DNA of 48,848 nucleotides from NCBI GenBank assembly GCA_964602275.1, contig CAZRQF010000001.1, positions 1 to 48,848 of the forward strand, written 5' to 3'. The position numbers were made by a program, and so were the translations under genes. Each line of letters opens with the position of its first letter. The stretch's first letter is position 1. The notes beneath the pieces were generated by a model. It did not search any database. It saw only the letters and a list, made by a program, of their open reading frames with translations, and was not told the origin of the DNA. Positions 1 through 48,848 of this stretch are shown here, piece after piece. The stretch comes from an uncultured Eubacteriales bacterium. GTDB lineage: Bacteria; Bacillota; Clostridia; TANB77; UBA1234.

Positions 1-44
1 TGAAAACATTCAAAAGATAGTTAGAAAATAAAAGTTTAGAGATT

Positions 45-80
45 AAAAAAGCACAAAAATGTGCTTTTTTTGTGTTTTTT
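45..80 (+). terminator. intrinsic terminator of an off-window upstream gene
   Basis: Stem aaaaaagcac (45-54) pairs with gtgctttttt (61-70) around loop aaaaat, followed by a T-rich tract. It lies inside the implausible N-terminal extension of ORF 59..853. Confidence 0.6.
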
Positions 81-157
81 TGTTGAATGGCAACTTGATT
101 TTGATATACTTTATTGGTAAAATTTATATGAAAATAAAAAATGGGAGCGAAGCGAAT

Positions 158-853
158 ATGATAAGATTTGAAAATGTTAGTAAGACATATGCAACTGGTG
201 TAGCAGCAGTGAAAAACGCTAGCCTAGAAATTGAAAAAGGAGAATTTGTTTTTATCATTGGTGGTAGCGGTTGTGGAAAATCAACAATGATAAAGATGAT
301 GCTTAAAGAACTTGAACCAAATTCAGGAAGAATATATATAAATGGAGCAGATATTACAAGATTGCCAAAAAACAGAATACCAAATTTGCGTAGAAGTATG
401 GGAATTGTTTTCCAAGATTTTAGACTTTTAGAAGATAAGACGGTTTATGAAAATGTTGCATATGCAATGCGTGTTATAGGTGCTAGTAGAAAAGCAATAA
501 AAAGACAAGTGCCAAATGTTCTTTCGTTGGTGGGACTTTTAAATAAAGCAAAGGCATATCCAGATCAACTTTCTGGTGGTGAGCAACAAAGAGTTGCCGT
601 TGCAAGAGCAATAGTTAACAATCCTGTAATGCTTATTGCCGATGAGCCAACTGGAAACTTAGACCCAGAAACAGCATGGGAAATAATGTCTTTATTAAAT
701 GATATAAATCGTAGAGGTACAACTGTTGTAGTTGCTACACACGCTAAGGATATTGTGGATAAAATGGAGAAAAGGGTTGTTACAATTAATAATGGTGTTA
801 TTTGTAGTGATATAAAGAAAGGTGGTTACAATAATGAGTATAAGTACAATTAG
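158..853 (+). CDS. ftsE: cell division ATP-binding protein FtsE
   Basis: Walker A GGSGCGKST, ABC signature LSGGEQQR and Walker B LIADEPTGNLD are present. Start moved to ATG 158 (MIRFENVSKTY), which has GGGAG at 143-147. An ftsX-type permease follows. Confidence 0.9.
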   Translation: MIRFENVSKTYATGVAAVKNASLEIEKGEFVFIIGGSGCGKSTMIKMMLKELEPNSGRIYINGADITRLPKNRIPNLRRSMGIVFQDFRLLEDKTVYENVAYAMRVIGASRKAIKRQVPNVLSLVGLLNKAKAYPDQLSGGEQQRVAVARAIVNNPVMLIADEPTGNLDPETAWEIMSLLNDINRRGTTVVVATHAKDIVDKMEKRVVTINNGVICSDIKKGGYNNEYKYN

Positions 854-1724
854 CTACTGGGTTTATGATGCTATAAATAGCATGAAGAAAAATAAGAAAA
901 ATGTTATCATTTCAATTGGTACAATGATAACTGTTATGGTTATAATTGCAATCACTTTTTCAGTTATAAAAAATGCAAGTTATGTGATAGAACAAAGAAG
1001 AAATATGGAGTCTAGAATATTAGCATGTGCAGTTGAAGGAGCAACTGAGGAACAAATTGCAAATATTAAAAGTCAATTAGATAGTATGCCAGAAGTGACC
1101 AGCTATGATTATCAATCATCAGCTGAAGGCTTACAGTATGCCATTTCACAAGATCCAATATTGGTAGAAGGCTTTTCAGATGAAATGCTTGAAACATTAT
1201 TTCCAGCAAGGTTTTCAATTTCGTTTTCAGAAGTTGAGGCAGAAGATGTTATCATACAAAAATTAAAAACCATGGATGGTATAGGCAAGGGAGCAGCTGA
1301 TATTCAACCAGCGGAAACTGCAAAAGAAGCAATTAGGCAAGCTAAGATATATCAAGTGCTTTGCACGGTGTTATTATCATACATAATAATTTTATCAGTA
1401 TTTTTGATTATGAATTCGACAAAGCTTATGCTTTATGCTAAGCGTAAAGAAATTTCTATTATGAAATATGTTGGTGCAACAGACGGATTTGTAAAAATTC
1501 CATTTATGATAGAAAGTGTTATAGTGGCTATTATAGCAGTTTTAATTACGGTTATTGTGTTTAACTTGCTATATCCACAAATAGTAAATATGATTACATC
1601 TGATTTGAAATTCTTACAATCTAAAGAAATTTTACCAAGTTTATTTGGAATGTTAACAGTAATTGGAATTGCAGTTGGTGTTGTTGGAAGTTCTATTTCA
1701 ATGAATAAGTATTTAGATGTATAG
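834..1724 (+). CDS. ftsX: cell division permease-like protein FtsX
   Basis: N-terminal TM helix, large extracellular loop and three C-terminal TM helices, with a KYVGATDGF motif. The gene overlaps the ftsE 3' end. ATG 834 is preceded by AAAGGTGG; the track start at 822 is GTG. Confidence 0.85.
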   Translation: MSISTISYWVYDAINSMKKNKKNVIISIGTMITVMVIIAITFSVIKNASYVIEQRRNMESRILACAVEGATEEQIANIKSQLDSMPEVTSYDYQSSAEGLQYAISQDPILVEGFSDEMLETLFPARFSISFSEVEAEDVIIQKLKTMDGIGKGAADIQPAETAKEAIRQAKIYQVLCTVLLSYIIILSVFLIMNSTKLMLYAKRKEISIMKYVGATDGFVKIPFMIESVIVAIIAVLITVIVFNLLYPQIVNMITSDLKFLQSKEILPSLFGMLTVIGIAVGVVGSSISMNKYLDV

Positions 1725-1744
1725 TGTATACGAAGGAGGAAAAA

Positions 1745-2863
1745 ATGAAAAAAATAGTTTCAATTTTTTTACTTGTGGTATTGCTTACCACTACGGTTTT
1801 TGCTGCAACCACACAGCAAAAATTAAACGATACAAATAGTCAAATAAAAGACAAAAAAAGTGAATTAAATAGTATCAAGTCAGAACAAAAAAGTACGCTT
1901 AGTCAAATTAATAGTTTAGATACAAGCATTAATTCGGCAACTAATCAAATAGAAAGCATAGAAGACGAAATTGATAGATTAGAAGATAGCATTGTGGTTG
2001 CGGAAGAAAATATTGAGTATATGCAAGAAAAATATGACGAGAAACTTGAACTTAGAAAAGATAGGGTTGTTGCATATTATAAAAGAGGCTCAACATCATT
2101 GGAAACTATTGCGAAAAATGTATCTGACCCTACGGATAAGTTATACTTAGAAAGAGCAATATCAAAAATTGCAGAATATGATAAAGAACTTTTAGAGGAA
2201 ATACAAGTAGAACAACTTGCGTTAGATACTGAAAAACAAGCATTAGAATCGGATATTACAAGATGTGCAGAACTTAAAGATGAGTTAGAAGTAAAAATAG
2301 CAGAATTAACAGAAACAAAAGAAATAAGAACAGAGTATTTGGCAACTTTAAACTCAGATGCTAAGGCACTTGAACAGTCAATAGATGCATTAACTAAAGA
2401 AGCTGATGCACTAGAAAAAGAACTTGCAAAAACTACTTCGACAGGAACATATACAGGTGGAAAAATGACATGGCCTTTGCCAGGACATTATATAATAACT
2501 TCAAAATTTGGAAATAGACTTCACCCAATATTAAAGGTATACAAATTGCATACAGGTGTTGATATAGCAGGTTCAGGATGCAATGGCTCGCCTGTTGTGG
2601 CAGCAGCTGCTGGAACTGTAATAAAAGCGACATATAGCACAGCATATGGAAATTACATAATAATAGATCATGGTGGCGGAATAACAACATTATATGCTCA
2701 CTCAAGCAAGTTACTTGTAAAAGCAGGTGACAAAGTAGAAAGAGGACAAGAAATAATGAAAGTTGGAACAACAGGATATTCAACAGGTCCACACTTACAT
2801 TTTGAAGTAAGAGAAAACGGAAAATATGTAAATCCATTAGATGGATATATATCAGTAAAATAA
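1745..2863 (+). CDS. coiled-coil M23/LytM peptidase, EnvC/PcsB-type partner of FtsEX
   Basis: Signal/TM segment (MKKIVSIFLLVVLL), about 230 aa of heptad-like Q/E/K/L-rich sequence, and a C-terminal M23 domain with HTGVDI and HLHFE. GGAGG RBS lies before ATG 1745. Confidence 0.85.
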   Translation: MKKIVSIFLLVVLLTTTVFAATTQQKLNDTNSQIKDKKSELNSIKSEQKSTLSQINSLDTSINSATNQIESIEDEIDRLEDSIVVAEENIEYMQEKYDEKLELRKDRVVAYYKRGSTSLETIAKNVSDPTDKLYLERAISKIAEYDKELLEEIQVEQLALDTEKQALESDITRCAELKDELEVKIAELTETKEIRTEYLATLNSDAKALEQSIDALTKEADALEKELAKTTSTGTYTGGKMTWPLPGHYIITSKFGNRLHPILKVYKLHTGVDIAGSGCNGSPVVAAAAGTVIKATYSTAYGNYIIIDHGGGITTLYAHSSKLLVKAGDKVERGQEIMKVGTTGYSTGPHLHFEVRENGKYVNPLDGYISVK

Positions 2864-2868
2864 GAATT

Positions 2869-2906
2869 AAAAAATAGTTAGTGAAAATGCTCACTAACTA
2901 TTTTTT
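2869..2906. terminator. bidirectional terminator between convergent genes
   Basis: aaaaaatagttagtga (2869-2884) pairs with tcactaactatttttt (2891-2906) around a 6-nt loop. The A-run and T-run arms can serve both strands. Confidence 0.75.
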
Positions 2907-3619
2907 GACTTTTTTACTTCTTTTAAAAACTTTGGCAATACCATCATTCTAGGAAGTCTAGTAGGTTCTTTTAAAAGTCGCCAAAACCATTCAAGGTGTA
3001 ATTTTATAAACAATTTTGGTGCTCTTTTAACAGTACCTGAAAGTACATCGATAGAACCGCCACAACCAATACCGATTTTAAAAATATTTTTTTCTAATAA
3101 CTCATTTATAATTTTTTCTTGCTTAGGTGCACCAACACCAACTAACAAAACATCAGGTTTAGCTTCTGAAATTTTTTCTATAATTTTTGCTTTTTTAGTA
3201 TCGTCAAAATAACCATCGTCAGCACCTAAAATTTTGATGTTTGGATATTTTTCCTCCATTTTTTGCTTAGCCATTTCGGCAATTCCTGGTTTGCTACCCC
3301 AAAAATAAAAGGAAATTGAGCCGTCTTTGCCAAGCTCTAATAAATTGCAAATCAAATCGTAACCAGCAACTCTCTCTTTTAAAGGCGTCCCTAAAATATT
3401 AGCACCTTTAATAATACCGATACCATCTGGAATAACCAAAGAAGCATTGTTAATAATAGCTTTAAACTCATTATCGTCTTTTGCTCTCATAACAATTTCT
3501 GGATTAGGAGTAACAATTAAATTGCCATTATCACCCTTCAAAAAAACTTTACACCTTTCCAAAGCTTCATTCATATCAACATTATCAAAATTAACACCCA
3601 AAACATTAACTTTATTCAT
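2894..3619 (-). CDS. tagA: WecG/TagA/CpsF family (GT26) N-acetylmannosaminyltransferase
   Basis: Full-length similarity pattern to TagA/WecG (LGVNFDNV..., VTPNPEIV, IPDGIGII, FWGSKPG, VGVGAPKQE). Confidence 0.85.
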   Translation of the reverse strand: MNKVNVLGVNFDNVDMNEALERCKVFLKGDNGNLIVTPNPEIVMRAKDDNEFKAIINNASLVIPDGIGIIKGANILGTPLKERVAGYDLICNLLELGKDGSISFYFWGSKPGIAEMAKQKMEEKYPNIKILGADDGYFDDTKKAKIIEKISEAKPDVLLVGVGAPKQEKIINELLEKNIFKIGIGCGGSIDVLSGTVKRAPKLFIKLHLEWFWRLLKEPTRLPRMMVLPKFLKEVKKSKNS

Positions 3620-3773
3620 ATAATCCCTCCAATTTAAGCAAAATTATATAACATTTAAACTTAATATGCAAATGTTCTGACAGCATTGTTTTATGTGTTG
3701 ATATTTACTTGTAATATTCGTATTTTGTGATATACTATTTTGAGTAGAAATTTGTCATTTTTAGGAGGATTTT

Positions 3774-4250
3774 ATGTTTGATATTATGTTTGTATGCACT
3801 GGTAATATTTGTAGGAGTGCGATGGCAGATTGTATTTTAACTGATAAGATTTTGAAAAAAGGCTTGAGTGATAAACTTAGGGTTTGTTCTTCGGGTGTAA
3901 GTGCATATAATGGAGATATTCCAACAGATGAGGCTATTTTTGTTATGAGAAATGAATTTGATTTGGATTTGTCTAATCATAGAGCTACAAATGTTGAAGA
4001 TTCTGATGTTATGCATATGGACTTAATTTTGGCGATGACTCTTAGACATAAATTCTTTTTGATTTCAATGTATCCAGAATTAAAAGACAAGATTTATACT
4101 TTAAGAGAGTATGTTGGCGATGATGAAAATAGTGCTAATATTGATGACCCATATGGATATGGTGAGTCTGTGTATAGCTCATGTGCTGCTCAAATAAATG
4201 ACTGTATTGATAAATTATTGGTTAAACTAGAAAATGAAGGAAAAATATAA
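3774..4250 (+). CDS. ywlE: low-molecular-weight protein phosphatase (YwlE-type Tyr/Arg phosphatase)
   Basis: CX5R(S) P-loop CTGNICRS near the N-terminus and a DPYG motif near the C-terminus. rpiB lies downstream, as in the Bacillus ywlE-ywlF arrangement. Confidence 0.85.
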   Translation: MFDIMFVCTGNICRSAMADCILTDKILKKGLSDKLRVCSSGVSAYNGDIPTDEAIFVMRNEFDLDLSNHRATNVEDSDVMHMDLILAMTLRHKFFLISMYPELKDKIYTLREYVGDDENSANIDDPYGYGESVYSSCAAQINDCIDKLLVKLENEGKI

Positions 4251-4263
4251 TTTGGGGGTTTTT

Positions 4264-4701
4264 ATGATAGCGATTGGCTGTGATCACGGTGGATATTTAT
4301 TAAAAGAAAAGATAAAAAAAGAATATACAAATTTAGAATTTGAAGATTTTGGCACTTTTTCGGAAGATTCTGTTGATTTTCCTGACATTGCTATACCGCT
4401 TGCGGAAGCTGTTGCAAGTGGTAAATATGAAAAAGGAATTTTAATTTGTCGTTCTGGAATTGGTATGACAATTGCGGCAAATAAAGTAAATGGTGTAAGG
4501 TGCGCTCTTTGCTATAGTGGAGCTACTGCCAAATCTGCAAAGGAGCATAATAATGCTAATATTATTGCAATTGGTGCTGATGAATTGGATTTTGATATGG
4601 TAAAAAAAATTATAGATATTTGGCTTGATAGTAAGTTCTTAGATGGAAAATATCAATTAAGGCTTGAAAAAATAGGAAAGTATGAAGAAAGTAAGAGGTA
4701 G
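4264..4701 (+). CDS. rpiB: ribose-5-phosphate isomerase B
   Basis: LacAB/RpiB motifs IGCDHGG, GILICRSGIGM, NKVNGVRCA and EHNNANI. Start set at ATG 4264 (MIAIGCDHGG). Confidence 0.9.
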   Translation: MIAIGCDHGGYLLKEKIKKEYTNLEFEDFGTFSEDSVDFPDIAIPLAEAVASGKYEKGILICRSGIGMTIAANKVNGVRCALCYSGATAKSAKEHNNANIIAIGADELDFDMVKKIIDIWLDSKFLDGKYQLRLEKIGKYEESKR

Positions 4702-4706
4702 AAAAA

Positions 4707-6938
4707 ATGGTATTAAACATGATTATGGCTTTTGTAATTGCTTGTATTGCGGCAGCGATTGTTACTCCGTTTACAATTAGATTAGCTTTTAAAGTTGGTG
4801 CGGTTGATATACCAAAAGATGAAAGGAAAATTCATTCAAAAGCAATGCCTAGAATTGGTGGGCTAGCATTTATTTTTGGTTTTTTGATTTCAACTTTTAT
4901 AATGTTTGTATGTTGTGAAATTGATAAGACGATAAACTTTGTTGATGTTAATTTGATTGGCTTTTATGCGGGAGCTTTTGTAATTGTAATAACAGGACTT
5001 ATGGATGATATAAAAGGGTTAAAACCTTTTGTAAAATTAACAGGACAATTAATTGCAGCACTTTGTGTTGTGTTTTCGGGAATGCGTATAGCATATATTG
5101 AAATTCCGTTTTTAGAGATGTATGGACTAAATGAATTACTTTCAATATTAATTACAATTGGTTGGATTGTTGGTGTTACTAATGCAATAAATTTGATAGA
5201 CGGATTAGACGGTCTTGCGACTGGTGTTTCGGCAATATCGGTAATTTCGCTTTTAACAATATTTGTATTAAATGGTGCAGCTGAGATACCTCTTATATTG
5301 GTTGCAGCATTGCTTGGAAGTTTAATTGGCTTTTTGCCATATAATTTTAATCCGGCTAAAACTTTTATGGGAGATGTAGGGTCTAACTTTTTAGGATATA
5401 CATTAGCTACTGTTTCTATGCTTGGTATGGCTAAAACTTATACAGTTATGGCAATTGTATTACCTGTAATTGTACTAGCTCTTCCAATATTTGATACATT
5501 ATTTGCAATTGTTAGACGCTTGTTATCAGGTAAGTCAATTATGCAAGCAGATAGAGGGCATTTGCATCATAGATTACTAGATTTAGGATTAACACAAAAA
5601 CAAGCTGTACTTGTGCTTTATGCCATTACAGCTGTACTTGGAATTTTTGCAATTGTGTTAATGAAAAAAGGAATTTTAAGTTTAATTATTTTTGCTGCAA
5701 CGATACTGTTTCTTATATTGCTTGAAGCAAAAAATGTTTCTATTACTAAAAGAAAAACATTAGATATACCGGAGGTGAAGAATTTGTCAAATGGTGGAAA
5801 GTTAAGAATAATGCTTGTTTTTGGAACAAGACCAGAAGCTATAAAGATGTGTCCGCTTGCGTTAGAGTTAAAAAAGCATAAAGATATTGAAACTATTGTG
5901 TGCGTTACAGCACAACATAGACAAATGTTAGATCAAGTTTTAGAGGCTTTTAAAGTAGTGCCAGATTATGATTTGAATATTATGAAAGATAAACAAACAC
6001 TAAGTCATATTACAGCGGCAGTGCTTGAAGGATTATATGATGTAATTCAAAAAGAAAAACCTGATATGGTGTTAGTTCATGGTGATACTACAACTACACT
6101 TGCAGCAGCTCAAGCAGCTTTTTATGCCAAAGTAAAAGTAGGACATGTAGAGGCAGGACTTAGAACTTATGATAAGTATTCTCCATATCCAGAGGAAATG
6201 AACAGAAAATTGGTTACATCTATTGCTGATTTATTTTTTGCTCCTACACTTAATAATAAAAATAACTTGCTAAAAGAGTTAGTAAAAGAGGACGAAATTT
6301 ATATAACAGGAAATACTGTAATTGATGCTTTAAAAACTACTGTTAAATCAGAATATGAGTTTATACATCCAGAGCTTTCAAAAATAGATTTTAGTAAAAA
6401 GGTTATATTTATGACTGCTCATAGAAGAGAAAATTTAGGTAAACCACTTCATGATATATGTGAAGCAGTAAAAGAAATTGCAACTAACAATCCTGATATT
6501 GAGGTGATTTATCCAGTACATTTAAATCCGCTTGTTCAAGAAACTGCAAAAGAAGTTTTAGGAGAAGTTTTAAATGTACATTTGATTGAACCTTTAGATG
6601 TTATAACAACTCATAACTTAATAAATAAATCAACACTAGTTCTTACTGATTCGGGTGGAATACAAGAAGAAGCACCTTCACTTGGAAAGCCAGTACTTGT
6701 TTTAAGAAATGAAACTGAAAGACCAGAAGCCGTGGAAGCTGGTACTGTTAAAATTGTTGGAACAAATAAAGAGAAAATCATAGAAGAAACTACTAAGTTG
6801 CTAACAGATAGTTATGAATATAACAAGATGAGTAAATCTGCAAATCCTTATGGTGATGGCAAAGCGTGCGAAAGAATAGTTGATGCTATCAAATATTATT
6901 TTGGTCTTACAAATAAAAAAGTAAAAGAGATGAAGTAA
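4707..6938 (+). CDS. fusion protein: undecaprenyl-phosphate GlcNAc-1-P transferase (TagO/WecA, GT4 MraY-like) + UDP-GlcNAc 2-epimerase (MnaA/WecB)
   Basis: The N-terminal ~340 aa are polytopic with NAINLIDGLDGL and MGDVGSNFLG. From about aa 365 the sequence is MLVFGTRPEAIKM, HVEAGLRT, DSGGIQEEAP. There is no stop between the domains. An internal GGAGGTG (5771-5777) precedes in-frame TTG 5784. Confidence 0.85.
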   Translation: MVLNMIMAFVIACIAAAIVTPFTIRLAFKVGAVDIPKDERKIHSKAMPRIGGLAFIFGFLISTFIMFVCCEIDKTINFVDVNLIGFYAGAFVIVITGLMDDIKGLKPFVKLTGQLIAALCVVFSGMRIAYIEIPFLEMYGLNELLSILITIGWIVGVTNAINLIDGLDGLATGVSAISVISLLTIFVLNGAAEIPLILVAALLGSLIGFLPYNFNPAKTFMGDVGSNFLGYTLATVSMLGMAKTYTVMAIVLPVIVLALPIFDTLFAIVRRLLSGKSIMQADRGHLHHRLLDLGLTQKQAVLVLYAITAVLGIFAIVLMKKGILSLIIFAATILFLILLEAKNVSITKRKTLDIPEVKNLSNGGKLRIMLVFGTRPEAIKMCPLALELKKHKDIETIVCVTAQHRQMLDQVLEAFKVVPDYDLNIMKDKQTLSHITAAVLEGLYDVIQKEKPDMVLVHGDTTTTLAAAQAAFYAKVKVGHVEAGLRTYDKYSPYPEEMNRKLVTSIADLFFAPTLNNKNNLLKELVKEDEIYITGNTVIDALKTTVKSEYEFIHPELSKIDFSKKVIFMTAHRRENLGKPLHDICEAVKEIATNNPDIEVIYPVHLNPLVQETAKEVLGEVLNVHLIEPLDVITTHNLINKSTLVLTDSGGIQEEAPSLGKPVLVLRNETERPEAVEAGTVKIVGTNKEKIIEETTKLLTDSYEYNKMSKSANPYGDGKACERIVDAIKYYFGLTNKKVKEMK

Positions 6939-6942
6939 AGCT

Positions 6943-6965
6943 AAGGTACGCATTTTGCGTACCTT
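6943..6965 (+). terminator. hairpin terminator after the tagO-mnaA fusion
   Basis: aaggtacgc (6943-6951) pairs with gcgtacctt (6957-6965) around loop atttt. The downstream tract is only moderately T-rich. Confidence 0.55.
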
Positions 6966-7019
6966 ATTAGAATTATTTTGAATATGAGATTTTATTTTAC
7001 TAGAAAAGAGGTACAAATT

Positions 7020-8297
7020 ATGAATGCAAGAGAGCTTGCAGTAAATGTGTTATACAAAATTGAAATTGGAGAAGCGTACTCAAATGCTATACTAAATAAA
7101 GAGTTAGAAAAAAGTGATTTAAGTGTGCTTGATAAAGGGTTAGTATCTGAACTTGTTTATGGAGTTACAACTTGGAAATTAACGCTTGACGAAATAATTA
7201 AAAGGTATTCAAGTATAAAGCTAAAAAAGATTTCTCCATGGATTATAAATATTTTAAGAATTGGTATTTATCAAATTACATTTTTAGATAAAATTCCTGA
7301 AAGTGCGGCTGTAAATGAAAGTGTTAAATTAGCTAAAAAATATGGGCATGAAGCATCGGCAAAATTTGTTAACGCTATTTTGAGAAAAATAGAAAAAAAT
7401 GAAATGGATAAGCTAGTAGATTACATAGCAACGAAGCCTATAATGGATGATGAAATAATTTCTATTTTAACTTCACATCCTTTATGGTTAGTAGACGAAC
7501 TATTAAAAGAATATGATAAAAAATTTGTAACTGAGCTACTTAATGCAAATAATATAACACCAGATATAACTATTAGAGTTAATACATTAAAAACAACAAG
7601 AGAAGAACTAAAAAAGCTTTTAGAGCTAAAAAATGTTGATTGTAAATTTGGCAATTTACCTGATAGTATATTGGCTAAAAAGATGAATAATTTTGAAGGC
7701 CAATTATATGTTGTGCAAGATGAAGCCGCTCAATTAGCTTGTTTAAAGCTAGAACCTCAAGAAGGTGATTATATATTAGATGCTTGTGCTGCACCTGGTG
7801 GAAAGACTACATATTTGGCACAACTTATGAATAACAATGGCAAAATTGATGCATGGGATATTCATGATAATAGAGTAAGACTTATAAAAGATGCAAGTGC
7901 TAAATTAGGAATAACGATTATAAACGAAAGAATGAGAGATGCATCACTTTACTACACAGAATGTTTTGAAAGATATGATAAAATATTGTTAGATGTTCCG
8001 TGTACGGGGCTTGGCGTTATAAGAAAGAAACCTGATATTAAATGGACAAGAAGATTAGAAGACATAGAAGAAATTGTGAATGTCCAACATAAAATTTTAG
8101 ATAACTGCTCACGATATTTAAAATCGAATGGAATACTTGTGTATAGTACTTGCACAGTTTTGAATATAGAAAATGGTAGCCAAGTGAGAAGATTTTTAGA
8201 TGAACATAAAGAATTTGAATTGCTTGAAGAAACAAATTTGTATCCACATATTGATGGTACAGATGGCTTTTATATAGCTAAATTAAGAAAAAAGTAA
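7020..8297 (+). CDS. rsmB: 16S rRNA (cytosine967-C5)-methyltransferase RsmB
   Basis: N-terminal NusB-like domain and C-terminal NOL1/NOP2/Sun methyltransferase (DACAAPGGKT, DVPCTGLG, YSTCT). ATG 7020 follows AAAGAGG. Confidence 0.9.
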   Translation: MNARELAVNVLYKIEIGEAYSNAILNKELEKSDLSVLDKGLVSELVYGVTTWKLTLDEIIKRYSSIKLKKISPWIINILRIGIYQITFLDKIPESAAVNESVKLAKKYGHEASAKFVNAILRKIEKNEMDKLVDYIATKPIMDDEIISILTSHPLWLVDELLKEYDKKFVTELLNANNITPDITIRVNTLKTTREELKKLLELKNVDCKFGNLPDSILAKKMNNFEGQLYVVQDEAAQLACLKLEPQEGDYILDACAAPGGKTTYLAQLMNNNGKIDAWDIHDNRVRLIKDASAKLGITIINERMRDASLYYTECFERYDKILLDVPCTGLGVIRKKPDIKWTRRLEDIEEIVNVQHKILDNCSRYLKSNGILVYSTCTVLNIENGSQVRRFLDEHKEFELLEETNLYPHIDGTDGFYIAKLRKK

Positions 8298-8310
8298 TGG
8301 GGGAATTTTA

Positions 8311-9333
8311 ATGGTTAATATTCGTGACCTATATCTTGAAGAGATAGAAAATGAACTACTTAGCATAGGAGAAAAAAAGTATCGTGCTAAGCAAATCTTT
8401 GCGTGGTTATATAGAGGCGTAGAGTCTTTTGATGAAATGACAGATTTATCAAAAGATTTGATAGAAAAATTGAAAGCAAGATATATAATAAAATGTACAA
8501 ATATAATTGCGTGTCAGGAATCGAAAGATGGTACAAAAAAATATTTGATAGAGCTAAATGATGGCAATGCTGTTGAAGGTGTACTTATGAAATATAAATA
8601 TGGCAATACAGTATGCATATCAAATCAAATTGGCTGCAAGATGGGTTGCAACTTCTGTGCTTCAGCAAAAATAGGGTTTGTTAGAAATTTAACTTCTGGG
8701 GAAATAGTATCGCAAATAATCGATATTGAAAAACAAAGCAAAGAAAAGATATCAAATATTGTGTTTATGGGAATTGGCGAACCATTAGATAACTATGATA
8801 ATGTTATAAGAGCTATAAGACTTATAAACGACCCTAAAGGGTTAAATATAGGTGCAAGACACATAAGCGTTTCTACTTGTGGTTTGGTTCATAATATTAG
8901 AAGATTAGCAGACGAAAACATTCAATGCAACTTATGTATTTCGTTACACAGTAGTAGAGATGAAGTGAGAACTTCTATGATGCCTATAAATAAAACTTAT
9001 AATATAGCGGAAGTGCTTGCTGCTTGCAATGAATACATAAAAAAGACGAATAGAAGAATAACTTTTGAATATGCTTTAGTAGATGGAGTTAATGATTCAA
9101 GAGAGGATGCTCTTCATTTGGCAAAGTTATTAAGAGGTATGCTTTGTCATGTAAACTTAATTCCAATAAATAAAATAAAAGATGGAATATATGAAAAAAG
9201 TAGTACAGATAAAATACTTGCATTTAGAGATACATTAAATGAAAAGGGAATTGTAGCAACTGTAAGAAGAGAGTTAGGGTCGGATATAAGTGCTGCTTGT
9301 GGGCAACTTGTAAGGTCTAGACAGGAAGGGTAG
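8311..9333 (+). CDS. rlmN: 23S rRNA/tRNA A2503 C2-methyltransferase RlmN (radical SAM)
   Basis: Radical SAM CKMGCNFC motif, KYRAKQIFAWLY N-terminus and C-terminal AACGQL. Confidence 0.92.
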   Translation: MVNIRDLYLEEIENELLSIGEKKYRAKQIFAWLYRGVESFDEMTDLSKDLIEKLKARYIIKCTNIIACQESKDGTKKYLIELNDGNAVEGVLMKYKYGNTVCISNQIGCKMGCNFCASAKIGFVRNLTSGEIVSQIIDIEKQSKEKISNIVFMGIGEPLDNYDNVIRAIRLINDPKGLNIGARHISVSTCGLVHNIRRLADENIQCNLCISLHSSRDEVRTSMMPINKTYNIAEVLAACNEYIKKTNRRITFEYALVDGVNDSREDALHLAKLLRGMLCHVNLIPINKIKDGIYEKSSTDKILAFRDTLNEKGIVATVRRELGSDISAACGQLVRSRQEG

Positions 9334-9445
9334 AGCTTGATTTTATAAAAAATCGGATGGTGAGTTTTTCGTGAATTTTATAGACATAAAAAAATATTAT
9401 GTGTATAATGTAAGTGGTATTTTGTCTAATTATGAGGTGATATAA

Positions 9446-10189
9446 ATGCGTTTTTATGGGGTTACTGATGTGGGGCGAGAACGAAGTATAAATGAGGATT
9501 ATATTTTGGTGCCGAAATCGTCAGAAGATTTAAAAATATTCATATTGGCTGATGGAATGGGTGGAGCTAATGCCGGGGAAGTGGCAAGTAAAGAAGCCGC
9601 AGAAGCAAGTAAAGCGTATATTGAAAAAAATATTGAAAAACTACTTAGTGGCGATCCGGATGAAATTAGAAAAGTAATACAAGATGCGATATTAGAGGCG
9701 AATAAAAAAGTTATTGAGCTTTCAAACGCTATTTTAGAATATCAAGGCATGGGTACAACTTTAATTATTTTGTATATTTTAAAAAACAAAGTATATATAG
9801 GACATGTTGGAGATAGCAGAGTGTATAGAATTAGAAAGAATATAATTAGACAATTAACGAAAGACCATTCATTTGTTCAAGAATTAGTAAATAGCGGAAC
9901 AATAACTAGAGAAGAGGCAAAGAATCATCCGCAAAAAAATGCATTAACTAAAGTAATTGGTTATGAGGAAAATTTAAATCCTGATATAATAACAAAAGGA
10001 TTTTTAAAAGATGATGTAATATTAATTTGCTCAGACGGATTATCAAATATGCTTGAAAACAGGGAAATATACAATACAATTGTTGAAAATATTTCTGATG
10101 TTAAACTTGTGAGCGAAGAATTAATTGCCAAGGCAAATGAAGCTGGCGGACTAGATAATATAAGTGCAATAACGATTTCTAATGATTAA
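9446..10189 (+). CDS. stp: PP2C-family Ser/Thr phosphatase
   Basis: PP2C motifs TDVGRERSINED, LADGMGG, GDSRVY and SDGL. The gene lies immediately upstream of prkC. Confidence 0.9.
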   Translation: MRFYGVTDVGRERSINEDYILVPKSSEDLKIFILADGMGGANAGEVASKEAAEASKAYIEKNIEKLLSGDPDEIRKVIQDAILEANKKVIELSNAILEYQGMGTTLIILYILKNKVYIGHVGDSRVYRIRKNIIRQLTKDHSFVQELVNSGTITREEAKNHPQKNALTKVIGYEENLNPDIITKGFLKDDVILICSDGLSNMLENREIYNTIVENISDVKLVSEELIAKANEAGGLDNISAITISND

Positions 10190-10203
10190 CTGGAGGTTAT
10201 ACA

Positions 10204-12198
10204 ATGGAATTAGTAGGTAAAATATTAGGAAATAGATATGAGATTTTAGAGAAAATCGGTACGGGCGGGATGGCAACCGTATACGAAGCAAAATGTAAAT
10301 TACTTAATCGAAAAGTTGCGATAAAAGTGCTAAAAGATGAGTTCTCAAACGATTCTGAATTTATAAAAAGATTTCAAGTTGAAGCTCAATCTGCTGCAAG
10401 TTTATCTCATCCAAATATTGTTTCTATATATGATGTTGGAAATGAAGACGGACTACACTATATAGTAATGGAGCTTATAAAAGGTAAAACATTAAAAGAA
10501 GTGATAACAGAAAAAGGTAGATTGCCATGGGAAGAAGCTGTTGATATTGCATCGCAGATAGCTTCCGGTTTAGAGCAAGCACATAAAAATCATATTGTGC
10601 ATAGAGATATAAAACCACATAACATTATAATGACGAAAGATGGAGTTGCCAAAGTAACTGACTTTGGTATAGCAAAAGCTGTTTCAAATTCAACAATAAA
10701 TGCATATGGTACTACGGTTGGTTCTGTACATTATTTTTCGCCAGAACATGCAAGAGGTGGATATACAGATGAAAAGTCTGATATATATTCTTTGGGTGTT
10801 GTCTTATACGAAATGGTTACAGGTAGACTTCCTTTCGATGGCGATACACCAGTTAGTGTTGCATTAAAGCATCTTCAAGAAACACCAGTATCTCCAATAG
10901 ATATAGTGCCTACAATTCCGAAAGCTTTAAATGATATAATACTTAAAGCTATGAAAAAAGAAGTAAGTGAAAGATACGAATCTGCTGCCGAAATGAATGC
11001 AGATTTGAAAAATGTATTGAAATCTCCAAATACAGCGGGAATACAAAGGGTTAATAAAAGTGATTATCCAACACAAAAAATTCCTATTGTTGGAGTAAAC
11101 AATAGAGCAGAAGTTAGAGATACTACTTCTATAAAGAATAGAAATGGTGGGGAAGAAGAAATGGCAAAGAAAAAGAAAATAACTAAAAAGCAAGCAGTTA
11201 TTAGATTGGTATTGTATTTGTGTTTAGCAGTCGGTATTACACTTGTTACAGCACTTATTACTAGTGCAGCGTTAAATATGATAGGCGGAAATGAAACTGT
11301 GAAAGTGCCAAGTGTAGTTGGATACCATAAAGACGAAGCAGAAAAGATTTTGAAAGAAGCAGGACTTGAAATGTTTATAGAGGCTAATGTAGAAAATGCT
11401 GATTATGCAAAAGACTATATTACTTATCAAAATTATGATGGATATGAAATGAAAAAAGGTACAACTATAAATGTTAAAGTTAGTAAAGGTGCAAAAACAG
11501 TACTTGTGCCAAAAGTTACAGATATGTCAATCGAAGCTGCAAAAATTAAAATAGAAGAAAATAATTTAGTATTTAAGAAAGAAGAAGAACCAAGTTCAAC
11601 AGTTCCAGCAGGAGAGATAACAAGACAATATCCTACATTTAATACTGAAGTTGAAGAAAATTCTGAAGTTATAGTATATGTAAGTGCAGGCGTAACAGAT
11701 GGAATGACAAAAGTTCCAAATGTTTATGGAAAAACAGAAGCAGAAGCAAGACAACTTTTAGATACAGCTAATTTGTTAATTCGTGTTGAATATGTAAAAA
11801 AATCTAACGCAGAAAATGGCAAGGTTGTAGATCAATCAATAGAGGCAGATACATTTGTTTCAGAATTAACTGAGATCGTAATAATGGTAAATGATTTAGA
11901 CGGTGAGACAGAAAATAATTCAAATAAAGATAATACAGATAATACAGATAATACAACAAAACCATCAACAAGTAAAAGGACAATTACAATAGATATTTCT
12001 AAAAAAGGTGTAAGAGATATATTTACACTTAGAGTTGAATTACAAGGAACATCAATCGGAAAACAAATATTATACGAAGGTGTACATTCAAGAAGTGATA
12101 AATCAGTAGAAGTATCAGTTGATAAAGATGTTTCAGGAATGTTAAGAGTGTATGTTGATGATAAATTAGATTCAGAGATGTTGATAGAAAAACAGTAA
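10204..12198 (+). CDS. prkC: Ser/Thr protein kinase with PASTA repeats (PrkC/Stk1)
   Basis: Hanks kinase motifs GTGGMATVY, HRDIKPHN, DFGIA and SPE, then one TM helix, three PASTA-like repeats (VPSVVG, VPKVTD, VPNVYG) and an extra C-terminal beta-rich domain. Confidence 0.92.
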   Translation: MELVGKILGNRYEILEKIGTGGMATVYEAKCKLLNRKVAIKVLKDEFSNDSEFIKRFQVEAQSAASLSHPNIVSIYDVGNEDGLHYIVMELIKGKTLKEVITEKGRLPWEEAVDIASQIASGLEQAHKNHIVHRDIKPHNIIMTKDGVAKVTDFGIAKAVSNSTINAYGTTVGSVHYFSPEHARGGYTDEKSDIYSLGVVLYEMVTGRLPFDGDTPVSVALKHLQETPVSPIDIVPTIPKALNDIILKAMKKEVSERYESAAEMNADLKNVLKSPNTAGIQRVNKSDYPTQKIPIVGVNNRAEVRDTTSIKNRNGGEEEMAKKKKITKKQAVIRLVLYLCLAVGITLVTALITSAALNMIGGNETVKVPSVVGYHKDEAEKILKEAGLEMFIEANVENADYAKDYITYQNYDGYEMKKGTTINVKVSKGAKTVLVPKVTDMSIEAAKIKIEENNLVFKKEEEPSSTVPAGEITRQYPTFNTEVEENSEVIVYVSAGVTDGMTKVPNVYGKTEAEARQLLDTANLLIRVEYVKKSNAENGKVVDQSIEADTFVSELTEIVIMVNDLDGETENNSNKDNTDNTDNTTKPSTSKRTITIDISKKGVRDIFTLRVELQGTSIGKQILYEGVHSRSDKSVEVSVDKDVSGMLRVYVDDKLDSEMLIEKQ

Positions 12199-12213
12199 AT
12201 GTAATAGTAGGGG

Positions 12214-13071
12214 ATGAACAAAATTAAAGGGTTAGTTACGAAAGTTTATTCAGATAAATATAAAGTTTCAGTTGATGGCAAAAATGTCGAATGCGGTGCA
12301 AGAGGAATATTTAAACTTACTAAGAACAAACCGCTAGTAGGAGATATTGTTGAAATAAAAAATGATGTGATAGAAAAAATTTATCCAAGAAAAAATGAGT
12401 TTATAAGACCACCGATAGCTAATATTGAACAATTAGTTATCGTGGTAGCAGTTTCAAATCCGAAGCCTGATTTACTTTTGCTAGACAAACAATTGATTAT
12501 GGCAAAAAGAAATAATGTTGAACCTTTTATATGTATAAATAAAATTGATTTAAGAGATGATTATGAGGATATTGTATCAACTTATGAAGATATTGGATAT
12601 CAAGTGATTACGACAAACGCAAAAGATGGCATTGGCGTTGAAAAATTAGCGGTGATTTTGCAAAATAAAGTTACGGCGTTTACAGGAAATTCGGGAGTAG
12701 GAAAATCTGCTTTAACGAATAGTATTTTTAAAGAAGAAATTTCTGAAGAGGGCGAAACTTCTAAAAAATTAGAAAAAGGTAAGCACACAACAAAATTTGT
12801 GGAACTTTATGAAGTTGCACCTAATAGCTATATTGCAGACACTCCTGGTTTTTCAACTTATGAATTAAAAGATATAAACTATCGTGAATTAGACAGGTAT
12901 TTTGTTGAGTTTATTCCACATATTCAAGAGTGCAAATATAGAGGGTGCACTCATATAAAAGAAGAAAAGTGTGCAGTAAAAAAAGCTGTTGAAAAAAGGC
13001 TTATAAGTAAAGGCAGATATGAAAGATATTGTATGCTTTATGAAAAGTTAAAAGGAGAAAACAAATGGTAA
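12214..13071 (+). CDS. rsgA: ribosome small-subunit-dependent GTPase A
   Basis: Circularly permuted GTPase (NKIDL before GNSGVGKSAL) with a C-terminal zinc-knuckle CKYRGCTHIKEEKC. Confidence 0.9.
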   Translation: MNKIKGLVTKVYSDKYKVSVDGKNVECGARGIFKLTKNKPLVGDIVEIKNDVIEKIYPRKNEFIRPPIANIEQLVIVVAVSNPKPDLLLLDKQLIMAKRNNVEPFICINKIDLRDDYEDIVSTYEDIGYQVITTNAKDGIGVEKLAVILQNKVTAFTGNSGVGKSALTNSIFKEEISEEGETSKKLEKGKHTTKFVELYEVAPNSYIADTPGFSTYELKDINYRELDRYFVEFIPHIQECKYRGCTHIKEEKCAVKKAVEKRLISKGRYERYCMLYEKLKGENKW

Positions 13072-13700
13072 AAATAGCTCCATCAATTTTAGCAGCAGAT
13101 ATGAATAATTTAGAAAGAGATATAAAAGAAGTAGCAAGCTTAGGTGCAGATTATATTCACATAGATGTTATGGATGGAAAATTTGTACCAAATGAAACAG
13201 ATGGATTAATGATGTTAAAATCAGCTAAAAACGCTACTGATACAGTTTTAGATGTTCATTTTATGGTAGAAAATCCATTAGAATATATAAAACCATTTAT
13301 AGAAGATGCAGATATTATTACATTTCATATAGAAGCGGTCGATAAAGTTCAATTAGAAGAAATAATTAAGCTTTTAAAAGCTAAAAATAAAAAGATTGGT
13401 ATTGCACTAAAACCAAAAACATCAATAAATGGGGTAATACCTTTTTTGGAAAAAATAGATATGGTATTAATTATGACAGTTGAGCCGGGCTTTGGAGGGC
13501 AAAAATTAATACCAGAAACTATAGAAAAAATAAGTGACTTAAAGAAGATAAAACCCGAATTGGATATTGAAGTAGACGGAGGCATAAATTTAGATACGGC
13601 AAAGCTGGTAAAAGAAGCGGGAGCAAATGTTTTTGTTGCAGGAACGGCAATATTTAAAAGCAAAGATAAAAGAAAAACAATAGACGAATTAAGAAACTAG
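13065..13700 (+). CDS. rpe: ribulose-phosphate 3-epimerase
   Basis: IAPSILAAD, HIDVMDG, VEPGFGGQ and VDGGIN motifs. The gene overlaps the rsgA stop. Confidence 0.92.
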   Translation: MVKIAPSILAADMNNLERDIKEVASLGADYIHIDVMDGKFVPNETDGLMMLKSAKNATDTVLDVHFMVENPLEYIKPFIEDADIITFHIEAVDKVQLEEIIKLLKAKNKKIGIALKPKTSINGVIPFLEKIDMVLIMTVEPGFGGQKLIPETIEKISDLKKIKPELDIEVDGGINLDTAKLVKEAGANVFVAGTAIFKSKDKRKTIDELRN

Positions 13701-13723
13701 AAGGAAAAAACTTCTAGTTTTTT
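13697..13723 (+). terminator. intrinsic terminator after rpe
   Basis: ctagaag (13697-13703) pairs with cttctag (13711-13717), followed by a T6 run. Confidence 0.75.
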
Positions 13724-13807
13724 GTTGTGGCTTTTGATGAGCTACCAGGCAGGATATGAAATTGTACTTTTTGGCGGGGCAAAAGTGGGGCATACCAAAA
13801 ATAGTTC

Positions 13808-13836
13808 TGTACATTTATGTAAACATGTGCTATAAT
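13808..13836 (+). promoter_or_regulatory. putative extended -10 promoter for the DEAD-box helicase
   Basis: TGcTATAAT with TATAAT at 13831-13836. The -35 (tgtaca) is weak. This predicts a leader of roughly 145 nt. Confidence 0.4.
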
Positions 13837-13923
13837 AGAAAATGGTTAAAAAAGTCGTTTAATATAGTATGTAGTTTGTTTATAGGAAAAATAGCGGATA
13901 GCTAGTGTCGAATAAATTGTCCT

Positions 13924-13965
13924 TAGCCTTAAAACAGATAGCATATTTGTTTTAGGGCTATTTTT
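13924..13965 (+). promoter_or_regulatory. terminator-like hairpin in the helicase leader (possible attenuator)
   Basis: A 13-bp stem, tagccttaaaaca (13924-13936) with tgttttagggcta (13948-13960, one G-U pair), followed by TTTTT at 13961-13965. It ends 20 nt before ATG 13986. Confidence 0.5.
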
Positions 13966-13985
13966 ATGCCAGAAAGAGGTTAGAT

Positions 13986-15578
13986 ATGGAAAGTAAAAAA
14001 TTAAAATTTGAAGATACGATTTTGTCAGACAACATTAAAAGAGCATTGTTGGAAAATGGCTATGTAGAAGCAACTCCTATTCAAAGTAAAACGCTAGAAC
14101 ATTTGCTAGATGGAAAGGATGTTATTGGACAGTCGCAAACGGGAACAGGTAAAACTGCAGCATATGGGCTTCCTATAATAAATTCAATAGATAAAAGTTT
14201 GAATAAAGTTCAGGCACTTATTTTATGTCCGACAAGAGAACTTGCACTTCAAGTGGTAGGCGAGCTAAGAAAATTTGCTAAGTATGAAGATGGCATAAAA
14301 TCACTTGCCGTATATGGTGGCGAGGGCATAGAAAAACAGATTGTGGCTCTAAAAAAAGGTGTAAAAATTGTAGTAGGAACACCTGGTAGAATAATGGACC
14401 ATATGAGAAGAAAGACTATAAAGTTAAATAACATTAAAACAGTTGTATTAGATGAAGCAGATGAGATGCTTAGCATGGGATTTGAAGAAGATATTGAAAC
14501 AATTTTGAAAGAAACACCTAATGAGCGTCAAACGGTACTATTTTCAGCAACGCTAGATGCAAGAATAAGAGCGATTGCGAATAAATATTTAAAAGAACCA
14601 CTAGAAGTGAAGATAAAAGCGAAAGAATTGACAGTAGATAAAATTGAGCAAATAGCAATTGAGGTAAAACAATCTATGAAAGATGAAGCTTTATCAAGAA
14701 TAATAGATGTAAATAATCCTAAAAAGGCAGTAGTATTTTGTAACACCAAAAGAAAAGTAGACGACTTGATAGAAACATTAAAGCAAAGAGGATATAGCGC
14801 AGAAAGTCTTCATGGAGATATAAAGCAAATACAAAGAGAAAGAATAATGAAAAGATTCAAAGGTGGGGAGTTTCAAATATTAATAGCAACAGATGTGGTT
14901 GCTAGGGGAATAGATGTTGATGAGCTAAATCTAGTTGTAAATTATGATGTGCCACAAGAAGAAGAATACTATGTGCATAGAATAGGTAGAACTGGTAGAA
15001 ATGGTGCTGAGGGAAAAGCTTATACATTTGTAGTAGGAAAAGAAAAAAGAAAATTAGAGAGCATAGAAAAGTATGCACATACAAAAGTAGCTTTTGGCAA
15101 AATACCTTCAGATGGAGAGATAAAAGAGATAAAAAATAGCAAGTTAGTTACTGAAATCCAAAGTGTAATTGATGAAAATGAATTTGCGAATAATAAGATA
15201 ATAAACGATGTATATGAAAAATTATCGAAATCAAATGATAATGAGAAAGTAGTAAAAGCACTATTAAAAATAGCATTTGGAGAGCAAACCGAAGTTGAAA
15301 ATATGGTGTTTGAAAGTAATGTTGGCAAAAAAGAAGCACAGAAAGGAAATACAAAATTTTTCTTAAGTGTTGGGAAAAAAGATAATGTAAAAGCAAAAGA
15401 CATATTGGGAAGTTTGACATCAAATGTGCCTATATCAGGAAGCTCGATAGGAAAAATAAATGTGTTAGACAAATTTAGCTTTGTAGAAATACCAACACAA
15501 TATGCAAGTGATGTATTATATTGTATGAAAGGTAAACAAATAAAAGGAAAAGATGTGCGAGTAGAAATATCAAACTAA
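13986..15578 (+). CDS. cshA: DEAD-box ATP-dependent RNA helicase with DbpA-type C-terminal RNA-binding domain
   Basis: Q-motif, AQTGTGKT-like SQTGTGKT, DEAD (VLDEADEM), SAT and HRIGRTGR motifs, plus a C-terminal DbpA/RRM-like segment. Confidence 0.9.
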   Translation: MESKKLKFEDTILSDNIKRALLENGYVEATPIQSKTLEHLLDGKDVIGQSQTGTGKTAAYGLPIINSIDKSLNKVQALILCPTRELALQVVGELRKFAKYEDGIKSLAVYGGEGIEKQIVALKKGVKIVVGTPGRIMDHMRRKTIKLNNIKTVVLDEADEMLSMGFEEDIETILKETPNERQTVLFSATLDARIRAIANKYLKEPLEVKIKAKELTVDKIEQIAIEVKQSMKDEALSRIIDVNNPKKAVVFCNTKRKVDDLIETLKQRGYSAESLHGDIKQIQRERIMKRFKGGEFQILIATDVVARGIDVDELNLVVNYDVPQEEEYYVHRIGRTGRNGAEGKAYTFVVGKEKRKLESIEKYAHTKVAFGKIPSDGEIKEIKNSKLVTEIQSVIDENEFANNKIINDVYEKLSKSNDNEKVVKALLKIAFGEQTEVENMVFESNVGKKEAQKGNTKFFLSVGKKDNVKAKDILGSLTSNVPISGSSIGKINVLDKFSFVEIPTQYASDVLYCMKGKQIKGKDVRVEISN

Positions 15579-15581
15579 TAT

Positions 15582-15647
15582 AAAAAAATATCCCGATGTT
15601 ACACTTTTGGCTATAAAGCTAGGTAAAAGAAGCATCGGGATTTTTTT
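15582..15647. terminator. bidirectional terminator between cshA and zur
   Basis: atcccgatg (15590-15598) pairs with catcgggat (15633-15641), with an A7 run on the left and a T7 run on the right. The loop is large (34 nt). Confidence 0.6.
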
Positions 15648-16020
15648 ATTTACATTTATCACAATAACCTTCCAATTCTAAATTATGAGAAGTTATTTTA
15701 AAACCGGTTTTATTTGAGATGTTTTGTTCTAGTTCTTTTAGTGGACATTCTGGTAAGTCGATTTTTTTCTTGCAGTTTTTGCAAATTAAGTAGTGAGTAT
15801 GATTTTCTTTTTTCAATTCATAGCAGTATTCTTTTTCGTCTATTCGTTGTCTTGTAATTAAATCGGCTTCGTATAGTATTTCTAAATTTCTATATATAGT
15901 AGTTAATGCAATGTTAGGCATAGTAGTTAATGCTCTACTTAATATATCATTAGCAGATAGTGGCTTTTTAGCTTTTTTTAATATATCTATAATCAGCGTT
16001 CGTTGTTTTGTATTTTTCAT
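15646..16020 (-). CDS. zur: Fur-family metalloregulator, likely zinc uptake regulator
   Basis: Fur-family winged helix and two CxxC pairs (CKNCKK, CDKCK). The gene is divergent from a zinc ABC uptake operon. Start set at ATG 16020 (MKNTKQRT), preceded by AGGTG. Confidence 0.8.
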   Translation of the reverse strand: MKNTKQRTLIIDILKKAKKPLSANDILSRALTTMPNIALTTIYRNLEILYEADLITRQRIDEKEYCYELKKENHTHYLICKNCKKKIDLPECPLKELEQNISNKTGFKITSHNLELEGYCDKCK

Positions 16021-16078
16021 AATAATACACCTCAAAAGTATTATACATCGAATGAATTTTGAATGCAAATATAAAAAA

Positions 16079-16123
16079 TTGACTTTTAGAATGAAAGATG
16101 ATATAATTGCAAGTGACTTGCAA
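16079..16123 (+). promoter_or_regulatory. znu promoter with overlapping palindromic operator
   Basis: TTGACT (16079-16084), a 17-nt spacer and TATAAT (16102-16107). A perfect 8-1-8 palindrome TTGCAAGTgACTTGCAA at 16107-16123 abuts the -10. Confidence 0.6.
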
Positions 16124-16139
16124 TAAGAAAGGGTTTTGT

Positions 16140-17045
16140 ATGAAAAAAGTTAGTGTATTGTTACTTATTTTAATAATGCTTACAGGTTGCACCGTAAAAG
16201 ATGAAGTAAGAAGCGATGATTTGCAAATTGTGGCTTCTTTTTATCCTGTGTATGTGGCAACTTTAAATATTATAGATGGTGCAGAAAATGTGAGTTTGTC
16301 TAATCTTACAAGCACAGAAGTTGGCTGTTTGCATGATTATCAATTAACTACTGCCAATATGTTTACATTAAATAAGGCAGATGTACTTATTATAAATGGT
16401 GGCGGTATGGAAAATTTTGTACAGAAAGCTATTGATAATTGTAAAGAGTTAAAAGTAGTAGATTCAAGTGAAGGGATTTTAGAAGAGCACGAAGAAGAAC
16501 ATGTTGAGCATGAAGAACATGAACATCACGACCATGGTGAAAATGCTCATATTTGGGTAAGTGTGTCTTTGTATATAAAGCAAGTTGAAAATATAAAAAA
16601 TGGATTGTGTGAAATAGACCCGAGCAATAAAGAAATTTATGAAAAAAATGCAAATGAATATATAGAAAAACTTGAAAAATTGAAAAATGAAATGCATGAA
16701 AAACTAGATGATATTGAAGATAAAAATATAGTTACATTCCATGAAGCGTTTGAATTTTTTGCAGAGGAATTTGATTTAAATGTTGTTGCGGTAATTGAAA
16801 GAGAACCGGGAACATATCCAAGTGCAGGAGAGTTAGCGGAGATAATAGATATTGTAGAGCAAACTAATGCAAAAGCTGTTTATACAGAACTGCAATATTT
16901 TGAGAATGCTGCTAATATAATTGCAAGAGAAACTGGCAAAAAATTATATTCATTAAATCCAATAGTTACTGGTGATTTAGAAAAAGAAGCATACGAAAAA
17001 GCAATGAGAGAAAATTTAGAAGTATTAGTTGAATCATTAAAATAA
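16140..17045 (+). CDS. znuA: zinc ABC transporter substrate-binding lipoprotein (ZnuA/AdcA/TroA family)
   Basis: Lipobox LTGC after the signal peptide, a His/Glu-rich loop HEEEHVEHEEHEHHDHGENAH, and the cluster-9 SBP fold pattern. Confidence 0.88.
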   Translation: MKKVSVLLLILIMLTGCTVKDEVRSDDLQIVASFYPVYVATLNIIDGAENVSLSNLTSTEVGCLHDYQLTTANMFTLNKADVLIINGGGMENFVQKAIDNCKELKVVDSSEGILEEHEEEHVEHEEHEHHDHGENAHIWVSVSLYIKQVENIKNGLCEIDPSNKEIYEKNANEYIEKLEKLKNEMHEKLDDIEDKNIVTFHEAFEFFAEEFDLNVVAVIEREPGTYPSAGELAEIIDIVEQTNAKAVYTELQYFENAANIIARETGKKLYSLNPIVTGDLEKEAYEKAMRENLEVLVESLK

Positions 17046-17057
17046 AGGAGAAAGTTT

Positions 17058-17786
17058 ATGGGATTACGCTGTGGTTTTTGTTGTACGAAGATAAGAAATA
17101 TAAGTGTAAAAATAGGTCAAAAACAGATTTTAGATAAAGTAAATATACATATTCATTGTGGACACATGACTGTTATTATAGGTAAAAACGGTGCTGGAAA
17201 ATCTACACTTTTGAAAGCAATTTTAGGAGAAATACCGCATACAGGTGAAATATTATTTAAAAATAAAGATGCTGACGGTAAAAAAATAAGAATAGGATAT
17301 GTTCCACAAAAGCTAAATGTAGAAAACTCGCCAATGACTGTATATGATATGATTTCAAGCTACACTTCAAACAAACCAGTATTTTTATTTAAAAGCAAAA
17401 AAAATTACGAAGAAATAAAAAAACATCTAAGAGATTTTGGTGCAGAAAATTTGATAGATAGCAAAGTTAATAGATTATCTGGTGGTGAACTTCAAAGAGT
17501 GTTGCTTGCACTTGCTACAATGCCTTATCCAGACTTACTTATATTAGATGAACCGGTGTCTGGAATTGATAGAAATGGTAAAGAGCAATTTTACAAGAAG
17601 ATAGATGAACTTAAAAAGAATCATGATTTAGCGGTGCTTATGGTTTCTCACGATTTTGAATATATAAAAAAATATGCTGATGATGTAATAATGCTTGATG
17701 GAAAAGTTATAGAGAAAGGCAAAGCGGATGATGTCTTCAAAAGCAAAAATTTTATAGAAACTTTTGGAGGTGAAATATCATGTTAA
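17058..17786 (+). CDS. znuC: zinc ABC transporter ATP-binding protein
   Basis: Walker A GKNGAGKST, signature LSGGELQR and Walker B LLILDEP. Confidence 0.88.
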   Translation: MGLRCGFCCTKIRNISVKIGQKQILDKVNIHIHCGHMTVIIGKNGAGKSTLLKAILGEIPHTGEILFKNKDADGKKIRIGYVPQKLNVENSPMTVYDMISSYTSNKPVFLFKSKKNYEEIKKHLRDFGAENLIDSKVNRLSGGELQRVLLALATMPYPDLLILDEPVSGIDRNGKEQFYKKIDELKKNHDLAVLMVSHDFEYIKKYADDVIMLDGKVIEKGKADDVFKSKNFIETFGGEISC

Positions 17787-18577
17787 AGTATGAGTTTATG
17801 CGAAATGCGTTATATGCAATTTTAGCTGTTACACCACTTTTTGGGCTTGTGGGAACTATGATTGTAAATAATAAAATGGCATTTTTTTCAGATTCTTTAG
17901 GGCATTCGGCAATTACAGGGATTGCAATAGGAGCACTACTTGGAATATCAAATCCTACGGTTTCAATGATAATTTTTGCCGTGATATTTGCGTTATTGTT
18001 AAACAAAATAAAAGACTCAAAGAATTCATCAAGAGATACTATAATAAGTGTGTTTTCTTCAACGGCAATAGCCATAGGACTTGTTATACTATCTAAAAAT
18101 GGTAACTTCACAAAATTCTCAAATTATTTGATTGGCGATATTTTAAGTATTGTGCCAAGTGAAATAATAATGATTATAGCAGTAGCACTTGTTATTTTAG
18201 TGTTTTGGCTATTGTTTTTTAACAAATTATTAGCATTGAGCGTTAATGAAACACTTGCAAAAAGCAAAAATATCAATGTAAAGCTTTTTGAAAATTTATT
18301 TATAGTTTTAGTTGCTATAATAGTTATGCTCTCAATAAAATGGGTAGGCGTATTAATAATAAATTCGCTTCTTATATTGCCGGCAGCTGCAAGCAGAAAC
18401 ATTTCAAAAAACATGCGTCAGTATCATTTGTGGGCAGTAGTCTTTTCAGTAGTATCAGGCTTGTTAGGCTTTGTGATTTCTTTCTATCAAAAAATAGCAA
18501 CAGGGCCTACAATTGTACTTGTAGCAAGCGTTATATTCTTTGTTACATATTTACTTAGAAAAAAATCTGAAGATTAA
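17780..18577 (+). CDS. znuB: zinc/manganese ABC transporter permease (ABC-3 family)
   Basis: Polytopic membrane protein of ABC-3 type (FFSDSLGHSAITG). It overlaps the znuC stop. Confidence 0.85.
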   Translation: MLKYEFMRNALYAILAVTPLFGLVGTMIVNNKMAFFSDSLGHSAITGIAIGALLGISNPTVSMIIFAVIFALLLNKIKDSKNSSRDTIISVFSSTAIAIGLVILSKNGNFTKFSNYLIGDILSIVPSEIIMIIAVALVILVFWLLFFNKLLALSVNETLAKSKNINVKLFENLFIVLVAIIVMLSIKWVGVLIINSLLILPAAASRNISKNMRQYHLWAVVFSVVSGLLGFVISFYQKIATGPTIVLVASVIFFVTYLLRKKSED

Positions 18578-18628
18578 TCTAAAATAAAAACTTACGAAAA
18601 TTTTTAAAATATGCTAAAATAATATTAG

Positions 18629-18686
18629 AGCGTGTGGTCTAAATGGCGTAATTCCAGCTTTTTAGATAACACGCTTTTTATTTTTT
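18629..18686 (+). terminator. intrinsic terminator after the znu operon
   Basis: A 15-nt stem, agcgtgtggtctaaa (18629-18643) with tttagataacacgct (18661-18675, 2 mismatches), followed by TTTTTATTTTTT. Confidence 0.65.
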
Positions 18687-18709
18687 AAAGTAAAAAGGGG
18701 TTTTATGTT

Positions 18710-18961
18710 ATGGAAAAGATAAATGAAAAATATTATATAGGAAGTAATAAAAATACATTTATATTGTATGAAAAAAAGATTAGTTCTTCAGGAAAAGAAA
18801 GTTATAAAAATGTGGGATATTTACCATCGCTTGATGCAGTATACAACGCAATTCTTGAAAAAGAAATAAAGGAAGATACATCGCTTTTAAACAATATAAG
18901 GGCAATAAAAGAAATGATACAAGAATTAAAGGATTTTACAGTAAAATATTTAGAAAAATAA
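18710..18961 (+). CDS. hypothetical small protein (83 aa)
   Basis: ORF with upstream AAAAGGGG and normal-looking composition. I recognise no family. Confidence 0.4.
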   Translation: MEKINEKYYIGSNKNTFILYEKKISSSGKESYKNVGYLPSLDAVYNAILEKEIKEDTSLLNNIRAIKEMIQELKDFTVKYLEK

Positions 18962-19022
18962 GTAAAAATAAGGTAAAGTAAAAAAGTATAGGTAAAATTT
19001 AATGCATTTTTTATAAAAACGC

Positions 19023-19051
19023 TTGTCAAATGCGTGTGTCCGTAGTATAAT
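19023..19051 (+). promoter_or_regulatory. sigma-A type promoter of the rimP-nusA-infB operon
   Basis: TTGTCA (19023-19028), a 17-nt spacer and TATAAT (19046-19051). Confidence 0.6.
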
Positions 19052-19076
19052 ATTCATAGCATAATAGTGATTACAT

Positions 19077-19100
19077 AAGAGTGAGGGAGACCTCACTCTT
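19077..19100 (+). promoter_or_regulatory. leader hairpin upstream of rimP
   Basis: aagagtgagg (19077-19086) pairs with cctcactctt (19091-19100) around a GAGA loop. There is no strong T-run. Confidence 0.4.
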
Positions 19101-19137
19101 TAATTGTATGAGTATTTGATTTTTAGTAGGAGGCTTT

Positions 19138-19614
19138 ATGACTAAGGTTGAAAAAAGTATTTATGATATTGTACTGCCTGTTACAAAAGAGCTAGGCTAT
19201 TTTTTGTATGATGTCATGTTTGTAAAAGAGGGTAAAGAATATTACCTAAGGATTTTTATTGATAAAGAATCTGGTATCGATTTGGATGATTGTGAAGCTG
19301 TGAGCAATAGAGTAAGTGATTTGCTAGACGAAATTGATCCTATTAGCACATCGTATAATTTAGAAGTTTCGTCTTGTGGTTTAGAAAGACATTTAAGAGA
19401 AGTAGAGCAATATAAAGCTGCACTTGGAAAAGAAATTGAGATTAATTTATTTAAGCCATTAGATGGTGCGAAACAATTTGTTGGAGTTTTGACCGACATT
19501 GACAGTGATAATGTTATTACTTTAAATAATAACGGAAATGATATTAAGCTTAAAATTGATGATGTTTCATCAGCAAAAATTTTATTTAATTGGGAGGATT
19601 TAAAAGATGAATAA
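19138..19614 (+). CDS. rimP: ribosome maturation factor RimP
   Basis: RimP pattern (LEVSSCGLERHL) in the position upstream of nusA. Confidence 0.9.
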   Translation: MTKVEKSIYDIVLPVTKELGYFLYDVMFVKEGKEYYLRIFIDKESGIDLDDCEAVSNRVSDLLDEIDPISTSYNLEVSSCGLERHLREVEQYKAALGKEIEINLFKPLDGAKQFVGVLTDIDSDNVITLNNNGNDIKLKIDDVSSAKILFNWEDLKDE

Positions 19615-20653
19615 GGAGTTTTTTGATGCATTAGAGGAGTTAAGTATAGAGAAAGGTATTAATAAAGATTATTTATTAGATGCAATTGAAAATGCACTTG
19701 TTACTGCGTATAAGAAAAATTTTAATTCTTCAGAAAATGTCAAAATTGTTGTTGACGAAAATAATGCAACAATAAAAGTATATTCACTAAAAGAGGTAGT
19801 TGAAGAAGTTTTTGACCCTGCAATTGAAATTGATTTAGACTCTGCTAGAAAGATTGATAAAAAAGCCAAGATGGAAGATGTTGTTGAAGTTGAAATTACG
19901 CCAAAAGACTTTGGAAGAATTTCTGCTCAAACAGCAAAACAAGTTATAGTTCAAAAAATTAGAGAAGCAGAAAGAGAAATTGTTTTTTCTGAGTATTCAG
20001 ATAGACAAGGCGAAATCGTTTCTGGTTTAGTTCAAAAAGTTGATAAGAATGTTATTATTGTTGACTTAGGCAGACTTGAAGGAATATTAACTTTAAATGA
20101 ACAAATACCTACTGAGATATATGAAGTTAACGATAGAATTAAAGCATATGTTTTAGAAGTTCAAAAGAGCAGTAGAGGTGTTCCGCAAATGCTTATTTCT
20201 AGAACACACCCAGGTTTTGTAAGAAGACTTTTAGAGCTTGAAATTCCTGAAATTTATGAAGGATTAATTGAAATTAAAAATATAGTAAGAGAGCCAGGTT
20301 CTAGAACTAAAGTTGCTGTTTATTCAACAGACCCTAACATCGATCCTGTTGGTTCTTGCGTAGGTCCAAGAGGTACAAGAATTCAAAATATTATAAATGA
20401 ATTAAAAAATGAAAAAATCGATATTGTTGAATGGAGTGAAGACCCAGTACAATACATTGCTTCTGCACTTAGTCCAGCAACAGTTTTAGCAGTAGATTTA
20501 GATGAAGAAAACATGACTTCTAAAGTTGTAGTTCCTGATTCACAATTGTCACTTGCTATTGGTAAAGATGGTCAAAATGCTAGAATTTCTGCTAAACTTA
20601 CTGGTTGGAAGATTGATATAAAAAGTGAAAGCCAAATAAAAGCGGGCGAATAA
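19607..20653 (+). CDS. nusA: transcription termination/antitermination factor NusA
   Basis: N-terminal domain, S1 domain and two KH domains (GSRTKVAV, VGPRGTRIQ, IGKDGQNARISAKLTGWKIDI). Confidence 0.95.
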   Translation: MNKEFFDALEELSIEKGINKDYLLDAIENALVTAYKKNFNSSENVKIVVDENNATIKVYSLKEVVEEVFDPAIEIDLDSARKIDKKAKMEDVVEVEITPKDFGRISAQTAKQVIVQKIREAEREIVFSEYSDRQGEIVSGLVQKVDKNVIIVDLGRLEGILTLNEQIPTEIYEVNDRIKAYVLEVQKSSRGVPQMLISRTHPGFVRRLLELEIPEIYEGLIEIKNIVREPGSRTKVAVYSTDPNIDPVGSCVGPRGTRIQNIINELKNEKIDIVEWSEDPVQYIASALSPATVLAVDLDEENMTSKVVVPDSQLSLAIGKDGQNARISAKLTGWKIDIKSESQIKAGE

Positions 20654-20669
20654 TTAGAGGTGAGAATTG

Positions 20670-20933
20670 ATGAAGAAAGTACCACTTAGACGATGTTTAG
20701 GTTGCTTTGAATCTAAGCCAAAAATAGAACTAATTAGAATAGTGAAATCTAAAGACGGTGAGATTAGTCTCGATAAAACTGGCAAGAAACAAGGCCGAGG
20801 TGCATATATTTGTTATGATAAAGAATGTTTAGAAAAGGTTATAAAAACTAAAAAATTAGATAAAGAGTTTGATGTAACAATATCTGCTGATATATATGAA
20901 AATTTAAGGAGAGACTTGGATAGTGATAAATAA
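20670..20933 (+). CDS. ylxR: YlxR/RnpM family RNA-binding protein (DUF448)
   Basis: PLRRCLGC...GRGAYIC motif in the conserved position after nusA. ATG 20670 follows AGAGGTGA. Confidence 0.85.
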   Translation: MKKVPLRRCLGCFESKPKIELIRIVKSKDGEISLDKTGKKQGRGAYICYDKECLEKVIKTKKLDKEFDVTISADIYENLRRDLDSDK

Positions 20934-21243
20934 AATATATTCAATGATTGGTTTGTGCATGAAAGCAGGAAGACTTGCATACGGTAGCGATATGTGTGAG
21001 GAAAAAATTAAAAGTGGTATGGCGAAACTTTTAATTGTAGCTGAAGATGCATCAGATAATACGAAGAATAAATTTGAAAACCTTTGTAATAGTAATTGTA
21101 TAGATTTTGTGTTTTTTGGAATTATAGAAGAAATTAGTCACAGTATTGGTAAAAATAATAAAGCTATAATTGCAGTTCTCGATGAAGGTTTTGCTATAAA
21201 AATAAAAGAAATGTTAAAAGAAATAAAGGGGGCAAATATTTAG
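20923..21243 (+). CDS. ylxQ: L7Ae-family RNA-binding protein YlxQ
   Basis: L7Ae/L30e-like pattern ([12 protein letters not shown]..., LLIVAEDAS) between ylxR and infB. The start is GTG 20923; ATG 20944 is an alternative. Confidence 0.8.
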
Positions 21244-21244
21244 T

Positions 21245-24076
21245 ATGGGAAAGTTAAAAGTACATGAATTGGCAAAAGAATTAGGTATGCAAAGTAAAGA
21301 GTTGGTGGATAGACTTATAAATATGGGATATAGTGTGAAAAATCATATGTCTACACTGGAGGATATGGAAGTAAATGAAATTAAAAATAAACTAAATAAG
21401 AAAGAGACAAAAGCCTCTGACAAAACTCAAAATAAGAAAGAAAAGAAACCAATTGCTCCTGTTATAATTAGAAGAGAAGTTACTAAAATAGAAAACACAC
21501 AAGATGTAGCAAAATCTGATGAAAAACTTGAAAGAAGAGATGATTTAGGTGTTGTTCAAAGAAAAACTAATGCAACTATGAATATTAAATATAGAACAGA
21601 ACCTAGAAAGATAGGCTCTATCACTTCTACTATAACAAATAAGAAAGAAGAAGTAAAAGTTGCACCAAAAGAAGTAAAGGAAGTAAAAGAAGAAATGAAA
21701 GAACCTGTTTTAGAAAATAAAGTTCAAAAGGAAAATGTTATAGAAAAGCCTGAGCAAAAAAAGGAGGCTACTCAAGAAAAGGTAGCTCAAGATACTAACA
21801 AGCCATTTTCAAATTCAAAGCCAAATCAACAAAGATCTTTTGATAAAAATAAAAATGGAAATAATTATAATTCAAATAGACACAATAATAATGGAAATAA
21901 TAATTTCTCAAATAACAGAAATAATAAGCCTCAATTTAATAATAACAATAATAGACAACAAAAAGGTCAAGAAAATAGGGTGGAAAAAGGAATTAAAGAG
22001 ATAATGACAAGCGTTGAAATTCCAGTAAAAGAACCTGCTAGAGAAATTGTAAAAACAGGATATAAAGATAAACAAAAAGATAATAGAAAATTTGAAGAAG
22101 ATACTAGAAAAAATAATAAAGGTAAACAATCAAAAAGTGGAAAAGAAAATATTAATTTTGGTAAGCTAAGAGATTTGCAAACAGAAAGTAATTTTTCAAA
22201 TATGTTTAATGATACTGAAAGTAAAATGTTTGATTATTATGATTTGTCAAAAGAAAGAGGATTTAAAAAGAATAAAAAGAAAACTCCTATTGAAAGTAAA
22301 AATCATATAGAACAAAAAATATTTGAACTTACAGATATTGATATTCCTGAAACTATTACAGTAAAAGACTTGGCAGAAAAATTAAAAAAGCAAGCAAGCG
22401 AAATAATAAAGAAACTTATGGGATATGGTGTGCTTGCAACATTAAATCAAGAGCTTGACTACGATACAGCATATTTAGTTGCATCTGAATTTGGTGTAAA
22501 TGCACATAAAAAAGAAGTTGTAACAGACGAAGATATTTTGTTTGACGATACTGACGATAAAGAAGAGGACTTAGAGCCAAGACCACCAATAGTAGTAGTT
22601 ATGGGGCATGTTGACCATGGTAAAACATCTTTGCTTGATGCTATCCGCTCTACAAATGTTATAGATAGAGAAGCTGGTGGTATTACTCAACATATTGGTG
22701 CATACAAAGTAAAAATTAATGATAGAGAAATTACATTTTTGGATACTCCAGGACATGAAGCATTTACTGCAATGCGTGCAAGAGGAGCACAAGTTACAGA
22801 TGTGGCGATTATTATAGTTGCTGCAAATGATGGTATAATGCCTCAAACAGTTGAAGCTATTAATCATGCTAAAGCTGCTGGTGTTTCAATAATTGTTGCA
22901 ATTAATAAAATTGATTTGCCTGATTCAAATATTGATAAAGTAAAACAGGAATTGACTGAGTATGGATTAGTACCTGAAGAATGGGGTGGAGATACGATTT
23001 GTGTTCCTATTTCTGCAAAACATCACAAAAATATTGATAGTTTATTAGAAATGGTATTGCTAGTTGCTGATATGCAAGAGTTAAAATCTAATCCAAATAA
23101 ACAATCAAAAGGTACAGTGCTAGAAGCTAGACTTGATAAAAACACAGGTATAACAGCATCACTTTTAGTACAAAGAGGTACTTTGAATATTGGCGATACA
23201 ATTGTTGTAGGAAGTGTTATTGGTAAGATTAGAGGAATGACAGATGATAAAGGACAGAAAGTAAAATCTGCTGGACCTTCTACACCTGTTGAAGTAATTG
23301 GACTTCCAGAAGTACCAGAAGCTGGTGAAGTATTTTATGAAGTTGAAAATGAAAAAGTTGCTAAGCATTTGATAGAGAAGAGAAAGAGAAAACAAAGAGA
23401 AGAAATGATTAGAAAGAGTGCACCTGTTACTCTAGATAACTTATTTAATCAAATTGAACAAGGCAAGCTTAAAGATTTGAATATTATTATAAAAGCTGAT
23501 GTTCAAGGCTCAGCACAAGCAATTCGTCAATCGCTTGAAAAAATACAAAATGAAGAAGCAAGAGTTAGAATTATACACTCAAATGTTGGTGCGATAACAG
23601 AATCTGATGTTACACTTGCTAAGGTAACTAACTCAATAATTATCGGATTTAATGTAAGACCAGAACCGCTTGCAAGATCTATCGCTGATAAGGAAAAAGT
23701 AGAAATTAAGATATATTCAGTTATATACAATGCTATTGATGATGTTACAGCAGCTTTAAAAGGAATGTTAAAACCAAAATTTAAAGAAGTAATCCAAGGT
23801 ACAGCAGAAGTAAGACAAGTGTTTAAAATTACTAATGTTGGTATGATTGCAGGATGCTATGTTGTAGATGGAAAAATAGTTAGAAATTCAGGTGTTAGAG
23901 TTTTAAGAGATAATGTAGTAATACACGAAGGAAAACTTGTTTCACTTAAGAGAGAAAAAAATGATGTAAAAGATGTTGCAACTGGATATGAATGTGGTGT
24001 TCAAGTAGAAGACTATAATGATATAAAAGTTGGCGATCATATCGAATCATTTATTATGGAAGAAATCAAACAATAG
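21245..24076 (+). CDS. infB: translation initiation factor IF-2
   Basis: G domain [20 protein letters not shown] and NKID, with the C-terminal IF-2 domains. The N-terminal region is long, K/E- and Asn-rich and of low complexity. Confidence 0.95.
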
Positions 24077-24088
24077 AAAGGATTTTGT

Positions 24089-24466
24089 ATGGAAAGAACA
24101 GATCGAATTGAAGAAGAAATAAAGAAAATTGTTAGTGTTATTATTGATAGAGAATTAAAAGATCCAAGACTTGACGGATTGATTAGTGTAACAAAAGTTA
24201 CAGTATCAAAAGATTTAAAATATTGCAAAATATTTGTTAGTATGCTTGGCACGAAAGATAATGATGCAGCGATGAAAGCGTTAGAGTCTGCTGCGGGTTA
24301 TGTTAGAAGAGAGGTTGGCTCAAAAGTTAGAATGCATACTACACCAGAAATTAAGTTTGAATTTGATGATTCAATGGAATATGGAGCACATATACAAAAT
24401 ATAATTAATGGATTAGATATAAAACATGATGAAGATGATATAGAAGAAAGTGAGGAGAATGCTTAA
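24089..24466 (+). CDS. rbfA: ribosome-binding factor A
   Basis: RbfA pattern (RIEEEIKKIVSVII..., VTKVTVSKDLKYCKIFVS) with an acidic C-terminal tail. Confidence 0.9.
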   Translation: MERTDRIEEEIKKIVSVIIDRELKDPRLDGLISVTKVTVSKDLKYCKIFVSMLGTKDNDAAMKALESAAGYVRREVGSKVRMHTTPEIKFEFDDSMEYGAHIQNIINGLDIKHDEDDIEESEENA

Positions 24467-25423
24467 ATGGCAACTGTTTTAGATAATATAAAAGAGAGCA
24501 TAGCAAACTCTAATTCTATATTAATACTTACACATGAAAATCCTGATGGAGATGCAGTTGGAAGTTCACTTGGATTTATGCATGCATTAAAAAAACTTGA
24601 CAAAGAAGTTACTGTGTTAATTCCTACTGTAAATTCAATGTATTCTTTTTTGCCAGGGTTTGACGAAATAAAAAAAGAAATCGATGATTATAGAAAATAT
24701 GATTTATGTATTGCACTAGATGCAAGTGACTTAGAAAGATTGCATGTTTGCAGACCATATTTTGAGGCGATTGAAAATACAATTGTAATTGACCATCATA
24801 TAACAAATCAAAACTATGCAGATGTTAACTATGTAAATGCAATTGCATCTTCAACTTGTCAAAACTTAATAATTGTTCTTGCGTTTTTAGGAATATCTAT
24901 AAGTAAAGAAATTGCAGAATGTCTTTATACAGGAATTCTTACAGATACGGGTGGTTTTAGATATAATACTCAATCTGAAACTTTTGAATTTGCAGGAATG
25001 CTTGCAGAAACTGGAATAGATATAGCGAAAATATATAGACTTATTTTTGATACAACAACCGAAAAGAGAACAAGACTTTTAAGTAGAGCGTTAAATAGAC
25101 TTGAACTATTAGAAAATGGCAAAATTGCTTTTACATATATTACTACATCAGATGTTGAAGAACTAAAAAATGAAGATGGTGACCAAGAAGGTATTGTTAA
25201 CTTTGGAAGAAATATTGAAGGCGTAGAAGTTTCAATATTTGTGAGAGAAAAAGATGGAAAATACAAAGTTAGTTTAAGAGCAAATGAATATGTAGATGTA
25301 TCACAAATATCTGCCAAATTTGCTGGTGGTGGACATCTAAGAGCTGCTGGATTTGAAATTTCTATGTCATTAGACCAAATAAAACAAACTGTTGTTGAAG
25401 AAATAAAAAAACAATTAAAATAA
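24467..25423 (+). CDS. nrnA: DHH/DHHA1 phosphoesterase NrnA (oligoribonuclease / pAp phosphatase)
   Basis: HENPDGDAVGS, DHH (VIDHHITN) and GGGHLRAAG motifs. Confidence 0.85.
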   Translation: MATVLDNIKESIANSNSILILTHENPDGDAVGSSLGFMHALKKLDKEVTVLIPTVNSMYSFLPGFDEIKKEIDDYRKYDLCIALDASDLERLHVCRPYFEAIENTIVIDHHITNQNYADVNYVNAIASSTCQNLIIVLAFLGISISKEIAECLYTGILTDTGGFRYNTQSETFEFAGMLAETGIDIAKIYRLIFDTTTEKRTRLLSRALNRLELLENGKIAFTYITTSDVEELKNEDGDQEGIVNFGRNIEGVEVSIFVREKDGKYKVSLRANEYVDVSQISAKFAGGGHLRAAGFEISMSLDQIKQTVVEEIKKQLK

Positions 25424-25428
25424 TAAAT

Positions 25429-25460
25429 AGGTTGCTTTTTAAAAAAGCAGCCTTTGTTTA
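25429..25460 (+). terminator. hairpin terminator after nrnA
   Basis: aggttgcttttt pairs with aaaaagcagcct (one G-U pair), followed by TTGTTT. The U-tract is weak. Confidence 0.5.
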
Positions 25461-25484
25461 ACTAATATAAAAATAGGTGAAAAT

Positions 25485-26324
25485 ATGAAAGATGGAATAC
25501 TAATTATTAATAAAGAAAAAGATATGACATCACATGATGTTGTCGCAAAAGCTAGAAAAATACTTAAAACTAAAAAAATCGGACATACTGGAACATTAGA
25601 CCCTATGGCAACTGGAGTATTAGTATTGTGCGTTGGAAAAGCAACAAAGTTAGTAGACTATCTAACATGTGACGAAAAAATATATGATGTTGAAATGCAA
25701 CTTGGAATAAAAACAGACACGGGAGATGTAACAGGAAACATTATTGAAGAAAAAGATGTTATACTTACTGAAGATTATGAAAAAATATTTAAAACATTTA
25801 TAGGTAAACAAAAACAAATACCTCCGATGTATTCTGCAATAAAGAAAAATGGCGTAAAGCTTTATGAACTTGCGAGAAAAGGAATAGAAATAGAGAGAGA
25901 AGCACGAGATATAGAAATATTTGATATTTATAATATCTCTGTTCTTTCTGAAAATAAGATTAAGTTTTCAGTCCATTGCTCAAAAGGTACATACATACGA
26001 GTGCTATGCGAAGATATTGCAGATAAACTTAATACCGTTGCAACAATGAGTAATTTAAATAGAATAAAGACAGGCAAATTTGATATAGGGTTTTCAAAAC
26101 ATATTGACGAAATTGAAGAAGATGATATCATTTCAATGGAAAAAATATTAGAAAATAAATTTGAAATAAAAGAAAATTTATTAAAAAAACTATTTAATGG
26201 AATGACTATAAAATGTGATTTAAATGACGGGTTATATAATTTGTATTGTAACGAAAAATATTTAGGAATAGGCGAAGTAATAAATAGTGAGCTAAAAAGA
26301 AAAATTATGCTTGAAAGTAATTAA
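25485..26324 (+). CDS. truB: tRNA pseudouridine(55) synthase TruB
   Basis: GHTGTLDPMATGVL catalytic motif and YSAIKKNG. Confidence 0.92.
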   Translation: MKDGILIINKEKDMTSHDVVAKARKILKTKKIGHTGTLDPMATGVLVLCVGKATKLVDYLTCDEKIYDVEMQLGIKTDTGDVTGNIIEEKDVILTEDYEKIFKTFIGKQKQIPPMYSAIKKNGVKLYELARKGIEIEREARDIEIFDIYNISVLSENKIKFSVHCSKGTYIRVLCEDIADKLNTVATMSNLNRIKTGKFDIGFSKHIDEIEEDDIISMEKILENKFEIKENLLKKLFNGMTIKCDLNDGLYNLYCNEKYLGIGEVINSELKRKIMLESN

Positions 26325-26343
26325 TCATAAAAAGCGAATGAAG

Positions 26344-26370
26344 AAGAAGTGGATTTTACCACTTCTTTTC
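26344..26370 (+). terminator. intrinsic terminator after truB
   Basis: aagaagtgg (26344-26352) pairs with ccacttctt (26359-26367), followed by TT. Confidence 0.6.
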
Positions 26371-26484
26371 TAACCTAATAAAGTAAACTGTCGAAATAGT
26401 AGAAAAAGTGTTGATGAAAAATGTTTGTTTTATATATTTTGTTATGCTACGATAAATATATAAAATAAAAATAAGGAGATATAT

Positions 26485-27831
26485 ATGGTAGAAAAAAATC
26501 AAGATTATGAAGTGAATATTATTGATATGGGATTCGAGGGCGAAGGAATTGCTAAAATAGATGGATATACAACATTTGTAAAAGGTGCTATAAAAGGCGA
26601 AAAAGCAAAAATAAAAATGGTAAAAGTAAATAAGGATTATGGCTTTGGAAAATTGTTAGAAATTGAAAAAATGGCAGATTGTAGAGAAGAACCGATGTGT
26701 GAAATATTTAATAGATGTGGTGGATGCTCACTCCAACATATGACATATGAAGCACAACTTGCATTAAAAACCCAAATGGTAAAAAACACAATAAAGAAAT
26801 CGTTAGGATACGAACCATTAGTTAATAATATAATAGGAATGGGAATTCCATATAATTATAGAAACAAAGCACAATATCCAGTAATGAATGGAAAAATAGG
26901 ATTCTATGCAGACCGTTCTCATGATGTAGTAGAGAATAAGGAGTGCTATATACAAAATAAAATGATAGATGAAATATCAAAATATGCTTTTGAATTAACT
27001 AAAAAATATCATGTATCGTGCTACAACGAAAAAACAAGAAAAGGTACTTTAAGACACATTGTAACTAGAATAGGTATAAATACAAACCAAGTTATGGTTA
27101 CATTTATAACAAATGGCGAAAATTTCAAAAGCAAAGAATTAATAGTTAGTGACATAATTAATAAATATCCAAATATATTATCTATAATGCAAAACATCAA
27201 TAGCGAAAACACAAATGTAATCTTTGGTGAAAAGTGTATAACGCTATATGGAAAAGACTATATAATCGACAGATTAGGTGATTACAAATTTAAAATATCA
27301 CCATTATCATTTTATCAGGTAAATCCTGTGCAAACAGAGGCTCTTTATAATGTAGCTAAAAATTATGCTGCATTAACAGGCGAAGAAACCGTATTTGACT
27401 TGTATTCTGGAATAGGTACTATATCAATATTTGTAGCTGAAAATGCTAAGAAAGTATACGGAGTAGAAGTTGTAAAACCTGCAGTAGAAGATGCAAAAGA
27501 AAATGCGGAAATGAATGAAATAAGAAATGTAGAATTTTTGGCGGGGGAAGCGGAAAAAGTAGTACCACAAATGTATGAAAAAGGTATAAGAGCAGATGTA
27601 GTCTTTGTAGACCCACCGAGAAAAGGGTGCGACGAAAAACTATTAGATACAATAATAGAAATGCAAGCTAAAAAAGTTGTTTATATAAGTTGTAATCCAG
27701 CAACACTTGCAAGAGATTTAAAAATCTTAACAAATAGCGGATATGAAATAAAAGAAGTACAACCGGTGGATATGTTTCCGCAGACGGTACATGTGGAGAC
27801 TTGCGTGCTACTAACCTTGAAAAATCAATAG
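26485..27831 (+). CDS. rlmD: 23S rRNA (uracil-C5)-methyltransferase, RlmD/RumA family
   Basis: TRAM domain, Fe-S cysteines (CEIFNRCGGCSLQH), a SAM-binding motif DLYSGIGT, and ISCNPATLARD with C-terminal DMFPQT.HVE. Confidence 0.88.
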   Translation: MVEKNQDYEVNIIDMGFEGEGIAKIDGYTTFVKGAIKGEKAKIKMVKVNKDYGFGKLLEIEKMADCREEPMCEIFNRCGGCSLQHMTYEAQLALKTQMVKNTIKKSLGYEPLVNNIIGMGIPYNYRNKAQYPVMNGKIGFYADRSHDVVENKECYIQNKMIDEISKYAFELTKKYHVSCYNEKTRKGTLRHIVTRIGINTNQVMVTFITNGENFKSKELIVSDIINKYPNILSIMQNINSENTNVIFGEKCITLYGKDYIIDRLGDYKFKISPLSFYQVNPVQTEALYNVAKNYAALTGEETVFDLYSGIGTISIFVAENAKKVYGVEVVKPAVEDAKENAEMNEIRNVEFLAGEAEKVVPQMYEKGIRADVVFVDPPRKGCDEKLLDTIIEMQAKKVVYISCNPATLARDLKILTNSGYEIKEVQPVDMFPQTVHVETCVLLTLKNQ

Positions 27832-27906
27832 TTGTAAGGATTTTTACAAAAATAAAGTTACTAAAAATTTTAAGATATAAGAGATATAAAGATTGGTGGT
27901 GTAAAA

Positions 27907-28266
27907 ATGGAACATATATTAAAACTACAGCCTAAATATTTTGATTTTATTAAAGAGGGGTCAAAAAGAATAGAGTTGAGATTATATGACGAAAAAAGAC
28001 AAAAAATTTCTATTGGGGATACTATAATTTTTCAAAAAGAACCTGATTTAGAAATAACTATGAAAGTAAAAGTTATAGGCTTGTTAAGGTATAATACGTT
28101 TGAAGAATTATTTAAAGATTTTAACATAGAAATAATGGCTGATAAATCAATGACTAAGCGAGAATTGTTAGATGTATTGGAAGAATTTTATACACCCGAA
28201 AAACAAAAACAGTATGGTGTGCTAGGAATACGTATAGAGAAAGTAGGAGATACATGCAATGGGTAA
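27907..28266 (+). CDS. ASCH (PUA-like) domain protein
   Basis: ASCH pattern (LKLQPKYFDFIKEGSKRIELRLYDEKR..., IGDTIIF). The last four codons and the stop lie inside the 52-bp repeat copy 1. Confidence 0.75.
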   Translation: MEHILKLQPKYFDFIKEGSKRIELRLYDEKRQKISIGDTIIFQKEPDLEITMKVKVIGLLRYNTFEELFKDFNIEIMADKSMTKRELLDVLEEFYTPEKQKQYGVLGIRIEKVGDTCNG

Positions 28267-28306
28267 AATGAAACATTGGGATGTTATTGAAGTGTTTGCA
28301 ATGTAT
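28255..28306. repeat. 52-bp direct repeat copy 1 (orphan 3' end of a SAM methyltransferase gene)
   Basis: Identical at 52/52 positions by hand alignment to 30244-30295. It encodes AMGKMKHWDVIEVFAMY in the methyltransferase frame and continues to its own stop (..EKLNL*). Confidence 0.9.
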
Positions 28307-28412
28307 GAGAAACTAAATTTATAACAAGGAGAAATATGAGCATACACAATGATGAAAGATATAATAAATAATATTCAATTCAACATACAATTAGTAAATT
28401 ATAAAAATTAAG

Positions 28413-28448
28413 AATGACAGATAATTGAATTTATCTGTCATTTGTTAT
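28413..28448 (+). terminator. intrinsic terminator in remnant DNA
   Basis: Perfect 12-bp stem aatgacagataa (28413-28424) with ttatctgtcatt (28431-28442), then TTGTTAT. It follows an 11-codon RBS-preceded ORF stub at 28335. Confidence 0.6.
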
Positions 28449-28508
28449 ATAATTTAAGCAGAAAATGGGATATTGATTGCATAAATTTATTGGGAGGAAT
28501 GCATAGTT

Positions 28509-29192
28509 GTGAAAATAAGTGAATTAAATGCTGAATATGATAAATTGCAATTACAGTATGGTGCAAGGGAATTAACTTCTATATATAATGGAGGTTGTAC
28601 AGACAACCCAGATATTTGTTTTGTTTTTATGAATCCAACAGGAAAAAATATTGCATCAGATCCAAATTGGAAAGGTAGAAGGTCTCCTTGGATTGGAACT
28701 AAAAATATATGGAAATTGTTTTATAGAATAGGATTACTTGATGAAGAAATATATAATGATATTATTTCGAAAAAACCACAAGAATGGAGTGAAGAGTTTG
28801 TAGATATAGTATATGATGATGTAGAAAAACACAAATATTTTATTACCAATCTTGGAAAATGTACTCAGATAGATGCTAGAGTGTTACCAAATTTAGTTTA
28901 TAGTCAGTATCTAGATTTATTATGCAAAGAAATAGAAATAATTAATCCAAAAACAATTATAACATTTGGAAATCAAGTGAGTTCTATTATATTAGATAAG
29001 AATATATCAGTATCACAATGTAGAAAACAAAATTTTTCAAAGAATATAGCTGGTAAAAATTATAAAGTATATCCAGTTTATTATCCTATTGGAAATGGAA
29101 TGATGAATATTGATAAAGCAATAGAGGATTTAGACTACATTATAAGAACAAATTTAAAAAGTCAAAAAGATATGGATGATTTTGAGAGATAA
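28509..29192 (+). CDS. uracil-DNA glycosylase superfamily protein (divergent motifs)
   Basis: UDG-fold layout: motif-A position CFVFMNPTGKN, ITNLGKC, PKTIITFGN, and motif-B position VYYPIGNG. The GTG start 28509 follows GGGAGG. Confidence 0.55.
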   Translation: MKISELNAEYDKLQLQYGARELTSIYNGGCTDNPDICFVFMNPTGKNIASDPNWKGRRSPWIGTKNIWKLFYRIGLLDEEIYNDIISKKPQEWSEEFVDIVYDDVEKHKYFITNLGKCTQIDARVLPNLVYSQYLDLLCKEIEIINPKTIITFGNQVSSIILDKNISVSQCRKQNFSKNIAGKNYKVYPVYYPIGNGMMNIDKAIEDLDYIIRTNLKSQKDMDDFER

Positions 29193-29506
29193 CTGAAATA
29201 AAAGAAGTATGCAAGTGGACAAAATCTATCTGCAATTTACTATAATAATTATCTCTACAACTTACAATTTGTTTTTGTTTTGGAGAAAAAGTAATGATAT
29301 CTTTAGTTAAATTTTAAAAAATATCGCAAGCTAAAAACATATCTATAGATGGTAACACCAGTGAAATTGTAACTTTAAGAGCTAAAAAATAAAAAAGATA
29401 AATATAATGTAAATAATATTAAATTTCATTATAAACATTCTATATTTTATTACATAAAATAAGCAATAAAAATTATTGAAAAGTGTTGAGAGAATTTTAT
29501 CGTACT

Positions 29507-29650
29507 TTTCCGATTCGCCAGACACTGTGTGACGAATAAAGTTTGTCGCGTTATCGATTGTTAATGAGAGTATAAAATGAAAAAACAAGAAGTTTTTATG
29601 CAGAAGAATGTGTGAAATCTAATTGGAGTGTAAGACAATTAAAAAGACAA
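29507..29650 (+). pseudogene. fragment of a DUF1016/YhcG-type (PD-(D/E)XK nuclease family) gene, N-terminal region only
   Basis: Translates to FPIRQTLCDE*SLSRYRLLMRV*NEKTRSFYAEECVKSNWSVRQLKRQ, with in-frame TAA at 29537 and 29573. The NNWSVRQLERQ-type motif is typical of the YhcG N-terminal domain. No nuclease domain follows. Confidence 0.6.
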
Positions 29651-29721
29651 AGAGGAAGAATTTTAAAAGATATATTCAAGTGTCTGGAGAATATAGGTGA
29701 TAAAAATGGGAGATGTGCTCT

Positions 29722-30313
29722 ATGAATAATTATAATGACTACTATGCAAAAACTTCAAATGCTACGCACCATAAGTTAGTAGAAAATATAAAAAAATTAA
29801 GTGGCAATGTTCAAAATATTATAGAACTTGGTTGTGGTTCGGGACGAGATACGATTTATCTACTAAAAGAACGGATATAATGTTTTAGGGATTGACAAGG
29901 AATCAACTGAAACTTTAATTAGAGAAAAACTAACTGAAAATGAAAATAGGAATTTTAAATTTATTCAAAGCGATTTTGAAAGTCTTGATGAACTTCCAAA
30001 AACAGATTTAGTATTGTCATTATTCTCTTTACCATTTTGTAGTCCAGATAAATTTGAAAATTTATGGAATAACATATGCAATTCTATTTCTGGTGGAAAG
30101 TATTTTCTAGGAAATTTTTTCGGTAAAAATGATGAATGGAAATTTAATAAAAATATGACTTTTATGTCTTTAGAAGAAATTAAAAAGTTGTTCAAAGATT
30201 TTGATATAATAACTATTTCTGAAAAAGAATATGATAAGCCAACTGCAATGGGTAAAATGAAACATTGGGATGTTATTGAAGTGTTTGCAATGTATAAAAA
30301 CATAGTGTGCTAA
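29722..30313 (+). pseudogene. class I SAM-dependent methyltransferase, frameshifted
   Basis: ATG 29722 gives ...IIELGCGSGRDTIYLLKERI* with a stop at 29878. The sequence continues in the +1 frame from about 29873 (GYNVLGIDKES...HWDVIEVFAMYKNIVC*). The ELGCGSG SAM motif is present. Confidence 0.8.
30244..30295. repeat. 52-bp direct repeat copy 2 (within the methyltransferase pseudogene 3' end)
   Basis: Identical to 28255-28306. Confidence 0.9.
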
Positions 30314-30424
30314 CAGCACAAACCAAAGTATATACAACAATAAATTCAGCAATGGTACAAGCTTATTTATGGCTAGAAGAAGGCAAAGAGAAGAGATAGA
30401 TAGTAAGTTGTAGGAGTGATGAAA

Positions 30425-30799
30425 ATGAATAAATTTAAAATGTTTTATATAACAGTTATAATTTTTAGTATAATTATGATACTTACAGGAGGTTTTAAAG
30501 GAAATGTAAATATTTACTCGTATAATGATGCAGACATGGGAATAATTGATGGTTTCCAAGGAAATGTTTTTTTATCAATACTTAATTGCTTTGTCGTTGC
30601 TGTAATTATAATATTGACAATAATTATGACATTTAATAAGGATAACAAGATAAATATAAAATGGCTATTATTTGTTTTTACAATTTTATTGGTATTAAGC
30701 ATTCCGATAGGAATTGATTCTTATTCGGGTGGCATTGCAGGAATAATAGATGAAAGAAAAATATACTTATGGAACATACCATTTTATTTGATTAGATAA
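30425..30799 (+). CDS. hypothetical small membrane protein
   Basis: Three predicted TM helices and an AGGAG RBS at 30412-30416. The start is ambiguous (GTG 30416, ATG 30419 or ATG 30425). Confidence 0.5.
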   Translation: MNKFKMFYITVIIFSIIMILTGGFKGNVNIYSYNDADMGIIDGFQGNVFLSILNCFVVAVIIILTIIMTFNKDNKINIKWLLFVFTILLVLSIPIGIDSYSGGIAGIIDERKIYLWNIPFYLIR

Positions 30800-30826
30800 C
30801 TTACAATTTGCAGAGGAGAGTATCAT

Positions 30827-31240
30827 ATGTTAAAACTTAAAGAAAATGTAAATAATGTAGATGAATTTAATTTATTATATGATTTAGTTGGTTGGGACTC
30901 GTATGATAAAAAAATATCACAAAAAGCATTAAATAATACTTTTTATTCAATAAGTATTTATGATGATGAACAAATAATAGGATATGGAAGATTAATTGGA
31001 GATGGTATATGTTTTATGTATATACACGATGTTATGGTTAAGCCTGAATATCAAAATAAAAAAATAGGAACGATGATTATGAATAAACTTATTGAAAAAA
31101 TAGAGTTGATAAAGAAAGAAAATTCAGATATAAGAGTTTATCTTGGAGCATCAAAAGGCAAAGAAGGATTTTATGAAAAATTTGGATTTGTAAAAAGAGA
31201 AGATGCTAATTTGGGTGCTGGTATGATATATTATAAATGA
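30827..31240 (+). CDS. GNAT family N-acetyltransferase
   Basis: Acetyl-CoA binding motif VKPEYQNKKIGTMIMNKLIE and C-terminal FYEKFGF. Confidence 0.85.
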   Translation: MLKLKENVNNVDEFNLLYDLVGWDSYDKKISQKALNNTFYSISIYDDEQIIGYGRLIGDGICFMYIHDVMVKPEYQNKKIGTMIMNKLIEKIELIKKENSDIRVYLGASKGKEGFYEKFGFVKREDANLGAGMIYYK

Positions 31241-31260
31241 TAAATAAGGAGAAAAAAGTA

Positions 31261-31812
31261 ATGAGAAAAGATTTAGGAAATAAAATGAACTTTTTGCCAC
31301 TTCCAGTTTTAATGATAGGAACTTATGACAAAGAAGGAAAAGCAAATGTAATGAATGCAGCATGGGGTGGAATACATGATTATGGTAAGATATACATATC
31401 ACTTTCAAAACACAAAACAACAGAAAATTTAGAACTAAAAAAAGCATTTACAGTAGGATTTGCAACAAAAAACACAACTGAAATATCAGACTATTTTGGA
31501 GTAGTATCTGGAAATGATGAAGACAAAATTGCAAAAGCAGGAGTACATATTGTAAAATCAAATTTTGTAGATGCACCAATTATTGAAGAATACCCACTAA
31601 CATTAGAATGTACGGTAGATTCATTTGAAGATGGAGAACTAATAGGAACAGTTGTAAATTGTTCTGTTGATGAAAAATATTTAGATGAAAATGGAAAAAT
31701 TGATGTTGATAAAATGGAGATAATCACATTTGACATGGTAAGCAATACTTATAGAGTTTTAGGCGAAGTAGTAGGAAATGCCTTCAAAGATGGAGTAAAA
31801 TTAAAAGATTAA
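31261..31812 (+). CDS. flavin reductase-like (FMN-binding split-barrel) protein
   Basis: Flavin_Reduct pattern (PLPVLMIGTYDKEGKANVMNAAWGG..., SGNDEDKIAKAG). ATG 31261 follows AAGGAG. Confidence 0.75.
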   Translation: MRKDLGNKMNFLPLPVLMIGTYDKEGKANVMNAAWGGIHDYGKIYISLSKHKTTENLELKKAFTVGFATKNTTEISDYFGVVSGNDEDKIAKAGVHIVKSNFVDAPIIEEYPLTLECTVDSFEDGELIGTVVNCSVDEKYLDENGKIDVDKMEIITFDMVSNTYRVLGEVVGNAFKDGVKLKD

Positions 31813-31892
31813 AATATATATAGCAATATTTGGTATATTTTTCAACCAAAAGAATTTGAAAAAACAACTAATGTTGAAATGAGGAATGAATT

Positions 31893-32201
31893 GTGAAAAT
31901 AATAACATTATGTGGAAGTTTAAAGTTCCAAAAAGAAATGATGATAATAGCAGAAAAATTGGCTTTAGAAGGAAATTGTGTCTTTACGCCTGTTTATTCA
32001 GTATTGGAAAATGTTGAAAAAACAGAAGAACAATTGCTAAAAATAAAAGAAGCACATTTTAAAAGAATAGAATTATCTGATGCTATATTAGTAGTAAATG
32101 TAAATAACTATATTGGGGATAGTACGAAAGCAGAAATAGAATTTGCTAAAAAATTAGGAAAAGAAGTTCTATATTATACAGATTTAATTAAAAATAATTA
32201 G
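31893..32201 (+). CDS. small Rossmann-like protein resembling nucleoside 2-deoxyribosyltransferase-like families
   Basis: 102 aa with ITLCGSLKF...SDAILVVN...YIGDSTKAEIEFAKKLGKEV, a pattern typical of NDT-like / DUF4406-like proteins. The start is GTG after GAGGA. The family assignment comes from memory only. Confidence 0.45.
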   Translation: MKIITLCGSLKFQKEMMIIAEKLALEGNCVFTPVYSVLENVEKTEEQLLKIKEAHFKRIELSDAILVVNVNNYIGDSTKAEIEFAKKLGKEVLYYTDLIKNN

Positions 32202-32251
32202 ACCGACAAATTATAATTTTTTGCAGAAACTAGAATTTGAATTCTAATAAA

Positions 32252-32310
32252 ATTGGAAAGAAAAAGAATATGGAGTTTTAGGTATAAAAATAAGAATTTG
32301 TTCATTTTAA
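32252..32310 (+). pseudogene. 3' remnant of a second ASCH-domain gene
   Basis: Encodes IGKKKEYGVLGIKIRICSF*, which matches the C-terminus of the 27907 ASCH protein (EKQKQYGVLGIRIEKV). There is no upstream ORF. Confidence 0.5.
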
Positions 32311-32445
32311 TATTATATATTTTTTAGAAGTTGATGAAAATAAATAAATACATATAAGAGAAGTAAATTCTCTAGTTCTTTATATTTAATATCTATATAA
32401 ACTTTATAATACATATGAAATTAATTTAAAGGAGGTTTTTTCTGT

Positions 32446-32997
32446 ATGAAAGATCTTATTTATGTGACTGGAAATCAGTATAAACTATATACTGCTAAGA
32501 AGTTTCTTGAGCCTTATGGTATTAATGTGACCGGTAAAAAAATTAATTGTATCGAAATACAAGCTGATACAATTGAAGAGGTCGCAAAGTATTCTGCAGA
32601 GTATGCTGCAAATGTTTTGAATTGTGCCGTGTTGAAGAATGATATGGGACTTGTTGTGCCTGCTTTGAATGGTTTTCCGTCTGCATATACTCACTATGTT
32701 GAGGATACATTAGGGGAAGAGGGACTATTGAAGCTTATGGCGGGTGTAAGTAATAGGCAAGCGTATTTTTTGGAATGTTTAGCATATGCAGAACCTGGTA
32801 AAGAAACAAAATGTTTTTTCTCGAAAACTTTCGGCACTTTAGCTGAAAATGTAGATGGTACATATGGGTGGAGTTGGGATAAAATATTTATTCCAAATGG
32901 CAGTGAAAAAACTATGGCAAATTTTGATGATGAAGAGAGAGCAAGCTTTTGGTCTAATGAAGGATATGTTGAACTTTCTAAGTATTTAAACACTTGA
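32446..32997 (+). CDS. Ham1/ITPase-family non-canonical purine NTP pyrophosphatase (divergent)
   Basis: YVTGNQYKL, NDMGLVVPALNGFPSAYT, RQAYFLECLAY and GWSWDKIFIP match the Ham1 fold motifs. The usual C-terminal SHR motif is absent. Confidence 0.7.
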   Translation: MKDLIYVTGNQYKLYTAKKFLEPYGINVTGKKINCIEIQADTIEEVAKYSAEYAANVLNCAVLKNDMGLVVPALNGFPSAYTHYVEDTLGEEGLLKLMAGVSNRQAYFLECLAYAEPGKETKCFFSKTFGTLAENVDGTYGWSWDKIFIPNGSEKTMANFDDEERASFWSNEGYVELSKYLNT

Positions 32998-33027
32998 TAA
33001 TTTCTTTTTTTCACATTTAGATATTTA

Positions 33028-33060
33028 ATAGGTGGTAATTTTATACCACCTATATTTTTG
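33028..33060 (+). terminator. intrinsic terminator after the Ham1-like gene
   Basis: ataggtggta (33028-33037) pairs with taccacctat (33044-33053), followed by ATTTTTG. Confidence 0.75.
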
Positions 33061-33109
33061 TTCTTTAATTTTATCACTTATATAATTTTAAAAAACTCAC
33101 AAAAACCAC

Positions 33110-33170
33110 TTGACAAACAAAAACTACAAGCGTAGTATATTCGTATAAACTACACTTGTAGTTTATACGA
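33110..33170 (+). promoter_or_regulatory. promoter plus BlaI/MecI-type TACA/TGTA operators
   Basis: TTGACA (33110-33115), a 17-nt spacer and TAGTAT (33133-33138). A partial dyad AAACTACAAGCGTAGTA lies at 33121-33137. A perfect 14-2-14 palindrome TCGTATAAACTACActTGTAGTTTATACGA lies at 33141-33170. Confidence 0.75.
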
Positions 33171-33183
33171 AGGAGGAGGTAAA

Positions 33184-33543
33184 ATGAAAGATATTTCAAA
33201 GTCAGAGCTTGAAATTATGCAGTTTTTATGGAAAAAAGGCGAAAGTACTTCGGTGGAAATTGTAAAAGGTGTTAGTAGTAAAAAAGAATGGAAAAGTAAT
33301 ACTATTATGACATTGGTTTCTAGGCTTGTGCAGAAAGGTTTTGTTGAATCGATAAAAAATAAGGGTGATTTAATAATATATAAGCCTATTGTTTTAGAAC
33401 TTGATTATAAATCTAAAGAAACAAACAGCTTTATTGAAAAAATGTATGACGGTTCTGTTAATGATATGCTAGTTGCTTTTGCAAAATCTAAGAAACTAAC
33501 TAAAAAAGATTTGGAAGATTTAATTAAACTGATTGATGATTAG
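33184..33543 (+). CDS. BlaI/MecI/CopY family transcriptional repressor
   Basis: Penicillinase_R winged helix (SELEIMQFLWKKG..., NTIMTLVSRLVQKGFV) and a C-terminal dimerisation helix. An M56 gene follows. Confidence 0.88.
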   Translation: MKDISKSELEIMQFLWKKGESTSVEIVKGVSSKKEWKSNTIMTLVSRLVQKGFVESIKNKGDLIIYKPIVLELDYKSKETNSFIEKMYDGSVNDMLVAFAKSKKLTKKDLEDLIKLIDD

Positions 33544-33554
33544 GAGGCTAACTG

Positions 33555-34980
33555 ATGATATGTTTAGAAGAAATATTTGCAAATATTTTATCCATGTCGA
33601 CAATAGCAAGTTTAATTTTTGTACTTATTATGTGTGTTAGACAACTTTTGAAAAATAAAATTAGTTTTTCAAAATTAAATTTGCTATGGATTGTTTTTAT
33701 TTGCACATTAATAATTCCAATTAGATTTTCTAGCCCTCTAAGCATAAAAAATTTTTTGCCTGAGGAAAAATCAATTTCATTTATTAATCTAGAAAATGCC
33801 ATTGAAGTTGAAAATACAAAGACAGAAAATGAAAATCATATAATTAATATACATATTCCTTATACACGGTTTTATATGGTTAGTAATTATGAGTTTGTTG
33901 ATGCTTAAAGATATTTGTGTTTATTTAAAGTTTTCAAAAACTAGCAATAAAAATATTTCAGAAATTTCAAGCGATGTTTATGAGATATTTGAAAAATGTA
34001 AGACACAATTAAATATTAAAACTAATATAAATTTTGTTGTTCAAGAACAAATTAAAACACCTTCTCTTTATGGAATTTTAAGTCCACGAATATTAGTGAC
34101 AAACGATGTTGTTTCTTTATCAAAAGATGAATTAGAATGTATTTTTATTCATGAATTAAATCATTATAAATCTAAACATCAGTACATTTATATGATTTTA
34201 TTATTATTAAAAAGAATATATTGGTTTAATCCGATAATTTATTTTGCAGATAAAATAATCAAACAAGATTTAGAATATATGATAGATGAGCAAGTGCTAG
34301 ATATTTTCAAAAATGAGAAGACATATTTTAAAACAATAGTGAAAGTATTAGCAATGAGTAGTGGCTTGGTATGTTCGATTCCTAATATTTGTGGTGGAAA
34401 AGTCGAAGTAGAAAGGAGAATAAAACAAATGAAGAATAAAAAAGTTAATACATTATTTTCGAGAATTGTAGTTTGTGCAATTATTGTGACTCTTTCAATG
34501 ATAACTATTTCGCTAGCAAGTGAAAAAACATATACAAACGATGATTTATTTAGTGGAGAATTAATTTTAGAAAACGATGAAACACAAGGAAAAACAGAAG
34601 TAGTTAAACCGCTTGCAAATGCGATTGTTACAGCAGCTTTTGGCGAGCATGTTAATCCAATAACTGGTCAAAAAATAGTTCACACTGGCATAGATGTAAC
34701 ATCTAATGAAACAGATGAAATAGTTTCGATAGCAGATGGAAAAGTAATATTTGTTGGTTATGATGTTCAAAGAGGAAATAATATTAAAATTAAACATCAA
34801 GATGGTAGTGTTTCAGCTTATTCGCACGGTAAAGAAATTTTAGTAAAAGAAGGCGATGAAGTTCATGCAGGCGAAAAGATAATGATTATGGGAGTAACTG
34901 GAATGGCAACGGGTGAACACTTACATTTTGAACTTATAAATTCAGCTGGGGAATATGTTGATGTAAATCAAATTTTCTAA
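33555..34980 (+). pseudogene. BlaR1-like M56 sensor metalloprotease with C-terminal M23/LytM domain, interrupted by a frameshift
   Basis: ORF 33555-33908 encodes the N-terminal TM helices. ORF 33889-34980, in the +1 frame and open from 33844, carries the next TM, the M56 HEXXH (HELNH at 34150), another TM, and an M23 domain (HTGIDV, HLHFE). The two ORFs overlap at 33844-33908. Confidence 0.75.
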
Positions 34981-35112
34981 TATGAAGAATGTTTGGTTGG
35001 AAGAAGTAAACAGGTGATTTATCAAACACATTTGTGCAAAAAAATTTAAAAATTTAAAAAAATCTTGAAAATTTTTTAAAAATATATTAATATAATCATA
35101 TCGTGTAGCGAG

Positions 35113-35150
35113 AGCGTAAGTCCAGAAAGCTGGGCTTGCGCTATTTTTTT
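35113..35150 (+). terminator. strong intrinsic terminator, 30 nt upstream of the MATE start
   Basis: A 13-bp stem agcgtaagtccag (35113-35125) with ctgggcttgcgct (35130-35142, two G-U pairs), an AAAG loop and a T7 run at 35144-35150. Confidence 0.8.
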
Positions 35151-35179
35151 GTGTCTAAAAAATAGAAGGAGTGTGTAAT

Positions 35180-37141
35180 ATGGAAGAAATACAAAAAAAC
35201 AAAATGGCGGAAACGCCAATGAAAAAATTATTATTAAAAATGGGTTTACCAATGATTATATCAATGGTGCTACAAGCATTATATAATGTTGTTGATAGTA
35301 TGTTTGTAGCTAATATGAAAGAAGACGGAGCACTCGCAAATCAAGCACTAACCATTGCTTTTCCAATTCAAATTTTGATTATAGCAATAGGTGTTGGAAC
35401 TGGGATAGGGTTAAATGCATTATTGTCAAAAAGTTTAGGAGAAAAAGATCATGAAAAAGTAAATAAGATAGCAGGGAACGGAATATTTTTAAGTGTTTGC
35501 ATATTTTTAGTATTTTTGCTATTTGGTGTTTTTGGCACTGAATGGTTTATTTCATTGTTTGCAGGTGGAAATACAAAAGTAATATCTATGGGAACGACCT
35601 ACCTAAAAATTTGTACTTGTTTATCATTAGGTTCAATTGGATATACGGTATACGAAAGATTTTTGCAATCGACTGGAAAAACGATGTTGTCTACAATTGC
35701 ACAAATATCAGGTGCGGTTGCAAATATTGTTTTGGACTATATATTTATATTCCCACTAGAAATGGGAGTAGCTGGTGCAGCTTGGGCAACAGTTATTGGT
35801 CAATTTATTTCTTTATTTGTTGCAATGTTTTTTCACTATACTAAAAATAAAGAAATAAATGGCAATATAAAATATATTAAACCAGAAATTAATTTAATTA
35901 AAGGAATTTACCAAATAGGAATTTCGGCTGCGATTATGCAGGCATTACTTTCGGTTATGATGGCAGGTATGAATGCGATACTTGGAATGGCAAAAGCAGA
36001 TGCTACAATTCTTGTTGGTTCATTTGGAATTTACTATAAAATACAACAAATAGCATTGTTTTCTGCGTTTGGGTTATCTAATACTATAATATCAATATTA
36101 TCATTTAATTATGGAATGAAAGATAAGGAAAGAATAGATGCTTGTATTAAATATGGAATTTTAGATACTATGATTGTTTCATTTATTTTAACAATTGTTT
36201 TTGAAATTTTTGCTAAACCATTATCAAGTCTATTTGCTTTATCAGAAGGCACAAGTAAAGAAATTGTAGAACTTTGTACTGTTTCGCTTCGAATAGCAAG
36301 TATAGGCTTTGTATTTATGGGATTTTCTGTTGCTGTGCAAGGCATATTACAATCACTTGGTTATGCGGTAAGACCTTTAATAATATCATTATTAAGATTA
36401 GTTATATTCGTATTTCCACTAGCATATTTCTTCACATTATCTGATAATGTAACAAATATTGTTTGGTGGACATTTCCAATAGCAGAAGCGTTAACAGCTA
36501 TAGTATCTATATTTATATTAAAAAGAACATACAAAGAAAAAGTAGCAATATTAGAAGAAAACGAAAAGAAAAAAGATGTAAACGAGAAGCTAATCATATC
36601 AATATCAAGACAACATGGAACAGGTGGAAAAGAAATCGCAAGAAAAGTAGCCGAAAAGTTAAGCATGAAATTTTATGATAAAGAAGAAATTAAGAAATTT
36701 GCAATTGAAAATTCTTTAATTGAAAATAAATATAGTGATGATGAACTTTATAATTTTTATTTATCATTAGATGCCGAAAAAGATTCTATGATAAAACAAG
36801 CAGAAACAATAAAGATGATTGCATCAAAAAATGACTGTGTAATTGTTGGTAGATGTGCAGATTATATATTAAAAGATAATCCAAATTTAATAAAAATATT
36901 TTTATATGCTCCAATGGAATATAGGATAAATAAAGTGCAAGAAATGTATAAAGATAGTTATGATAATGCTAAAAAACATATAATCAAATCAGATAAATCA
37001 AGAACTTCATATTATGAGATAATTGCAAACAAACAATGGGGCGATAAAGAAAACTATGACCTATGTATTAATTGTGAAATTGGTAATGATAAAATAGTTA
37101 ATACTATATGTGAATATATAAAAAATATACTTGCACATTAA
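35180..37141 (+). CDS. MATE efflux transporter fused to a cytidylate-kinase-like (Cytidylate_kin2) domain
   Basis: About 450 aa form a 12-TM MATE/NorM-like region (MGLPMIISMVLQALYNVVDSMFV). This continues in frame, from about nt 36585, with IISISRQHGTGGKEIARKVAEKLSMKFYDKE...GRCADYIL. ATG 35180 follows AAGGAG. Confidence 0.8.
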   Translation: MEEIQKNKMAETPMKKLLLKMGLPMIISMVLQALYNVVDSMFVANMKEDGALANQALTIAFPIQILIIAIGVGTGIGLNALLSKSLGEKDHEKVNKIAGNGIFLSVCIFLVFLLFGVFGTEWFISLFAGGNTKVISMGTTYLKICTCLSLGSIGYTVYERFLQSTGKTMLSTIAQISGAVANIVLDYIFIFPLEMGVAGAAWATVIGQFISLFVAMFFHYTKNKEINGNIKYIKPEINLIKGIYQIGISAAIMQALLSVMMAGMNAILGMAKADATILVGSFGIYYKIQQIALFSAFGLSNTIISILSFNYGMKDKERIDACIKYGILDTMIVSFILTIVFEIFAKPLSSLFALSEGTSKEIVELCTVSLRIASIGFVFMGFSVAVQGILQSLGYAVRPLIISLLRLVIFVFPLAYFFTLSDNVTNIVWWTFPIAEALTAIVSIFILKRTYKEKVAILEENEKKKDVNEKLIISISRQHGTGGKEIARKVAEKLSMKFYDKEEIKKFAIENSLIENKYSDDELYNFYLSLDAEKDSMIKQAETIKMIASKNDCVIVGRCADYILKDNPNLIKIFLYAPMEYRINKVQEMYKDSYDNAKKHIIKSDKSRTSYYEIIANKQWGDKENYDLCINCEIGNDKIVNTICEYIKNILAH

Positions 37142-37196
37142 TCAAAATTTTGTATAAAAATTGGGGTTCATTTCACATCTTTAAGCGAATTTGAAT

Positions 37197-37216
37197 AATT
37201 GTAAAAATTTACAATT
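37197..37216. promoter_or_regulatory. 8-4-8 palindrome upstream of the HXXEE gene
   Basis: AATTGTAAaaatTTACAATT abuts a possible -35 TTGAAG and a TATTAT -10. Confidence 0.3.
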
Positions 37217-37359
37217 GAAGTAGACAGACTAAAAATAATATTATAGAATAGTTGCAGAGGAAATGATGATATTAGAATGAAATTGCATTCTTATAGCTAC
37301 TTATCTAGTGTCAGAAAATTTAATTAGAACAAAAGTGAACTGAAAAGGAGACTACCAAA

Positions 37360-38013
37360 ATGAAAAAATGGTGTAGTAAAATTTGGATATATGTTATGTG
37401 CATAATAGGAGTTATGATGACGGTATTATTGATAAAAAATTGGAATATATGGACTATTCCGATGAAAATGGTTGCATTAAATGCAATAATTCTTCCGTTA
37501 CATGTTATAGAAGAATGGATTATGCCAGGTGGTTTTCATTATGCCTATAATATTAACAAAGGTATTACAGATGAAAAATTATTGCATAAATATCCAATGA
37601 ATCAATTAACTGATATGTTAACTAATTTTATTGCTGAAATATTTTTTTGCGTTTTAGTATTCTTAAAAGTAGGAAAAGCAGTCGCTTTTGGTGTTATGGC
37701 ATTTGATTTTATGGAAGCTGTTATGCACACCGTGATAGGAATAAGAATGAAAAAACAATTTAAAAGTCACGGAAAGAAAACTATATATGGACCAGGTTCT
37801 ATTACAGCATATTTGGCACAATTGCCTGTCGGAATATTTTTAGCAGTTTGGTATTTTCAAAATGGACTAACTTTGGTAGAGGTTGCTATCGGAATAATAA
37901 CAATGTTACTTGGTTCAATATGTATGATAAATCTTCCGGAAGGATTATTAAAAAAAGAAAATAATAATTATGAATTTGCTGATGCGGGATATTTTAAAAA
38001 ATATTTAAAGTAA
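37360..38013 (+). CDS. HXXEE domain membrane protein
   Basis: Multi-TM protein with an LPLHVIEEW motif and an AAGGAG RBS. Confidence 0.7.
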   Translation: MKKWCSKIWIYVMCIIGVMMTVLLIKNWNIWTIPMKMVALNAIILPLHVIEEWIMPGGFHYAYNINKGITDEKLLHKYPMNQLTDMLTNFIAEIFFCVLVFLKVGKAVAFGVMAFDFMEAVMHTVIGIRMKKQFKSHGKKTIYGPGSITAYLAQLPVGIFLAVWYFQNGLTLVEVAIGIITMLLGSICMINLPEGLLKKENNNYEFADAGYFKKYLK

Positions 38014-38056
38014 AAAACAATTATAAAAAAGTATGAAGAAAGGAAGTTGAACTTAT

Positions 38057-38161
38057 ATGAAAAATTTAATTGTTTATTATTCTTATGAGGGAAATACAGA
38101 AGAGTTGGTAAAAGGAATGAAAAAGAAAGTTAATAATTGGCTTAAAGATAATTTAAAATAG
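38057..38161 (+). pseudogene. internally deleted flavodoxin remnant (34 codons)
   Basis: MKNLIVYYSYEGNTEELVKG is a typical flavodoxin N-terminus. It is joined directly to a short tail, NNWLKDNLK*. Confidence 0.5.
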
Positions 38162-38188
38162 AAGTTGAAGTTTAAATATCAAGATATA

Positions 38189-38203
38189 CATTGCGTGACC
38201 AAC
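38189..38203. repeat. 15-nt motif CATTGCGTGACCAAC, copy 1
   Basis: Identical to 40291-40305. It lies 4 nt upstream of the -35 TTGAAA (38208-38213); TATAAT is at 38230-38235. Confidence 0.85.
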
Positions 38204-38283
38204 TAGCTTGAAAAATACCTGATTTAGCGTATAATTGCATAAAAAGTATGTAAAAACCTACTTTTTTATAGATTATATGAAAA

Positions 38284-39171
38284 ATGGGTGTAAGTATGGA
38301 AGTTTTTTTAAAAGAATTTAGACTTTTAACACAAGATAGGGAAGACAGTATTTGTAATGATAACACTATGGTTAATAGAATGGTTTTCAACAATTGTTAT
38401 CCTTTACGAATTTTTTGCAACAAGAAATTTGAAAGAATACAATTTGAACCAATTACAATTTTTTATGGCGGAAATGGTTCAGGGAAGACGACATTACTAA
38501 ATATGATTGCAGATAAAATACACGCACAAAGGAGAAACAAAGATAACAAGGGAATTTTGTTTGACTTATATGTTAAAAATACATATGCTGTTATGCGAAA
38601 GACAGACTTAGAAAATAAAGAATATATTTCAAGTGACGATGTTTTTGACTATTTGTTAGATGTTAGAGCGATAAATTCCGGAGTGAATAGAAGAAAACAG
38701 GAATTAGTAGATGAATATTTAAAGTATAAGTATAGTAAGGAGATTATAAGAAATCCGTTAAAAGATTATGAAAAACTATCAAAAATAAATTCTGCTAGAT
38801 CAAATTCGAATAGGCAATATATGAGAAAACAATTGCGAAATAATAATATAATTCAATTTTCGAATGGCGAATCTGCACTTGATTTTTGGCAAGATAAAAT
38901 AGAAAAAAATGGCGTGTATATATTAGATGAACCTGAAAACAGTTTAGCTGCAGATAATGTACTAAAATTAAAAAAATTCATTGAAGATTCTGCAAGGTTT
39001 TATAATTGCCAATTTATAATTTCAACGCATTCGCCTTTTTTGCTAGCACTTCAAGAGGCTAAAATATATGATTTAGATACAAATCCTGTTGTGGCAAGAC
39101 CTTGGTATGAGCTAGAGAATATGAAAGTGTATTATCAATTTTTTAAAGAAAATGAAAAGATGTTTTTGTAA
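38284..39171 (+). CDS. soluble ABC-type (COG3910/AAA_21-like) ATPase with helical insertion
   Basis: Walker A GGNGSGKTTLL, signature-like FSNGESAL, Walker B VYILDEPENSL and H-loop ISTHSPFLL. A charged, helical-looking insert of about 110 aa lies between Walker A and the signature. There is no TM or nuclease domain. ATG 38296 is an alternative start. Confidence 0.75.
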   Translation: MGVSMEVFLKEFRLLTQDREDSICNDNTMVNRMVFNNCYPLRIFCNKKFERIQFEPITIFYGGNGSGKTTLLNMIADKIHAQRRNKDNKGILFDLYVKNTYAVMRKTDLENKEYISSDDVFDYLLDVRAINSGVNRRKQELVDEYLKYKYSKEIIRNPLKDYEKLSKINSARSNSNRQYMRKQLRNNNIIQFSNGESALDFWQDKIEKNGVYILDEPENSLAADNVLKLKKFIEDSARFYNCQFIISTHSPFLLALQEAKIYDLDTNPVVARPWYELENMKVYYQFFKENEKMFL

Positions 39172-39267
39172 AAAGAATAAACAAATGAATTAGTGATAGC
39201 GAAAATTCAATATATATTTTGCTAATATTTTATGATAAAAAACTAATGATAATGGAGGATACTGTCT

Positions 39268-40269
39268 ATGGAATTGTACGAGAAAAATGGAAACATATTA
39301 TACATATTAAATGTGTTAAAAAAATATAGTGATGAAGAACATATGCTTTCAACTATCGAGATACAAAGAAAAGTGAAAGAAATATATGATGTAGAAATTG
39401 ATCCTAGAACTATTAGAAGAAATATAAATCTATTAAAATATAAATTGAATTACGATATAAGTACGAGAGATGATAACGGTAAGGGATATTATATAAATAG
39501 AGATCCAGAAACTGATTTTGAGCCTGGAGAAGTGCGAGCTATAATTGATAATTTTAGTTATGCTAATTACATAGTACCAACTATTGCAAAAAATATAATA
39601 AAAAAGTGTAAAAACATACAAACAGTTTATGAAAATGAAAAGATAAAAGATTATCAAATATATGCAAATAATTCAAAGACAGAAAATGTTGAGGTTATAA
39701 AAAATATCGAAGATATTTCAAATGCTATCTATATGCATAAGAAAATACAATTTGAATATTGGAAATATGCAATAGTAGAGGATAAAATAGAAAAGAAAAT
39801 TATAAATACACCAATAGTTTCTCCTTATGCGATAGTTTATAAAAAGCAAGAATTTTATATGATAGCAATAAAAGAAGGAAATAAAGAGTTTTATAATTAC
39901 AGAATAGATAGAATAAAAAATATCAGTATATTAAATGAAAATATAACGATTAAGAAAAAGAAACATGAAATTCAAGAGTTTGCTGAGTCTTCAACAGAAA
40001 TGTTTGGAGGTCCAAAAGAAGAGATAGAAGTAATATGTCATGTGTTGTTATTAGATACAATTATAGAAACATTTGGTAGAAATGTTTCTATAAGCAAAAT
40101 ACCAAATGATGATGAATATTTTAGATTAACTGTAAATACAAGCATTCTAGGTTTTAAAATGTGGGCTATGAGAAATATAGACTTGGTAGAGGTAAAAAAG
40201 CCTATTTCACTACGACAAGAAATGAAAAAGATTGTAGAAGAAGCTACAAAAAAATATTGCGAAAAATAG
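39268..40269 (+). CDS. HTH-WYL-WCX transcriptional regulator (CapW/BrxR-like architecture)
   Basis: N-terminal winged HTH (ILYILNVLKKYSDEEHMLSTIEIQRKV...RTIRRNINLL), a central WYL-type beta domain (IQFEYWKY...SPYAIVYKKQEFYMIAIKE..FYNYRIDRIKNISIL) and a C-terminal extension. GGAGG RBS. Confidence 0.75.
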   Translation: MELYEKNGNILYILNVLKKYSDEEHMLSTIEIQRKVKEIYDVEIDPRTIRRNINLLKYKLNYDISTRDDNGKGYYINRDPETDFEPGEVRAIIDNFSYANYIVPTIAKNIIKKCKNIQTVYENEKIKDYQIYANNSKTENVEVIKNIEDISNAIYMHKKIQFEYWKYAIVEDKIEKKIINTPIVSPYAIVYKKQEFYMIAIKEGNKEFYNYRIDRIKNISILNENITIKKKKHEIQEFAESSTEMFGGPKEEIEVICHVLLLDTIIETFGRNVSISKIPNDDEYFRLTVNTSILGFKMWAMRNIDLVEVKKPISLRQEMKKIVEEATKKYCEK

Positions 40270-40290
40270 ATATTAAGTTGTATGAATAAG

Positions 40291-40305
40291 CATTGCGTGA
40301 CCAAC
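40291..40305. repeat. 15-nt motif CATTGCGTGACCAAC, copy 2
   Basis: Identical to 38189-38203. It lies 4 nt upstream of TTTAAA (40310-40315); an extended -10 TGTATAAT is at 40331-40338. Confidence 0.85.
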
Positions 40306-40312
40306 GATATTT

Positions 40313-40360
40313 AAATCTTCGTTATTATAATGTATAATTACATTAAAGTAACGAAGATTT
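40313..40360 (+). promoter_or_regulatory. long hairpin (terminator-like) enclosing -10-like elements
   Basis: Outer 12-bp stem aaatcttcgtta (40313-40324) with taacgaagattt (40349-40360). Inner 7-bp stem taatgta with tacatta. The 3' end runs into TTTTT. TATAAT sequences lie in the interior at 40326 and 40333. Confidence 0.55.
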
Positions 40361-40383
40361 TTATATGAAAGGAGAAAAACAAG

Positions 40384-41010
40384 ATGCTATTAAATATACT
40401 TCCAAATGCAGAATTATCAATTGATTTGAATAAAAAGCTTAGAGGCTATTTGCTAAGTTTAAAAATCAAAAATAAATATTTTAATTATGATGCGTATTCA
40501 AAAATTTACTATGAAAATATAATTTCTATAATTGAGAATATTGAAAACATGATATTTAGTAAATACAAATCTATTTATGATGTTTGCATAAACAAAATAA
40601 AATTTTCTTTTGACTCAAACGAAACCTTAATTAGAATTTGTATAAACATTAGTGATGAGCAACAATATTCTGTAATATTAAATAGAGATAATGTTATAGT
40701 ATTGTATAATTATTTAGTAAACTATATTAAAACATTTAATAAAATTCAAAATTTTGATTTTAATAAAAAGTTTGTTTATGTTGAAGTAAGATATTGTGAT
40801 GTATATAGTTCAAAATTTTATTCTTATATATCTGAAAATAAAAATATAAAGCCTTGGGATATAGTTTATGTAGATAGAGCGGGTACAAAATGTTTAGCGG
40901 TTGTTGTGAATAAGTCAGAATATTATTACGAGAAAGTGCCGTATCCCGTTTTAGAAACAAAAAGAGTTATAAAAATAGTGACAAGGTCACAAGAGTACAA
41001 AAATGTATGA
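40384..41010 (+). CDS. hypothetical protein (208 aa), unknown family
   Basis: Good RBS (AAAGGAG). The C-terminal ~70 aa (FVYVEVRY...YSYISENKNIKPWDIVYVDRAGTKCLAVVV...YPVLETKRVIKIV) resemble a small beta-barrel seen in PSP1/DUF5839-like proteins, from memory only. The last 13 codons lie in the 67-bp repeat. Confidence 0.6.
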   Translation: MLLNILPNAELSIDLNKKLRGYLLSLKIKNKYFNYDAYSKIYYENIISIIENIENMIFSKYKSIYDVCINKIKFSFDSNETLIRICINISDEQQYSVILNRDNVIVLYNYLVNYIKTFNKIQNFDFNKKFVYVEVRYCDVYSSKFYSYISENKNIKPWDIVYVDRAGTKCLAVVVNKSEYYYEKVPYPVLETKRVIKIVTRSQEYKNV

Positions 41011-41033
41011 AATTAATTCATACATTTTTGTAT
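40967..41033. repeat. 67-bp direct repeat, left copy (3' end of gene 40384 + hairpin)
   Basis: 64/67 identical to 44346-44412 by hand alignment (mismatches at 40983, 41022 and 41030). It contains a 14-bp-stem hairpin, caaaaatgtatgaa (40998-41011) with ttcatacatttttg (41017-41030). Confidence 0.9.
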
Positions 41034-41237
41034 TATATGGTATTTTTTATAAGGCAAAAATTAAATCGTTGGCTTTCAGATAAGCTGTTAAAATCAGATT
41101 GCAATACTAAAGCACTCGATAGAAAAAATGCAAACCAAACATTATGTAAATTTATAAAAAACTTGGATGTTTGCTGGATTTTGTCGTTATGCTATGATAA
41201 TATAGTGTTCAGAGAAATTAGAATGAGAGGTAAAATT

Positions 41238-42140
41238 ATGAAAAGCAAAGAAAAAGTCAGACCATTTGTAAAATGGGCTGGTGGCAAAGGAAGCTTAATT
41301 CCTCAGATTACGAAATATTATCCAGAAGATTTGAAAACAGGTATTATAGAAAAATATATTGAGCCATTTGTTGGTGGTGGTGCTGTGTTAATAGATATAC
41401 TACAAAAATATGATGTTAAAGAAGTGTATGCATACGATACAAATAGAGATTTAATAAATGCATATAATGTTATAAAGACGGATGTTGATGATTTAATAAA
41501 TAAATTAAAAAAGTATGAGGATGAGTATATTTCTTTAGAAACGGAAGAAAGAAAAAAATACTATTATAATGTTAGAAGTGAATATAATTCATCTGAGATA
41601 AAAGAGGGGAAAATATCAACAAAGCGTGCTGCAGAGTTTATATTTTTAAACAGGACATGCTTTAATGGATTATATAGAGTTAATCAAAGTGGAGATTTTA
41701 ATGTGCCAATGGGTAAATATAAAAATCCAACTATTTGTGATAAAAAAAATCTTGAAGCTTTATCAAAATTAATTAAAAATGTCAATTTTATTTGTGAAGA
41801 TTATCTAACTACAGAAGCAATAGTAGATAAAAATACTTTTGTATATTTTGATCCACCATATAGACCATTAAGTGTTACTTCTGGATTTACTTCATATACA
41901 AAAGATGATTTTGACGATGAAGACCAGAGGCGATTAGCATCATATTTTAGAACTTTAGATACAAAAGATGCTAAATTAATGTTAAGTAATTCAAATCCTA
42001 AAAATGTTAATGAAGAGGATACATTCTTTGATGACATTTATAATGGATTTAATATAAACGAATTACAAGCAAATAGAATGATAAATGCTAAAGCTGATAA
42101 AAGAGGAAAAATATCAGAATTATTAATAATAAATTATTAG
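41238..42140 (+). CDS. dpnM: Dam-like N6-adenine DNA methyltransferase (DpnM-type, GATC)
   Basis: D12-class motifs VKWAGGKGSL, EPFVGGGAV and FVYFDPPYRPL. ATG 41238 follows GAGAGG. The track ORF start at 41007 is an upstream extension running through the repeat. Confidence 0.88.
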   Translation: MKSKEKVRPFVKWAGGKGSLIPQITKYYPEDLKTGIIEKYIEPFVGGGAVLIDILQKYDVKEVYAYDTNRDLINAYNVIKTDVDDLINKLKKYEDEYISLETEERKKYYYNVRSEYNSSEIKEGKISTKRAAEFIFLNRTCFNGLYRVNQSGDFNVPMGKYKNPTICDKKNLEALSKLIKNVNFICEDYLTTEAIVDKNTFVYFDPPYRPLSVTSGFTSYTKDDFDDEDQRRLASYFRTLDTKDAKLMLSNSNPKNVNEEDTFFDDIYNGFNINELQANRMINAKADKRGKISELLIINY

Positions 42141-42148
42141 GAGAAATA

Positions 42149-42931
42149 ATGTACAAAGGAAATTATTATTATGATGAAAAAGACTTTAAGTTAATAAATG
42201 ACGATATTTTTGAGGCTACAAAACATATGCAAGAAAAAACATTTGATATGATATTTGCAGATCCACCATACTTTTTATCTAATGATGGAATTACATGTAG
42301 CGGTGGAAAGATGGTTAGCGTAAATAAAGGCGATTGGGATAAAGAATTATCACTTCAAGAAAAACACAAATTTAATCGTAAATGGATAAAAGAATGTTAT
42401 AGATTATTAAAAGATGAGGGGACGATTTGGGTAAGTGGAACATTGCATAATATTTACTCTATAGGAATGGCTTTAGAAGAAGAAGGATTTAAAATTATAA
42501 ACAATATAACATGGCAAAAAACAAATCCGCCTCCAAATCTTTCTTGTAAAACTTTTACTCATTCAACTGAAACTGTATTGTGGGCTAGAAAAGATATAAA
42601 AAATGTGAAGTATAAATTTAATTATAAGCTAATGAAACAACTTAATAATAATAAGCAGATGAAAGATGTATGGACAACAAGCTTAACTAAGCCATCTGAA
42701 AAGAGGTTTGGAAAGCATCCAACACAAAAACCATTAGAACTATTAGAAAAAGTTATATTAGCTTCAACAAATGAGAATGACTTAATATTAGATCCTTTTA
42801 GCGGAAGTGGAACAACAGGTATTGCGGCTAAAATGTTACATAGAAATTATATAGGTATAGATAAAGAAAAAGAATATTTAGATATATCGATAAAAAGATA
42901 TATGAATGTATCTGGAGGTTTATATGAGTAA
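42149..42931 (+). CDS. dpnA: beta-class N6/N4 DNA methyltransferase (DpnA-type)
   Basis: N-terminal FADPPYF and C-terminal DPFSGSGTTG (N6_N4_Mtase order). It is the second methylase of a DpnII-type cassette. Confidence 0.88.
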   Translation: MYKGNYYYDEKDFKLINDDIFEATKHMQEKTFDMIFADPPYFLSNDGITCSGGKMVSVNKGDWDKELSLQEKHKFNRKWIKECYRLLKDEGTIWVSGTLHNIYSIGMALEEEGFKIINNITWQKTNPPPNLSCKTFTHSTETVLWARKDIKNVKYKFNYKLMKQLNNNKQMKDVWTTSLTKPSEKRFGKHPTQKPLELLEKVILASTNENDLILDPFSGSGTTGIAAKMLHRNYIGIDKEKEYLDISIKRYMNVSGGLYE

Positions 42932-43775
42932 AAGAAATTTTGAGGAATGGTTAGCTAATTTTAGAAGTAGTATAGCAAATTATAAATACTATGTCGATTT
43001 TGACATTGTATATGAAAATGTAGAAAAATTTAAAGTTGAATTGAATATTTTAAATAGCTTAATTGGTTCTAAAACTATCGAGAAAGATTTTATAAAGGTT
43101 ATTACAGAATACCCAAAAACATTGAAATGTGTTCCGTTTTTATTGGCAGTAAGGCAATTGGAAATTTTAGCTCAAGATGAAGATAAGTTATATATATATA
43201 AATTTGGACATATGAATTATGCTCCAGAGCAATATGCGATTTTAATGAGAGAAACAGGATTATTCGAATTACTTGAAAATCATTTAGTTAGTAATCTAAT
43301 AGACTATGCACTGGGCGTTGAAGTTGGGTTAAATTCAAATGGAAGAAAGAACCGTGGCGGACATTTGATGGAAGATTTAGTTGAAACTTTTATAAAAAAG
43401 GCCGGTTTCAAAGAGTATTATAAAGAAATGTATTTGACCGATATAGAAAAGAAGTGGGGAATAGATTTATCTAAAATTTCTGGGGAAGGAACATCAACTA
43501 AAAGATTTGATTTTGTTATAAAGACAGAAAATATGATTTATGGCATAGAAACCAATTTTTATGCTTCTGGTGGTTCAAAATTAAATGAAACAGCAAGAAG
43601 TTACGAGAAAATTGCAAGAGATGCAACTGAAATTGAAGGCTTTAAGTTTGTTTGGATAACAGATGGACAAGGATGGTATACTGCTAAAAGAAATTTGAAG
43701 GAAACATTTGATGTCCTTGATGACTTATATTGCCTAAACGAACTTGAAGATGGCATATTTAAAAAATTAATATAA
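42924..43775 (+). CDS. dpnB: DpnII/MboI-family type II restriction endonuclease (GATC)
   Basis: NFEEWL, NSLIGSK, HLVSNLIDYALGVEVGLNSNGRKNRGG, KRFDFVIK, NFYASGGSKLNETARSY and WITDGQGW match my recollection of pneumococcal DpnII along the full length. ATG 42924 follows GGAGG. Confidence 0.85.
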   Translation: MSKRNFEEWLANFRSSIANYKYYVDFDIVYENVEKFKVELNILNSLIGSKTIEKDFIKVITEYPKTLKCVPFLLAVRQLEILAQDEDKLYIYKFGHMNYAPEQYAILMRETGLFELLENHLVSNLIDYALGVEVGLNSNGRKNRGGHLMEDLVETFIKKAGFKEYYKEMYLTDIEKKWGIDLSKISGEGTSTKRFDFVIKTENMIYGIETNFYASGGSKLNETARSYEKIARDATEIEGFKFVWITDGQGWYTAKRNLKETFDVLDDLYCLNELEDGIFKKLI

Positions 43776-43814
43776 AACCATATAGAAAAATTTTCTAAAG
43801 ACAGGTGAATATAA

Positions 43815-44351
43815 ATGAAATATTTAGTAATATCAGATATACATGGTTCTCAATATTATGCTAATAAAATAAATGAAATATATCAAAAAGAAAATCCTGA
43901 TAAAATAATTCTTTTGGGAGATTTATATTATCATGGACCAAGAAATTCATTGCCGAAGGAATATAATCCGATGGAAGTAGCGAAAATATTGAACGGTTTA
44001 AAAGAAAATATTTTATGTGTAAAAGGAAATTGTGATGCTGAAGTTGATGAAATGATTTCAGAATTTGATTTTAATGATAATATATGTATGAATATTAAAG
44101 GGTTAGAGTTTTTATTTACACATGGACATAAATACAACCTTGATAATACACCAGAAAATGTAGATGTTTTGGTGTATGGACATTTACATACAGGATTTAT
44201 AAAAGAAAAAGATGGAGTTATATATGTTAATGCAGGTTCAATTTCATTACCTAAAAATGGTACAAAAAACAGTTATTTAATAATAGATGAAAATAAAATC
44301 ATTTTAAAAGATATAGATGGAAATATATTAGATGAAAAAGTGTTTTTATAA
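43815..44351 (+). CDS. YfcE/YsnB-like metallophosphoesterase (calcineurin-like)
   Basis: MPP motifs ISDIHGS, LGDLYYHGPRN, GNCD, THGH and GHLH. Confidence 0.8.
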   Translation: MKYLVISDIHGSQYYANKINEIYQKENPDKIILLGDLYYHGPRNSLPKEYNPMEVAKILNGLKENILCVKGNCDAEVDEMISEFDFNDNICMNIKGLEFLFTHGHKYNLDNTPENVDVLVYGHLHTGFIKEKDGVIYVNAGSISLPKNGTKNSYLIIDENKIILKDIDGNILDEKVFL

Positions 44352-44412
44352 AAATAGTGACGAGGTCACAAGAGTACAAAAATGTATGAAATTAATTCAT
44401 GCATTTTTTTAT
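44346..44412. repeat. 67-bp direct repeat, right copy
   Basis: It retains an orphan KIVTRSQEYKNV* coding tail and the hairpin, here followed by a T7 run (44404-44410). It overlaps the stop of the phosphoesterase gene. Confidence 0.9.
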
Positions 44413-44426
44413 CGCATACAACTTAA

Positions 44427-44466
44427 TTTTACATGTTTCAAAAATTATGGTATACTTAGTGTTCAA
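44427..44466 (+). promoter_or_regulatory. promoter (TTTACA-17-TATACT with TG), copy A of a duplicated promoter-like segment
   Basis: TTTACA at 44428-44433 and TGgTATACT with TATACT at 44451-44456. 33/40 identical to 46438-46477, including the downstream AGTGTTC. Confidence 0.6.
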
Positions 44467-44522
44467 TAGTTGGGAATAAGTATATTATTATTTTACAGTT
44501 TATAAGAAAGGGGATTTTGGTT

Positions 44523-45047
44523 ATGAGCAAAGTAGTTCTTTATAGAAGTAAATATGGTGCAACCAAAACTTATGCAGAATGGATTGGAAGTGAGCTTGGA
44601 TGCGAAGCACTTGATGCAAAAAGTGTGAAAATAGATGATATATTAAAATATGATACCATAATTTATGGTGGCGGTTTGTATGCTGAAACAATAAACGGTG
44701 TCATTTTACTTACCAAAAATATGGATAAATTAAAAGATAAAAAACTTATTGTTTATACTACAGGTATCACACCGCTTAATTGCCGTGAATATTATGATAA
44801 GCTTGTATTGGATAAAAACTTTACATCTGAAATGTTAGAACAAATAAAAGTATATAACTTTATGGGGAAAATGATATTAGATGAACTTTCATTTGTACAT
44901 AGGTCAGCTTTGAAAACTTTAAAACAACTTATGCAGGGAAAGAAAAATCCAACAGAAATGGAAAAACTTTTGATAGAACTTTGCGATGCAAATGGTGATT
45001 TTACAGATAAAGGTGCAATAAAAGACTTAGTTGAATATGCTAAGTAA
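44523..45047 (+). CDS. flavodoxin-domain protein (HemG/Flavodoxin_5-like)
   Basis: VVLYRSKYGATKTYAEWI and IIYGGGLYA patterns. ATG 44523 follows AAAGGGGA. Confidence 0.7.
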   Translation: MSKVVLYRSKYGATKTYAEWIGSELGCEALDAKSVKIDDILKYDTIIYGGGLYAETINGVILLTKNMDKLKDKKLIVYTTGITPLNCREYYDKLVLDKNFTSEMLEQIKVYNFMGKMILDELSFVHRSALKTLKQLMQGKKNPTEMEKLLIELCDANGDFTDKGAIKDLVEYAK

Positions 45048-45074
45048 TCAAAAGTAAAATTTTTAAGGTGTTTT

Positions 45075-45265
45075 ATGTCCGACGCAAAAGTATCAAAAAT
45101 AATTTTCCAAGAATATGTTGAGAATTATTTGAAGTTATAGACATGCTTGCAGAAGACGAAAGAAATAAGATATCAAAAGATTTAATTGAAAATATAAAAT
45201 CAAATATGGATGAGGGGTATCATTTTAAAATTGACAAAATAAGTCTTTGCTTGAAAATGATATAA
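45075..45265 (+). pseudogene. possible frameshifted remnant of a small gene
   Basis: A 21-codon ORF preceded by an RBS (MSDAKVSKIIFQEYVENYLKL*) is continued in another frame by ELFEVIDMLAEDERNKISKDLIENIKSNMDEGYHFKIDK.... I recognise no family. Confidence 0.3.
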
Positions 45266-45286
45266 ATCAAGTAAAAGATGTAATAG

Positions 45287-45568
45287 ATGGTAAGGCCGTA
45301 CTTGGAGATAGAAAAGTTTATGTTAAAAATGATAGATGAAACAGTAAGTGACTTATTATTAAGTGCTACACAAGAAACTGCACAAGAAACTACACAAGAA
45401 AAACTTATTTCATTAATAAAAGAAAATCCTAATATAACGCAAGAACAATTGGCTGTAAAGCTGGGACTTACAAGAGATGGTGTATCGTATAATATAAAGA
45501 AATTGAGAGAACAAGGGAAAATTGATAGAATAGGTTCAACAAAAAGTGGAATTTGGATAATTAAATAA
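45287..45568 (+). CDS. winged-helix DNA-binding protein resembling the detached C-terminus of AlbA_2/Schlafen-type 'RecG-like' regulators
   Basis: A TQETAQETTQE linker repeat is followed by LISLIKENPNITQEQLAVKLGLTRDGVSYNIKKLREQGKIDRIGSTKSGIWII. The ATP-binding and AlbA_2 domains normally found upstream are absent. Confidence 0.55.
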   Translation: MVRPYLEIEKFMLKMIDETVSDLLLSATQETAQETTQEKLISLIKENPNITQEQLAVKLGLTRDGVSYNIKKLREQGKIDRIGSTKSGIWIIK

Positions 45569-45578
45569 AATTAAGTTT

Positions 45579-45613
45579 AAGGGTTAGATTTTTTAGTATC
45601 TAGCCCTTTTTTT
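45579..45613. terminator. bidirectional terminator between convergent genes
   Basis: aagggttaga (45579-45588) pairs with tctagccctt (45599-45608, one G-U pair), followed by a T-run. Confidence 0.7.
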
Positions 45614-45636
45614 GCATTTTAAAAATTAAAGTTCTT

Positions 45637-46386
45637 TTATTTTGTAGAGTTGGTTACTAGTTCGTCAAGTGTTTTAAATTCATAGCCTTCTTCAATTAAA
45701 TATTTAATTGAAACTTCTAATACTTCATGAGTTGGATTTACATCTCCTGAGTCATGCATTAGTATTACTAGTGTGGATTTGCCTTTACAAGTCTTTTTTA
45801 AATTTTTTAATAGTTCTTCGTTAGAATACTTTTTTTCTGCATCTTTATTTAGAGCGTTCCAATCTATATACATATATCCTAATTCTTCAAGATATTTTAT
45901 ACAATTTTTCTTTTGCTTAGAGTAAATTGGAGAAATATATCCATTTGGAAATCTAAAAATATTGCAAGTGTAATCATCAGTTTCAAGTGCATTTGATATT
46001 GCATTTTCTGTATCTTTTACTTCGGCTATAAAATTATTTTTGGAAGAATACAATTTTGCATTATTGTGGCTATATGTATGATTGCCAATTAAATGTCCTT
46101 CGCTATATATTCTTTTAAGTATCTCGGGGTGTTCTTCCACTTTTTTACCTATGACGAAAAAGGTAGCTTCGATATTGTATTCGCTTAACAAATCAAGAAT
46201 TTTTGTAGTTTCTTTTTTGGAAGGTCCGTCATCAAAAGTTAGGTATGCAATTTTAGCAGAAGAATTACTTTTAGTTAAATTTAATAGTGCGTTTGCAGGT
46301 ACTACTTTGGATTTGTTATAGGCGATAAAAAATATTGAAACAAATATTAAAATAATGGATAAAACAATTAATTTAAAATTTTTCAT
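45637..46386 (-). CDS. polysaccharide deacetylase (NodB/CE4 family), membrane-anchored
   Basis: N-terminal TM helix and NodB motifs YLTFDDGPS, ATFFVIG, NHTYSH and RFPNG. Confidence 0.85.
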   Translation of the reverse strand: MKNFKLIVLSIILIFVSIFFIAYNKSKVVPANALLNLTKSNSSAKIAYLTFDDGPSKKETTKILDLLSEYNIEATFFVIGKKVEEHPEILKRIYSEGHLIGNHTYSHNNAKLYSSKNNFIAEVKDTENAISNALETDDYTCNIFRFPNGYISPIYSKQKKNCIKYLEELGYMYIDWNALNKDAEKKYSNEELLKNLKKTCKGKSTLVILMHDSGDVNPTHEVLEVSIKYLIEEGYEFKTLDELVTNSTK

Positions 46387-46437
46387 ATTAACAATATATT
46401 AAGAAAAAATTAATATTATGAAAAAATGTTTTTTAGT

Positions 46438-46477
46438 TTTTACATATTTAAAATAGTGTGGTATACTAAGTGTTCGA
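46438..46477 (+). promoter_or_regulatory. promoter of the antiporter gene, copy B of the duplicated promoter-like segment
   Basis: TTTACA (46439-46444), a 17-nt spacer and TGgTATACT (TATACT at 46462-46467). Confidence 0.6.
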
Positions 46478-46591
46478 AAAAATTGTAAAAACTTTTAAAA
46501 AGCTTTGCGATATAAAATACTTAGCAAAATATACAAAGTAATTAAAAGTAAAATTTTGAATATATATAAAGTTAAAAAAGGGGGAGATATA

Positions 46592-48043
46592 ATGCTTGGA
46601 GCATTACGCAGTATTATTGCTAATTCGTCAACTGTTGCATCAACTATAATATCAATAGCATTTATGCTGTTTTGCGGTTTTGCAATGACTAGAATTACAA
46701 AAAAATTTAAATTACCAAATGTAACGGCTTACATATTAACAGGAATTTTGTTAGGTCCGTATTGCTTGAAAATCGTACCAAATGAAATTATAACGGGTAT
46801 GGAGTTCTTGGCAGATATTGCACTTGCGTTTATTGCGTTTAGTACGGGAGAATTTTTCAAATTTGAAACACTTAAGAAAAATGGAATGAAGGTTGTAATA
46901 ATTACAATATTGGAAGCGGTTTTAGCATCTGTATTTGTATTTATTTTAACATATTATATTTTGAATTTAGATTTAGCGTTTTCACTTGTTTTGTCAGCAC
47001 TTGCTTCTGCAACAGCACCTGCATCAACAGTTATGACCATAAGGCAAACTGGTGCTAAGGGAGATTTTGTTGACACTTTATTGCAAGTAGTTGCCTTAGA
47101 CGATGTTGTTGGACTTATTTTATATAGTGTTGCCATATCTGTTGCCTTAGCACTTGCACCAGGTGAAGGCGTATTTAGTGTTATGAATATCATAAAGCCT
47201 ATTTTTATGAATTTAATTGTTTTAGTTGCAGGTGCAATTTTTGGAGTGTTAATGAAAGTTTTAATGCCTAAAAAACGCTCGACTGATAATAGGCTTATTA
47301 TATTGATTTCACTATTGTTTGCATTTTGTGGAATGTGTGCCTTGCTAGATATATCGCCATTACTTGGCTGTATGTCTATGGGAATGATATATATAAATAT
47401 TAGCGATGATGATAAGTTGTTTAAACAATTGAATTATTTTAGTCCGCCAATACTTTTATTATTTTTTGTAAGATCTGGACTATCGTTTAAACTAGATGCA
47501 CTTATAGATACATCATCAGCCGTTGGAAGCGTGCCACTTTTAGCAGTTGGAGTTTTATATTTTATAGTAAGAATAGTAGGAAAATATGTTGGGGCATATT
47601 TAGGTTGCCTAATTGTAAAGAAAGATAAAAAGGTTAAAAACTATTTAGGACTTGCACTTATACCACAAGCAGGTGTTGCCATTGGTCTTGCAGCACTTGG
47701 AGCTAGAACATTAGGCGGAGAAATGGGAAATGCACTTCAAACCATAATACTTGCTTCTAGTGTGCTTTATGAGCTAATAGGACCAGGATGTGCGAAGCTT
47801 GCACTATACTTGTCTAAATCATATAGCGATAAATTAGAAGAAATAGTACCTGAAAGTGAAGTGCTAGTAGCAGGAGAACAAAAGACAGAAGTTGAATTAT
47901 TAATAGATAGAATAAATAAAATTCAAGAAGAAATACCAGACCATGGCGAAAATGTTCTTTCAGAAGAAGAGCAAGCGTTTTTAGATGCTGCGGAAGAACA
48001 ATATACTTCGCTTGGAGCTATAAGAAGAAATAATAGAAGATAG
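46592..48043 (+). CDS. cation:proton antiporter (CPA2 / Na_H_Exchanger family)
   Basis: About 12 TM helices of Kef/NapA-like pattern and a soluble acidic C-terminal tail. ATG 46592 follows AAGGGGGAG. Confidence 0.8.
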   Translation: MLGALRSIIANSSTVASTIISIAFMLFCGFAMTRITKKFKLPNVTAYILTGILLGPYCLKIVPNEIITGMEFLADIALAFIAFSTGEFFKFETLKKNGMKVVIITILEAVLASVFVFILTYYILNLDLAFSLVLSALASATAPASTVMTIRQTGAKGDFVDTLLQVVALDDVVGLILYSVAISVALALAPGEGVFSVMNIIKPIFMNLIVLVAGAIFGVLMKVLMPKKRSTDNRLIILISLLFAFCGMCALLDISPLLGCMSMGMIYINISDDDKLFKQLNYFSPPILLLFFVRSGLSFKLDALIDTSSAVGSVPLLAVGVLYFIVRIVGKYVGAYLGCLIVKKDKKVKNYLGLALIPQAGVAIGLAALGARTLGGEMGNALQTIILASSVLYELIGPGCAKLALYLSKSYSDKLEEIVPESEVLVAGEQKTEVELLIDRINKIQEEIPDHGENVLSEEEQAFLDAAEEQYTSLGAIRRNNRR

Positions 48044-48065
48044 AAATAAAAAGGGGGAGAGTTAA

Positions 48066-48788
48066 TTGAGTAGTTTTGATCCAATAGCAACACTTTTAGG
48101 TGAGTGGGCAACAACATTAAGCGTTGAGGCAATAGCTTTTAGAATAATAGTATCAATAATTTTATCTGCAATAATAGGTTGTGAGCGTTCTATAAAAAGA
48201 CATTCAGCGGGACTTAGAACATTTATATTAGTGTCACTTGCTTCAACAATATCTATGCTAGTAGATTTATATTTAATGGAAAATTCTATTGAAAAATTTG
48301 CATTTTTGTCTATGGCGACAATTATTAGTACAGCAATGCTTAGCGGTAACTCGATATTGTTTACATCTAAAAATCAAATAAAAGGACTTACAACTTCAGT
48401 AGGACTTTGGACTGCTGGAATAATAGGGCTTGCAATAGGAGCAGGCTTATATTCAGTAACAGCGATAGCATTTATTGCACTTATTTGCATTTTATATATA
48501 TTCCCTAAGTTTGAAGTAGAATTAAAAGATAGATCTAATCATTTTGAAATACATTTAGAGCTTAGAAACAAAAGTTATTTACAAGATTTTGTTACAACAA
48601 TTAGAAAACTTGGACTTAGAATAGACGATATAGAATTAAACCCAGCCTATATAAACTCGGGGCTTAGCGTATATTCAATATCATTAACAATAGATAGTGA
48701 AGAACTAAAAAAATACAAAAAACATAGCGAAATAATAAAAGCGTTGAGCAGCTTAGAATATGTGTACTATATAGAGGAAATAAGGTAG
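48066..48788 (+). CDS. mgtC: MgtC/SapB family membrane protein with ACT-like C-terminal domain
   Basis: GCERSIKRHSAGLRT motif and four or five TM helices. The TTG start 48066 follows GGGGGAG. Confidence 0.8.
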   Translation: MSSFDPIATLLGEWATTLSVEAIAFRIIVSIILSAIIGCERSIKRHSAGLRTFILVSLASTISMLVDLYLMENSIEKFAFLSMATIISTAMLSGNSILFTSKNQIKGLTTSVGLWTAGIIGLAIGAGLYSVTAIAFIALICILYIFPKFEVELKDRSNHFEIHLELRNKSYLQDFVTTIRKLGLRIDDIELNPAYINSGLSVYSISLTIDSEELKKYKKHSEIIKALSSLEYVYYIEEIR

Positions 48789-48794
48789 AAAATA

Positions 48795-48831
48795 AAAAAG
48801 AACAAGACTATAAAGTTTTGTTCTTTTTTTG
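48795..48831 (+). terminator. intrinsic terminator after mgtC-like gene
   Basis: aaaaagaacaa (48795-48805) pairs with ttgttcttttt (48818-48828), followed by a T-run. Confidence 0.7.
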
Positions 48832-48848
48832 TCAAATTTTGAAACTTT

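Follow-up and report, generated by a model that had tools for sequence, protein, structure and literature searches.

The wHTH-WYL-WCX architecture is shared by several regulators of DNA-damage and defence genes. DriD of Caulobacter crescentus is an activator of this kind (PDB codes 7U02, 7TZV, 8TP8 and 9PFQ), DdaA of the Moraxellaceae is a WYL activator of the DNA-damage response and of defence genes, and BrxR and CapW are repressors that co-localise with diverse defence systems in variable islands; the ligand of CapW is ssDNA. Described proteins resembling the neighbours of the regulator studied here include the ABC-type defence ATPases and WapI, which neutralises the WapA tRNase.

We analyzed a regulator probably of this architecture in its genomic setting, a 48,848-nt stretch of DNA from an uncultured Eubacteriales bacterium (the whole stretch is referred to as the window). 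A sequence-only reading had proposed that the genes for an ATPase, a WYL regulator and a third protein (ORF3) form a candidate defence module beside a restriction-modification (R-M) system. The three + strand genes are present (open reading frames of 295, 333 and 208 aa, Table 1) and real, and the domain assignments made for them were right, as judged by Pfam and AF2 models. They are not a conserved three-gene defence system, and the tie among them is two copies of one operator-like box. The locus is probably a variant of the known WYL-regulated island; its regulator is DriD-like.

Table 1. Features of the locus, in window coordinates.
Feature	Position	Strand	Remarks
WYL-box 1, ACATTGCGTGACCA	38188..38201	+	Predicted operator of P1; fits the 14-nt consensus
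P1: -35 TTGAAA, 16-nt spacer, -10 TATAAT	38208..38235	+	Predicted TSS ~38242
Stand-alone ABC-type (AAA_21/AAA_15) ATPase	38296..39171	+	Locus-specific cargo gene; ORF open from 38284
DriD-like wHTH-WYL-WCX transcription regulator	39268..40269	+	Conserved anchor; Pfam WYL, weak WCX, orthologues, DriD profile match
WYL-box 2, GCATTGCGTGACCA	40290..40303	+	Predicted operator of P2
P2: -35 TTTAAA, 17-nt spacer, -10 TATAAT	40310..40338	+	Predicted TSS ~40345
ORF3: WapI/PUR-Whirly-like N-domain (1-115) and PriA-3'BD-like beta-barrel (129-200)	40384..41010	+	
Direct repeat copy 1, ORF3 3' end and hairpin	40967..41033	+	64/67 identical to 44346-44412
Terminator-like hairpin after ORF3, 18-bp stem	40994..41034	+	dG -19.6 kcal/mol, z -5.3
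Inserted block: Dam-type MTase, N4/N6 MTase, DpnII REase, metallophosphoesterase	41238..44351	+	Pfam, PADLOC
Direct repeat copy 2, from phosphoesterase stop codon	44346..44412	+	64/67 identical to copy 1

The Regulator Is Conserved and Resembles DriD

The middle gene probably encodes the wHTH-WYL-WCX architecture found in regulators known to control defence operons, as had been read from the letters. Its WYL domain matches PF13280 (E = 1.2e-9, 38.4 bits against a cut-off of 21.8) and two PADLOC WYL models (1.6e-24 and 1.2e-17). The WCX domain (PF25583) scores 18.7 bits, under its cut-off of 23.9 bits, and the profile alignment with DriD runs through the WCX region (regulator residues 178-321). 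No Pfam HTH model matched the regulator at E ≤ 1; the N-terminal sequence PRTIRRNINLL (residues 46-56), in which R47 and T48 are invariant across the WYL clade, looks like a DeoR/HTH_11-type recognition helix. Orthologues with 59-85% identity were found at 54 other loci, in ~47 species of uncultured gut Clostridia.

When the PDB was searched with a profile of this clade, the best solved relative was DriD (7U02, 7TZV and 9PFQ; E = 9e-7 to 4e-6), with a match spanning the second half of the WYL domain and the WCX domain, and the second best was PafBC (E = 0.005); no BrxR or CapW chain appeared at E ≤ 10. The WYL motif reads YRIDR in the regulator, WRLDR in DriD and RWHVR in CapW/BrxR. Tyr192 of DriD aligns with the invariant Tyr197 of the regulator and RLDR with RIDR, while Arg204, an ssDNA contact of DriD, aligns with a Tyr, and Tyr168, Arg176 and Arg178 of DriD lie outside the aligned stretch. 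On this profile and motif evidence, the regulator is closer to the ssDNA-sensing activators DriD and PafBC than to BrxR and CapW. The likeness to CapW/BrxR that had been proposed probably holds for the architecture but not for the closest kinship.

A Box at a Fixed Distance from Promoters

The exact 15-mer CATTGCGTGACCAAC occurs in the 48.8-kb window only at box 1 and at 40291, against a chance expectation of 3e-6 per strand. One of the two boxes lies before the ATPase-WYL gene pair and the other before ORF3. P1 is the best promoter-like site in the 37-45.5 kb region, with 11 of 12 positions matched, and its distance from the box equals that at other sites. With 39 kb of upstream sequence covered, the boxes in the window are local, and this is the sole locus that shows such locality; elsewhere our coverage reached no further than 10 kb to either side of a WYL gene, and other regulon members could lie outside.

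Across the WYL loci, the box has the consensus RCAwTrY-GTGACCA and is found 6 nt upstream of a -35/-10 pair. The core GTGACCA is present in 53 copies in the non-coding 13.5% of the sequence, every one of them on the WYL strand (53/53), and in 28 copies in the coding remainder. Allowing at most one mismatch to the degenerate 14-mer, and counting the WYL strand as +, we found 77 non-coding sites on the + strand, none on the - strand, and 9 coding sites. The spacing (box, 6 nt, TTGaaa, 17 nt, TAtAaT) is invariant at 52 unique sites. The first three positions of the -35 element at these sites are T in 52/52, T in 49/52 and G in 31/52, and part of the -35 signal may belong to the right arm of the operator. 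In the spacer upstream of ORF3, compared over 11 loci, the only invariant blocks are the box, the TT of the -35 and the RBS, and in 7 of 10 ORF3 promoters the box forms the left arm of a 29-bp palindrome centered at about -40. More than 70 promoters keep only the upstream half-site, at about -55 to -42.

Five loci whose WYL protein is only 27-33% identical lack the box. In the reverse direction, a search with the DNA pattern returned 29 metagenome matches, of which 12 have the WYL orthologue or cargo typical of it, with the others at about chance level. From this co-occurrence and geometry we infer that the WYL regulator recognizes the box. The WYL domain is where DriD, PafBC and CapW bind ssDNA, and by analogy we expect the regulator to sense ssDNA as well.

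As to the sign of regulation, we slightly favor activation over de-repression. Promoters that depend on DriD or PafBC have no -35, but those behind the box have both hexamers in good form, which fits a repressor as well as an activator. It is possible, if doubtful, that the regulator is a repressor in the style of BrxR/CapW, which would sit on the box over the -35 and be released by ssDNA, de-repressing strong promoters. Near-consensus hexamers should indeed fire unaided, the palindromic operator overlaps the -35 in seven ORF3 promoters, and the WYL regulators of defence islands studied so far are repressors. The clade profile, however, retrieves DriD and PafBC rather than any BrxR or CapW structure, the motif is YRIDR and not RWHVR, and activators typically have what is seen here, a lone upstream half-site with a single orientation and a single distance to the -10. 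In BrxR systems the operator is located downstream of the -10, before the start codon.

Each Species Carries Different Cargo

No gene other than that of the WYL regulator is conserved across the lineage, and the flanks of its orthologues are entirely different among the ~47 species. The homology detected by blastn between the window and its two closest relatives begins exactly at the WYL start codon (39269) and stops at the end of ORF3 (~41000). About 20 loci, including the window, follow the pattern box, cargo, WYL, box, cargo, and within box-driven operons the WYL gene typically comes last. The genes behind the boxes, with ORFs called by a simple longest-ORF heuristic, encode DUF2779 proteins, an AAA+ ATPase, dGTPase, PDC-S02, McrBC and many unknown proteins. 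Tandem paralogues of unknown small or medium proteins are common in the WYL islands. The setting is rich in defence genes, which supports the sequence-only reading: the defence-flavored cargo includes the dGTPase (5e-51), PDC-S02 (4e-34), McrBC, type III and type II R-M systems, and GIY-YIG, HNH and PD-(D/E)XK proteins.

Other cargo genes encode a Y-family polymerase and a PHP-polymerase-like protein, and the island may thus serve DNA-damage tolerance instead of, or besides, phage defence. In its full form, this view makes the island a LexA-independent DNA-damage regulon of the DriD, PafBC or DdaA type that is not primarily a phage defence, with cargo for tolerance and repair and with ORF3 as a binder of ssDNA or 3' ends. 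We consider it unlikely, even though the closest relatives of the regulator are activators of the DNA-damage response, DdaA governs the damage response as well as defence, ORF3 is similar to ssDNA binders and to the PriA 3'BD, and DUF2779/Cas4-like and PD-(D/E)XK nucleases and the dGTPase can be counted as repair cargo along with the two polymerase-like proteins. Such a regulon is expected to have conserved targets (recA, uvr), whereas the targets here are species-specific and lie beside the regulator, and many of the neighbors are classical defence genes.

ORF3, Linked to the Regulator, Has a Probable Binding Role

Wherever it occurs, ORF3 directly follows a WYL gene of this clade on the 3' side, yet it is present in only about one fifth of the WYL loci (~10/50), which does not support a recurring trio. 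It belongs to no named family, as had been noted, with no match in Pfam, PADLOC, NCBIfam or PHROG, and the beta-barrel predicted for its C-terminal third is borne out at residues 129-200 of the AF2 model (pLDDT 82). The N-domain has a beta4-alpha x2 fold like that of PURA, WHY1 and MRP1/2 (probability ~1.0), and the barrel resembles the PriA 3'BD (6dcr_A, 70 aa, rmsd 2.3); in a relative, PF17764 matches at 6e-13. No catalytic motifs were found in ORF3. Its likeliest role is binding, whether of single-stranded nucleic acid or 3' ends, or else of a nuclease or a toxin.

In distant relatives that contain the full module, the N-domain is called a WapI-like immunity protein (PF24716, 3e-11 and 2e-12) and is fused to Cys_rich_CPCC; the barrel domain is found fused to SUKH-1/SMI1_KNR4. 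These fusions, and the tandem paralogues of the islands, would suit a reading of ORF3 as an orphan immunity protein of a polymorphic-toxin system, with part of the cargo being an array of immunity genes against interbacterial toxins. The link between ORF3 and WapI is only transitive, however, passing through two relatives (P0340 and P0325), and neither ORF3 nor any of its 65 orthologues matches WapI at E ≤ 1 or any other Pfam immunity model. No toxin-like gene (LXG, Rhs or WapA-like) was seen beside ORF3 in its loci, and strict pairing with a DNA-sensing regulator is atypical of immunity genes. We judge a role in immunity quite unlikely.

The ATPase Is a Stand-Alone Protein Without a Conserved Partner

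The ATPase probably starts at 38296 and has 291 aa, because its database entry is 291 aa long and the RBS GGTGTAAG is common to a homologue. It contains a Walker A motif (GGNGSGKT, residues 62-69), a signature (SNGES, 193-197), a Walker B motif (VYILDEPE, 211-218) and an H-loop (STHSP, 247-251), and matches AAA_21 (4e-14) and AAA_15 (6e-12) in Pfam. The AF2 model (pLDDT 82) is a single-domain ABC-type head with a helical insert of ~90 aa and no other domain. Foldseek matched the model to OLD, PtuA, Rad50, GajA and SMC heads with low TM values (0.3-0.4), and PADLOC returned partial matches at ~1e-13, along with AbiLi, matched over the full length at 1e-11.

The family is strongly conserved, with 55-67% identity across classes. 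Its members were found in seven independent contexts, all stand-alone and non-defence, with no WYL gene, ORF3 or recurring partner nearby; an 84%-identical ATPase has no WYL neighbor. No ATPase homologue is present at any of the 54 other WYL loci (0/54), the closest WYL-ORF3 relatives lack the ATPase, and we found no fused nuclease domain or nuclease partner for the window ATPase. The co-occurrence on which a recurring trio depends thus failed, and it is very improbable that the three genes are one dedicated anti-phage system with the ATPase or ORF3 as effector and the WYL protein as regulator, for all that they are co-oriented behind two copies of the same box, have an R-M system nearby, and include an ATPase with the ABC/AAA_21 fold of the OLD, Gabija, Septu/PtuA and AbiL ATPases. 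The ATPase is instead a widespread stand-alone ABC-type protein that is under a box promoter in this genome only.

The R-M Block Looks Like a Later Insertion

The DpnII-type R-M system reported downstream is present, with a Dam-type MTase, an N4/N6 MTase and a DpnII REase (PF04556, 1.8e-104; PF02086, 8.5e-64; PF01555, 7.9e-67). It does not immediately adjoin the trio: the MTase really starts at ~41238, beyond the strong hairpin that follows ORF3 (none of 200 shuffles folds equally well) and within a block that has a copy of the direct repeat at either end. The closest relatives, L104 and L019, lack the block, which includes the phosphoesterase gene. It looks like a later insertion and context outside the WYL module, which weakens the proposal that the trio serves the neighboring R-M system as a sensor layer.

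It is likewise highly improbable that the box belongs to another factor (an alternative sigma factor or an unlinked regulator) or is a site of recombination or cassette exchange: although binding of the box by the regulator is a prediction from co-occurrence and geometry, cargo shuffling requires some recombination mechanism and the R-M insertion is a repeat-mediated rearrangement at this very locus, the box keeps a fixed register with the -35/-10 pair and one orientation to the downstream gene, is found only with the orthologous WYL clade, and does not coincide with the breakpoints of the R-M insertion or of the WYL-ORF3 unit.

A Model of the Locus and Comparison with Known Systems

Taken as a whole, the explanation that we think has the better chance of being right is that 38188-41034 forms the regulatory core of a small, hypervariable island in the chromosome of an uncultured gut Clostridia lineage. 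A DriD-like regulator would recognize the asymmetric box, 6 nt ahead of the -35, in sigma-70-type promoters, and each species would carry other cargo operons behind such promoters. In the window, P1 would drive the ATPase gene and then that of the regulator, which implies autoregulation, and P2 would drive ORF3, with the transcript ending at the hairpin. The regulator would sense ssDNA arising from DNA damage, phage replication or restriction, and switch the box promoters.

A bolder and more tentative proposal is that the regulator, as a DriD-like ssDNA-sensing activator, is the hub of a plug-and-play local regulon in gut Clostridia, in which whatever gene arrives behind the 14-nt box, or evolves one, becomes inducible by infection or DNA damage. 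If so, ~100 cargo families would amount to a catalogue, defined by regulon membership, of new genes for defence or the damage response, taking in ORF3, the DUF2779 proteins, a CbbX-like AAA+ ATPase, the tandem b2 paralogues and the ABC ATPase of the window, a housekeeping-type protein that may have been captured through a few promoter substitutions. ORF3, whose promoters have the fullest operator, would then be the primary partner of the regulator and a new effector that binds ssDNA or 3' ends or neutralizes a nuclease.

Among described proteins, the ATPase shares its ABC-type head and helical insert with AbiLi, PtuA (Septu, retrons), GajA, OLD and AriA. The AAA_21/AAA_15 ATPase of the AbiL, Septu, Gabija, OLD and PARIS pairs is thus represented here, but their conserved nuclease, TOPRIM or DUF4435 partner is not, since no TOPRIM, HNH or DUF4435 partner is fused or adjacent to the window ATPase, and its family is stand-alone in non-defence contexts. 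ORF3 resembles PUR/Whirly ssDNA binders and the PriA 3'BD in the folds of its domains, with a TM of only ~0.5, and WapI-like proteins (PF24716) in its N-domain via distant relatives, while ORF3 itself falls below every Pfam model. We found no description of its two-domain combination or its strict WYL linkage in the literature searched.

DriD is similar in size to the regulator (327 versus 333 aa), and the equivalent of its Tyr192 and its R-[LI]-D-R motif are conserved here. The DriD site overlaps the -35 region and keeps a fixed distance from the -10; the box, too, is in register with the -10, and the palindrome is centered at about -40. DriD autoregulates, as predicted here for the regulator behind P1. 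The two proteins nevertheless have low identity, with the HTH region unaligned. DriD promoters lack a -35 and contain a 20-bp palindromic site, whereas the box promoters have TTGaaa, and DriD controls dispersed DNA-damage genes (didA, recA, bapE) where the targets here are local and species-specific.

DdaA and PafBC are WYL activators with defence genes (R-M, CRISPR) in their regulons, and the promoter motif of PafBC is asymmetric, as is the box. PafBC differs from the regulator in being a heterodimer or a fusion protein and in working through sigma adaptation, and DdaA, with its motif CGWCA-N5-TGWCG, has a genome-wide, conserved regulon in place of a local one. With BrxR and CapW, the regulator has in common the probable wHTH-WYL-WCX architecture and an embedding in variable defence islands (R-M, McrBC), and BrxR is known to have more than one operator per island (R-BOX1 and R-BOX2), as with the two boxes here. 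In those systems, however, the regulator gene stands at the head of the operon or is divergent, and the BrxR operator is an inverted repeat downstream of the -10. Here the regulator gene is usually the last of a cargo operon, and the operator is mostly a single half-site upstream of or over the -35.

A box promoter shared by the WYL loci

Comparison with related loci suggests that the window exemplifies an arrangement found across the lineage, in which a DriD-like WYL regulator would control local, highly variable defence and DNA-stress genes through a box-promoter; the regulatory claims made below are all computational. The window has exactly two copies of the 15-mer CATTGCGTGACCAAC, each lying just 5' of a −35/−10 pair, before the ATPase gene (box 1, promoter P1) and before ORF3 (box 2, P2). 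Only three G+C-rich 15-mers are repeated in the window, namely CATTGCGTGACCAAC and two that come from a direct repeat, and the chance expectation for an exact repeat of CATTGCGTGACCAAC is 3e-6 per strand. A shuffle estimate allowing 3 mismatches was uninformative (2 matches in 14 of 100 shuffles) and was replaced by this exact-match expectation and by comparative statistics on 55 WYL loci (914 kb, 86.5% coding).

Across these 55 loci the core GTGACCA is found in 53 non-coding and 28 coding copies, and all 53 of the non-coding copies lie on the WYL strand. The consensus from 52 unique sites reads RCAwTrY-GTGACCA, 6 nt, TTGaaa, 17 nt, TAtAaT, a spacing by which the box covers roughly positions −55 to −42 of a sigma-70-type promoter. 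Allowing at most 1 mismatch, the degenerate 14-mer has 77 non-coding sites on the WYL strand, 9 sites in all coding sequence and none on the opposite strand of the non-coding DNA of the WYL loci. The box is absent from five loci whose WYL proteins are only 27–33% identical. A reverse search of metagenomes by the DNA pattern alone returned 29 matches, 8 of them with a WYL orthologue in the retrieved DNA and 4 more with typical cargo genes immediately downstream of or near the site; the remainder, which includes high-G+C contigs, is about the number that we roughly estimate to arise by chance in such a database. We rejected the reading of the box as a repeat element or recombination site, since conservation is limited to the box, the −35 and the −10, in fixed register.

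In the spacer 5' of ORF3, aligned across 11 loci, conservation is confined to the box, the −35 TT and the RBS. Of 10 ORF3 promoters, 7 (the WYL-ORF3 spacers of loci L014, L016, L020, L022, L025, L028 and L034 in other genomes; e.g., CACTATGtgACCaAcTaGGTtgCATAGTG in L016) contain a 29-bp imperfect palindrome with the box as its left arm, a right arm that overlaps the −35 and a centre at about −40. All but one of the other promoters, including both in the window, carry the left arm only; the right arm has been lost in the window, L019, L104 and L033. Within the locus DNA examined, no box lies upstream of the WYL gene in L016, L020, L022, L025, L028, L034, L019 or L033, and ORF3 thus appears to be the sole local target in these eight loci.

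Features of the window, with positions on the forward strand
Feature	Position	Strand	Remark
MatE-Cytidylate_kin2 fusion	35171-37141		656-aa ORF
TTATATGAAAAAT	38053 and 38273		13 nt, two copies
Flavodoxin-like ORF	38058-38162		34 codons (MKNLIVYYSYEGNTEELV...)
Region aligned with L010 1-134	38160-38295		
CATTGCGTGACCAAC, box 1	38189		before ATPase gene
ATPase gene	38284-39171	+	
WYL regulator gene	39268-40269	+	333 aa
CATTGCGTGACCAAC, box 2	40291		before ORF3
ORF3	40384-41010	+	208 aa
Direct repeat, copy 1	40967-41033		67 nt, 64/67 identical to copy 2
Dam-type MTase, mechanical ORF	from 41007		Pfam match from residue 90
Dam-type MTase, RBS and ATG	41238		MKSKEK...
Direct repeat, copy 2	44346-44412		brackets R-M block with copy 1

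The conserved unit

The sequence-only reading had proposed that the ATPase, the WYL regulator and ORF3 form an uncharacterised defence module. Its observations were confirmed, including the positions of all three plus-strand ORFs, and its interpretation is supported in part, but the trio does not constitute a new defence system of three genes, and this false lead can be removed: protein mapping places the ATPase next to the WYL gene in none of the mapped WYL loci, and the family HMM agrees. PADLOC, NCBIfam and PHROG searches gave only generic partial ATPase and generic WYL matches and no named defence system.

About 10 loci have ORF3 directly 3' of the WYL gene (with a single intervening gene in L033), every ORF3 homologue looked up has a WYL orthologue immediately upstream, and for at least 9 ORF3 and WYL clusters the longest contigs are equal in size. 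The two closest relatives, L104 and L019, share about 80% DNA identity with the window only over the stretch that begins exactly at the start codon of WYL (39269) and ends at the stop of ORF3 (~41000). These homology limits define the conserved unit as WYL-spacer-ORF3; the ATPase and the R-M block are, on this alignment, specific to the window's genome.

The R-M genes downstream of the trio encode a DpnII endonuclease and two adenine MTases, one of them Dam-type. Two copies of a direct repeat bracket the two MTases, the REase and a phosphoesterase: copy 1 comprises the last ~45 nt of ORF3 and a strong terminator-like hairpin (dG −19.6 kcal/mol, z −5.3), and copy 2 begins at the metallophosphoesterase stop codon. 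Unrelated genes on the opposite strand come after ORF3 in L104. The R-M block is, as judged from these sequences, an insertion separate from the WYL-ORF3 unit, and the repeat resembles a scar left by the insertion of a cassette or by recombination between the 3' ends of two ORF3 genes. The repeat bracketing and the L104 arrangement make it unlikely that the trio, as had been suggested, is ancestrally a sensor layer for the R-M system. The Dam-type MTase has an RBS and ATG well inside its mechanical ORF, and the 228 nt in 41007–41237 are probably the cassette's own promoter region.

The island is flanked by ordinary chromosomal genes: those upstream encode TruB, a tRNA methyltransferase, UDG, Ham1, BlaR1/M23, a MATE-cytidylate-kinase-like protein (an unusual fusion of MatE, 2e-39, to Cytidylate_kin2, 2e-42) and an HXXEE protein, and a flavodoxin and a small HTH protein follow the island. 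None of the window's flanking genes, when mapped, is common to other WYL loci, and a conserved chromosomal hotspot could not be defined because of this lack of flank synteny. A short ORF truncated just 5' of box 1 resembles a flavodoxin N-terminus and may be a scar at the island's left border. A phage or mobile-element origin was rejected, as relatives of the ATPase and WYL proteins are absent from IMG/VR, no tRNA was found and no integrase occurs among the scanned window proteins.

The WYL regulator

The second ORF contains a WYL domain (1.2e-9), with WCX below threshold. Its protein falls among more than 1000 clusters at 78–84% identity, and a genome scan yielded 52 loci, one per species, about 47 of them with an orthologue at 59–85% identity; nearly all hosts are uncultured gut or rumen Clostridia MAGs. 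The sequence-only reading was right to call a WYL-domain gene but had likened it to BrxR/CapW, whereas its profile relatives are DriD and PafBC. A direct PDB sequence search with the protein alone gave no match, DriD being reached only by the clade profile, which retrieved DriD structures (7U02, 7TZV, 8TP8 and 9PFQ; E 9e-7 to 4e-6), then PafBC (E 0.005), and no BrxR/CapW structure at E≤10; the identities of the PDB entries were checked. In the alignment, DriD Y192 corresponds to the invariant Tyr (Y197) of the WYL protein and WRLDR to YRIDR, and DriD R204 is aligned to a Tyr; CapW and BrxR have a common RWHVR motif.

The sites of DriD extend over the −35 position, always equally far from the −10, in promoters that have no −35, and BrxR acts as a repressor through inverted repeats situated between the −10 and the start codon. 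Sensing of ssDNA is found in activator and repressor WYL branches alike. We favour a regulator that would act as an activator of the box promoters, on the grounds of DriD/PafBC kinship, the single orientation, the fixed register and the centre near −40. De-repression of these promoters by a WYL repressor is a serious alternative, supported by their good −35/−10 hexamers.

The ATPase

The ATPase motifs noted from the sequence are all present: Walker A GGNGSGKT (62–69), SNGES (193–197), Walker B VYILDEPE (211–218) and STHSP (247–251). Pfam matches are AAA_21 (4e-14) and AAA_15 (6e-12). The AlphaFold2 model (pLDDT 82) likewise bears out an ATPase head with a helical insert, of ~90 residues, and no further domain. 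Foldseek searches with this model returned OLD, retron PtuA, Eco8, Rad50, GajA, ABC-F and SMC heads with similar E-values and low TM-scores (0.3–0.4). The model thereby confirms an ABC-type fold, which does not itself give a family assignment; since ABC/SMC heads all score alike, the search is not discriminating and does not place the ATPase in OLD, Septu or Gabija.

The start is probably at 38296 (291 aa); the database entry has 291 aa, and the RBS is common to the window ATPase and its 84%-identical homologue. The protein is a member of a broad stand-alone family of more than 8000 clusters, all of ~290 aa, at 55–67% identity across Clostridia, Bacilli and Erysipelotrichia. We inspected seven independent contexts (homologues at 84%, 67%, 60%, 58% and 57% (two), and a 46% Paraclostridium plasmid copy). 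The ATPase stands alone in all seven, among GNATs, methyltransferases, FTHFS/PTS genes, a peptidase, an HD hydrolase, a NUDIX protein and others, and none holds an adjoining WYL gene, ORF3 or a recurring partner; in L004–L006 an unrelated 200-aa HTH-WYL gene lies ~2.4 kb upstream. The closest homologue (84%, L010) has a homologous −35/−10 and RBS and a degenerate box, with ATTGAATGGCTAGC at the position of the window's ATTGCGTGACCAAC. Comparison of these two sequences weakly suggests that the window ATPase promoter gained its operator by a few substitutions, through regulatory capture of a promoter that already existed, or else that the operator was lost in L010.

ORF3

As anticipated, ORF3 belongs to no nameable family: it has no match in Pfam, PADLOC, NCBIfam or PHROGs, and its orthologues reach no Pfam model. 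The suggested C-terminal beta-barrel is present in the structural model (residues 129–200; pLDDT 82, pTM 0.66), in which residues 1–115 form two beta4-alpha repeats. The modelled N-domain resembles PUR repeats and Whirly/MRP proteins (prob ~1.0, E 6e-3, TM ~0.5), which bind single-stranded nucleic acid, and the modelled barrel is similar to the 3'BD at the N-terminus of PriA and to small phage proteins.

An exhaustive profile search indicated that the full-length family is narrow. In longer proteins, the two-domain module has an N-domain scored as a WapI-like immunity protein (Pfam 3e-11, 2e-12) and is fused to Cys_rich_CPCC; WapI itself confers immunity to the WapA tRNase. By itself, the barrel is seen in over 100 architectures, among them tandem repeats that score as PriA_3primeBD (6e-13) and are fused to SUKH-1. 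This ~75-aa barrel (signature GDxVxVDRAG...PYP..TK; proteins P0318–P0449 of the search) is a widespread mobile domain, stand-alone, in tandem or fused to SUKH-1, CutA1, Cys_rich_CPCC or unknown regions; only part of its copies are detected by Pfam, as PriA_3primeBD or HAS-barrel. Because no catalytic motif was seen, we predict from the model that ORF3 is a binding protein, whose target would be ssDNA/3' ends or else a nuclease or toxin. No matches to its domains were found within other island cargo.

Cargo of the box-driven units

The WYL loci contain 72 box-driven units with ~97 gene clusters. The commonest first genes encode CbbX/SpoVK-like AAA+ proteins of ~530 aa, DUF2779/Cas4-like proteins of ~500 aa, an unknown family often in tandem paralogues, ORF3, DUF3846 proteins and a GIY-YIG protein. 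Box-driven operons and their neighbours include an anti-phage-type dGTPase (5e-51), the PADLOC candidate PDC-S02 (4e-34), McrBC, type III R-M, Eco57I/ResIII, D12 MTases with HNH, Macro, Fic, a kinase, a Y-family polymerase, PD-(D/E)XK (Pfam), metallo-beta-lactamase/RMMBL and ADP-ribosylglycohydrolase. The cargo family c7 we read as a putative PHP-polymerase-like protein. The WYL gene usually closes a box-driven operon, with another box after it; the window order of box 1, ATPase, WYL, box 2 and ORF3 fits this common grammar.

Among individual families, b2/c1 (230–450 aa) occurs as 2–3 tandem paralogues behind box promoters in L036, L040, L051, L063, L064 and others and has no match in Pfam or PADLOC. 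The c6/b5 domain is found alone or at the C-terminus of PHP-polymerase-like proteins of ~1100 aa. A short, putative FtsZ/tubulin-like protein (314–318 aa; GGGTGTG and NxDxxD-type motifs by eye) directly follows ORF3 in L022 (11734–12678), L028 and L034.

Comparison with known WYL-regulated systems

These results provide a new testable lead, an uncharacterised WYL clade from uncultured Clostridia of gut and rumen, for which the candidate operator is sharply defined and over 70 target promoters, mostly before unknown genes, are predicted. If the regulator binds the box, new defence or DNA-stress genes of unculturable organisms could be found through guilt by regulation, and a regulator of the DriD/PafBC rather than the BrxR/CapW type would be wired to a variable defence-rich island; such wiring, if true, bears on the coupling of DNA-damage sensing with immunity. 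No earlier description was found in the searchable literature, and searches for WYL with DUF2779 and for WYL in Clostridia defence islands returned nothing specific. The arrangement is a variant of the already known WYL-regulated island, set apart from BrxR/CapW islands by its regulator clade, its operator geometry and its gene order, and from the DriD, PafBC and DdaA regulons by its local and swappable targets.
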